Positions 1 through 64,000 of a stretch of DNA of 64,000 nucleotides are shown here, in pieces. The position numbers and the translations under genes are program-made. Positions within the stretch are counted from its first letter, which is position 1; every line of letters begins with the position of its first letter. This DNA comes from Torpedo marmorata (Eukaryota): contig OZ360255.1 in the NCBI GenBank assembly GCA_977017645.1, positions 4,030,001-4,094,000 on the forward strand, in the 5' to 3' direction. The notes beneath the pieces are model-generated. The model saw only the letters and a program-made list of their open reading frames with translations. It made no database searches and was not told where the DNA came from.

Positions 1-196
1 TTGAGGCTGCTTCATTGAACATATTTAAGGTTCAGTTGGATAGATTTTTTCATAAAAAAGGAATTAGGGGATATGGGGAAAGGGCATGTAGGTGGAGTTA
101 GGTCATTGATCAGATCAGCTATGATCTTATTGAATGGCGGAGCAGGCTCGATGGGCCGGTTGGCCTACTCCTGTTCCTAATTTCTTATGTTCTTAA
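1..196 (+). mobile_element. CR1-clade (HER1-like) LINE 3' end
   Basis: End of ORF2 (FKVQLDRF-like), then the typical tail gatcagctatgatcttattgaatggcggagcaggctcgatgggcc...cctactcctg and a short-repeat terminus. Same tail type as 17410-17487. Confidence 0.8.
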
Positions 197-840
197 GTTC
201 TAACTGGGAGCTCTGGATGGCCGTGCAGACAAAATGCAGATGCTCTGCAAATTGGTCAAACCCAGACTAGTCGCTTGGTATCGCTGATGTGTAGGGCACC
301 ACACTAGGAGCATCCGATGCAGTGGACAAGTTTGGAGGAGGTGCACATGGAGTCACCTGGAAGGGTTGTGTAGGTCCCTGGATGGTGGTGAGGGAAGGAG
401 GTGTAAGTGTGGTGAGGGAAGGAGGTGTAAGTGTGGTGGGGGAAGGTGCCAGGGTTCCGGGAGGGGTGGACGGACCAGGGAATCATGGAGGGAGTGGTCC
501 CTGTGGAAGTTGCGGAGGAGAAGCTGTGGCTGGTGGAGAGATCACTTTGGCAGCTGGTGGAAATGATGAAGAACGATGTTCTAGATGTGGAGGCTAGTAG
601 GGTGAGAGGTGGGGACAATGGGAAGTCTATCACTGTTCTTTGTGGAGGGAGGGGGGGTGAGAGCAGAAATGGAGGGAGGACTCCTTCAAGTACAGGAGAA
701 GGGAAGCCGTGTTCTGAAAAATGAGGACATTTACATCTCCTGAAGTGGAATCCTGAGAGCAGATGTGGCTGAGACGAGAACCTGGGAGAAAACGATGGAA
801 ACAGGGTGGGAAGGTGTAGTTTAGCTGTGGGAGTCTATGG
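197..840 (-). mobile_element. Degenerate Penelope-like element fragment (GIY-YIG endonuclease region)
   Basis: Minus-strand translation ...CTSSKLVHCIGCS matches the PLE GIY-YIG motif CxSxNxVYCIxC. A better-preserved homolog lies at 52410-52742. Confidence 0.7.
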
Positions 841-850
841 GTTTATATTA

Positions 851-1090
851 AATTTAGACATACAGCACGGTAACAGGTCCTTCCGGCCCACGAGCCCATG
901 CCGCCCAATTACACCCAATTAACCTACAACCCCCGTACATTTTGAAAGGTGGGAGGAAACCGGAGTGCCCGGAGGATACCCACGCAGACACGGGGAGAAC
1001 GTACAAACTCCTTACAGACAGCGCCAGATTCGAACCCCGATCACTGGCTCTGTGAGAGCGTTGCGCTAACCGCTACGCTAACTGTGCCGT
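851..1090 (-). mobile_element. tRNA-derived V-SINE (HE1-like)
   Basis: Reverse complement of the 4892-5142 copy: B box ggttcgaatc, V-domain gctgtctgtaaggagtttgtacgttctccccgtgtctgcgtggg, CR1-like tail. Confidence 0.85.
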
Positions 1091-1613
1091 AGTAAATGTT
1101 GGTGGACAGTTTGTCTGAGATGGAGTCAGCGATTGAGAAAGGAGCACCTATCACCCTCTGGCCCCTGTCACATCCCTCCCCACCACTGTTATACCACCTC
1201 TCTTCCCTCCACTCTCGTGATGTAGGATCTCGACTTGACACGTTGACAATTCCATCCCCACATTTCCCTCCCCCCCCCCACCCCCACAGATGATGCATGA
1301 CCCACTGTTACTCCACAAATGGAGTTGGCCAGTGCTGTTACAGGTCCTTAAAAGGAAATGCCTTTCTTAATTATACTTCTATGCTTGCTGATTGCATTAG
1401 TCGAAGCCTTGATGCTCTGCAGCTGTAATTATCAAAATAATCTTTTGTATTGATTTTATAATGTGTTAATTATTTTCTTGGATTTTGAGAAATTGTCACT
1501 AAATCTAGATATTGCTCCAAGGTGAATTATCTACTTTAAATATCAAACTCTAATTTTTGGTTCTTCACACTTTTAGAATGTGGGCTGTTTGCTTGACTTT
1601 GGAGCAATTTTGA

Positions 1614-1710
1614 TTGATTACGATAAGTGGTAATTCTGCCTGGCCCGCAGGAAAAAGAATCTCAGGGTTGTATGTGATGTCATGTATGTTCTCTGACAAT
1701 AAATCTGACA
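1614..1710 (+). mobile_element. Rex1/Babar-type LINE 3' tail fragment
   Basis: aagtggtaattctgcctggcccgcag...tgacaataaatctga is the reverse complement of the tail at 56470-56560. Confidence 0.65.
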
Positions 1711-2355
1711 TCTGCTTCTCCCTCCGTAGGCACCCAATCACAATGAGGTTTTGTTGGTGCGACACTTTTCGTGTTGCAAACATCCCGAGGGCCTTCTGAT
1801 AAATGTTGCCAGGCAGAATTTGTCACAAGAGTTAGAGACCAGAGATTGCATGTTTTACTCTTAAGGGAGGAAAGAGGTGACGGTTTGTGGGAAGGAATTC
1901 CAGAGATTTCAGAATTGACAGCTGAATGCACAGCTGCCAATGGGGATGTGCAAGATGGGAGGGTTTGACGATTGTGGAGCTTTTGGCGCTGTTAGGATTT
2001 GGACAGAGTTTAACCATGGGGAAAAAAACTTTAAAATCATGGTTGAAAATTTTTAACTGAAATTGTCGCCTTCTTCTTTGGATGGGGATCACTTGGAAAA
2101 TCACAATGTTCCTGTCTCTAATGTCCAAGCTGGTAAATTCCAGCAGCGTTGACTGAGGCGACATCAGAAGCAGCAAAAGCTGGGAGCAAGGGGGAGCATT
2201 GTTAGAGTGAAGGAACGGGTGAGCCTTAAAATTCAGCAGTGAAAGGAGCCGTTAGGCCGGTCTCAACAAACTGGAGTAATGAGTGGGGGGGGGGGGGGGA
2301 ACTGATCGGAAGGAAGAGAAAGTTGCTGCAGGGTTCCTCTGCTCCTGGCCATTAC

Positions 2356-2522
2356 AGAAATGCTGGAGGAACTCAGCCGGTCTCGCAGCGTTCATTACCG
2401 ACGAAACGTCGGTTATACAGTATATCTTTACCTCCAATGGACGCTGCGAGAGTGTCTGAGTTCCTCCAGCATTTCTGTGTGTTTTTACTACAACCTCAGC
2501 ATCTGCAGACTTTCGTGTTTCA
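2356..2522 (+). mobile_element. Short Penelope-type terminal-repeat element with inverted arm, 14-bp TSD
   Basis: TSD ctcctggccattac at 2342-2355 and 2523-2536. Arms gaaatgctggaggaactcag and ctgagttcctccagcatttc. Inner hairpin accgacg-aaa-cgtcggt. Confidence 0.75.
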
Positions 2523-2842
2523 CTCCTGGCCATTACTGCTGCTTTCTAATGCTTCCTTGTACAAGTGGATGCTTAACTTCATGGTGGAGAATGACTGCAG
2601 CGTTCTCCCCATGAGCCTGACCAATATTTGTTCATTGAACACTGATAAAACAGATTATCTGGGCAGTCGTGGGCAAATTTTTGTATGTACGGAGAAGACA
2701 TGTCAAATCTACTTTGGTTGTAAGGGAGTTGGAATGTCTGAAGATTGTGTAAGGTTTATTTTGTTAAATGCAGCTAGATCATTAGAATGTTTTAAGGTGG
2801 AGGTAAATAAAGAAGGTGGAGTGAAGAAGGATGAGAGGAGAC

Positions 2843-3187
2843 TTAATGGAGGTCTACAAGGTTATGAAAGGCATAGATAGGGTGGACAGACAGCGCCTTT
2901 TTCCTGGGGGTGACTGTAGCAAACACCAGAGGACATCTGTTTAAGGTGAGGGGAGGAAAGTTTGGCGGAGACATCAGGGGCACGCTTTTTTTACACACAG
3001 AGTTGTGGGTGCCTGGAATGCATTGCCAGGGGTGGTGGTGGAGGCTGGAACAATAGGGGCATTTAAGACACTCTTTGACAGGCACATGGATGAAAGAAAA
3101 ATAGAGGGTTATGGATGTGAGGTGGGGAAGGGTTAGATTGTTGTGGAGGAGGTTTACAGAGATCAGGTCACATCGTCAGTCGAAGGG
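2843..3187 (+). mobile_element. CR1-clade LINE 3' fragment
   Basis: Encodes LMEVYKVMKGIDRVD and an RVVGAWNALP-like CR1 ORF2 C-terminus. Confidence 0.75.
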
Positions 3188-4493
3188 CCGCCCAGTAGCA
3201 CTAACTTCTACTGTGATGAAATGCTTTGAGAGGCTGGTCATGGCCAGAATTAACACGTACCTAAGCAAAGATCTGGATCCACTGCAATTCGCCTATCGCC
3301 ACAATCGCTCCACAGCAGATGCAATATCGCTGGCTCTCCACTCAGCTCTGGATCACCTCGAAAACAGCAATTCATACATACGGTTGCTCTTCATCGACTA
3401 CAGCTCGGCCTTCAATACCATTATTCCCTCAGTGCTGGTCAAGAAGCTACAAACTCTAGGCCTCTGTACCCCCCTCTGCAACTGGATCCTTGACTTTCTC
3501 ATCGGAAGACCACAGTCAGTACGAATTGGAAACAACGTCTCCTCCACACTATCAACACAGGCGCACCCCAAGGATGCGTACTTAGTCCACTGCTCTACTC
3601 GTTATACACCCATGATTGTGTGGCCAGGCACAATTCCAATGCCATATACAAGTTTGCCGATGACACCACAGTTGTGGGCAGAATCACAAACGGCAATGAG
3701 GAAGCGTACAGGAGGGAGATAGATCAGCTCGTTGAATGGTGTAATGGCAACAACCTTGAGCTCAACGTCAGCAAAACCAAGGAGATGATTGTGGACTTCA
3801 GGAGGAAGTCAGGGGAACACGACCCAGTCCTCATCGAGGGCTCAGTCGTGGAGAGGGTCAAGAACTTCAAATTCCTGGGTGTCAACATCTCCGAGGATCT
3901 GTCCTGGAGCATCCACGTTGATGCAATCACAAAGAAGGCTCGTCAGCGGCTATACTTTGTGAGGTGTCTGCGGAGATTCGGTATGTCACCGAAGACTCTC
4001 GTAAACTTCTGCAGGTGTACCGTGGAGAGCATTCTGGCTGGTTGCATCACTGCCTGGTATGGAGGCGCCAACTCCCAGGACAAGAGTAAACTCCAGAAGG
4101 TTGTTAACTCGGCCTGTGACATCACAGGCACCAGACTTTAGTCCATCGAGGACATCAACATGAGGCGGTGTCTTAAAAAAAGCAGCCTCTATCCTCAAAG
4201 ACCGTCACCACCCAGGCCGTGCCCTCTTCACTCTGCTTCCATCGGGAAAAAGGTACAGGAGCCTAAAGACGAGCACTCAACGGCACAAGGACAGCTTCTT
4301 CCCCACTGCCATCAGATTCCTGAATAATCAATGAACCAAAGACACTGCCTTACTTTTCGTGCACTATTGTTTATAATTTTTTATAGTAATGTCGTTAGAT
4401 GGTTAATATGAATGTTAATTTGCACTATGATGCTGCCGCAAAACACTGAATTTCGTGACTTGTTCATGACAATAAATTCTGATTCTGATTCTG
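3188..4493 (+). mobile_element. Rex1/Babar-clade LINE, 5'-truncated, RT domain frameshifted
   Basis: [38 protein letters not shown] and [10 protein letters not shown] motifs. Tail gacaataaa(ttctga)n. Nearly identical to 43151-44477. Confidence 0.9.
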
Positions 4494-4891
4494 TACTGTA
4501 ATGTTCTGTAAATATTTGAGGACAGGAAATTGAGGGCAAGAGAGATGTGATGTGGATGAGGAGCTGAGGCAAGCAGAGATCAGCTCTGATCGTATTGAAT
4601 GGTGAGACAGAGATGAGGGTCTAGGTTGTCTCCTATTTTGTGCCCAAGTGGAAGTTCTGAGAAGGAATGGAACATCGGGTCGCTACCTGACGGGGTCGGA
4701 CCTTGCCTTTATCACACCCTTGGTGGGTGGGAAACTCCCGGATAGGATTGCACAGAACACAAGGCTTTCTTTTGATCCTTCCTCAAGAGCACCGTTATAA
4801 CAACTTTAGGTACACAGGAGGCTGCAGATGCTAGAATCTGAAGCCAGGCACAGTCTACGGGAGGGTTTCAGCTCAAAGCCTCGACCATTTG

Positions 4892-5142
4892 GGGCGGCAC
4901 AGTTGGCGTAGCGGTTAGCACAACGCCTTTACAGCGCCAGCGATCGGGATCGGACCAGGGTTCGAATCCCGCGCTGTCTGTAAGGAGTTTGTACGTTCTC
5001 CCCATGTCTGCGTGGGTTTTCTCCAGGGCTCCGGTTTCCTCCCACCATTCAAATTGTCCCGGGGGTGTAAGTTAATGGGGTGTAAATTGGGAGGCATGGA
5101 CTCGTGGGCCGAAATGGCCTGTTATTGTGCTGTATGTCTAAA
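4892..5142 (+). mobile_element. tRNA-derived V-SINE (HE1-like)
   Basis: A box tggcgtagcggt, B box ggttcgaatcc, V-domain, tail gggccgaaatggcctgtt...tgtatgtctaaa. Flanked by old Penelope-type repeat arms (about 4815-4890 and 5172-5220). Confidence 0.85.
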
Positions 5143-5238
5143 TTTTTTTTTTAATTGAAAATTTTAAAATTCTGTGTCTCCCACTGATGCTACTCGACCC
5201 ACTGAGTTTCTCCAGCAGATGAAGAAATACAGCCGCTG

Positions 5239-5715
5239 GCGAGCCTTCTTCATGAAGAAGGCTCACCAGCGGCTATAATTCGCTAGGAGTTTGAGGAGAT
5301 TTTGTATGTCACCAAAGACTCTTGCAAATTTCTGCAGGTGTATGTACCACGGAGAGCATTCTGACAGGTTGCATCACTGTCTGGTATGGAGATGCCAATG
5401 CACAGGAAGAGACTACAGAGAGTTGTGAACTCGGCCAGCGCCATCATGGGCATTAATCTTCACTCCATTAAGGACTTCTATAACAGGCGGTGTCTTAAGA
5501 AAGCAGCCTCAATCCTCAAGGACCCCCACCACCCAGGCCAAGCCCTCTGTACACTGCTACCATCAGGAAGGAGGTACAGGAGCCTGAAGACGAACACCCA
5601 ACGGTACAAAAACAGCTTCTTCCCCTCCGCCATCAGATTCCTGAACAGACAACGAACCACAGACACTACTGCACTTTCTTTCTCTTTTTGCACTTGTTAT
5701 TTATTTTTAAATAAT
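5239..5715 (+). mobile_element. Rex1/Babar LINE 3' fragment
   Basis: RLQRVVNSA...LKDPHHPG...LPSGRRYRSLKT...SFFPSAIRFLN. Confidence 0.85.
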
Positions 5716-5717
5716 TT

Positions 5718-6252
5718 TGCCCCTGTGTGTGTGGAGAAGGATGCAAGGGTCCTTGTTTCGGTTCATCCCCAGTGGCAGCGTGACAGAGGACTCTCTGATC
5801 TACAGACTGTTCCCGGGGACACACACAGAGTCAGACATCCGGAACTGCTGGAAGACCATCAATTCGGTGAAAGACACTCTTTGGTCTGCCCGAAACCTGT
5901 TGGTCTTTCAGCACACGGAGACGTCGGTGAGGGAATGCTGCCGACTGGCACATTCCAGGCTGCAGGAGTATGTGCTGAGGGACGCACTGAGGCTTGGCAG
6001 GGGAGGGGTAGGACCACAGTCTAGAGTCCTTCTGTCATCGGGCATTGAGGGGCTGAGACCGAGGGGAAGCCCCTCAAACAACAGAGGGGGGAGTAACGAC
6101 AAGGTGCACAGTGGTGGCAATGGTGCTAATAGAGAATGAATGTACCAATGTACAGTGATGGGAATGTATGGATATGACACTAAGGATGTGAAAGGATTTT
6201 GAATGGATTTCTTTTCTCAATTTATTGTGAATAAAGTCTATTTTTGGAAAAT
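5718..6252 (+). mobile_element. Tx1/L1-clade LINE 3' fragment
   Basis: ORF2 C-terminus-like CVWRRMQ...LFPGTH...CWKTINSVKDTLWSARN. Ends in aataaagtctatttttggaaa. Confidence 0.65.
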
Positions 6253-6842
6253 AACATTCCTCCTGTGCTGTACTGCTTTGTAGTTCCAGCCTTTGGTCGG
6301 GACCATGAATCCACAACCTCCTGACTTTGAGGCGAATGTGATAGGTTTAGTTTATTTTCAGGAAGTGATGTCACTGTCATGGCCGGCATTTGTTGCTCAT
6401 CTCAATTGTCGTTGAAAGAGAGGCAGTGAACCATCTGCCTGAACCATTGGTGACCTTCTGGGGACCTTCAGCGTGTTTGGGTGGGGAGCCTCCGGCCCAC
6501 AACGCGTGCTTGGGCTTTTGCACCGGTGTGTTTCCATGAGGGGAAACCGTGGACAATCATTGAGTGGGCCACAAGCAATGGGACAAAGGCCTCTACCACG
6601 CAACAGCTTGCACTGTCAGAGCTCCCGCCACTATTTCTAAACGTTCCTGACGCTCAGAAACTTTGAGCAAAAGTTGAAAACCCTTTAAATAATTTTTAAA
6701 AATTAACACAATAAGAAAATAAATGGATTAAATTGCATAGGACATTTAAATTAATTAAATATTGATTAAAATAGAGCGTTTACAAAAAATGGCCACTTTA
6801 AGTGAAGGCCACCAATTCCATTGGTTAAGATTGGGGCCATGT

Positions 6843-7442
6843 GAGATTGAGGATAGAGGCTGCTTTCTTGAGACGCTGCCTCTTGTAGATGTCCTTGATG
6901 GAGTGAAGACTGATGCCCACGATGGCGCTGGCCGAGTTCACAACTCTCTGTAACCTTTTCCTGTCCTGTGCATTGGCACCTCCATACCAGACAGTGATGC
7001 AACCAGCTGGAATGCTCTCCACGGTACACCTGTAGAAGTTGCAAAGGTCTTCGGTGACGTACCAAATCTCCTCAAACTCCTCACGAAGTATAGCTGCTGG
7101 CGAGCCTTCTTCGTGATTGCATTGATGTGGAGGCTATAGGATGGATCTTCAGAGATGTTGACACTCAGGAATTTAATGTTCTTTACCCTTTCCACTGCTG
7201 ACCCCTCGATGAGGACTGGTTTGTGTTCCCCTGAATTCCCCCTCCTGAAGTCCACAATCAGTTCTTTAGTTTTGCTAACGTTGAGTACAAGGTTGTTGTT
7301 ATGACACCACTCAACCAGCTGATCTATCTCCCTCCTGTTCGCTTCCTCATTGCCGTCTATGATTGTGCCGACGACCATGGTATCATGGGCAAATTTGTAG
7401 ATGGCATTTGAATTGTGCCCAGCCTCACAGTCATGGGTGTTT
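6843..7442 (-). mobile_element. Rex1/Babar LINE internal RT fragment
   Basis: Minus ORFs contain [26 protein letters not shown] and KKARQQLYFVRSLRRFG. Confidence 0.85.
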
Positions 7443-8260
7443 AATAGCTGCCCACTTTCCCTGTCTATACCAGATTGTCCGGTTCATGAATGAATTAGTA
7501 GATGCCGTTGCACTTGAAATTTCTGAAGAATGAAACTTTGATTCTTAATGATGCAAGACATTTTTAAAAAATCTGTACTTTCTCATACAAAATAGAAATT
7601 TGTACTCTGGGGATATAGCTGCTGCATACAATTCCTCTGGTCAATCAACAAGTCCATGATCAGGAAAGGATACCAAAGACTGCAGTACAATTTGAAAATA
7701 TTTCACTCCTTTTGTTTCAAGGAGAGGGATTCATGATTCTGCATTCTCTTGGTACCTCATCCAAACGACCGTCATTTATGTGCCTTGGCCTTTGAGTGCC
7801 AATCATGCGTCTCGATGAGTAGATTTTGCAGTTCTGAATTACTGAATAGTTGTTGGAGACAGGATTAGTGACTGCTTCTCTCCTCTCCAAAGAATCACGT
7901 TCACCTGAGATGGTTCAAAGTTTCAGCATTGGCATTTGTCTGTTTGACATCTCAATACTAAATAGTGCAGTCGTATATTGATGAATCTTGGAAATCAACA
8001 TTTTTTGGGTTAAAATTATACCTATTATTACGGTATTACGTGCTCCCAGTTCATTTTCATTTGAGTGGGACTGTCACTTTAAGAGAACAAATCAAGCTGC
8101 AAGCTCTGCAAGATATTGGAGATTGACTGTGAGCTGGCAGGCTGGGGACAGCGTGTACTAAAATTCGCTACTACTGAAGAGAGAGGAAGTGGCCCTGGAA
8201 AACACAGGTGCAGAGACCATGTGACCAACATGTTAAAGAAACAGTACTCAGTTTGATCAG

Positions 8261-8498
8261 GGGGCATTTTGAGGAGACAGCACAGGAGCAACAGCTCTTG
8301 GAAGTTATACTGTGCTGAAGTGGCCTTGTGAGGTGATAGACAATTTGTCTGATTTCTCCGTGTTATAGGGGAATGAGTAGGGGCCATTTTAAGGAGATAG
8401 CACTTGGAGAAGCATCCTTTGAAGGGATATTGTGCTGAAGGGCCTCGTGTGGTAATGGACAATTTGTCTGATTTCTCCGTGTTATAGGGGAATGAGTA
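8261..8498. repeat. About 120-bp diverged tandem duplication inside an LTR-like segment (about 8070-9000)
   Basis: Two copies, each ending gacaatttgtctgatttctccgtgttatagggg(g)aatgagta and beginning ggg(g/c)cattttRaggagaYagcac. Confidence 0.75.
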
Positions 8499-9068
8499 TA
8501 CCACTCAGTGACCAAAAGGGAAGGTCACTTTGAACGGCTGACCCACGAAAGGGTTTTGGAAGCTTAGTGAGAATCACTCGCTTCGTGTCCCCTACGCAAA
8601 TAAAAGGGGAGTTTTGATTGCCACTCATCTGAAAAGGACATTTCTCTGGAAGCCTCGACAAGGAGTTCGTGAGTTTATGACAGTCTCTCCCCCATTCGTG
8701 AACTTCTTTGTATCCATTTAAAGCCTGCATGTCAACATTGGATTTTCTGAGACTGAACTTTGAACTGCCTTTCGAGAATTGTGCCTGAGCTGTAGTTGCT
8801 TGGGGTATTCCACACACTCAACCACACCCACATAAGTATATTCACGCATAGTTGGGGGTTAAGTAGATAAGTTTAGATAAATTAGATAAGGTGTTATGGT
8901 TAACGGTAATTAATAATTTAAAATATTTTAAATATAACACTCTCTGGGCTAATTTCCATTGCTGCTGTCTGGTACGTAGCATCGGATGAGTTTTCTTACA
9001 ATGTAGGTTTATGTGCATTGCAATTGAGTCCAGTTTTAAGTGAATCAGATACCAATAGGAGAGCTGGA

Positions 9069-9213
9069 AGTAAAACACGAAAGTCTGCAGACACCAGGGT
9101 TGAAGTAAAAACACAATGCTGGAGAAACTCAGCAGGTCAAAGATAAAGGTACACAACCAACATTTTGGGCTTGAGCCCTTCTTCAAGGTATGAGCAAAAT
9201 GTAGGCAAGCGCT
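9069..9213 (-). mobile_element. Short Penelope-type element with a degenerate hammerhead-like motif
   Basis: gtaaaacacgaaagtctgcagacacc...tgctggagaaactcagcagg...ttttgggcttgagcccttcttcaaggtatgag. Same family as 10842, 14808 and 24200. Confidence 0.75.
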
Positions 9214-9348
9214 CGGTTCAGTGAGTGGAAAAAAACCCCAGTTGAGAGCCACATCTTTAGGGAATCCTACACCAGGACACCCAAGTCTCTTTGGACCTTT
9301 GCTTTCTGAGTCTCTTCCTGTTTAGGAAATGGTCTACTTCTTTATTTC

Positions 9349-9600
9349 AAGTAAAAACACACCGAAATGCTGGAGGAACTCAGCCGGTCTTTCATCGTCC
9401 ATAGGAGACAAAGATATATTGCCGACCTTTTGGGCCTGAGCCCTTCTTCAAGGAATATTCCTTTAAGAAGGGCTTAGGCCCAAAATGTCGGCAATATATC
9501 TTTGTCTCCTATGGACGCTGTGAGACCGGCTGAGTTCCTCCAGCATTTCGGTGTGTTTTTACTACAAAATCACAGTGTCTGCAGACTTTCATGTTTCACT
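9349..9600. mobile_element. Palindromic Penelope-type element (about 105-bp arms), 14-bp TSD
   Basis: Near-perfect inverted repeat 9351-9563 centred on aaggaatattcctt. TSD tacttctttatttc (9335-9348) and tactactttatttc (9601-9614). Confidence 0.8.
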
Positions 9601-9705
9601 TACTACTTTATTTCTTCTTTCAAAGTGCATGACCCATACACTTCCCTGTGCTGTATTCTATCTGCCACTTCTTTGACCATTCTCCCAATCTGGCCAAGTC
9701 CCTCT

Positions 9706-10603
9706 TGTTACAAATCCAAACCAGCAACGACAGAAGACGCAATGCAAAAGGGGTAAAATTGAAATTTATATTTATTAAACACAATTAAACATATAATTTC
9801 ACAACATTTAACCCCACTATAAACGTCTATAAACACTATTCTTATCTAAAAGGTGTGTGTGTGTGTAAAGCCCAGACCATTACAGTCTGTGCCCAACCCT
9901 TATGTAAAAATGGAAAAACTTTCCCCATAAAACCCAGGTCAGTCATAAAAAAACAAGTCAGTCAAAAAAAAAGATAATATAGTCTACAAATTCACTCTCT
10001 AAGTTCAGGCTTCAACTTCAGCTCTGTGTCTGGTAGAAGTACTTCTGAATGAACGTTGGAGAGAGACAATGACTGTTTATGCTTACAAATACTTGTTTTC
10101 TTCTCTGATGACGTCCCCTTCTTGTATGTTCATAAGGATTGCAAGTTCAGATCAGTATACCACTGATTTAGGCGTATGCTTGAATCTCACAGCTAGTCTC
10201 GCTGATCTCACGCCTGTTCTCCACAGAAGTTGCTTTTTCTCAGAATTTCTCTCTGAGACAGGAGGCCATGTGCTATCCTGCCAGTGATTTTCTCTGGCTT
10301 GCACAAGCCTGGATTTGGCTGTGTCCTGTAGCCTTTGCAACTTACAACTGTCTGCCTTGTGCAGTGAACTACACCTGCTTTTTGCAAAAGTGAAGCAAAT
10401 GTATCTTGTCCACAGTCTGTCTCTCTCTCTCTGGTCTCTCTCTGTCTGGGTACACCAAGAGTGCAACAATGTATCTTGTCTGGGTACACCAAGTAGCTGG
10501 GGAAGTTAACTCTTTCAGTACCTGGCCCCAGTGTATACTCCAAAAGACTTCATCCTTCCTGCTGATCGTCCGCAGTCCAAATGGTCAGTCATGGTCCATA
10601 ACA
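9706..10603 (-). mobile_element. Solo LTR of the Gmr1-type family at 29892-35772
   Basis: tgtta...taaca termini, 4-bp TSD ctct/ctct, very similar to both LTRs of the full element. Confidence 0.93.
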
Positions 10604-10841
10604 CTCTGCAGATTCCCCACTTCCTCCACCTATCTTCATATGATCGGGCCAGTTTTTAAATCCCAGATAGAAATCTCCTTTGGATGCTGGAAGCAGTTGT
10701 TAAATTTATATCTAAACCATGTGCTTTGACACTCCACTCATTTGGAGTGACAAAGGGTTGCCATTGTGATCTAAGTTATGATTAGATGATTCACCTTTAA
10801 TACATTATATTCCCTGATAATATCAGGCCAAATTAGTTAGA

Positions 10842-11940
10842 GTAAAACACAAAAGACTGCAGACACCGTGGTTGAAGTAAAAACACAATGCTGGAGAAAC
10901 TCAGCAGGTCAGTGTCCTTTATGTAGCAAAGATAAAAATACATAACCGGCGTTTCGGGCTTGAGCCCTTCATCAAGGTGTGAACAAAATGTAGGCAGGCG
11001 CCGTGTACTTTATATAGTGTTACAAATTCAAACCAGCAACGACAGAAGACGCAGTGCAAAAGGGGTAAAATTGAAATTTATATTTATTAACGACAATTAA
11101 ACATATAATTTCACAACAGTCAACCCCACTATAAACGTCTATAAACACTTCTTATCTAAAGTGTGTGTGTGTAAAGCCCAGACCATTACAGTCTGTGCCC
11201 AACCCTCAAGGGAAAAAAAATAAAACCTTCCCCAAAACCCCAGGTCAGTCATAAAAATAAGTCAGTCCCAAAAATACAGTCCACAAAAATCACTCTCTGT
11301 GTTCAGGGTCCAAATTCAGCTCTGTGCGCTGGCACGAAGGACTTCTTAATGAACATTGGAGAGAGAGACAATGACTGTTTAAGCTTACGAATGCTTGGTC
11401 TGCTTTCCTTCCGATGGCTTTCCCTTTTGGTAGGTGCACGTGGGTTGCTATTCCAAATCAGTATACCACTGATTCAGGCGTGTACTTGGATCTCACAGCC
11501 TGTCTCACTGATCTCATGCCTGTTCTCTACGAAAGTTGCTTTATATCATGATTTTGCTGATACAAGAGGCCATGTGCTATTTTCCAAGTCTTTCTTCTGG
11601 AATGCACAAGCCTGGTTTTGATGTTGTTGCTTCAGCCTTTTGAAACTCCAAACTGAATGCTTTTTGCTGAGGTTTGCACCTGCTTTTGCAAAAGTGCAAC
11701 AAAGTATATTTTCCATAGCCTGTCTCTCTCTCTCTCTCTTTGTGTGTGTCTCTCTCTGAGTACAGCCAGTCCTGGGCAAGTTAACTTTCAGTACCTGGTC
11801 CAGTGTGTACTCAAAATACTTCATCCTTCCTGCTGACAGTCTGCAATCCAAATGGTCAGTCATGGTCCATAACAATTGCAAAGATAAAGATACATAACCA
11901 ATGTTTTGGGCTTGAACCCTTCATCAATGTATGGAAAAAT
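10842..11940 (-). mobile_element. Penelope-type element with two tandem 91-nt hammerhead-like units, split by a solo LTR
   Basis: Unit starts at 10912 and 11003. The second unit resumes at 11879 after the LTR (caaagataaagatacataacc...cccttcatcaa). Confidence 0.75.
11018..11874 (-). mobile_element. Solo LTR, diverged subfamily of the same Gmr1-type family
   Basis: tgttaca...ggtccataaca termini. TSD atag/attg (1 mismatch). Colinear with 9706-10603 but more divergent internally. Confidence 0.9.
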
Positions 11941-13315
11941 GTTGAAGATGAGGTGGATATCACTGCCTTGCTCGCTCCCTATTCCAAACCAGCATAGAAC
12001 ATATTTAGGTCGTTAAGTGTAATGCTGTTGCCTGCTCCATTCCTTTGCTTTGATAGTATGCATGCTCTGCCATAACTTCCAGGTGTCTGTGATATGCTCA
12101 TGATCGATGGTGTTGATGACCAATGATATTGGACAGATAATAAACATATCCCAAATTCAACCTGGCTATTTTTGGGCATCACTGTCTTACACTGGATGTG
12201 AAGGAGTTTGCTAATATATCCAAATAGAATCTATTTTCATATTCTGCTGCTATTATCAATAGTTTGCTCAAACTATACTATTTCTGTTCTGGATGTGGTA
12301 ATGCTGGGATGTCTATAGATTTGCTGTTACATTTGGCCCTATGCTGTTAATTAGTCTATACACATAGATGTAATTACAGTCACACTTATGTTTATTGTTA
12401 CTCACTATCCTCACTTCTATTAATATCTATCAATTATTGTAATATTTATTGTCCAAGGTGACAGTTTCAAGAGTAATGCTGTTTTTATATTGTTTTCTCA
12501 CCAGATTCTGACGTGATATGAAGGTATTGTTTCCCAGCTGACGAACCATTCCACCTGTACCGTGGCCATTGCTCACCTGTGAGCTTTATACGAGCAGGTT
12601 TGTCAAGCACAACATCTCAGCAGAAGCCACAGTGGGTGTCCACGCAAGGCGGACGTTTCCATGATGGTCAACCATTTGGATGGGAAAACCAAGATGCTGT
12701 TTCAGGCCACCTTTTCCAAAGGCTGATTGATCTGTGTTTCACCTAACCGAGATGAGCTAAACAAGAACCATCCCTGCCTGCGTAGAATGTCTGTACGCTG
12801 GATAAAACTTGGCTCACCTTGCATGATGTTTCCTCAAACCTATAATGCAAGATCAATGGAAAAAAAAATGCATCTGACAGTCATTTTAGTTCTGAGTGTT
12901 TTCACTGTGTATTTACAATGAAATAAAAATATATTTAAAACAATGTAGTAGCTTTATTTGTTCCAGTGTAAATTGAGATACAGTATCTATGATTCATAAA
13001 GGATTGCTTTCATTAAACTTATTGAGTTTTTTTTTTGTTTTGAAAAATAAATGATCGTGCACTCTGAATTTCTTTTTGAAATGTAATTCAATTAAAAATG
13101 AAATTCTAGATATTGGTGTGGAAAAATGTAGTTCCCTTCGTGAAAATATTCATAGTGCAAATCTATAGGGCAGAGGGAAATATTTTGAATCCGAATTTTA
13201 TATGTTAGAAAGTGAATTTTAATATTTTTTTGCACAAAACCACCTCCCCCCTCACCCTCTCCCTCCGTCGCAGAAGGGAGAGATGGGCTTCAGCCCGGGG
13301 GAGCGCGGAGTTAAA

Positions 13316-13323
13316 TGACGTAA
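13316..13323 (+). promoter_or_regulatory. CRE/ATF-type site TGACGTAA
   Basis: atgacgtaat within the CpG island, 7/8 match to the palindromic CRE. Motif match only. Confidence 0.55.
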
Positions 13324-13508
13324 TGCAGCGGCCCCCGCCGGCGAATGGGAGGCGGCGGCGCGGGTCACGCGACGCGGCGACTTCGGCCATCTCCGGCAGC
13401 CGGGCCCGCCGAGTCCGTCCCCCCCCCCACCTCCTCCCTCCCTCCCTCTCCTCCCCTCCCCCCGAGCGCCCGCACGTCGCTGCGCTGCGCTCGGCGAGAG
13501 AACAACAA

Positions 13509-13520
13509 GCCGCCATTTTG
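13509..13520 (+). promoter_or_regulatory. YY1 site GCCGCCATTTTG
   Basis: Exact match to the long YY1 consensus, which usually lies just downstream of the TSS in CpG-island genes. Confidence 0.7.
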
Positions 13521-14425
13521 TTTGGAGGAGAGGAGACGGGGGAAGAGAGCGGAGAGAAGCGAGCGACAGGAGAGAGAGAGGGGGGGGGGGAAAGAGAGAG
13601 AGAGAGAGAGAGGGGGGAGAGAGCCTGCGCCCGGCCGGGTGTGCGGATCGAGGGCGGGGGGGGGGAGAAGAAAAAAAAAAAGAACGAGGAAAAAAAAGGC
13701 GGGGAGGGGGAAGGAAAAAAAAAACCAACAACTAACAAAATATATATAATCTACGAATCCTGTGGAAAAAAAAAACATTTTTATTTAAGGAAAAAAAAAT
13801 GTAAGAAAGGAAAAAAAAAGGCCGAAACATTTGGTGTGATTGGAGAACGTTGGTCCCGTGCAGAGCCGGACGCTTTCTCTTCACACACGGTGGATGAATC
13901 GTTCTCTCTTTAATCGCAGCGAGAGGGGGCAGTTTTTTTAAAAGGAGGTTTTTTTTAATATATATATATTCCTTCCCTTCTCTCCACACCCCCCCCCCCC
14001 TAACCCACCCACCCCCTCCCTCCACAACCGACTGACGAGGGGGGGGTTTTCTCTCCACGGGAGCCGGGAATGTGGAAGGAAAAACGGGCTGTGAGGTGAT
14101 TTAGGATGTGGTTGACGCCGCTGAGCTTTCATCATCTTTAATTATTTTCACCCCCTTTATTTATTTTTTATTCCCCCCCCCCCCCCCGTCCTTATTCTTT
14201 TTTTTTTCCTCTCTCTCTCCTGCCTCTTGATGCCCATGGACGGTCGACCTAGAACGCCTGGGCCCGGCCTTAGGCCTTAGGCCCAGCCTCTCCGATAGGA
14301 GCAAAGGAAGGGTCTCTCTATTTTTTTTTAAAGTTCTCTCTCTCTCTTTATTTTTCCCTTCCCTCGATATTTGGGGAGGGGAGGGGAAGTTGAATATCTT
14401 TTTCTTGACACGTTTGGGGGAAGAA

Positions 14426-14510
14426 ATGGCAGAGAATCTCCTGGACGGACCGCCTTCAGCCAAGCGGCCTAAAATCTCCTCCCCAGCTCCCCCGGCCAGC
14501 GATGGCACAG
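14426..14510 (+). CDS. EP300: Coding exon 1 of p300/CBP-family histone acetyltransferase (EP300 favoured, CREBBP not excluded)
   Basis: ATG in strong context (gaaATGG). Translates MAENLLDGPPSAKRPKISSPAPPASDGT+G, then a phase-1 donor cag|gtacc. Human EP300 starts MAENVVEPGPPSAKRPKLSSPALSASASDGT and human CREBBP starts MAENLLDGPPNPKRAKLSSPGFSANDST. Includes the KRPK NLS. Too short for the ORF track. Confidence 0.88.
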
Positions 14511-14807
14511 GTACCGTGTTCAAACCCTTCTATCTCGCCGAATAGTTGTGTCAGTTTTGGGTTTGTGTGTGTTGATTTTCTTTTAAAACGTCAAACATTG
14601 TTGCTGTACTGAAATATGAAAGATTGAGGCTGTAGTTTTATTTGAACGTTTGTTAAAATTAATGACTCTAATTCTACATATTGGGGGGGGGGGGGGAGAG
14701 AGGTTAATTCATAAAAAATACTCTGTTCTGGTGATACTTTTGCCTGGAAAGGATCTGTGCTTGTCCAGGGTATTGTTATGGAGGATGGTGAAATCTAATT
14801 TTCCCTT

Positions 14808-15145
14808 AGTAAAAACACAGTGCTGGAGAAACTCAGCAGGTCAAACAGCGTACTTTATAGAGCAAAGATAAAGATACATAACCAACGTTTCAGGCTTGAG
14901 CCCTTCATCAAGGTATGAGCAAAATGTTGGCAGGCGCTATGTACTTTATGTAGCAAAGATAAAGGTACATAACCAATGTTTCGGGCTTGAGCCCTTCATC
15001 AAGGTTCCATAAGGGGTGCCTGCCTACATTTTGCTCATACTTTGATGAAGGGCTCAAGCCCTAAACGTTGGTTATGTACCTTTATCTATTCTATATAAAG
15101 CACACTGTTTGACCTACTGAGTTTCTCCAGCATTGTGTTTTTTGC
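14808..15145. mobile_element. Penelope-type element: two tandem 91-nt hammerhead-like units (-) plus an inverted unit (+)
   Basis: Units start at 14850 and 14941, with an inverted arm at 15017-15145. Flanked by an imperfect 37-bp duplication tattgttatggaggatgg...ttttccctt (14771-14807 and 15146-15182). Confidence 0.8.
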
Positions 15146-16909
15146 TATTGTTATGGAGGATGGAGAAGTCTCCTTTTCCCTTCATGGCTTGCAGTTTTAT
15201 CAGTTGTCTTTCCCCCTTCTTTTTAAAGGGATTCTTGTGGTGCCAACATAAAAATCATGCCATTCTAAGGTTTCTGAGTAGTAACTGATGATCATATGGA
15301 TGTATTAGGGCCTTTTGCTTTTGGTTGGTATGTTTTAATGGATCATGTATGTGGTTAGTTTGTTAGGTATGTCAACAGTTGCATCTCTAAAATGTACTGT
15401 TTATAACTTTGCCTGATCTGAGTAACATGCAGATAAAACGAATAACACCATGTTAACACAGTGTGGTAGTATACTTGTCATTCAGTGAGTATCTTTAATT
15501 TTTAAAATTTGGCAAGATTTGTCCAGCAACAGGAAAAAATTTTGAGATATTATTTAAAAGTTTCTTAGAGATGATTAAATACTATTGTTTAGGTGGTACG
15601 TACGGTATGATACATCCAGCATCTATGCTGGAACCCCTTTGCGACCTTTTCAAGAAGGCATGTTTTGACTTTGGGAAACGTGCAACAAACTTCGTTTAAT
15701 TTCTTGTGTTTTAGCAAGAATTAATTTGGGAACATTTCTGAAGAAATTAACTATTTATAATGATGTATAAGGATTTTTCCTGTGCATATGATACAAAACT
15801 TTGCGCTCTGACATGAAATGAGTATTTCGTGTGAATAAACTTTTAACTAACAAGTTATAGTATGTCATTTTCATACTTCAATCGTAAGATAATTCCATGC
15901 ATATTTACATTATTCCTTCTGGTTGGAAATAATTCTAATACTGTAATCGTGAATACTATTTGTTGTATTTTGCATTATTTTAAATATGGTTATTAAAATT
16001 GAATTTGAAGCTAGTAAAATAAACTGGAGCTGAGTAATAAAGGTCAAATTTGGCAAAATCTAGGTCAGGTTTTGGTACAAAGAATGCAGTTCCTGACCAC
16101 ATCAGTGATGCCTATGGTTGATTTTTTTTCTTTTAAATTTTCTGTTTTGTATGAACATGGTACTTTGGATTCCATCTTATATACAGTTATATTTTTGATC
16201 ATTCGCTATGCAGCAGTGGTGCTGTTGCTGTGAGGTGAGCAAAACTGCACTTAGTTTTACAATGATCCTTAGCTGATTCGAATTCGACTTTAAGCTTTTT
16301 GAGGACACTTCGTAAGTGAGAGATTTCCTCAGGTTATTTGACAATAACTCCAACACCAGTTTTAGATGAATTATTGTCAGTCTGGTGAGGCAAAACCTGA
16401 ATTTGTATTCCATAGTTTCAGCTATAGTTTATTGGCAACTGTAAATGTAGTCACACAGTCACAGTCTTGTTGCAAATCAAAAGAATTTTCATTTAAATGA
16501 TCAGTTCATTTGTGGAGCTCTTTGCCAATTATTTCTTAATCTGCTTCATAGTACATGGTCTGCAGTGGTTGCAGTATTAATTTTTCTGTCCACTGACGAG
16601 AATTGATCATCCGCCCGCTTAGAATTTTTCTCTTTCAATCTTTGTCGTGTTCGTTGATTGGTATCACTCAGATACTACTGCATAATTTACCTAGTTTTCT
16701 CTTCAGTGTATTCACTACATCTACTCTTGTAAATACTCTGTACTTGTACGTATTTTTTTTTTGCAGTAACTGCAACTGTGAATATTTATCTATCTTTCCT
16801 TTGATAATTACTATCTCTTTCTGTCATGGCATATTGTGGTAATTTAATTTTTACTGTTGTGGTTGGTGTACCTATGTGGCTGCAGCAAGCAAGAATTCCA
16901 ATGCATCTA

Positions 16910-17487
16910 TACATTGTCCTGGTGAGACCTCACCTGGAGTATTGCGTCCAGTTCTGGTCCCCAAATTTGAGGAAGGACATACTAGCTATAGAGGGTGTGC
17001 AGCGCAGATTTACAAGGTTAGTTCCAGGGATGTCAGGGTTGACATATGCTGAAAGGTTAGAAAAACTGGACTTCTATCCGATGGAGTTTAAAAGGATGAG
17101 GGGGGGGACATGATTGAGGTATACAAGATTATCAAGGGAATAGACAGGGTGAAATCGGATTACTTGTTCCCAATGATGGGAGAGACGAGGACCAGAGGGC
17201 ATAGTTTAAGAATACAGGGAAGGCCCTTTAGGACGGAGATGAGGAAAAAAATTTTTACCCAGAGAAGTGTGAATCTGTGGAATGCTTTGCCACAGAGGGT
17301 GGTAGAGGCAGATTCGCTGATTATGTTCAAAAGAGAGTTAGATAAGACTCTAGTGGGCAGAGGAGTTAAGGGTTATGGGGATAAGGCTGGAAAGGGGTAC
17401 TGATAGTAGTGATCAGCCATGATCTGTAAAATGGCGGTGCTGGCTCGACGGGCCGAAAGGCCTGCTTCAGCTCCTATTGTCTATTGA
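16910..17487 (+). mobile_element. CR1-clade (HER1-like) LINE 3' fragment
   Basis: LVRPHLEYCVQFWSP, IEGVQRRFTRL and TRGHSLRI...NLWNALP motifs. Stem-loop tail and ctattgtctattg terminus. Confidence 0.9.
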
Positions 17488-18474
17488 CACATTAACTTAG
17501 TTCTTGCTTAGACAATGAATTAAAAGAAATTAAAATGGATATTTCCACCAGATTTGTAGTTTAAATGCTTATCAGATCCCTGCAATTTAACTTGAACTCG
17601 TGTTAGAACTTTTTTAATGATATATTTTAAGTCAATTTGTTATTTGGAGCCGAGTTTTTATTTAAAATGGCAATTGTGGGACTTGTTGCATGTTATTTTA
17701 TTTTTTTTCATATTTTTCAGAATTCCTGTAATAGCCTGTAATTCAGACAATTAAAAAGTATTTGGGAAATTGAGTATAATTTGAAATTTTTATTTCATGT
17801 ATTACAATATCCAGATTTATTTTACTCACTTCTTCGACAGCATGCATAAGATCATAAATTTTAATCAAATATTTAAAAGTACAGATACATCTAGAGATAT
17901 CTGGTGCTGCTTGATCAAATATAACACTTTGACATGTTATTAGAGGGTTATTAGAATAGTAAAAATACTGTTGCATTTTTTTCCTAAATTTTTTTTGATC
18001 TATGTGACTGCCACATTATGTTGTCAGCTATTTATGATGAAAGGCTTGATTTAATAATTTTGTCTCATTTGTCAACATTCTGACATTTAGACAACACTGC
18101 TAAAAACAGATGAATTGTTTGCTAATATATTGATGTTTGTCGGTGCTTGTATGGAAATTGGCTTCCACAGTTCCTACTATAGTGACTGCACTTCTTCAAA
18201 ATTACTTTTATTTATCGTACTCTGTTTAGTGTTCATCTGCAGTCATGAATGGTCTTATGTGTGTTTTTCTTTCTAATAACTTTTCCATTTCTATTGGTTC
18301 CCTGACAAGTACAATTTTCTGTTCAAGAGTGTAAACTCTTGACTGGGTGCTTTTTCACTTTCCCTCTTTAATCAAGATAAAATTATAAAACTAATGAGAG
18401 ATGAAATTAGATATTTCTTTCCTTTGGTGTTTCACTCTATATTCAAGATTCTTTTATTATTGTGTAATAAAACA

Positions 18475-18600
18475 GAAAATGTAATATTACACAAAATTTC
18501 CTTTAGTCTACCGTAAGGCAGGCAAAGAGTTGCCATTAGTATTGTCTGACGCCTCTTACAGTAAGAGAAAGAGAAGCAAAAAAAGAGTCCCTTCAGAGAC
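18475..18600 (-). mobile_element. 3' fragment of the GC-rich non-autonomous element family seen at 50600-51433
   Basis: Reverse complement gactct(t)ttttgcttctctttctcttactgtaagaggcg...ctgccttacggtagac...aaattt matches 51255-51390 and the 5S-SINE tail. Confidence 0.55.
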
Positions 18601-19757
18601 ATTTCTTGTCTTCATGGTTAATGTTATTCCAGAAAGCTCTGGAGTCATTGAAGTAATCATCTTAAATGTCTTCTGCTTTCTCACATGTGTCAAACAGTCA
18701 CCCTTGAGCTTTTTAAAATAAATCAAAAACAATTTTTAAAAATTCCTTAGATCCTAACATATAGGTAAACTTTTCAAGAAATTACCAGTACTCTGTGAAT
18801 TGTGGAGGGAAAGGAAGAAACCTTACGGGAGATGCATTTTTAAAATAATTATTTTGAACTTTGTAGCAAACAGGTGAGCCAGCAACTTTGTGACAAAGGG
18901 TAAGGCTAAGTAAGACTTCTTGGTGGTATTTAATTGAGTAGTTCTTAAATTTGCTGTAGAAATGGCCATTGTAAACCTCTTAAACCCCAGTAGTTTTGTC
19001 AGTCATTATTTTAGTGAGTTCAGTACTTCTTGATGACTTTTTGTGTTTCAGAAAGCTTTTAAGCTAATTATTTGTCAGACACTGAATGTTTGCAGATAAA
19101 TGTTGAACTTGATGATCCTCCATGAATTTGGGGAAAATATTTTAGAAACCTATGTTCTTTATGCTACAAAAAGATGTGGTTATCAGACCTTGAACTTTAG
19201 CATTGAGAGTGGGTCTACAGTTCTTGCTGAAGCTTGAGATTGTGGGAAAAGATAGTAGTGAGTTTAGTAGTGCATTATGGATTGAATTTTGCTTTATTGC
19301 TCACCTGTCATCAAAGTCAAATCTCGGTTTTTTGTGTTTGGTATCAACCGCCAATTTCCCCCACCGCTATCGTCACCGGCAATTTTTTGGCCACTTCAGT
19401 TCCCTTGAAAAGGGTGACTTGATTTCTTGGTTGTTATGGTGATTTCACTTATCTGTAACTAACTTCATATTAATGAAAGATAGTGTTAATGTTTTTTTTG
19501 ACAGCATATTTTGCATATACCGGTAGTTGTATAATTTCCCCAATGATATATTATGGACCAGTATTGTGGTGCTTCCAAACTAATAACAGCAGGTTTATAT
19601 TTTATAGAACTTTTGGTATGAATTTCTCTTTTGAATAGTTTGCAAAACCAACATTAATACATTTGATCATGTTTGAATTTAACTAGTTTCTCAATTCAGT
19701 AGTAATATTCTTTTTGTGTGTCTGAATCACAAAATCTCAATTAAATAAATCTGATCC

Positions 19758-19861
19758 ATGGGAGGGGGGGGTGAAAATGTATCACAAATAATTTCATAAC
19801 TGTATATTTTATTTTATGTATTTTGTGATTTAAAAATTTTAAATAAAATATTTTTTAAAAA
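19758..19861 (+). mobile_element. Severely 5'-truncated L1 (3' UTR only), 11-bp TSD
   Basis: TSD aaatctgatcc at 19747 and 19862. Matches the L1 3' UTRs at 21445-21543 and 54160-54260. Confidence 0.75.
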
Positions 19862-20161
19862 AAATCTGATCCTGGACCAAAATAAATGACAAATAATGTT
19901 GTGTTAGGTTTTCCTGTTTGCGATTTTTACAATTTGTGTAGGAAACCTCTTTGTAAACATTAATAACATTATTAGAATGCCACAGCATGCTGATTTTATG
20001 AAAGACGTGCGACAATTTCAAAGTTTATTACATTGGCACTCTTGGGTTCTCTATTAAATAACTGGTTAGAGGGACAGGGGGATGGGTTTATTGGAAAAAA
20101 ATTGGGAACATTTTGCTTTCTAAGATCTAATGCATGGAGCCCCTGAGTGTTGATAATTGTT

Positions 20162-21814
20162 TGAATATTTTATTTAAGAAAATTTTCATCCATACATGTA
20201 TAGTTTATAAAATACAATATTAAATTATTGATTTATTTATACATGATGGTATAAATCCCCACCCCCTCTACCCCCTCCCCCCCAAACCAAAACCCCGGAA
20301 AGGAAGAAAGAAAAGAAGAGAAATAAAAAGAAAAGTATGAAGAAAGATAAAGTAACCTGGATGTTAAGAAGGAGGTTAACGAGGTACTCGAGGTGGAGAA
20401 ACCTCTATAAATTTATTCCTACCGTTAATAAATATGGGCGCCAAATTTTCAAAAATACATCATATTTGTTTCTTAAATTATAAGTAATCTTCTCAAGTGG
20501 AATACAACTACGCATTTCTGTATTCCACCGCTCCATACCCAAATGGAAGTCTGATTTCCAGGTTACTGCTGTACATTTTTTTGCTAGTGCAATTTTTACA
20601 AATTCTTTTTGATAATGATAAATTGATAAATAAATATATAAGAAAGTTTCTTTGGAAGGGTAAGATGTCGAGGGTTTCTTTAGAAAAATTAACATGGAAA
20701 TTTGAGTTGGGAGGCTTACAGCTTTCAAATTTTAAGAATTATAAAGCAGCTCAAACAAGATTCATTGCATCTTTCTTTGAAGCAGGAGAGAAGTCGGCAT
20801 GGATCAAAATAGAATTAGATAAGATAGGAGAGAAAATACCAGAAGATTTTATATATGTGGGAACCTAAACTAATAACGGGTGCGAGAGAAGCCCCTTTGT
20901 TGAAACATTTGATTAATATTTGGAATAAGATAAACATTGATGATGAAACGAGGGGACCTCTGTTATCAAAAATGCCTTTGATCCAAAATCGACTTATTCC
21001 TTTTACAATGGATAATCAACTTTTAAACATATGGTCTCGTAAAGGAATTAGATACATAGAAAATTGTTATGAAGGGGATAAATTAATGTCATTTGAACAA
21101 TTAAGAAATAAATATGGGATACAAAATAATACACTTTTTTGTTATTTTCAGTTAAGAGCATATTTAAGAGATAAATTGGGCTCAACAATGTTATTACCAA
21201 ACATTACTTATAATTTACGTAATAAATATCATTTCTTTTTGAAAATTTGGAGCCCATATATGAGAGCTGTGGGTTTAAGGATTTGAAGATCTCTAGATAT
21301 CGGATCTACTGGCATACTTGACCTCTGTAATAGAATTAGTTTATAGATGATATTCCCCTTATTCTATCTTTTCCTTTTCTTTTTTCTATTTTTATTTTTA
21401 TATTACTAGATTAGTGGGGATGGGGGGGTTAGGGAGGGGAGGGAGGTGGGGGGGTGAAAATGTATCACATGTATTTTGACAATTTTATATTTTATTTTAT
21501 GTATTTTGTGATTTAAAAGTTTAAATAAAATAATTTTAAAAAAACAATGTTATTACCGAAACCTAGTGATAGTGAAATTTTGATTCGGAATAGACATATA
21601 AAGAAATTCACTTCAGCCATGTATACTTTACTACAAAAAGGAACTTCTTCATAGATCTAGACAAAGATGGGAGATGGACCAGAATATTAATATTGACGAA
21701 CGAAATTGGTCGGAGATATGTCGAGAGAGTATGACAAATACAATAAATGTTAGGTATAGATTGGTTCAATATAATTTTTTACACCAATTATATATTACAC
21801 CACAGAAATTGAAA
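20162..21814 (-). mobile_element. L1-clade insertion with 5' inversion, 16-bp TSD
   Basis: 3' end on - (20162-about 20610, IALAKKCTAVTWK...PLEKITY). Upstream ORF2 part on + (about 20610-21814, FLWKGK...GGLQL...RYRLVQYNFLHQLYITP). TSD agtg(t/c)tgataattgtt at 20146 and 21815. Confidence 0.85.
21199..21542 (+). mobile_element. Second L1 3' end nested in the inverted L1
   Basis: TSD aacaatgttattacc at 21184 and 21543. ITYNLRNKYHFFLKIWSPY, then 3' UTR and A-rich tail. Confidence 0.8.
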
Positions 21815-22873
21815 AGTGCTGATAATTGTTATGGAAATGCTCCATTCCGTAATACTGTATTGACATTCCTGTCATTCTATTGGGAAAGATTAACAGGGAA
21901 AATCATAAAACAGAAAGAATAAGAACTTGATGTGTTTTATTATAATATTTGAATGATTGGTCTACTTATCCTAAAAAGATACGATTCCCTGTTTTCATGT
22001 TAAAAGTAGCCGGTGATGGTTACATAATGCAGTTGTACAGTAGGTTTGTGTACAGGTAATTTCCTGGTATTTCACCAACAAATCAATGCATGTTATCAGT
22101 TTTAGATATAATTCAGGTGCTCGCTCTGTCCAAAAACCTTTTTTTACATTAAAAAAATGTTTGATTTAATTTGTCATAATTAGACAAAAAAATTTAGTAA
22201 GTGAGCCACACTGAAAATTAAAAAAATCCAAACTGGAAAAGGTTTTTTGTAAACTAGTACTGATGCGATATTTAAATTGAATTTTAGAAAATGTGCAGAT
22301 GCTGAAACTGGAATAAAAATAAAATGCCGGAAACACTCAGCAGATCAGGCAGTATCTGTGAAAATCTAATGTTTGATGTTGAAGACCTTCTAAAATGTTT
22401 GCTCTGTTTCTTTCCACAAATTCTGCCGGACCGGCTGGATGTTTGCTAGATTTGCACTTTTATATTAGTGCTGATGTGTTTATTTTAGCGTGCTTATTGA
22501 AAAAGGTTTCTTTTTACAACCAAGCTTGCTTTGCCATTTTGAATTGGATTGTAAGTTTTTCATCATGTCTATATTTATTCCAGTTTCTAAATCTGTCCTA
22601 AGGTGTCCAAAATAGTAATTTGATTTTTTTTGTCAGAAATCTCTTGTTCGTGGAATACACTATCGTCTGTAAACTCGCATGCCTGAGGTGCAAGGCTGTA
22701 GTGTGTATTTGCAGTTTATTTCTCATATCAAAGTTTCCTGTGTGACTGCGGTGGTCCTTATCCTAATTATTTAATGATCCACACAATAGAAAAAGTTTGT
22801 AATGTGGGAGAAAACCAATTCATCTGCAGCAGTTGTGTCTCCACCAAATTAAATCTAATCCTAATACTGTGTA

Positions 22874-23465
22874 CAGTATGTTTCCGATTATCCGAAAACC
22901 ACTTAACTGAAAATCTCAGTTATCCGAAAAAAAATTAGGCGGCAACATGACGTCACAAGTTGGGGAAAAAAATTTCACCCGACGTGCTCATGTGGGGCTC
23001 TGACGCGCTGTTAGCGCCAGTTTGGTAAGAACAGAGCTCAGAACCAGCCGGGAAGGCAGACGCTGAACGTCTGGATGCCGGCTCAGAGAAGCAGGCTGGA
23101 ATCTCGAGCCATCAGTGAGCAACTGGAGGAAGTCGGTGGGTCAGGCAGCGCATGGGGAGATTGTCCTCGTTTCAGGTAACTCCCTCCCCTCTCTCTTTCC
23201 ATTTCTTCTTTACCCTCCACTGTACTTGGTTCTCCGCTGTCCCGGCGTCATCAAGGAGAGCGGCCTCCCGGGCAGGAGCGGGGACCTCGGGCTCCCGGGC
23301 AGGATCGGCGACGGCAGTGGGGAGGTGTCAGGGATCGGCGATGGCCGATACAAGTATTCTACTGATGCTCCTGGGCTGCTTAAAGACCATTTCTCAGTAT
23401 CCTAAAAATCGGATTAACCGAAAAACGTCCGGTCCCAATCATTTCAGATAATCGGAAATGTACTG
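22874..23465. mobile_element. Tc1/mariner-pogo (Tigger-like) MITE with GC-rich interior
   Basis: TA TSD. TIRs cagtatgtttccgattatccgaaa and tttcagataatcggaaatgtactg. Confidence 0.85.
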
Positions 23466-24199
23466 TATTGTTGTCTGTCATCAAACATTTATCCAATTTC
23501 TCCTTTAAAAAAAAACAAAAAAAAAAAAACTTATTATTTCGGATATGGGTATTGCCTGTATGGTCAGCACCTATCAACCATCATTAACCATCACCCACCA
23601 CGGACTCTCGGAACCTGTGAAGAGACTATCTCTTGCTTCTCTTTCTCTTGTTAGGAGCGCCAGGCTATGCTAGTGGCGCATCTTTAGGGCAGGCAAGAGT
23701 TGACAAATTTTGTGTATTATTTCATCCTGTGTATTATTTCATGACAAAAAAGGAATCTTGATAATTGCTCATGAAAAGATGATGAGCCATTACCTTGATA
23801 CAGTTGTTGAAGTCTCAACAGCTTTCTGTGGAAAGCATTCGCTGGAAATTTTCATTGTTGTCAACCTTCTCTCACTGTCCCCTATCTCCCCCACCCCACC
23901 TCCCTGCATTCCATCACAGCAAAGTGACTTTAAATTGAAGTCTTCTTATTACTTATTCATCAAAGGAAATATCTATTTCTCCTGCCAAAGTTCTTTTAAA
24001 GGAAACTCAACAGGTGTTTTGGTCAAATCTGATTCGGTGGAAATAGTCCTTGCACCCCATATCTACCTGTGAAATTAACAGTAACTTTTAGTTCATTATC
24101 ATTCATCTAAATGTTATTGGATATGACTTTTTGACATTCTTTCTATAATAGTGTATTAGAAGTGGCATAAAGCACTCAAGCTGTGACCTAATCTGCATT

Positions 24200-24336
24200 G
24201 ATGAAGGGCTCAAGCCCGAAACGTCGGTTATGTATTTCTACCTTTGCTACATAAAAGACACTGTTTGACCTGCTGAGTTCTCCAGCATTTGTGTTTTTTA
24301 CTTCATCCACGGTGTCTACAGATTTTCGTGTTTACT
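24200..24336 (+). mobile_element. Penelope-type element with the best-preserved hammerhead-like core, 8-bp TSD
   Basis: (tt)gatgaagggctcaagcccgaaacgtcggttatg... TSD tctgcatt at 24192-24199 and 24337-24344. Confidence 0.8.
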
Positions 24337-25295
24337 TCTGCATTTAATAATGTTGGGATACAATCTGGGAGGCTCAATTTTGCATTTTCATTCATGTACT
24401 GTATGTTAATACTATAGAATGCGGGGGTTAATATAATAAAATATCAAATGGATGATGGTAAATATTTTTGAAGAAGCAGTATGGTCTACTTTGGTTTTGA
24501 GCAAAAATGGGTATGGTGACTTTATTGAAGATAAAACAAATTTTGGAGTCGGTGGGGGAATCTTCCCTGCTTACTGAAATGTAAACCAAGCTTATTAAGT
24601 ATAATAGCTCATGGGCATAAATTCCAAAATTTTGGTGTATGTTTCTGAATAATTCCAGTTTGCAACAGGCCATAGTACATTATTGACAAATTTGCCTAGA
24701 ATGATGGTGATTAAAATAATCCAAACTAAATGGCATTGCAGCGTTATTATTATTTAATTCTGTTTGAGTTGATTTCAGATTGAACATAGCCATCATCTCT
24801 ATTTCGTACCAATTTTCTTTCTCTCTCCATTGATTGCATTGATTCATTCACAGTTATGTGAATGCAGATGTGTTTTGATAATTATTCATGTGGGAATCAA
24901 GGCTGTGATTATTAGCAGGGTACCCAGTTGCAGGAAGAGACCGTAAGAGAGCCATCCTCTCTTGTAAAGTTATATAGAAGTTAGATTCTGAAAGCAGGCT
25001 CTTCAATTTGCGCGGACATTTTTCCTCTGTAAGACGATAACTCTAATTACTTTAGCTGTATCTATTTAATCCTTTTTCTTGGTCTTTTCTACCTAATCTC
25101 ATTTTAAATGAATGTTGCTAAATAGTGTACAAGTGAGTTAGGGAGCCTCATCTCTGCAAAGTTTTGTTTAGGTGCTTTGTATTTAATTTTGCATGTATAA
25201 TCCCACGTTCTTTCCACAATGTGAATCATTTTAAATGTGTTTGCCTCCATCATTATTTTTATAGTGGGGGTAAAAGGCTCATGTTTTTATGTCTA

Positions 25296-25539
25296 TAAAG
25301 GTAAAGGTTCCATTATTGTCACGTAATACTACATTTAGAATGTAACATACATGAAATTCTTTAATTTTCTGTCTACCGTAAGGCAGACAGAGGGTCTGCT
25401 ATTTTGTCCAGCGCCCCTCACAGAAACCTACAGCACCTGGTGTTCCTTGGCGGTCTCCCCTCCAAGTACTGACCAGTCCTGTGCCTGCTTAGCTTCCGAG
25501 ATCAGACAATCCCAGTCGTATTCAGGCTATTGGTGCTGT
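25296..25539 (-). mobile_element. 5S rRNA-derived SINE (SINE3 type)
   Basis: Minus strand of 25424-25539 reads gtctgatctcggaagctaagcagg...tggtcagtacttggaggggagaccgccaaggaacaccaggtgctgtaggttt, aligning to vertebrate 5S rRNA (box A, IE, box C). A 128-nt tail follows, ending tgacaataatggaacc(tttacc). Confidence 0.88.
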
Positions 25540-27175
25540 CTATCTAGTATTCTTGATTCTGTTTGGTGGTGGCACTAAATTTGTTTCGATGTCATTTCAG
25601 TTAAATGCAGAATTTAGTTTTTAAACCCAGATTATTCCTGGTTTGCACACTGAGTTGTTTGCTGACATAAGTAACTGAAAAATTAGTGTGGTTTTTAATT
25701 TGAGGGGGCAAAACTTGACTTTTTAAAAAAAATGAGTAGACAGCATTGTGTTGAATTTGTATCATCTCTTGAGTATAATTTAAATTCCAAAAATGCTTTG
25801 AGAATGATCAATCTTATTGACAAATACAGTGATGACAGGATAGATGGCAGAAAATGTTAAATTGATAGATTCTGAGGAGTATATTTAAATAAGAGGGAGT
25901 AGTAGAAAGTTGGAGAGTTAAAGAAGTAAAACAGCTAAAATATCAGTCATTGGGGCTGAGTATTTTCATAAAGAATAAATAGTACAAAAATGCAGAATTG
26001 GAAAGGCAATGTGATCTTAAAGATTTGACTTGCTTTCACACACAAGGCGGCCATTTGGCCCATCAAGTCTGTGATGTTCTCTACAAAGCAATTGAAAAGT
26101 CCCAATTTCTCCTTTATTTCACTGCAGTTTATTCTCTCTTGCATCCTCTGATTTTTGCCAAATATTTGCACTAAGAGATAACGGGCCAATTAACTTTCCC
26201 CGTATTAACCTGTGCTTCTTTGGGATGAGAGGAGGGTGCGGGGAAGAGCAGAAACTCTTGGTTTTGGGCTGAAGGATGTTGCAGATATAGGGAATGAAGA
26301 TTTTTAAACTCGTTTTTTTTTTGAACCAGGATTTATTGTAATTACAAAGCACAAAGGTAATTATTAAGTAGGAGTATGTGTGTTAAAATTTGTTCAGCTA
26401 CTGTTAGATTGAGAACAAGTTATTGTAGAATAGAAGATTGGAATAGCCATGTCCAAGGTTAATGTGTGTATGTGCTCAGATGGAGTAGCTCTGTGTTTTG
26501 GAGATGGTGATAGCAGATATGTGATTCAACACAGCACAAGTTTCAAGAATGGACTGACTTGGTTTCTTACAATTGGCAGAGATAAAGATGGAAACTTGTC
26601 ATCAGTCAATGGAGTTTTCAGAGGGGTCAGAATGACAGTGGTTTCCCTCTTACCAGTTGAGGAAGTGCATGCAATACAATAAACTAGCAAATCTTGTCCA
26701 ATGTGGCTTTGCAAAAGATCGTGTGTCACATCCAAGAAAAAAGAATTTTAAGAAATTGTCTTTGATTCTGCAGAGTTGCTTGTTAAAAGATGGAATTAAT
26801 TATCAGCTGCAGGCTGGTATTGAATTAGTTAGCAACAGTCAACTGGATAACAATCAGGGGACAGATTTTTTTTCCCCCAGCCCTGGAATGCCAAAGACAT
26901 TAACAGCATCACTGTACTTAGTCCACATGATGGAGCTTGGGTGCCGAGCAAAAATTGTATCGGGGTTTTCTCCAGACTGTGGATCAAAGTTTTACTGTGC
27001 AGAGTATTAATGGGTGAAGGAAATTAGATTGAAACATGTTCTAAACCATGCCCTTTCATGCTGCTGTGTCATTTGCCATGCTTTGCTTTGTAAAACTTAT
27101 TTGTGTTACAACATAGTCTCAATTGTACAGAAATTCTTAGATAACGCTGATCTCCATGATTTTAGCAACACCTCT

Positions 27176-27422
27176 GGCGGCACGGTTGGTGTAGCGGTTA
27201 GTACAACGCCTTTACAGCGCCAGCGATCGGGACCGGGATTCGAATCCTACGCTGTCTGTAAGGAGTTTGTGCGTTCTCCCTATGTCTGCGTGGGTTTTTC
27301 CTGGGGGCTCCGGTTTCCTCCCACTGTTCAAAACTTATTGGGGGTGTAGGTTAAGTGGGTGTAAATTGGGTGGCACAGACTCGTGGGCCGAAATGGCCAG
27401 TTACCGTGCTGTATGTCTAAAT
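27176..27422 (+). mobile_element. tRNA-derived V-SINE (HE1-like)
   Basis: Colinear with 4892-5142 (A/B boxes, V-domain, tail). Confidence 0.85.
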
Positions 27423-27519
27423 TTTCATTTTTAATTTTAAAAAAAATTATGTTTAGTTTGAAAAGGCCATAAATATTGGAATAAAATTACTTTCTCTGCA
27501 AAATGGCTTCTTTCTATGG

Positions 27520-27738
27520 GCAGTGAGACTGCTGAACGACTGAACTGCTCACACAAATACTCCGAGACTCTGCTATTGATGAAACAATATTTATTTATTT
27601 TTATGTATGTATATACGTATCGTTTGTATGTGTGTTATGTCTGGATGTGTGTTTGTATGTTTTTGCACTGAGGACTGGAGAACGCTGTTTCGTCGGGTTG
27701 TACTTGTACAACCAGATGATAATAAAATTGAACTTGAA
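27520..27738 (+). mobile_element. Rex1/Babar LINE 3' tail
   Basis: gggcagtgagactgctgaa...tgtacttgtacaa...aataaaattgaacttga. Same tail as 39262-39300 and 39800-39925. Confidence 0.7.
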
Positions 27739-28585
27739 ATGGGAGAAATGTTTGTCGCAACATTATTTGGAGGCTGTTACAATTATCAGCTAAAGCTTCT
27801 TTTCAAGAATGAATTACTTTTGTAACATGTTAATTTTGCTAAAAAGCAAAGAAAAGCATGCATAAATCTGTAGTCTAATAACCTGAATAATATTTTAGGC
27901 ATTGGGGAAGAAAGTTGAACTTTTTAGGACTATTAAAGGACTCCAACAAAAATACAAACACACCGTAGTTATTTTTTTGTGTATGGATTTGAATAAATTT
28001 CAATTGTTGTGCAAGTTGTGGGCTTAGAGTAAACAAGATGTATAAAGCTTTTTATGATTATTTAAACCCAGATTTGGTTGAGTAGGGACTATCCATGTTT
28101 CTTAGGCTAAACTTATTGAATGAAAATGCTGAGTGCCCAACTCCTTCCGTGATGCCAAGGCTTGATATGATGTAATCTGGTCGCATAAATGAACTAGACA
28201 AACCCCACCTACAAACTTGCTGTCAGAACATTTGACAGGCAACAAGGCCATGGTGCCCAATTTGCTTTTGTAACGAATCTGAATGTCCCTCATATTCACT
28301 TTTATTTTCAAGGTAGCAGCTAAAACATTTTTATGTTCTTAAAATACTACTGCAAATGCAGTTTAAATGTAACCTTCTTGTTGCCACAGCTACAAAGCCT
28401 CCATTGCAATGAATGCGTTACTGCTGGGTCTAACTTGGTGCAAGATCCATGAGAAGATTCCCAAACATAAATGTTGTGAAATATCTGGAAGTTTGTGCTC
28501 TGTCACTGGACTACATGTGAATTGGTTAATACATTTGGAACTTCTGTGTTTGGCATGGATACATTCCAGTAATTTGCCATGAAAG

Positions 28586-28821
28586 TTTAAATTTAAATTT
28601 AGACATAAGCAGGGTAACAGGCCCTTTTGGCTCATGGGCCCATGCCGCCCCATTACACCCAACTGACCTACAACCCCCGATTAAAAATTTTTGAACAGTG
28701 GGAGGGAAACTGGAGCACCTGGAGGAAACCCATGCAGACACGGGGAGAATGTACAAACTCCTTACAGACAGTGCTGGATTCGAACCGGTCGCTGGCGCTG
28801 TAACAGCATAGCACTAACCGC
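28586..28821 (-). mobile_element. V-SINE split by an LTR-like insertion (remainder at 36395-36414)
   Basis: SINE sequence stops at gcactaaccgc (28821) and resumes as ccgcgaggctaactatgcg at 36395. Confidence 0.8.
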
Positions 28822-29160
28822 TTGGATTGTGGAGGGTCACATGGCGTCTCCGCCTGGAACCTAGTGGGAGTGTGGATTGCGTGGCCTCTCTGTCTGGAAC
28901 CTGGTGGGAATGTGGATTGTGAAGGGTCATGTGTCCTCTCCGGCTGGAGTCCAGTCGGAAATCACCTCACCTGCCAATCAAGTGTTATATTTGCCCACCT
29001 GTGAGGCTGATGCGTGGTTAGCCCTTGCAGCTGACGTGTGATTGGTCCTCCAGGTGCCAATCAATGGTTAGATCTGCCCACAGGTGAGGTTGACGCACAA
29101 TTGGTCCTTGCAGGTCACGAGGATGGGGTCTGCATTGAAAAAGCCTAGCATGTTCGTTCA

Positions 29161-29322
29161 CTCTTTCGCTCCCCCTCTCGCTCCCCCTCTCGCTCCCCCT
29201 CTCGCTCCCCCTCTCGCTCCCCCTCTCGCTCCCCCTCTCGCTCCCCCTCTCGCTCCCCCTCTCGCTCCCCCTCTCGCTCCCCCTCTCGCTCCCCCTCTCG
29301 CTCCCCCTCTCGCTCCCCCTCT
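29161..29322. repeat. 12-bp tandem repeat (ctcgctccccct)n running into an assembly gap
   Basis: About 13 copies directly visible, followed by 100 N (29323-29422). Confidence 0.95.
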
Positions 29323-29422
29323 NNNNNNNNNNNNNNNNNNNNNNNNNNNNNNNNNNNNNNNNNNNNNNNNNNNNNNNNNNNNNNNNNNNNNNNNNNNNNN
29401 NNNNNNNNNNNNNNNNNNNNNN

Positions 29423-29657
29423 GGTACAGGAGCCTAAAGACGAGCACTCAACGGCATAAGGACAGCTTCTTCCCCGCTGCCATCAGATTCCTGAATAATC
29501 AATGAACCAGACACTGCCTTACTTTTCGTGCACTATTATTCATAATTTTTTATAGTAATGTCGTAAGATGGTTATAATATGAATGTTAATTGCACTGTGA
29601 TGCTGCCGCAAAACACCGAATTTCATGACTTCTTCATGACAATGGATTCTGATTCTG
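29423..29657 (+). mobile_element. Rex1/Babar LINE 3' end (same young family as 3188-4493)
   Basis: Near-identical to 4252-4490, with a (ttctga)n tail. Confidence 0.85.
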
Positions 29658-30774
29658 AACTCCAGGCTGCATGCCATGGGCAACTCTGGAGGGCCAAATG
29701 CAATGGGCCTGTCCCAGATCCTGAGCCGTGTGCACTGTTTGTTAATGTGCTGTGCCTGCTGGAGATTGAGAGAGTTGGTGGGCACTGTGTGTTTAATCCT
29801 CACGTTCCCAATCAGGATTTGAGAATATTTAGTCGTGATTTATTCGCACTCGATGTGTAGTTATTTGTGTATTATTGCTGTGTATGTGTTCTGTTACAAA
29901 ATCAAACCAGCAACGACAGAAGACGCAATGCAAAAGGGGTAAAATTGAAATTACTATTTATTAAAGACAATTAAACATATAAATTCACAACAACTAACCC
30001 CACTATAAACGTCTATAAACACTATTCTTATCTAAAAGGTGTGTGTGTAAAGCCCAGACCATTACAGTCTGTGCCCAACCCTTATGTAAAAATGGAAAAA
30101 AACTTTCCCCAAAAACCCCAGGTCAGTCATAAAAAACAAGTCAGTCAAAAAAAAAAGGATAATACAGTCTACAAAATCCACTCTCTAAGTTCAGGCTTCA
30201 ACTTCAGCTCTGTGTCTGGTAGAAGTACTTCCGAATGAACGTTGGAGAGAGACAATGACTGTTTATGCTTACAAATACTTGTTTTCTTCTCTGATAACGT
30301 CCCCTTCTTGTATGTTCATAAGGATTGCAAGTTCCAGATCAGTATACCACTGATTTAGGCGTATGCTTAAATCTCACAGCTAGTCTCGCTGATCTCACAC
30401 CTGTTCTCCACAGAATTTGCTTTTTCTCAGAATTTCTCTCTGAGACAAGAGGCCATGTGCTCTTCTGCCAGTGATTTTCTCTGGCTTTCACAAGCCTGTA
30501 TTTGGCTGTGTCCTGTAGCCTTTGCAACTTACAACTGTCTGCTTTTCCTGCAGAAATCTGCACCTGCTTTTTGCAAAAGTGAAACAAATGTATCTTGTCC
30601 AGTCTGTCTCTCTCTGTCTGGGTACAACAAGAGTGCAACAATGTATCTTGTTTGGGTACACCAAGTAGCTGGGGAAGTTAACTCTTTCAGTACCTGGACC
30701 CAGTGTATACTCCAAAAGACTCATCCTTCCTGCTGACCGTCCGCAGTCCAAATGGTCAGTCATGGTCCATAACA

Positions 30775-30787
30775 CCTCCCACCCACA
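30775..30787 (-). promoter_or_regulatory. Polypurine tract
   Basis: Minus strand tgtgggtgggagg directly abuts the 3' LTR. Confidence 0.7.
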
Positions 30788-30906
30788 AAGGAAATTTTGG
30801 TCTGCAAGAACAAAATTTAGGAAAGTAATTGAGGTGTCAGAATATAAACAAAATCTACAATGTTCATCCACAAATACAAAATATGAACTATTTTCATTGA
30901 TAAAGT

Positions 30907-33732
30907 TTAACATCTAGAAAGACAATCCGCAATTACATTATCTTTCCCTTTTATATGAGTGATTATCAAATTATATTCTTGCAAAATTAGACTCCAATTC
31001 AACAACCGTCGATTCTTATTTTTCATTTTACAAAGAAAAACCAATGGATTATGGTCAGTATATACTATGAGTGGTTTTTGAGCTGTACAGATATACACAT
31101 CAAAGTGTTGTAGAGCCAACACGAGCCAACAACTCTTTTTCTATGGTTGAATAATTCCTTTGATGATCATTGAACTTCTTCGAGAAGTAGGATACCGGAT
31201 GGTCAATGTCCTCTTCATTCTTCTTCTGTAACAGCACCGCACCCACAGCTTCATCGCTGGCATCCACGGCTAAAGAAAACGACTGTTCTAAATTAGGTGA
31301 CTTAAGCACAGGTTGGTGGCATAACATGGCTTTCAATTTGACAAATGCTTCCTGACAACCTGTTGACCATACAAATTTTTCTTTCTTTCTAAGCAAATTT
31401 GTGAGAGGGAGCGCAAGATCAGCAAAGTTTTTACAGAACTTGCAGTAGTAGCCAATCATTCCCAGGAACCTCCTCAGAGTTTTCTTACCAGTTGGAACAG
31501 GAAACTCAGAAATAGCGACAACCTTTGCCTCTACTGGCGCCAACTGCCCCTGTCCTACTACATAACTCCGAGAATTAACAGTCCCATGACCCTCTCTGAA
31601 ACTGGTTCTATCTGTCTCCTCCTTACCCCTGTCAATAACCAGTACCTCTGGTACATTTTCAGTCCCTTTGTGTGGCACCTGTTCAAAATACGGCTTAATC
31701 ATAATCACATGACAGACCTGTGTGTCTCGTCTGCGATTAGGTGTTTCTATGACATAGGTGACATCATTAATTTTTGACTTAACTCTATAGGGTCCTGAAA
31801 ATCTAGCCCTAAGAGGATTTGAATGGATGGGAAACAGAACTAATACGTTCTCACCAGTTTTAAAAGTTCTCATCTTTGCCTTTCGATCATACCAAACCTT
31901 CATTCTCTGTTGAGTGGCCTTTAAATTCTCCTTTGCCATCTCACAAGCCCTATGCAATCGATCATTAAATTTGGAAACATAATCTAACAGATTTAAATGC
32001 ACATCACGATTAATCCACTGTTCTTTTAATAATCTTAAAGGACCTCTCACCTCATGTCCGAAAACTAACTCAAATGGACTAAAACCAAGTGAGTCTTGGA
32101 CAGACTTCCTCGCTGCAAATAACAACAAATGAACCCCCTCATCCCAATCCTTTTCCTTCTCACAACAATAGGTTCTAATCATGGTTTTCAAAGTCGAATG
32201 GAACCTCCAAGGCCCCTTAACTTTCTGGATGGTACGCAGAGGATACAATCTGTTTAACTCCTAGTGCATCAACCACTTGTTGGAAAACGCCTGACATGAA
32301 ATTACTGCCCTGATCTGATTGAATTTCCCTTGGCAAACCTACCAAGGTGAAAAACTTTACCATAGCCTTTACAATTGACTTTGCTTTTATGTTTCTCAGA
32401 GGAATGGCCTCTGGAAATCTGGTGGCTGCACACATAATTGTTAACAAATATTCATTCCCTGCTTTGGTTTTGGGCAATGGGCCAACACAGTCCACAATTA
32501 CTCTCGAGAAAGGCTCACTGAAAGCAGGGATAGGTTGCAAGCGTGCCACCAGGGGACCCTGATTAGGTTTACCCACCACCTGACAAGTGTGACAGGCCCG
32601 GCAAAAGATTACAACCTCCCTTCTCAAACTGGGCCAATAAAATTGTTTCATTATCTTCCTTATAGTTTTCTTCACCCCAAGATGACCACCTAAGGGTGTA
32701 CAATGAGCCAAAGTTATTATTGCATCCCTATATACTTTAGGGATCACAACCTGCTGCACTACTGCCCATTCTTCATTGGCAGGAACATCACGTGGTCTCC
32801 ACTTTCTCATCAACACCCCATCTTTTTCATAATAACCTACTGGCACCTTTTTAATCACCTCTTCAGAGAGAACGTTATCCCTCACCTCAACAAGATCAGG
32901 ATCGTCCTTTTGCCTTGCTATTAACTCCTGTCGGGATAGTGGTGTCTTATCAGTGGATGGGTGTAACATAGGAGATAGCTCAACCTTTTCCAGGTTTTCT
33001 TGATTATCAGTGTCTTTTTCTTTTACCAAGTTATTTTCCACTGCCTTCCCTACAGTGACATTTTTCTTAGACATGGCCCTGGTTATGGCACATGCCGGAT
33101 AAATATCAGTCTTTCTCTGACTTATCAATGACTGGCTTAGTGGTCATTCGCACTGCAGGAACTACTTTACCCTTGGCCAAGTCATTGCCTAACAACAGTG
33201 AGACTCCTTCTACTGGCAACTCTGATCTCACTCCTATTATAACTGGTCCTTCCACCACGTCTGAGTCCAATACTATTTTGTGCAAAGGAATGGACTCAAC
33301 TTCACCACCAATTCCTTTAATTAAATTTATGTCACCGGTGTCAGTAGCTTCACAAAATTCCAAGACACTATCTAACACAAGTGACTGAGCAGCTCCAGTA
33401 TCTCGCAAGATTTTCACTGGAACTTGTTTTGATCCTGCCTTAACTGAAACAAAACCATCAGTCACAAAAGGTTTAAATACATCTTTAACTTGGTCAGTAA
33501 ATTTATCTCCTTCCTGGGTGTTATGCATCTTCTCACTCTGAATACAAGCATTAGGTGTTGCATCCTTTTCTCTCTTCTTTTTCAACACTGGACAGCTTGC
33601 TAGCATATGACCAGCCTTCCTACAGTAGTGGCAAATGGGACCCGAATTGTTTCCCCTTTTCCACTTTCCTTCATCCCTTTCTTTAACACCACTTCCAAAT
33701 TTACTTTCCACTTGCTTCTGATTATCCACCAT
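30907..33732 (-). pseudogene. Gmr1-type pol region: zinc knuckle, aspartic protease, integrase, RT C-terminal remnant, RNase H
   Basis: CHYCRKAGHMLASC; ILRDTGAAQS; integrase HHCC (H..LGGHLG..CHTC), VDCVGPLP, SDQGSNF, GPY; LAVDASDEAVGAVLLQ, YSTIEKE, YTDHNPL, NVIADCLSR. Split over four ORFs by frameshifts. Confidence 0.9.
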
Positions 33733-33738
33733 GACCTT

Positions 33739-34759
33739 TTAGAAAATTCTACTTGACGTCCACTTAGGCTTGTAGGTTAAAGCATATTCATCTGCTAACT
33801 TAGCTGAATTTTGCCAAGTTTTTACCTCCTTTTCATCTAAGTATGCCTTAATATCCTCAGGAACACACCTTTTTATCTCCTCGATTATTATCAATTCTCT
33901 CAATTGATTGTAATCATTGTTTACTTCCTTAGATGTGCACCACCTGTCAAAACACACAACTTTTTCATAGGCAAACTCTGTATAAGATTGGGTTGCTGAT
34001 CTTTTTAAATTTCTAAACTTCTGTCTATAAGCCTCTGGAACTAACTCAAGCCTGAAGTATAGCCTTTTTCACCGTTTCATAATCAGCAGCTTGCTCTGTG
34101 GTAAGAGTAGAATAAGCTTGCTGAGCTTTTCCTTTTATTACACTTTGTAACATAAGAGACCATTGGTCTTGTGGCCATTTTAATTTCACAGCCACCTTCT
34201 CAAAATGTTGGAAGTACTTATCTATTTCTGCCTCCTCAAATGGAGGAACCAACCTAACTTCTCTACTAGCCAAAAACCCCTCAGCAGGATGACGAATTTG
34301 ATCTTGGCGCTCTTCTTGTCTCCTCTCATTTTCCAACCTCATCTTTTCCAGCTCATATTTCCTATTTTTCTCCTCGTTCTCATATCTCTTTTGTTCTCTG
34401 TCTATCTCCATGTCTAATCTCTTTCGTTCTAATTCCATGTCCAATTTCTTTTGTTCCAATTCCAATTTCTTTATTTCCCTGTCTGCCTCTAATTTCTTTA
34501 GTTCCAACTGTATGTTTTCAGAAGGTTTACCCTTGGGAAACTGCTCTAACATGCTCTCCTCAAACTTTTTTTCTTTTATATAGTATTTGACTATTTTTCT
34601 CCTAATCTCTGCCTTTTTCATAGATGGTTTTACAGAAGCAATGCCCAACTCTGTTGCTATAGCCACTAACTGTTCCTTTTTCGCCTTTTTTAAAGTATCA
34701 GGTTCAGGTGATTCCAAAAAATGTTCTACATCCATTGTTGCTGGTTTTTTGTTACACAC
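33739..34759 (-). pseudogene. Gmr1-type gag with coiled coil and SCAN-like capsid C-terminal region
   Basis: LVPPFEEAEIDKYFQHFEKVA..WP..QW, DYETVKKAIL, FDRWC...LRELIIIEE.KRCVP. Frameshift near 34046. Confidence 0.8.
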
Positions 34760-34844
34760 ACACTAGCTTTTAATTAGCTTTACAAAAGGAATGCCTTAAA
34801 CCAAACTGGGATTCCTTCAATTACCAAGATGGATTTTGATTCAA

Positions 34845-34862
34845 ATCCCGGACGAGCCCCCA
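34845..34862 (-). promoter_or_regulatory. Primer-binding site complementary to tRNA-Pro
   Basis: Minus strand TGGGGGCTCGTCCGGGAT, the canonical 18-nt PBS-Pro, 3 nt from the 5' LTR. Confidence 0.93.
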
Positions 34863-35901
34863 ATTTGTTACAAAATCAAACCAGCAACGACAGAAGACGC
34901 AATGCAAAAGGGGTAAAATTGAAATTACTATTTATTAAAGACAATTAAACATATAATTTCACAACAATTAACCCCACTATAAACGTCTATAAACACTATT
35001 CTTATCTAAAAGGTTTGTGTGTGTAAAGCCCAGACCATTACAGTCTGTGCCCAATCCTTATGTAAAAATGGAAAAAAACTTTCCCCAAAAACCCCAGGTC
35101 AGTCATAAAAAACAAGTCAGTCAAAAAAAAGGATAATACAGTCTACAACATCCACTCTCTAAGTTCAGGCTTCAACTTCAGCTCTGTGTCTGGTAGAAGT
35201 ACTTCCGAATGAACGTTGGAGAGAGACAATGACTGTTTATGCTTACAAATACTTGTTTTCTTCTCTGATGACGTCCCCTTCTTGTATGTTCATAAGGATT
35301 GCAAGTTCCAGATCAGTATACCACTGATTTAGGCGTATGCTTAAATCTCACAGCTGGTCTCGCTGATCTCACGCCTGTTCTCCACAGAATTTGCTTTTTC
35401 TCAGAATTTCTCTCTGAGACAAGAGGCCATGTGCTCTTCTGCCAGTGATTTTCTCTGGCTTTCACAAGCCTGTATTTGGCTGTGTCCTGTAGCCTTTGCA
35501 ACTTACAACTGTCTGCTTTTCCTGCAGAAATCTGCACCTGCTTTTTGCAAAAGTGAAACAAATGTATCTTGTCCGGTCTGTCACTCTCTCTCTCTCTCTC
35601 TGGTCTCTCTCTGTCTGGGTACACCAAGAGTGCAACAATGTATCTTGTCTGGGTACACCAAGTAGCTGGGGAAGTTAACTCTTTCAGTACCTGGCCCCAG
35701 TGTATACTCTAAAAGACTTCATCCTTCCTGCTGACCATCCGCAGTCCAAATGGTCAGTCATGGTCCATAACAGTTCGTTAGTTGTGACCATTGCTGAACT
35801 CCAGGCTGCGAGCCACGAGCAGCTCCGGAGGGCCGACTGCAATGGGCCCATCCCAATTCCAGAGCAGCGGCGACACTGGAGATCACGTTCATGTGTATGT
35901 A

Positions 35902-36120
35902 CAGGTATACCCTGTTTTACGAATACTCGCTTTATGAAAATTTGCTTTTACGAAGAAACCTGTGTTCGCTTTTACAAAAGGATTTGAATGGGTTTTTAAT
36001 GGTTTTTCGCTTTTACGAAAATAATCTCGAATAGTAGTGAATGGGTCTTCGCTTTACGCCATTTCGGATTACGAAAGGTTTCATAGAAACACTCTAGTTT
36101 CGTAAAGCGGGGTATACCCG
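35902..36120. mobile_element. Tc1/mariner-pogo MITE
   Basis: TA TSD. TIRs caggtataccctgttttacgaa and ttcgtaaagcggggtatacccg. Internal cgcttt(t)acgaa repeats. Confidence 0.85.
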
Positions 36121-37147
36121 TACTCGTTTAGTTACGCGGTATACCATGCCTGTGGGTGGTGGGTGTTGAACAAGTTAAACCCTTGTTTCTCGGAATACCG
36201 TGCCTGTGGGTGGTGGGTGCTGAACAAGTTTAAACCCTCGTTTCTGGTATACCATGCCTGTGTGCTGTGTATGTTTGTCAGTGTGTGCTCTTATTGTGAA
36301 TTCCCCTGTGTGTAAATAAAGACCACTGTTTGTTCATAGCACGTGTCCAGCCTTTATTCTGTTTGAACCCGTCAAACCTATTCTGAACACAACACCGCGA
36401 GGCTAACTATGCGGTGTTTTCTTTCAGTGGAATATACTAACAAGATTTTGCCCTGTATACTTGGGCTCAATTAATTCTTGTGGATTATCTAAAGCAGTGG
36501 TTCATAACCTTTTCAGGGGTCTGTGGATGAATAAGTATACTTTTATTTACTATAAACCACTCAGAACAAATCCATGGACCACCAGTAGATTATTGAGAGG
36601 ATGGGAGGGGGTGGTGGGGAGATTGACTCAAGCTCCCTTCCCACGCCACTGACAAGATTTTTGTTTTGCTATGGTGGGAAAATGTTTTGAGACTTTTTGT
36701 TCTTTTTTGAAAAATGTACAACCTTGTTTTATATTTGTCATTGCATCACTGTGGACCTCTTGTAACAATTTCTCAGATCACAAACAAAACCACAGACCGC
36801 CATGTTTCATGCACCACAGGTCGAGAAATACTGCTGGACAGGATTGTGGCAGATCAGTTGATAAATATTCAAGTTCAGAACGTGATTGGTATATTATTTG
36901 AATATAATCTTATTCTTAAGGGGCTGTTTTGCCTTTTCCTTTTATTTTCATCCCTGTGGTTGCTAAGTGATATGAGCAGTTTTTGGCCATCTTTGCAAAC
37001 ATTTCCTTGTGCAATTAGTTGTAAAATTTTGTTTGCTCGTGCTTCTGTTAAGAATGTTAGGATATGTTATTATGTTTAAAGCACAGTACACATGCAAGTT
37101 ATCCTTTTCCCTTAAATGATGTTTGGATATGAAGATTGTGATAACAT

Positions 37148-37300
37148 GCGGCAGTGGGGTCCTGGTGCTAGTAACCGTTCCAGTGACCTGGATTAAGTAT
37201 CTGCAGTGCTGTCTGTGTGGAGTTGGCCCATTCTCCCTGTGACTGAGTGGATTTCCCCTGGGTGCTCTGGTTTCCTACATTCCAAAGAATGCTTGTTAAT
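37148..37300 (+). mobile_element. Old V-SINE remnant
   Basis: V-domain gctgtctgtgtggagttggcccattctccctgtgactgagtggatttcccctgggtgctctggtttcct. Confidence 0.7.
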
Positions 37301-37529
37301 CAGCTAGTGTAAACTGTCCCTAGACTGGTATTGGTAACACAATATGTATTATGGTGCCAATGGGCATTTGATTTGATGCGTTCTATCAGATAGTTTTTTA
37401 TATTTTCAAAATGTATCAAAATGTGTACTTTGATTAATCAATAGCACGCCAGCTTATTTCCTTTTGAAATATAATATGGCTGATCATTCATTCAAATGTT
37501 GAGTAATAGTTCCATTGAACTACATTAGC

Positions 37530-39925
37530 TACATCAGCAATTGGATTATATGGATGTCACCGAGATCAAATGCTATACAACCAGGGCTAACCAGAAACCA
37601 TGGTTGGATGCAGGGGTCTGGGCACTTCTTAGAGCTCGTGATGCTGCCTTCAGGACAGGAGACAAGATGGCACTGAGGTCAGCCAGGGCTGAACTCTCCT
37701 GTGCAAACCGGAAGACAAAACGTGGGTACGTTCAGAAAATCCATAGACTGCTGTGTAACACCGGTGACACGAGGCGCATGTGTCAAGGGATCAAAGCTAC
37801 AAACAGACCACAAGACAACCTTGTGAGTCAAAGACAACAACGCCTCCTTCCGCACAGACTAAACATCTTTTATGCACGGTTCGACAAGAAGAACAGGCTG
37901 ACGCCGAAGAAAGCTCCGTATCCCTCTGATGAACGGGCCCCCTGCATAGCCGCAGCCAAGGTGAGGGGTACCCGATCCAAGTTGAACCCACACAAGGCAG
38001 TGAGACTAGACAACATACCTGGTCGGTACTGAAGGACTGTGCAGACCAACTAATGGTGGTCATTACGGTCGTCTTCAACACTTAACTGCAGCAGCCCATC
38101 GTCCCCATGAGTTTTAAAACCTCACCATCATCCCGGTACCAAAGAGGGTGACAGTAACAGGCCTCAACGATGACCGCCCTGTGGCACTGACCACCATTAT
38201 GAATTGTTTTGAGCGTCTGGTGATGGGATGCATTAAAGTGACCCTCCCAGAGACACGGGACCTATTTCAATTCGTCTACAGAATGAATAGTTCCACTGAT
38301 GATGCTATAGCCACGACCCTCCACTCCGTCCTGACCCACCTGGAGAACGACGCCTCATACGCCAGGATGCTGTTCATCGAATTCATCTCGTCGTTTAATA
38401 CGGTTATTCCCCACAGGCTGGTGGAGAAGCTGTCCTCGCTGGGACTCCACACCCCTCTAACGACTTCCTAACAGAAAGACCACAGTCTGTCCAGTCAGCA
38501 GCAGAATGTCGAGCACAGTCAGGCTGACACTGGTGCCCTTTGGATCTGTGTGCTCAGCCCGCTTCTGTTTATGCTGCTGACCCATGACTGCAAAGCCATA
38601 TCCAGCTCCATAAGAGTCTCATGTTTGCAGATGACACTTGAGTAGCTGGCCTCATGAGGAATAACAATGAGTCGCACTAAAGAGGAGGTGGAAAATCTCG
38701 TGAAATGGTACGAGAATAGCAACTGGAATCTCAACGTGGATAAGACAGAAGAGGTGATTGTGGACTTCAGGAGGAGCAGGGATGACCACCCTCCACTACA
38801 CATTAATTGCTTGGTAGTGGAGAGAGTAGAGAGCACCAAGTTCTTCGGAGTCCACTTAAGAAGACACCTATTCTGGACACATAACATCTCCTCACTTGTC
38901 AAGAAGGCGCATCAGCACTTCCTCAGGTGGGCACGGCTACCGGCCACCATCATGTCAACCTTCTACAGGAGCTCTATCGAGAGCTTCCTGGCTGGCTGCA
39001 TTATGGTATGGTTGCTGTAGAGCTTTGGATCAGAGGTCAATCCACAGGACTATAAGAGTGGCAGACAGGATCAGTGGGGTCTTCCCCCGCCCCCCCCACC
39101 CCATGGACGTGATCTACCAGGATTGTTGTTTGAAGAGGGCTCGCAAAATTGTTAAGGACCTCTACCACCTGCACACAGCATCTTTCAGCTATTCCTGTCG
39201 GGAAAGAGATACAGGAGTATCAGAGCCAGCACCACCAGGCTGAGAAACAGCTTCTTCCCACGGGCAGTGAGACCACTGAATGAACTGCTGATACAAACCT
39301 TCCGAGACTACTATNNNNNNNNNNNNNNNNNNNNNNNNNNNNNNNNNNNNNNNNNNNNNNNNNNNNNNNNNNNNNNNNNNNNNNNNNNNNNNNNNNNNNN
39401 NNNNNNNNNNNNNNNNNNNNNNNNNNNNNNNNNNNNNNNNNNNNNNNNNNNNNNNNNNNNNNNNNNNNNNNNNNNNNNNNNNNNNNNNNNNNNNNNNNNN
39501 NNNNNNNNNNNNNNNNNNNNNNNNNNNNNNNNNNNNNNNNNNNNATAGTAGTCTCGGAAGGTTTGTATCAGCAGTTCATTCAGNNNNNNNNNNNNNNNNN
39601 NNNNNNNNNNNNNNNNNNNNNNNNNNNNNNNNNNNNNNNNNNNNNNNNNNNNNNNNNNNNNNNNNNNNNNNNNNNNNNNNNNNNNNNNNNNNNNNNNNNN
39701 NNNNNNNNNNNNNNNNNNNNNNNNNNNNNNNNNNNNNNNNNNNNNNNNNNNNNNNNNNNNNNNNNNNNNNNNNNNNNNNNNNNNNNNNNNNNNNNNNNCA
39801 GCATATGTATTGTTTGTCTGTATGTGTGTAGTGTCCAGTTGTGTGTTTGCATGTTTTTGTACCGAGGACCGGAGAACACTGTTTAGTTGGGTTGTACTTG
39901 TACAATCGATGATGATCAACTTGAA
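37530..39925 (+). mobile_element. Degenerate Rex1/Babar LINE (older subfamily), tail interrupted by gaps
   Basis: [30 protein letters not shown] and NLNVDKTEEVIVDFRR motifs with many frameshifts. Confidence 0.85.
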
Positions 39926-40350
39926 AGAAATGCAAATAACTGTTTTGTTCCAAAAGTAACATCATGAGTATTTTGCTCAGTAAAAAATGTCAGTGATTCA
40001 GTTTTTTATTTGACTTTTTGCTAATAGGAATGTAGTTCTCAAAATATGTTTGTCCTAATTGGCAATTTTAAGCAAACTAGAAATATATAATGAATCGTTC
40101 ATTTCGGTTTGAGTTAAATCATTAATACTGATCACATTTTATTTTTAAAAAGTTAAGGAGAGCTCTAAATATATTCAAATACATCATATAGTCTGATATT
40201 GGTGTTTGGGGGAATAATGGATAAAATTGAAGAACTCAACAGTATTGATATGGTGTTTAATTTGATGGTATTTCAATCCCGTATTTGGTGTCTATTTTTA
40301 AAAATGTAAGATGTGTATGTTCCTTTGTTCTATATAATAAGCAAAATAAT

Positions 40351-40559
40351 TACTATGAGATGGGCACATTACTCTGAGATGGGCACATTACTCTGAGATG
40401 GGCACATTACTATGAGATGGGCACATTACTCTGAGATGGGCACATTACTCTGAGATGGGCACATTACTCTGAGATGGGCACAATACTCTGAGATGGGCAC
40501 AATACTCTGAGATGGGCACAATACTCTGAGATGGGCACAATACTATGAGATGTGCACAT
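40351..40559. repeat. 19-bp minisatellite tact(c/a)tgagatgggcaca(t/a), 11 copies
   Basis: Head-to-tail copies with no spacers. Confidence 0.95.
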
Positions 40560-43150
40560 TAAAGATCTGTGATCTTAAGCATTTTTATATTGATATGATA
40601 CTGCAGATGGTGGGATCTGGAGCAAAAAACAAACTACTGGGGGGACTTAGCAGGTTGAGCTGCATCTGTTTGTGGGGCGGTGGGGGGGGTGGTGGTTAGG
40701 GAGGAATCGTGTCCATTTTGGGTCAGTATTCTGCATCAGGTGTTGCTCAACTTGCTGAGTTTCTCCAGCAGATTTTAATATTTTGACATCCTGTTTATTT
40801 TATGTAACTGGGACAATGGATGAAGATTAAAATAAAAGGAATGACAACATTCAAATTGTTATCATGATATTCTCTGTTGACTGTTAAAACTCTGCTTCAT
40901 GTTTTTCTCTGCTTTGGTTAAATGCCTGCAAAGGAATGGGTTAAAATGGCAAATAGAGCGTTTTCAATTTTTTTTGTGACTTCATTGTGCCCTCCATTTT
41001 CAGATGATGTCGTACATGAATTGAAAATCATTTGAGGAACCTATCTAATTTACTGCACCGCTCAGTTAAACAAATAAACAAAAGCATTTTACATGGTGAC
41101 ACATAGAAATGGATCCTTCGTTAAATCCATTTGTGTAAACATCCACCTGAAGGGGCTTGTATTAGTACAGAGGCAAAATATTGCAGCTTGTACTTTGAAA
41201 TACTGGAAATACTCAGCAAATCACCAGCTGGCTACTGAGTTTCCTACATCACAACAGTGAATGAACTTTGTAAATTAATCTTACTGTTCAATTGGGTGTC
41301 AATTCACTTTTTCCATTTGTTCCAGTTTGAGGTTTTTATTTATGTTAATAGGCTAGAGAAAATTATGTATTTTAATTATGGTTAACTGTTTCTATAGTTG
41401 CAAAAGAACAGCTGTATGATGAAGTCCATGTATATAGATGTTGAGGATATGGACAAATACAGAAAAAAAAATCAAAAGGCTGACCATGTTAAAATGACTA
41501 GGGTTCAAGGATTTTGTGTTTCTGCATCTGAGATTGAGAGATAACAGTTCCCCATGTCAGGCAGAAGATGCACAAGTTGAAAACGTGCACTTCCAGATTC
41601 ATGGACAGTTTATTTCCTGCTGTTATCAGATTCTTGAAGGGACCTCTCATTAGTAAAAGATGAGACCTTGAATTGTTTAATTGTACTTTTCATTTTTAAA
41701 GCAAAAGTGCAGGTGTAGTATGACACTATCCTCTGCACCTTTGTTTTTACTTTTGCACTACCTGTTGCACTGTGTACAGGTTAACTGCCTGGATAGAATG
41801 CAAAGCAAATCTTTTCACTGTATCTTGGTACACATGACAATAAACAATTCAAAGTTTCAGGGAAAATAGATCAATTCCTGTTATAACTAACAGTGTCTTT
41901 GAAATGTTGTAATCTAAAAATTTAAAACAACTGCTTAAATGTTGATATTTTTATTTTTGTTTCCTGACAATTCAATTAATGTGAATTTAAATTCTCAAAT
42001 TATTGGTGCCTTTGCTTTTTTTGTGTTGAATATTTTATTTTTTCATTTTCAAAATTCATAATATAAACAAGAAATATACGATTCACAACTATATACAACA
42101 TTATCATTGAACTTTCCCTCCCTCCCCCCAACTGAAAAAGGAAAATGAAACATACAAAAGAAAAGAAAAAAACGAAACGTACCGACAGTGCTTTCATTAA
42201 TTTTTCAATCTTTTCGGATTTCTATGGTATATTCTATTGTACTTCAGGGTTTAGATTATAACTGGACCCCAATATACTCCAGGTATGGTTGCCACACCTT
42301 TACAAATGTATCATATCTATTCCTGAGATTATATGTAATTTTCTCCATAGGAATACAGCTGTGCATTTCTGCTGACCATCGAGTGATTTGAAGGGGGGAG
42401 TCGGACTTCCAAGTGACTGCTATGCATTTTTTTGCTACGGACAAAGCAACTAGCACAAATTGAATTTGGATAATTTGTAGCATATGTCCATTAAATTTCC
42501 TTGGAGATACAGCTCCAGGTCCAGTGGAAAGGCCACCCCTGTAATTCTAGTTAGTATATTAGATATATCATACCAAAAGGATCGTACCTTTGCACAGGAC
42601 CAAGTGGAGTGCAGGAAAGTTCCAACTTCCCCACCACATCTGAAACACATTTCCGATATTTCGGATTTTGACCTGTGTAACTTCTGTGGTGTCAGATATA
42701 GTTGGTGCAAGAAATTATATTGGACCAATCTATACCTAGCATTAATAACCATCGTCATACTATTCCTACACCAATCCGACCAGCAACGTTCATGAATTGT
42801 CGTACCTAAGTCCGACTCCCACCTCTCCCTCGATCTATGTATACCCAGCTTAGGGCTTTCACTTTGAGCACAAAATACATTCTGGATATAATTTTGAATG
42901 CATTTTCCAGTCGAAGTAACTGTTCTACCTCGTTGCTTATAAGTGGGGTCATTGCAGGACCCCACCTTTCTCGCAAGAAGGATCTTAATTAGAGAAAACA
43001 GTGAAAGGTTCCATTAGACAAATCATATTTATTTTTGAGTTGTTCAAAGGACATAAGCTGTCCCTTGTTGTAGCAGTCCTCAACATATCGAACACCCTTC
43101 TGATACCAAACGCTCCATATTTTATTACCCAAAGTCATGGGTATAAGCTC

Positions 43151-44477
43151 ATTTTGAAATAGAGGTGTCTTCAGAATCAGAATCAGAATTTATTGTCATG
43201 AACAAGTCATGAAATTCGGTGCTTTGCGGCAGCATCATAGTGCAATTAACATTCATATTAACCATTCTAACGACATTACTATATAAAAATTATAAACAAT
43301 AGTGCACTAGTGTCTTTGGTTCATTGATTGTTCAGGAATCTGATGGCAGCAGGGAAGAAGCTGACCTTGTGCCGTTGAGTGCTCGTCTTTAGGCTCCTGT
43401 ACCTTTTCCCCGATGGAAGCAGCGTGAAGAGGGCATGGCCTGGGTGGTGGGGGTCCTTGAGGATAGAGGCTGCTTTATTAAGACATCGCCTCATGTAGAT
43501 GTCCTCGATGGAGTGAAGTTTGGTGCCCGTGATGTCACAGGCCGAGGTAACAACCTTCTGGAGTTTGCTCTTGTCCTGGGAGTTGGCACCACCATACCAG
43601 GCAGTGATGCAACCAGCTAGAATGCTCTCCACGGTACACCTGTAGAAGTTCACGAGAGTCTTTGGCGACATACCGAATCTCCGCAATCGCCTCACAAAGT
43701 ATAGCCGCTGACGAGCCTTCTTTGTGATTGCATCCACGTGGATGCTCCAGGACAGATCCTCGGAGATGTTGACACCCAGGAATTTGAAGTTCTTGACCCT
43801 CTCCACGACTGAGCCCTCGATGAGGACTGGGTTGTGTTCCCCTGACTTCCTCCTGAAGTCCACAATCATCTCCTTGGTTTTACTGACATTGAGCTCGAGG
43901 TTGTTGTCATTACACCATTCAATGAGCTGATCTATCTCCCTCCTGTACGCTTCCTCATTGCCGCTTGTGATACTGCCGACAACTGTGGTGTCATCGGCAA
44001 ACTTGTATATGGCATTGGAATTGTGCCTGGCCACACAGTCATGAGTGTATAACGAGTAGAGCAGTGGACTAAGCACGCATCCTTGGGGTGCGCCTGTGTT
44101 GATAATCAGTGAGGAGGAGACGTTGTTTCCAATTCGTACTGACTGTGGTCTTCCGATGAGAAAGTCAAGGATCCAGTTGCAGAGTGGGGTACAGAGGCCT
44201 AGAGTTTGTAGCTTCTTGACCAGCACTGAGGGAATAATGGTATTGAAGGCCGAGCTGTAGTCTATGAAGAGCAGCCGTATGTATGAATTGCTGTTTTCGA
44301 GGTGATCCAGAGCTGAGTGGAGAGCCAGCGATATTGCATCTGCTGTGGAGCGATTGTGACGATAGGCGAATTGCAGTGGGTCCAGATCTTTGCTTAGGTA
44401 TGTGTTAATTCTGGCCATGACCAGCCTCTCAAAGCATTTCATCACAGTAGAAGTTAGTGCTACTGGGCGATAGTCAT
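43151..44477 (-). mobile_element. Rex1/Babar LINE, 5'-truncated, open RT frame, nested in L1
   Basis: ORF 43321-44505 has uninterrupted RT motifs ([18 protein letters not shown]) and a (ttctga)n tail. L1 ORF2 is colinear on both sides. Confidence 0.93.
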
Positions 44478-46544
44478 ATTCCAACTTTTCCCCCAATACA
44501 CTCATTGATTTCTTGCCAAATTTTAATCGTATGTTTCAGAATAGGGTTGTTTGTTCTTTTGGATATTAACTTGGTATTCCATTTGTAAATAAAATCCTTA
44601 GCTACTTTCTCCCCTATAGTATCCAGTCCAATTTGAACCCATGAAGGTGTATCACCCGCCTCAAAAGGACAAATAAGCCTTTAAATTATCCCATATTAAA
44701 AAGCTGTTATTAGTGGAGGGGCAATTTGTTTCACAAAACAAATTTATCTGACCCCTTATAAAGTCACAAAAATCTGTCCTTTTCAACAGCGTAGAATTAA
44801 GGCGCCATCTGTATACGTTAGCCTGTTTTTCTGGCATAACAATAGATAGGATCAAAGGTGCATGATCTGATAATAGTCTGGCGAGATATTCCGATTCGAT
44901 CACTCTGCCTTCCAGCTGTATCGACATTAAAAAGTAGTCAATTCTAGTACAGGAATCATGGGGTTTAGAGTAAAAGGAATAATCTCTGGCTTGTGGGTGC
45001 AACCGTCTCCATGCATCTATTAAATTTAAATCTTTCATAAAGGCCAGAGTGGTTTTAGCCGCCCTGGCCCTTGTTACCGTCTTTGCAGACTTATCCAGAA
45101 CGGGATCCAGGCAAAAGTTAAAATCCCCTCCCATTAACACATTCTGTCTCCCCCCTGTCACCTTCAGAAATATATTTTGCATAAAAGCCTCGTCATCAAA
45201 ATTTGGGGCATAAAGGTTCAGAAGTGTCCAGGGATCCGAGTAAATTTGACAGTGTATCATCACAAATCTCCCAGCCGAGTCAATAGTCGTGTCTTTCACT
45301 ACCACCGGAACATTTTTATTTATTAAAATAGCCACCCCCCCCCCAAGCCTTGGAATTGAAAGAGGATGCAAACACCTGTCCCACCCATTCCCTCTTTAAT
45401 TTGTTATGTTCTTTATTCGTGAGGTGAGTTTCCTGCAAAAAGACTATATCTGCCTGCATTTTTTAAAGATGTGCCAAAACTCTTTTCCTTTTTATGGGTC
45501 CATTTAATCCATTAATATTAAAACTGACAAATTTTATAGTCTTATTCATTGTAGTGTTCATACATTACTATGTTATTTTCATGACCCCTTAGTACATTTC
45601 TTCTCCGGTTTGCATTCTCCTTTATAAAGTAACTCATGTATTTCCCCTGCACTGACAGTGACGACAACAGAAAACCCCAAAAGCTTGCAAAAAAAATTGC
45701 GAGACAAAAAGAAATTCCCTCCCCTTCAGCGCCATTTTTTTAAAACAACCCCTCTCCTGGCACCATCAGCCCCCTTAATTTGAAGTACACTATGTGCCCA
45801 TCCTACCATAACTTCCCAGCCCTTCCTGGGCTCTCCTTATAACATTTCCTAGAAATAAAAGTGAGTAAAATACACCCCCGCAACTCAATATACAATAACC
45901 CAACTTCCCCCTTATTTTACACAATATGGACCTCCCCATTTCTTTTACCCAACGTCTCATTATATCCTACGCGATCCCATCAGTCCTTGTATCCTCTCCT
46001 TTCTCTTCTCCCGTTCCACTCCTAAGGCCTCTCCTGTAGGCTTCAGACGAAGTTCTCCGCCTCTCTGGATATCGAGAAGAATCTTCTCCCGCCCTCTGAC
46101 GTCTCCAGTCTCAGCGTCGCGGGGTAGAGCATCGTGTAAGGTATGCTCCTCGCCCACAGCTGTCTTTTCACGCCGTCAAATTCTTTCCGACGTCACACTA
46201 GGGCCGCACTTAGATCTTGGAAGAATAAAATCTTATCTTTGCCGATCTCCAGGGGCACGGAGGATCTCTTCCTGATCCCGGTAGCTCAGCAGTCGCACCA
46301 AAACCGGTCGTGGTCTCTGGTCTGGTGTCCTCCGAGGGTCCGGTGGGCTCTCTCCACCATCAGGGGTTTTCTGAATCTATTCTGCCCCAGAACCTCTGGG
46401 ATCCATTTAAAAAAAAAAATTCCACCGGATCTCTTCCCTCTGCCCCTTCTTTTAGTCCAATTATTCTCACATTATTTCTCCTGCTAAAATTTTCCATGTG
46501 GTCTATTTTGTCCATTATCTCTTGTTTTTCTTTTTTCCAGCCAT

Positions 46545-47222
46545 ATAATAACCATATAACAATTACAGCACAGAAACAGGCCAGTTCGGCCCTTCTAGTC
46601 CATGCCGAACACCTTCTCCCACCTAGTCCCACTGCCCTGCACCCGGCCCATAACCCTCCACACCTCTCTCGTCCATATACCTATCCAACTTTTCCTTAAA
46701 CATTAAAATTGAACCTGCATCTACCACTTCGGCCGGAAGCTCGTTCCACACTCCCACCACCCTCTGAGTGAAGAAATTCCCCCTCATGTTTCCTCTAAAT
46801 TTTTCCCCCTTCAATCTCAATCCATGCCCTCTTGTTTGAATCTTCCCCACTCTCAATGGAAAAAGCCTGTCCACGTTGACTCTATCTGTCCCCTTCATAA
46901 TTTTAAATACCCGGTACCTCTTATCAAATCACCCCTCAACCTTCTACGCTCCAGGGAATAAAGTCCCAGCCTGCTCAACCTTTCCCTGTAATTCAAACCC
47001 AGAAACCCAGGCAACCTTCTTGTAAATCTCCTCTGCACTCTCTCTATTCTGTTTATATCCTTCCTATAATTTGGCGACCAAAACTGCACACAATATTCCA
47101 AATTTGGCCTCACCAATGCCCAATACAACTTCAACATGACATCCCAACTCCTGTATTCAATACTCTGATTTATGAAGGCCAACATCCCAAATGCTTTCTT
47201 CACCACCCTATCTACGTGTGAC
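46545..47222 (-). mobile_element. CR1-clade LINE 3' fragment nested in L1 ORF1
   Basis: LVRPNLEYCVQFWSP, ERVQRRFTR, TRGHGLRL and FFTQRVVGVWNELP motifs. Confidence 0.9.
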
Positions 47223-48158
47223 TCAACTTTCTTGCATTTGCTCTGTTGTTTCCTCCTTCTCCACACGGGAGGTTAAAACCCCCATCGAATCCTTAAATTC
47301 TTTTACCACGTCCAGCACCTCTTTAATCCAAATTTCCATCCTGTCGAATCTTCTGTTCAGATCTCCAATGACCTGCGCTGTATCCGCGGACGTATTCACC
47401 GTCTCCCCCTTCGCCTTCCTTGTTTCCAGCACCATTACTGAGGGCTCCATGTCTCTGCTCCCGTGTGGGGTTTCATTCGATGAATCTGACGAATTGGGAG
47501 ATCCTCCTGCTGCCAAGGGTTGGGATTTGCTTTTCTTTCCCATTCTCCTTGCTTTTTATCTATTTTAAATCCAAAAATTAAATATCTGACACGCTTTAAA
47601 TCAATATTGTATGGAGAGCTCAAGAATCCACGTCTGCCTAACTGCTCTGCATCACATGACCTTCCTCTGGTGCCTTTGCTTTTGAGAAATTTTTTATTGC
47701 TTATATTTGTGTGTATGCTAATCCTTCGGCTGAATGACAAATTAGTAAAGTGACTCCAGTTTACCATCGAGCAGTGGTACGCAGATACTTGTGTGCATAT
47801 TTGAGGGCTGAACTCCAGCTGATTGGCTTGTTCAATGAAGTATCTGAATTAACTAGCCTCACAACTCATTCCTCAGCGCATTTCATGCCGACTTCTTCCT
47901 GCCCCAAAAAACAGGCACTCTATTCCAAGCATTGACTTAACAAAAGATTACCAGTAAAACAGTCAATGTTCAAGGTTGTTCTCAAACATTTTTCAGAAAA
48001 AGTGTGCTATCCCCATTGATTTGTGGGAGTTCCTAGCCCATGAAAAAAATGGAGAAGGGTCATGCAGGATGACACTGAAAGCCTAAAAACCCTCTGGGAA
48101 TGCATGGGAACTCAATAGAAATAACAGGTGAAGTGCATCACCTTACTAAACACCCTAC

Positions 48159-48395
48159 TAAAGGTTCCATTATTGTCACGTAATACTACATTTAGAATGT
48201 AGCATACATGAAATTCTTTAATTTTTGTCTACCGTAAGGCAGACAGAGGGTCGCTACTTTGTCCAGCGCCCCTCACAGAAACCTACAGCAACCTGGTGTT
48301 CCTTGGCGATCTCCTCTCCAAGTACTGACCAGTCCTGTTCCTGCTTAGCTTCTGAGATCAGACAATCCCAGTCGTATTCAGGCTATTGGTGCTGT
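48159..48395 (-). mobile_element. 5S rRNA-derived SINE, second copy
   Basis: Colinear and highly similar to 25296-25539. Confidence 0.88.
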
Positions 48396-50201
48396 ATATG
48401 TGTTTACCCACTCTGCCAAGTGCCTTCTGCCTACATGTGGCAGATTCTTTTTGTCCTAACATTTGTCTCACCAAGTTCTTCCACATTTGAAGGATTAGAA
48501 TGGAAGCAAGTTATCTTTCAGCAATCCCTTGGGATTGAGAATTTACACTGAACCATTCTTGTCAGTGGAATTGCAGTCGATTATGTGTCCAGTTGGCATT
48601 TTCCTGCCACCTCTCTTTGATTTGAGAAAAGATCTAGCATTAAGTAAAGATCTTTCAAACTCTCATTTTGGCTGGAGAGCATTTTGAATTGTATCGCAAT
48701 CTATTGTTTTCCAATTGGTACCAGATAAACTCTCTAAACCTTTTTGATACTTTCATCGAGCTTCAGGTACACTTCAAAGTTTGGACTTTTTGTTACATTG
48801 TTGGAAGAAGTAACAGCCCATATCTGTACTCCAAAGCGGAAGATTTAATAGTAGAGTTAAAGTTAATTTATTTCTTACTCTTCAGTCTTTTGTGTTTAAT
48901 GTTTGTGATTTCTTAAAGGTTTCCAGGATTTGTCAGGTTTTATTGTTAATGAATCTAGGTTTGCTTTAACATGAAGTTTTATTTCTCATTGTTTCTGTGT
49001 TTGTAGTTTAACCTATTTTCTTTTAGCATGCGTTATTAGTATCTGCTCATTGGAACAGTTATCAAAAGTTGTACTTGGCTATCTGTGCTTCAAACAGTTA
49101 ACAAATTTTCAATGCTTCTCGAGTTCAAATGCTGAAATAAGTTGGATAGATCTGTTTCTGTGTAGTACATCATCTATAATAGTGTGTAGAGGCATATAGA
49201 TATGTTGATGCATAGATGCTGAGGTGGGTGGTTGAAGGACTGAACTTAGTCCTTCTTAGGACTAAATCATAGTCGGAGACTTTAACCAGGCTTGTCTCAA
49301 TAAATCCCTGCCCAGCTACCACCAGCATGTAACCTGCTGTACCAGAGGTCCCAGCATACTCGATCACTGGTGCACCAAGATAAGGAAGGCCTACCGTTCT
49401 TTCCCGAGTCTGCATTTTGGCAAGTCGGATCATCTTGCTATGCTCCTTCTGCCTTCATACAGACTGCCTAAAAAGAGAGGCTCCGGAGATCAGGACAGCT
49501 AGAAGCAGGAGGCTGAAGAATGGTTGCAGGACTTCCTTGATTCAGCAGATTGGGCGGTGTACAAGGACTCCACTGAGGATCTGAATGATTACACCAAGGC
49601 TGTCACAGACTATCAAAATAGCTGTTGTCGAGTGTATCCCCACCAAATCGTTCAGGGTTTTCCCCAACCAGAAGCCCTGGATGAACAATAAAATCCGGAA
49701 CCTGCTGAGAGCCAGATCACAGGTATTTAAGTCTGGAGATCCAGATCATTACAGAAGGAGCAGGTATGACCTGCAGAAAGCCATCTCCCGGGCAAAGTGG
49801 AGTTTCCAGACGAAAATGGAAACCACCAGGGATACCCGACAGCTGTGACAGGGCCTAAATGACAAACTGCTACAAAACAAAATCCGGTGCAGTAGGAGAC
49901 GGCAAAGCTTCACTCCCTGACGAACTCAATGCCTTCTACGTACGATTCGACCACAAGAACAAGTAAGAACCACCACTGCGCACCCCCATGTCCCCTGATG
50001 ATCCTCTCCTGTCCGAGGATGATGTGCGGGCTGCCTTCAGGAGAGTGAATCCGAGGAAAGCATCCGGTCTGGACGGAGTACCCGGCCGAGTATTAAAACT
50101 CTGTGCTGACCAACTTACCAAAGTATTCACGCTTATCTTAAACATCTCACTCTGGCAGGACGTGGTACCCACCTGTCTCGAACAGGCGTCAATCCTACTG
50201 G

Positions 50202-52034
50202 TGTCGTTCTAGTTTCCGTCACTCCCGATGCAATTAGGCACAGCACTGAGATTTCTTGATTAACTCTTTATTAAGTAGCAAGCTACCTGAGAGGGCCCTC
50301 CCCTGCTTTCCAGTGGAAGCAGTAGCACAGGATCTCTGCCAAACAAGAGGACGTACCAGGTATTTATACGCACAGGAAAAAGTTTACAGAGAAAGTTGGG
50401 ATCTATAGCAAAGTGCAAAAAAAGTGGAAGAGGCTATATGGAAAAGAAATACGGGAGATCAGTGGAAACTACTAATGTCGGCTTGGCGAACTGAAGCCGA
50501 AGAAATGAATCAGAGGTCTAGACAAACGAGTTGGGAACATAATGCAAGTCAAAGAGGGATAAACGTAAGTGATGGAAAGGGAGGAAACAAGTCTTGGGAG
50601 GTGCTGATGGCGGCGCTGGTGAGGACCCGCGGGGAGCGAGGGAGCGGAGATACAGCGCTCCCGCGGGGTCCAGCCGCCCAGTCGACTGCCGTCAGTTCCG
50701 CACGGGCTTTGAACGGCCCGTTAAAGGAGCCGTCGGTGGTTTTATTTAAGATCCCGCGACCGTGGGGTCTGCGCCCAAGATGGCAGCGCCTTTTAACCGG
50801 CAGCAGCCACGAGGGGCTGCAGACTCCGAGGAAGCGGAGGACTGGAGAAGGGCACCAGAGGACGGAAGATCACCCCCTGTCTGAGAAGGAGAAGCGGAGA
50901 AGACGACCCACGGGACGGTGACCAGGGCGGAGACCAGTGAGGGGCTCTGAGGCTGAAGGACCAGTGCATGCGGCGGGTTGCTGGCGACTCGAGGCGAGGA
51001 ACCCGCGGAGGCTGTGGGCTGCTGGAGACTGATGTCGGGGGACTCGCACTGGGCTGCGGACTGCTGGAGGCTGGCTCGAACTGGCTGGAGGAGTACCAGG
51101 TATCGGAACCGGGATGTGAGGGGGTGCCGAGGGTGTCCTGACCGTGTTGGAGGTTCGGATCTGGAGCTCGGGATGCCGATGGTTTGGACTGGACTCTGTG
51201 TGGCTGTGGAATCGCTTGAGGCGAATCTATGGACACTCGGTGACTCTGGGGGGGACTCTCTTTTGCTTCTCTTTCTCTGACTGTAAGGAATGTTAGAGGC
51301 GCTTAGGCAATTTCTGCCGGTGGCGAATCTGTCTGCCTTGCAGCAGGCAAATCTGTCTGCCTTGCAGCAGGCAAAAAGAAATTTCATGGAATATGTCACT
51401 GTCTTATTACTATGACAATAAATTGAATCTTGAAGTATCAATGTGAGGAGCACGATAAGGAAAAGGTTGGAAAGCAAAGGAAGGATACGGGAGAAGAAAA
51501 AGGTAACGATACTTCAGAAAAGGGACCGGTTCCGTCCGTGTCTGGCCTACCAGTACTGTTCCAAAATTACACGGATCAGGAGGAAGATGACTGGCCAAGT
51601 CCCCCTATTTATCCCCCTTTTTCACCACAAGAGGAAAATCAACCCGCCGGGGATGCCCCCTTTCCCACCGGCATCCCTGTCTGCACCCCCTTTGATCCAG
51701 TACACGGATCCAATTGCCGCCCATACCAGGAGTCAGACCCCCGGCTTAAGTCAACTGCTTGTCCCAGCCGCGCAGAGCACTAAGACACCCCGACAGAAGA
51801 GTATCATACAAGGTTGCAAAACATTTCTTAGAACAAAGGACAGTTTATAATTCTCAGGAGACTCATTGATAAAGCCAGGACACCTTATCTTTTCTTGCAC
51901 CATCTGTTTTCTTTAATCAGCTCCTGGCACCAATACACAGCATTTCTTTCAATCCTTTCAATCCCCTTCCTTTTTCCCCTTGCACTGAGTCCCACCAGGC
52001 TCCCAAGAGTTTTATTATTTATTTCCATACATCA
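50202..52034 (-). mobile_element. Solo-LTR-like insertion (TG...CA)
   Basis: Interrupts the Rex frame precisely. TSD ctgg/ccgg (one CpG-type change). Minus-strand tataaa (about 50365) and aataaa (about 50270). Confidence 0.6.
50600..51433 (+). mobile_element. GC/CpG-rich non-autonomous retroposon with LINE-like tail, nested in the LTR-like element
   Basis: Sharp GC-rich block ending tgtctgccttgcagcaggca...aatttcatg...tgacaataaattgaatcttga. 5' boundary approximate. Confidence 0.6.
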
Positions 52035-52409
52035 CCGGTGCCCAAGAAGAGTGGTAACCTGCCTAAATGAATATCGACCAGTGGCACTCACATCAACAGT
52101 GATGAAGTGTTTTGAAAGGCAGATGTTGAAGCATATCAGCTCCTGTCTGAGCGGCGACATGGATCCATTCCAATTCGCCTATCGTAGCAACAGGTCTATG
52201 GCGGATGCCATCTCATTGGCTCTACACAAAGCCCTGGACAGCAAAGATGCATATATCAGGATGCTCTTTATTGACTACAGTTCGGCATTTAACCTGGGAC
52301 TCAACACCCCACTGTGTAATTAGATCCTTGATTTCCTCACCTACAGACCACAATCAGTGAGGATTGGTTAGAACATCTCCTCCGCTGTGTTCTTAGCCCC
52401 CTGCTCTAC

Positions 52410-52810
52410 TTCCAAGTGAAGTAACATTTCACTTGTGAATCTGCAGGGGTCAACTACTGCATCCAGTGCTCCTATTGTGGTCTCCACGACATCGGAGAGA
52501 CTGGACGCAGACTGGGAGATCGCTTTGTTGAGCACCTCAGCTCTGTCCGCCACAATTGCGTGGATCTCCCAGCGGCCACCCATTTCAGTTCCCCATCCCA
52601 TTCCCTTGCTGATATGTCTATCCATGGTCTCATGCACTGCCAGACTGAGTCCACCCGCAAATTGGAGGGTCAACACCTCATCTTCCGACTCGGCACCCTC
52701 CAACCGGATGGCATTAATATCAACTTCTCTGGCTTTCGATAAAACCGCCCCCCCCCTCACTTCTTCCCCGTCACCTTCCCCCAGCTCTGTCTCTCTCCCT
52801 TTTCCCTGTA
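52410..52810 (+). mobile_element. Penelope-like element GIY-YIG endonuclease fragment
   Basis: HFTCESAGVNYCIQCSYCGLHDIGETGRRLGDRFVEHL...ATHF...RKLEGQHLIFRLGTLQPDGINI, with a stop at 52740-52742. Confidence 0.88.
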
Positions 52811-54066
52811 TACAGTACATATATAAAATAAATAAATATCGCTTAATGAATAGTAGAACAGTTCATTCAGTCATTGAGCAGTCTGATTGTGGGAAGAAGC
52901 GGTTTCTCAGCCTGGTGGTTCTGGCTCTGATACTCCTGTATCTCTTTTCTGACGGGGTAATATGATTGACCCATGGCAGTCCATTTTCTCGAGGATGCAG
53001 ATGAGCTATACATCGTGTTCTTGCCAGTGATGTTTGGTCATGGTTTGCATTCTTCCCTTTTTAAATGGAATGTCTACAAAGTTCTTTATGGCAATCATTT
53101 CTTGATCATTTTTTTCAGATTAGTAATGTTTCTGAGTCGCTGGGTTCTGTAGACAAGACCTAGCTTTTGATTCTCTTAATTGATAGTAAGTTCAAACTAT
53201 AGCCCTATTCGATAAGACTGAGAATTGCTTTAGAAAGTAACAATTTAATAATTACTTCAGGAAATATGAATTATTAGCACTTACTGTATATTGGTATTTA
53301 TTGCCTTTGGACAGATATTCCATCTATTCTTAGTTTTTAACGTGTACTGCAATAACCAAAATTTGTTTTGTTCCTGTTTTCGTCAGGATATGCAGTTACA
53401 TTTCTATCTATTTGCAATGCATTTGTTTGGATGACCACTCGGAGTGGATGGATGAAAGTTTAGGAAATTTGTGCCTTCTAAAGCCTGAGTGTCTCAAATC
53501 TCAGTAGTTTTGTGCCATCTTTGAGCTTTTTGGAAAGGTTTTCATTTGTAAATGTTGAAGAAAACTGTAGATCATTTTGCTGCTAATTCCTTGGACTTTG
53601 GGGTTTCCTTCCTTCATTCAGCCTATTTATCAACATATGCTACATTTGTTATGCTAGATTGTCAGGATGCGCACATGTCATTTCACAAAATAAAACCGGT
53701 TGAATTGTTGGCGTCATTAGCCATTAACAGATATAGGCAGTCCTCTTCCTGAGAACTCTCCATAAGCTTTTTTTTTCTAAAATCCGGAAACGTCCATTTT
53801 CTATGCTTAGCCAAATCATATTGCTCGATGTACTAGCTGTAATGTTATTTCATTTAATAATTACCCTAAAACTACCCACAAGTAAACTCGTGGAACAGCT
53901 ATTCAATTCGATCATTAATGAATACCATGAAGCATTATTATTAGTTTTAATAAATACTTAAAATATATGGAAAAAACTGTGTAAGTTTGTATTTTTGTAA
54001 ATTAGGTCATTTGTAATCCCAGAAGCCCTTGTAATTATTGACATTTTGTGTTATGTTATTTGATAC

Positions 54067-56424
54067 TGTTACGAACTAACAAACCATGTTAGTACTAACA
54101 AAGGAACAGCAATGGAAGATGCACCAGACAATGGTAAATTCAAAAGAATATTTTATTTTTTTTTAAAAAATATTTTATTTAAAATTTTAAATCACAAAAT
54201 ACATAAAGCGTAATATAAAATTATCAAAATACATGTGATACATTTTCTCCCCCCCAACCACCCTCCCCACCCTAACCCTCCCACCCCTACTAATCTATAA
54301 AATAAAAGAAAGAAAAAGATAGAATAAGGAGAATGTCAATCTACAACAAAGAACAACTATAAACTAAATCTATTGTGGAAAATAGGTTCACCAGTCTGAA
54401 CTGATCTCTGGAGATCTTCAAATTCTTAGACCAACCGTTTTTATATATGGGCTCCAAGTTTTCAAAAAGAAATGATATTTATTACGTATATTATAAGTAA
54501 TTTTTTCAAGTGGTATACATGAACGAAGTTCTGCATGCCACCTTTCTAAACCTAAATCTACATCAGATTTCCAAGTAATAGCAATGCATTTCTTAGCAAC
54601 AGCTAGAGCTATTCTCAAAAACTCTATTTGATACATATTTAATTTCGTTATAATACTAATTCTTTTAATATCTCCGAATAAAAATATCATAGGATCCATT
54701 GGGAGTGTAATTCTTAATACTTTGTCCAAAAATTCCTTAACTTTCAACCAAAAATCAGAAATCTTTGGACAAAACCATGTAGAATGTACAAAAGAACCTT
54801 CCTCTCTATTACATCTGAAACATAAATCTGATAATGTCGGATTAAATTTCTTTAATCTTTTAGGTGTTAAATATAATTGATGGAAAAAATTATACTGCAC
54901 TAATCTATATCTAACATTAATGATCTTAGTCATACTTAGTTTACATAATTCTTTCCAGTGTTTTTCCTCTATAGTTACATTCAAATCTGATTCCCATTTT
55001 AATCCATTCTGCTTGGATTCGAATAGAATTAAATAATATAGGAGAAGATTTGAAAGAAGAAGTTATTTATAAGTGGAATTCTAAATTAATGTTATCAAGA
55101 GGTAAAAATTCTCCTATTTTTAAACATCTGTTAGAAATATGGAATAGAGTCGATAAAGAGATAGGGACGAAAGGTTTAATTTCGTCAAGAATGTCTTTAT
55201 ATCAAAATAGACTTATTTCATTTGCTTTTGATAATCAATTATTTAAAATTTGGTTTCAAAAGGGAATTAAGAAAATAGATGACTGTTTTGAAGCTGGAAA
55301 ATTTATTACTTTTCAAAGAATGAAAGATAAATTTAATATATTAAATAATACGTATTTTGCCTATTTCCAAATTAAAGCATTTTTAGTTGAAAGGTTGGGC
55401 CATAATTTGACTTTACCTCGACAAAGTGAATTTGAATTATTAGTTACAAATGGAGGTGTAAATAAATTTATTTCTCAAATGTATAAATTATTACAGAGGA
55501 AAATGCAAAAGAATATTTTTATTTAAACTATTAATAACATAACATATCTTACTTATCTCTAAACTTAACTCCAACTTAAATCCCACTATGCGCAAATGTA
55601 AATGTATGTTAAAGTTCAAACTATTTCAGTTTAAATTTGAATCTGAAAAAGTCAATTTTAAAGTCCAGTTTCAAACTTCTTGTTGTACTTCAAGATCTTT
55701 TTTTAAACTCACGAGTCTTTTGATGAGTTGTCTTCATAAGAGTGTTTTCACAAGTTTCCCCCTATCTTGTTAGGGTTACGGAACTGTGATCTTCAAGATG
55801 ATTTCTTTCTTAATCAAGAGTGGTCTTACTTATTTTAAAAGCCACTTATATGGTGTATCTCCTATGGTAAGGATAATACACAAAACAGCACCTCAATCTA
55901 TGTCAGAGATCACTGCTTCAAATTCTGTCTTTCCAGAAAGTCAAATTTCTTCAGAGGTCTTCAGAGTTGTCCAAAATGTCTCTCTGCCTGCATTATATGG
56001 TTCTCTGAAATAATGTGACGTGGCATCAGCACAGTTTCAGTTTCATTTCTGCAAAACCTTTTGCCTTTCTCCAAAACCACTTCTCATCCATAAAAACATC
56101 TGACCTCATCTCTGTTTAAGTGGTCATGTCTCTGGAAAGTCTGGCACATGTCACTCAAATGGCACTTGAGTTTGCAACAGCTGCAGGCATAATAATAGCT
56201 TTTAAGAACCACACATTGTCCTGAAATCACTTAAAATTCACTTCTGTTTCATCATTGATTTTTCCAGACGCTGCGACTCCGAATTGAACTCTCTCTCTGA
56301 GTGCAATGGTGTATCTGGAAATGTGATGTGACCTGTGTGTGACCCTGTAGCAGCCCACAACTAACCTTACTAAAAATATATATAATTCTATACCTTAACT
56401 TTAAATATTAATACATCCGTTACA
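54067..56424 (-). mobile_element. Solo LTR (about 1 kb net) with 5-bp TSD, hosting an L1
   Basis: tgttacg...cgttaca termini. TSD gatac at 54062-54066 and 56425-56429. Orientation tentative. Confidence 0.75.
54155..55505 (-). mobile_element. L1-clade insertion with 5' inversion
   Basis: 3' part on - (ORF 54418-54984, CFRCNREEGSFVHSTWFC). Upstream part on + (55050-55505). TSD caaaagaatatttt at 54141 and 55506. Confidence 0.85.
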
Positions 56425-56467
56425 GATACATTTTTGGTCAAATTTGTTATTACCAGACTGATGTTTC

Positions 56468-57415
56468 AAAGTTCAGATTTATTGTCAGAGTACATACATG
56501 ACATCACATACAACCCTGAGATTTTTTCTTGCGGGCCAGGCAGAATTACCACTTATTGGTAGTACAAGAAAAAGTGTACACAGTGTACCCATGTAAACAA
56601 ATAAAGAAATGTAAACAACTGACTGCAATAGAGAGAGAAAAAAAATCAATAAAGTGCAAAAGTAAGAATCCTTGAATGAGTCCCTGATTGAGTTTGTTGT
56701 TGAGGTGTCTGATGGTGGAGGGGTAGCAGCTGTTCCTGAACCTGGTGGTGCGAGTCTTGTGGCACCTATACCTCTTTCCTGATGGTAGCAGCAAGAACAG
56801 AGCGTGTGCTGGGTGGTGTGGATCCTTGATGATTGCTGCTGCTCTTCGACGGCAGCGTACCCTGTAGATCAGGGCCCCCTTCATGGAATCCTTGATCCCT
56901 CATCAACCCCCAGGCATGGAATCCCCCTGGCGGGGAGGTGGCGGCAGCGCTGGACGGGGGGGGGGGGGGGTTTGCGGCAGTGCTGGACGGGGGGGCTCCG
57001 CTACCAAAAGTACAAAGAACACACACCGCTTTTCCGCTCCGTCCGTCCTACCGTGCGCTCTCAACTTATTAAAAGGTTGAAGCCAAATACAACCTGGCAG
57101 CCACCAAGGCCAGCTCTTGTGAGAGGTTGGCCACCCCTGCCATAGGCGCTATTTTCCGTAGATACGCCCCTGCTTTCCACCGCAAAAGTTCAATCGACCC
57201 CTCCCCGGCGTTTATCGACCCTCTTTCGACCCCCAGGCATTTATCGACCCCTTGGATAGTCCCATCGACCCCCAGGGGTCGATATCGACCACTTTGGAGA
57301 CCCCTGCTGTAGATGTTCTCAATGGTGGAGAGGGTTTTGCCTGTGATGTCCTGGGCTGTGTCCACTACCCTTTTTCAGGGCTTTACACTCGGGGGTATTG
57401 GTGTCCCCATACCTG
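56468..57415 (-). mobile_element. Rex1/Babar LINE 3' fragment split by a hAT MITE
   Basis: DTAQDITGKTLSTIENIY | RVRCRRRAAAIIKDPHHPAH...LPSGKRYR. Tail tgacaataaatctgaactt. Confidence 0.85.
56870..57306. mobile_element. hAT (Charlie-like) non-autonomous DNA transposon
   Basis: 8-bp TSD ctgtagat at 56862-56869 and 57307-57314. CAGGG...CCCTG termini. Subterminal atcgacc(c) repeats. Confidence 0.85.
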
Positions 57416-60400
57416 AGCTATGTTAAAACTTTCGTCTTGTTATAAATCTTGATCTCGGCAATTAATTCTACTTATTGTGCTTTGTTATTGTATGTAAAAT
57501 TTTAAGTTCTGAGCATAATTGACAATAATATGAATAATTTTAGCCTTCATTTAATTTTGAATTTGTCTTAAGTCTGTGTAAGTATATCAGGTAGAATATC
57601 TCGGCTGATGGTTATGGCATTTGGGGGAGGTGGGCTGGGTCAGTGATCAATAAGGGCAAAGTAAGTTCATCTGAATGATATTAAGCTTCAAAAATTGAAT
57701 TTTTACGAGGGTTCCTTGGAACTCTGGAATTGGCTTTGTATTAAAGATTCAAGGGGTTGTATTTTAAACACTGAATAGTTTTGATAGAGTGGATGCAGAA
57801 AGACCATTTCCCATGTTGCAAGATTCAATGGCAAGTGGGTGTAATGATTTGAACAGAGTCACTGAAGATAGCAGAAATTCGTAATTCTGCATTCTTTCAA
57901 CCCCCTCTCTTTCCCCACAAAAAAACTATTCTCTCTAATGAATGCTGAATCATTCGGCATTTTTAAGATTGAGATTACTTTTTTTGGTTGGACCCTAGAG
58001 AAATGGTAGAAATAAGGTGAGATATTTGCAGATTAATTAATTAACTGGCTGGGTAGGTGTATGGGAATTACCGTAATACTGAACTCTTGGTAATTTGAAT
58101 GGTATCCCTTCGAATGGAGAAACAGAATATTGTTAGTTAATGACATTCCTGAAAATAATAATTGTGACGCTACTGCTTTCTTGATGGCCGTTGGGGATGG
58201 ACAATAAATTTAAACCTTGCCAGCACTGCACACAACCCGGAAAATAATTTTGTTTTGTAAACCATCTGTGATTTTGCATTTTGAGTTTGGTTAAAGTGAA
58301 AAGTACCGTTCCAAAGTTGCATTTTATAAAATATTCCAAAAAGGAAAGGGATCTAAATTAAATTTTATTTAATGTAAGGCTTTTTACATTACCTATTGGG
58401 TAATGAAGTGCCAGCATTGTGGATCTTTCATTGTTGCACAAAATCTTTGACTTCATCCAGATAGGTCTGATCTAAGCAAATGTTTCTTAAGCATCATCCC
58501 ATTTGTTGTATGAAACACAAGAGTCTATCAGAATTTTTGTATCAAGTTCACATGAAAAAGTGCTGGGAATATTCAATAGGTCAGACAGCATTGATTGCAA
58601 GAGAAACAGTTCTTCAACATTTCAGATCGATGACATTTCATCAGAGTATTTCAATTATGCTTGGTTAGTTTGTATCATTTGGTAAATAGTTGGAGCAATG
58701 TATGTATAGCTCCTAGGTGCATTGAAAATTTGAGGTCTGTGACACAGCAAACAAGATGAAACTAACAAAAGGGTTCTGCTGAGGGAGTGAGAGGAGCTAG
58801 GTCTAAATTAATATCAGAGCCACAAAAAATTAGCAATTCAGAAATTACTAGAGCCATGTTCAGCTGCCGTGATGTCAAGCAGATGAGAGTTAATTCATTG
58901 AGAGATGTGAGGGAAAGGGATTTGAGGAACATTGGCCCCAACGCTACTGGAAAAAGAAATCTAGCTTGTCATCTCCTCAAAGGAATTTGTACACCTCTCC
59001 TTAAACTCTTGAATAACGTGCTAACTTTCCAATGACCTGCTTGAGTTTCTCCAGTAGATTGTGCACTGCTCCAGGTTCCATCATCTGCAGTCTCTTGTGT
59101 GTCTCCTGCCAACTAGTCTTAATCTGATCTCATGACAAGCCTGCCAACTGAAGAATCATGTTTCCTTCCTGAGGTAGGGAGGCCAGTACATGATATTCCA
59201 AATGCAATTTTACCTGGGCTCTAATAGCAGCAAGACAAATGGGACACCATTTTTGAGGGGAAGAAGGTTCTACAGGGAAATATTTAATTCAAATAGGTAG
59301 GTACATAATCCTTAGAATCTAAAAGGATAAATGGTGTTTGTGAAGTGTATACAATTCTCAAGGACTTGGCAGAGTTGATTCTAAAAGTTACTCCTTTGGT
59401 GTCTCAAAATGAGGATCACCAACTTGGGTCTGAGATAAAATGCATCTTCACTTTTGGGATTCTTACCCTTGTACATCCTGTAAGCTTAATTACTTACCTT
59501 GGTCGCGGCGCTCCGATGGTCTCGGCGGGTTACGGAGGAGTCGCGGTGTTTGGTAGGCTGTGCAAGGCCTATTTAGTACTCTGCGCATGCGCGGGAGTGC
59601 CGATGGGCGCACGCGCAGTTGGGAATTGACGGCAGTGTGCGCGGTGGAGTATGCGCGGTGGAATATGCGCAAATCGGGATAAAGAATAGAAAAAGATGGC
59701 GGCTTAGAGGGTGAGTGAGATCACCATATCTTTTATTGACCGTTTCATTGATGGTTTAAAGTCGTTTAAAGTCATTTCATTGAACATTTAAATACAGTCT
59801 AAGGAATTGTTTAAAGGAATTTATTAAACATCGTTATCAAGAATTGTTTATATTTCGTTTAAAGAAGATACTTAAGTCATTGAAGATTGCTGCAAGTCAC
59901 GTGTGTAAATAAAGTTTTTTGAACATATTGGACTTTGTTAGTAAATTGATTGAAATGCGTCAAGAACAAGTATCTCACCTAGCCTCCAAGTGACTTTGTT
60001 GGTTTGAAGTCACGATATAATTAGTCAATAAAAGAGGTTGTTTGGAACAGAAAATTGAAGGAAAGAAGATAGAATAATCTCTCTGTGCTTTGGACTGATA
60101 TTTAAAATAAAATGATGGCCATCTTGGAGATGCCTCGAGTTGGGGGCAATTTGTAATCCACATCTATCTGCCATGAGTAACAGCCAGAGAGGGATTTAAA
60201 GCTTCAAATCTTATAGTAAAGTGTACTATAAATACGTTGGAGAAACCATTTTTGGAAAATCAGCGATATTAATGGATGTTGTGGTTGAAACTCGTTTGTG
60301 AATAGCAGCACATTACAGTCATCTGAAGTGGTAGGCATAAGTCTGTGGACTCCTTCTGTGTATCTTTGGCAAGTTAGAACACAGATTGGATTTGCTGCCG

Positions 60401-60730
60401 CTGGTCCATTGGGGACTGTTGATTTGGCTAGTGTTGTTTATGCTTGAAGGACAGTGGAACAAGACGAGTAAAATGGCCGCAGCAGCCTCTGATGCAGCAG
60501 CCACTGATGTATTAGAAGCTGACGCAGCAACGGCTGATGTTGCTGTTAAGGACCAATGTATTGAAGACATGAAGGTTGCGGATATTAAAAAAGAATTGAA
60601 GTGACTGATACAAGATATAAGTGGAAATAAAAAGGTTCTCATCGCAAGATTGAAGCTGGCAAAGGAAGAAGGGGCAGCTTCGTTAGATGAACAAGATAAC
60701 GTGGAAATGGCTGAAATTGTGTCACCAAAT

Positions 60731-60793
60731 GAAGAGGGTGAAGAAGAGGGTGAAGAAGAGGGTGAAGAAGAGGGTGAAGAAGAGGGTGAAGAG
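60731..60793 (+). repeat. 12-bp coding repeat (EEGE)n in BEL gag
   Basis: About 5 copies of gaagagggtgaa. Confidence 0.9.
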
Positions 60794-61033
60794 GATGTAC
60801 AATTCGAATTGGAGAAGGAGGTAAGTAAGAAGATAACATCTGACCTGCAGGATAAAATACAAGCAAGTGACAGTGTCTCAAATGCTGAAAGCAGGAGAAG
60901 CAAACGAAGTTCTGGTTCGAGCTCCAGAGTTTCTCGTACTTCAAGTTCTACATCGTTACGTACAAAGATTGATGTTTACTTGGCCGCTCTTCTTGCACAA
61001 CAAAAAACGCTTAAGGATAAACATATTTTGGAA

Positions 61034-61200
61034 CAAAAGGAGGAGCAGCTAAGACAAAAGGAGGAGCAGCTAAGACAAAAGGAGGAGCAGCTAAGACAAA
61101 AGGAGGAGCAGCTAAGACAAAAGGAGGAGCAGCTAAAGGAGCAGATAAGACAAAAAGAGGAGCAGATAAGGCAAGAGAAGGAGCAGCTAAGGCAGAGAAA
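61034..61200 (+). repeat. 21-bp coding heptad repeat (QKEEQLR)n in BEL gag
   Basis: Four perfect caaaaggaggagcagctaaga copies plus degenerate ones. Confidence 0.9.
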
Positions 61201-61862
61201 GGAACAGCAGGAGCTGGAAGCAAACATTACTATTGCCAAGGCAAAAAAGAAAGCAATAGAAGGCTCAATGGTATCTGGTGCTCGAAGTAAATTATCTGAT
61301 AATAAAAGGTCATATTTAAAAAAAGAGTCACAGGAAAAGAAACCAAAAGGGTAGATATTTTAGAACCAGAGGTACAAGACTTGCAAATACAAGGACAAAT
61401 CCTTCAAGAGCATATTGGTATCGAGTCACATGTACCAGTGGTTACATCTGAAGACAAAGCTGCGGCTTGGGTTCGGTCGAACGATGCAGCTCCCTTGTTA
61501 TTTGAGTCAAGCATCAAAAATATGGAAGAAACTACACCAATGAGGTTTCCAGATACATTACCTGTAACAAGAGGCGGTGAACAGAGAAATGTATTGTCAT
61601 CCAAAGGAAGACAAAATGAAATTGCTGCATCATTGATTCAGTTACAGTCTCTTTCTTCTTTACCCAAGAAAGAGATACAGACTTTTGATGGTGAACCACT
61701 ACAGTATCAATCATTTATGAGATCTTTCAAACGCAATATTGAAAATAAATGCCAAGATCGTGATGATGTCTTTATTATTTGGAAATGTTCACAAAGGGAC
61801 ATCCAAAAGAACTTGTAAAGAGTTATCAACATATGTCCTCAGAAAGAGGATTAGACAGAGCT

Positions 61863-63131
61863 AAGTGCTTCGAGAGGCTCGTCATGGGGCACATCAAGCT
61901 TCTGCTGCCCCCCTCACTGGACCCCCTGCAGTTCGCATATAGATCAAACCGCTCATATAGATCAAACCGCTCTACGGATGATGCCATCATTACCACCCTC
62001 CATATAGCCCTCACCCACCTGGAAAATAAGGATGCGTATGTTCGAATGCTGTTTATTGACTTCAGCTCGGCATTCAACAAGATCATACCTCAGTACCTGA
62101 TAGGGAAGTTGAGCGGGCTGGGCCTAAACAACACCTTCTGTAATTGGATTCTAGACTTCCTGTCGGGAAGACCTCAGGCAGTCCAGATTGGAAACAGCAC
62201 TTCTAAGGTCATTACATTGAGCACGGGGGCTCCCCAGGGCTGTGTGCTTAGTCCATTGCTGTTCACTCTGCTGACTCATGACTGTGCAGCAAAACATAGC
62301 TCGAATCACATCATCAAGTTCGCTGATGATACGACCGTGGTGGGCCTTATCAGCAAGAATGATGAGTCAGCATACAGAGATGAGGTGCAGTCACTAATGG
62401 AATGGTGCGGAGCCAACAACCTGCATCTGAATGTAAATAAAACAAAAGAGTTGGTTGTCGACTTCAGGAGGGCCCGGTGGGATCATTCTCCATTGACCGT
62501 GGACGGCTCTACCGTTGAGGTCGTAAAGTGTACCAAATTTTTTGGAGTGCACTTGGCGGAGAGTCTCACCTGGTCCCTCAACACCAGTTCCATAGTCAAG
62601 AAAGCCCATCAGCGTCTTTACTTCCTGCGAAGGCTGAGGAAAGTTCATCTTCCACCCTCTATCCTTACTACATTCTACAGGGGATGTATTGGGAGTATTC
62701 TGAGCAATTGCATCACCGCTTGGTTTGGATACTGTACCATCTCGGACCGAAAGACCCTGCAGAGGATAGTGGGGCAGCGGAGAAAATTATTGGTGTCTCT
62801 CTTCCTACCATGACGGACATCTACAACACACGATGCATGAGGAAGGCTAAAAACATTGTGAAGGACTTCTCACACCCCTTTTGTAAACTTTTTTCCCTTT
62901 TGCCATCTGGAAGGAGGTACCGAAGCACTCGGGCTCGTACGTCCAGATTGTGCAACAGTTTTTTCCCCCAAGCCATCAGACTCCTCAATTTTTAGAAATA
63001 TATGTGTATTAGCATGTTATAGTTTTTTTATTGTATTATGATATTTATGTACATCTGCCCATGGTCCTGGAGAAACGCTATCTCATCTTACTGTGTATAT
63101 GGTAATGAACGACAAATAAAGGTGATTTGAC
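61863..63131 (+). mobile_element. Rex1/Babar LINE, 5'-truncated, nested in BEL gag
   Basis: KCFERLV...LDPLQFAYR...[13 protein letters not shown]...KFADD. Tail gacaaataaaggtgatttga. BEL gag resumes as LEQHFGNKH. Confidence 0.9.
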
Positions 63132-64000
63132 TAGAACAACATTTTGGCAACAAGCATCGAATTGCTTTAGCTTATATGGATAAAGCTCTTAAATGGACAT
63201 CAATAAAACAAAATGATGTAAAGGCTCTACAAGAATATACTCTATTTAAGAGGATGTTGTAATGCCATGGAAGATATCGATAATATTCGTGAGCTTGAAG
63301 TGCCTGGTAATATGCGAATCATCTTAGAAAAATTACCTTACAAGTTGTGGGATAGATGGAGAAATTTGGCTTGTGATATACAAGAAAATTACGGTGGAAG
63401 AGCTAATTTAAAAGACTTGGAAAATTTTCTTGAACGACAGGTGTACATTGAAACAGATCCAATATATGGAAATACCAGAGACAATTCAATGGGCAAAGAT
63501 GTAAGGAGGTCTAACTCACAGCCTAGTCCGAAATTGAAAAGGAGTACTTTTGCTACTAATGTGTCAATTATAAATAAAGAAAAAGACAAAGTAAATAAGG
63601 AAAAGGAAAGTTTGTCTGATGAGAAGAGTTGTTTGTTCTGTAAAGGTGGACATGCTTTGGAAATGTGTTTACGGTTGGAAAAGAAGGAACATAATGAGAA
63701 GATCGCTTTCTTAAAGGAAAATGGAATATGTTTTAGCTGTCTGTGTAAAGGGCACATCAGTAAAAACTGCAAGAAGCAAATTAATTGGTACATACGTAAG
63801 TTGAAACATCCTAGAATTTTGCATATCCATCAAAGAAACAAGGAATTGGAACAAGAGCAAATAGAAACAAAGAAAACAACAGAAAACAATGTTATAACCT
63901 TGGTTCAGACAAGTAGTCGGTGTGGATAACTGCAAACTTTCAAAAGTGCCTGTACAAGTCAAGACCAAGAAAGGGGATGCAATTGTACATACATATGCAT

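Follow-up and report, generated by a model that had tools for sequence, protein, structure and literature searches.

A hammerhead-bearing 91-nt tandem at Penelope-like element ends is concentrated in a few segments of the Torpedo marmorata genome

Copies of a Penelope-like element (PLE) end that carry one particular 91-nt tandem duplication of a hammerhead segment lie, with few exceptions, in less than 1% of the 6.2-Gb genome of Torpedo marmorata, and their sub-variants are sorted by distance. This distribution is notable; what one expects of retroelements is dispersal over the whole genome. The overall best explanation, in which we have moderate confidence, is that a dimer-bearing PLE end spread locally by target-primed insertion. 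The locus at the origin of this work lies at position 14808 of a window of 64,000 nt (the whole stretch of DNA that was analysed, C78:4030001-4094000), and positions given without a contig refer to that window; its features are collected in Table 1.

Table 1. PLE-related and neighbouring features of the window
Feature	Position	Strand	Remarks
Degenerate PLE linker/endonuclease remnant	271..534	-	blastn and tblastx against L073, E 1e-9 to 5e-5
Short palindromic insertion, sister subfamily	2354..2524		
Single-unit truncated PLE end	9068..9215	-	
Palindromic (tail-outward) insertion, sister PLE subfamily	9346..9601		
Second junction locus, last unit and full tail to +138	10841..11002	-	
3' part of upstream unit, interrupted by solo LTR	11003..11017	-	15 nt
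Solo LTR inside upstream unit	11018..11874	+	TG...CA ends; 4-bp duplication with one mismatch
Rest of upstream unit, decayed hammerhead core	11875..11942	-	
First coding exon, EP300-like gene	14426..14510	+	gene searches
Left copy, 37-bp target-site-duplication-like direct repeat	14771..14807	+	89% identical to 15146-15182
Last 91-nt unit and PLE tail to +103	14808..14938	-	hammerhead core 14911 to 14884; C11.1 -> U
5'-truncated upstream unit	14939..15005	-	core 15002 to 14975; 91-nt junction at 14938/14939
Inverted arm, one unit and tail	15014..15145	+	core 15042-15069; G12 -> U
Right copy, 37-bp direct repeat	15146..15182	+	pairs with 14771-14807
Single-unit PLE end truncated at core	24198..24337	+	C17 variant
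GIY-YIG end remnant of related PLE	52409..52742	+	77% identical over 322 nt to L073 PLE body

The preliminary description had seen in this repeat a separate, ORF-less mini-element of Penelope origin. The origin is confirmed and the separate status is rejected, because genome copies extend upstream through a pyrimidine-rich 3'UTR into the C-terminus of a GIY-YIG endonuclease and, in L062/L073, on into a broken reverse transcriptase (RT); PLE copies thus do end in this repeat. An RT followed by a C-terminal GIY-YIG endonuclease is found upstream of it in L062/L073 and L005. Pfam matches on these broken copies, RVT_1 (E=0.0026) and GIY-YIG (E=0.00018), both fall below the curated cut-offs. Seven protein homologues were found, three of which, from rays, have RT domains or names and carry PF26215 as listed; the best protein matches of the PLE body are likewise from rays. 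A CCHH endonuclease motif and a CX2-5CxxC linker finger were read by eye in the L062 and L005 translations. In the available part of PMC8557442, CCHH and a linker zinc finger define the Neptune-clade endonuclease, and Nematis also has both; the family would thus fit the Neptune (or Nematis) definition, an assignment by motifs and not by RT phylogeny. We hold it to be very likely that the repeat represents a PLE 3' end (pLTR), of Neptune type.

Its copies bear the insertion marks of PLEs: 5' truncation, inverted arms, a 30-40 bp tail and target duplications of variable length. No full-length donor was found, the longest copy seen being the broken L073 (about 1.8 kb). A word of 35 nt from the tail occurs without mismatch 11,881 times in the genome. 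Among 74 tail-anchored copies on contig C1, 5' ends are scattered along the unit, and 30 of the 53 scored control copies from this contig extend to the 3'UTR. Judged from their sequence, single-unit copies are ordinary 5'-truncated PLE ends. Two further observations concern the family at large. A segment with a PLE end is present on C80 and on four small scaffolds, 96-99.6% identical (L021-L025), a recent segmental or tandem amplification; and single insertions that join units or inverted arms of two subfamilies (L004, window 11875-11942, L038, L150) suggest that the template was switched from one RNA to another or that conversion followed later.

Intron 1 of an EP300-like gene holds the focal insertion, some 300 nt from its first base; the gene is tentatively named EP300 rather than CREBBP on a 2-bit PDB difference and synteny only. 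A GC-rich promoter region together with the first coding exon occupies 13200-14510; exon 2 and the TAZ1 exons were found in L161 and L162. The locus is an inverted structure between 37-bp direct repeats: the - strand carries two units, the + strand a third (15014-15142). The segment 14850-14914 recurs at 14941-15005 with 92% identity and a period of 91, and all three cores are damaged, one by a broken palindrome (the ACGU of the upstream unit, lost to CpG decay) and the others by C11.1 -> U and G12 -> U. A unit repeated at 91 nt had been reported at two loci of the window: that at 14850/14941 stands as described, whereas at the other the unit beginning at 11003 runs for 15 nt before a solo LTR and resumes at 11875-11942. 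This LTR is 78-80% identical to three other LTR copies of the window. The six sites initially grouped as one family all match it, but those at 2356 and 9349 fall in a sister subfamily, 73-83% identical to the main one. The Penelope remnants announced near 197 and 52410 were both recovered as PLE matches.

Other repeats of the window were also noted. The palindromes at 9346-9601 and 2354-2524 (tail-outward) form long hairpins with weak scores against miRNA models, and the Rfam miRNA matches reflect these palindromes only. Gypsy-like solo LTRs lie at 9706-10603 and 11018-11874, the family of the latter also interrupting a junction array on C41 (L035), and 29892-35772 is a Gypsy-like LTR retrotransposon whose gag-pol is broken, whose LTRs are 95% alike and whose target duplication measures 4 bp. 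At 25302-25543 and 48159-48399 lie two copies of a 243-nt sequence, 96% alike, with a 5' half above the Rfam 5S rRNA threshold; they are probably a 5S-derived SINE.

The consensus had been mapped onto a minimal type I hammerhead, and this architecture is indeed present on the - strand: core boxes, one extra base, a 4-bp stem II, GAAA, an ACGU palindrome (15.1-16.1) and a stem I of 6 bp with one bulge that closes both ends. It is the minimal form without helix III, and the loop 1-loop 2 contacts of the canonical type I hammerhead are absent. The proposed model search had a mixed outcome: an Rfam scan returned no hammerhead model among 20 matches up to E=10, while a relaxed descriptor gave 242 matches, against 5 after mononucleotide shuffling, in a 751-kb sample that is enriched, consisting mostly of loci fetched for this family. 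In a pile-up of 405 alignments, position 3 (numbered 0 hereafter) is U in 280 of 290 copies, as had been noted, and faces G8, so that neither a C3-G8 pair nor a compensated U3-A8 characterises this subfamily. The UC cleavage site first described, by contrast, is a minority form (GUC): position 17 is mostly U, with 299 U and 33 C among 336 aligned copies; the 72 copies of the C1 control have 60 U and 11 C. C3 is retained in sister families (2,904 matches, against 0 with the reversed pattern), and among the 100 matches listed position 7 is free, loop II varies, A-U recurrently replaces G-C in stem II and some stem II pairs are compensated. This retention of C3 with compensated pairs argues that the motif is a genuine PLE minimal hammerhead by descent, in which the present subfamily has fixed an uncompensated U3. 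Such a U3 would weaken hammerhead cleavage. We consider the hammerhead of this subfamily as probably an inherited motif, weak or dead (U3-G8, mostly GUU); past weak cleavage is possible, and present activity appears unlikely.

The 91-nt tandem extends far beyond the two loci at which it had been noticed. Three search patterns yielded 95 matches to the junction, distributed over 84 loci; a C69 match with a different junction was excluded. A fuzzy search of the fetched loci yielded 84 arrays, nearly but not exactly the same set, comprising 76 dimers, 5 trimers and 3 tetramers. The duplicated segment, an exact tandem, spans -27 to +63, and its spacing is fixed in 57 of 59 gap-tolerant pattern matches. 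Flanks are unique among arrays except in one duplicated pair, and a search for 5' transduction from truncated donors found no common upstream flanks beyond one pair. Array 3' ends lie mostly at about +103 and +137-139, which matches the 30-40 bp PLE tail described in the available part of PMC8557442. The match extends into this tail in 54 of the 84 arrays, and 12 of these 54 are flanked by direct repeats of 11-45 nt; 24 of 56 in-unit 5' ends adjoin an inverted arm, which in L052 carries the junction too, and one array reaches into the ORF end (L084).

Three different organisms have contigs that span the junction and cover 31 nt or more to either side of it (one possible RNA-run contig with 26 nt on one side was not counted); the junction is thus old. 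Joints stepping back by 91 that turned up among these contigs represent the usual single-unit form. Non-CpG divergence is 8.9% between units within dimers (40 pairs) versus 8.1% between loci. Several arrays of at least three units have private mutations common to neighbouring units, which points to expansion in DNA after insertion. Some arrays mix subfamily marks, such as +59G in 7 of 61 last units, which indicates that conversion or template switching also acted. From these observations we infer that the duplication arose long ago in a single donor and was spread by linear RNA bearing the tail, expansion at the DNA level coming afterwards; descent from a dimer donor is likely. Three loci carry one-off hammerhead-segment duplications with other junctions (L118, L221 and L091; about 60, 36 and 106 nt): such duplications arise repeatedly and seldom spread.

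Eighty of the 84 junction loci fall on contigs C41, C45 and C78 (4.6% of the genome), as opposed to 9 of 88 loci of a single-unit control word (p=3e-33). They occupy segments at 1.8-33.4 Mb of C41, 32.1-35.2 and 62.2-67.1 Mb of C45 and 0.4-8.2 Mb of C78, about 47 Mb or 0.8% of the genome; these limits were drawn post hoc, unlike the contig-level test. Only 3 of the 88 controls lie inside the segments, one of them itself a junction array. On C78, which measures 37 Mb, the initial 8.3 Mb contain all 30 junction loci and 2 of the 7 controls. The fuzzy search detected no junction among 94 units at loci outside the segments. A blind 30 kb outside them contained no units, and a blind 200 kb inside contained 6 units with 0 junctions, so that junction density is estimated from the pattern searches alone. 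Among 83 arrays, non-CpG variants are shared more often by arrays of one contig (p=0.001, the lowest value that 1000 permutations allow) and by arrays less than 1 Mb apart (p=0.009, permutation); one example, picked after viewing the table, occurs in 8 of the 14 arrays on C45, in both clusters there, versus 5 of 57 others. One of the four outliers, on C39, reproduces a C78 locus over 944 bp at 97% identity, flanks included, and ends in an A-rich run; the block (L032 1256-2199 and L139 743-1686) was copied from C78 to C39 and resembles a LINE-mediated copy.

Contig structure among single-unit parent copies gave p=0.002 before filtering and p=0.21 under a strict filter (40 copies), and a general regional structure of these copies was rejected, its significance having been lost on filtering for CpG and low complexity. 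A stretch of C58 (34.1-46.5 Mb, L223-L233) holds 11 of the 88 control-word matches in 12.5 Mb and adjoins the only C58 junction copy; it may be a second local lineage or reflect CpG retention (GC 0.51). Genes identified in the segments are GPR3 (96% identical to a Narcine bancroftii protein) and a TMEM200B-type gene on C41, WDR77 on C45 and EP300 on C78, which, following vertebrate maps, we take to belong to three different ancestral small chromosomes. A single ancestral vertebrate chromosome for all three segments is not supported by these four genes, and the local reading consequently needs lineage-specific fusion or nuclear proximity. C78 also carries three tandem heme oxygenase genes (C78:6918100-6936525).

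Target-primed reverse transcription is the established mechanism of PLEs, and would have left PLE ends as 5'-truncated, inverted insertions. One copy would have gained the exact 91-nt tandem duplication, probably through an RT template jump. The dimer-bearing RNA, still with its PLE tail, would then have been copied by the PLE RT/GIY-YIG into at least 84 sites, as truncation, inversion, tail and target duplications suggest; nested common variants point to some daughter copies having turned donors, and a few arrays would have grown to 3-4 units in DNA. The strongly local spread would most readily be explained by nascent nuclear RNA being captured and inserted near its transcription site. PLEs keep introns, suggesting nuclear RNA as template. 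Serial local retrotransposition is our preferred reading of the confinement, to which we give an even chance, and the present copies are fossils, about 4% diverged. More tentatively, Penelope machinery might in general capture non-coding RNA at the transcription site and insert it near the donor in nuclear space, serial hops then covering tens of megabases; the junction would be a lineage tag both of this spread and of the early birth of a retrozyme-like array, with dimer cleavage possibly trimming the donor RNA.

The preliminary description had favoured a very small RNA element replicating as a cleaved or circular monomer. In its full form, this is a working retrozyme: the dimer self-cleaves as a double hammerhead, and the resulting 91-nt RNA, linear or circular, returns to the genome by rolling-circle reverse transcription. 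The tandem arrangement, with its fixed period and palindromic helix III, would suit such a cycle, as would the C3 of sister families and an excess of 5' ends at +24 to +34, near the predicted cut after +27 (13 of 70 arrays versus 2 of 53 controls, p=0.013; ends beyond +44 and internal jumps, in 14 arrays and 21 controls, set aside). This excess is however broad, without the sharp truncation peak sought at the cleavage site, and is not significant among in-unit ends (13/56 versus 2/23, p=0.21). Arrays end in a PLE tail that a 91-nt circle would not carry, which argues for a linear tailed RNA and not a rolling circle. U3 prevails, the double-hammerhead fold is predicted to lie 12.1 kcal/mol above the predicted minimum, and regional confinement is left unexplained. 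Non-LTR retrozymes have at least two units, each with a complete hammerhead; the structure exists in the lineage, yet only 2 of the 84 arrays, and not the focal locus, keep intact cores in both units, even with U3 allowed. Nor do the multimers appear to derive from a circular monomer, given the tail and the private mutations of neighbouring units. We regard a working retrozyme as highly improbable.

Regional and nested clustering would also follow from ectopic gene conversion, whereby a junction of single origin was transferred to PLE ends already present nearby by distance-limited intrachromosomal repair, with no insertion preference needed; mixed marks would be accounted for, and target duplications would persist from the recipients. 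Arrays should then mirror resident copies, yet they reach the 3'UTR in 14 of 70 cases, against 30 of 53 controls (p=5e-5), and the -17G subfamily mark is present in 1 of their 26 upstream units but in 21 of 70 controls (p=0.006), the controls in both comparisons coming from C1 and not from the same segments; moreover, the inverted arm of L052 has the junction as well. Gene conversion as the main cause seems unlikely to us. Alternatively, the segments may have a history of their own, through introgression or as mis-scaffolded pieces of one special chromosome, such that a dispersed lineage now looks local. Electric rays have rearranged karyotypes, and the segment edges are sharp on three contigs, both in keeping with this idea; the sub-variants, however, are themselves sorted by contig and distance, the junction is old, SoxE and USP7 searches reveal no extra gene set, and even one chromosome would require local spread to hold a chromosome-limited retroelement lineage. 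We consider a separate history very improbable.

Tagged and confined as it is, the lineage offers a direct handle on the place at which the RT of PLEs encounters its template RNA, and on how pLTRs become retrozyme arrays. In electric rays it could, in addition, serve as a marker of former fusions or contacts between chromosomes. We found no report of a regionally confined PLE or retroelement lineage in the literature searched (titles and abstract openings, with subscription papers thinly covered). As far as this search reaches, the tagged, confined dimer lineage is new, although the tables of bioRxiv 10.64898/2026.07.22.740005 might list a similar ray retrozyme family.

Hammerheads in Penelope ends are already known and published. 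Like the Neptune PLEs with pLTR minimal hammerheads, as presented in the available parts of PMC4209133 and PMC8557442, the ray family has an RT, a C-terminal GIY-YIG with CCHH and a linker finger, and likewise shows 5' truncation, inverted arms and a 30-40 bp tail. Minimal hammerheads of PLEs have an extra base after A9, a G10.1-C11.1 pair and a palindrome, and occur mostly singly in truncated copies (PMC4209133, available part); the ray motif shares all of these features, most of its copies also being single and truncated. It departs from the variant published there, a compensated U3-A8, in that U3 faces G8, mostly with GUU. Two further differences from these Neptune PLEs are the exact internal 91-nt duplication, which forms a lineage in its own right, and the restriction of that lineage to about 0.8% of the genome. 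Chlamys non-autonomous PLEs such as MRC1, in what could be consulted of PMC8557442, are also non-coding, with the 3' end of an autonomous PLE and head-to-tail copies; they belong to another clade.

Vertebrate non-LTR retrozymes are described as PLE derivatives with units of 51-972 bp and, in most families, few units (bioRxiv 10.64898/2026.07.22.740005; PMC7229834; accessible portions of both). The ray arrays resemble them as pLTR-derived tandem hammerheads of few units, with 91 nt within that range, and Xenopus retrozyme dimers and multimers are, in the same portions, enriched in a few chromosome regions, as is the ray lineage. In contrast to vertebrate retrozymes as portrayed in the accessible text of bioRxiv 10.64898/2026.07.22.740005, the ray arrays have a PLE tail and insertion marks, with minimal instead of canonical hammerheads that are rarely intact; they are dispersed single insertions over megabase segments, as opposed to centromeric or telomeric arrays. 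Local hopping of a cut-and-paste DNA transposon provides another parallel (PMC12477816, in part): daughters are likewise concentrated near presumed donors. Local bias is ascribed there to elements that move by cut-and-paste and set against the behaviour of copy-and-paste elements, whereas the ray element is RNA-mediated.
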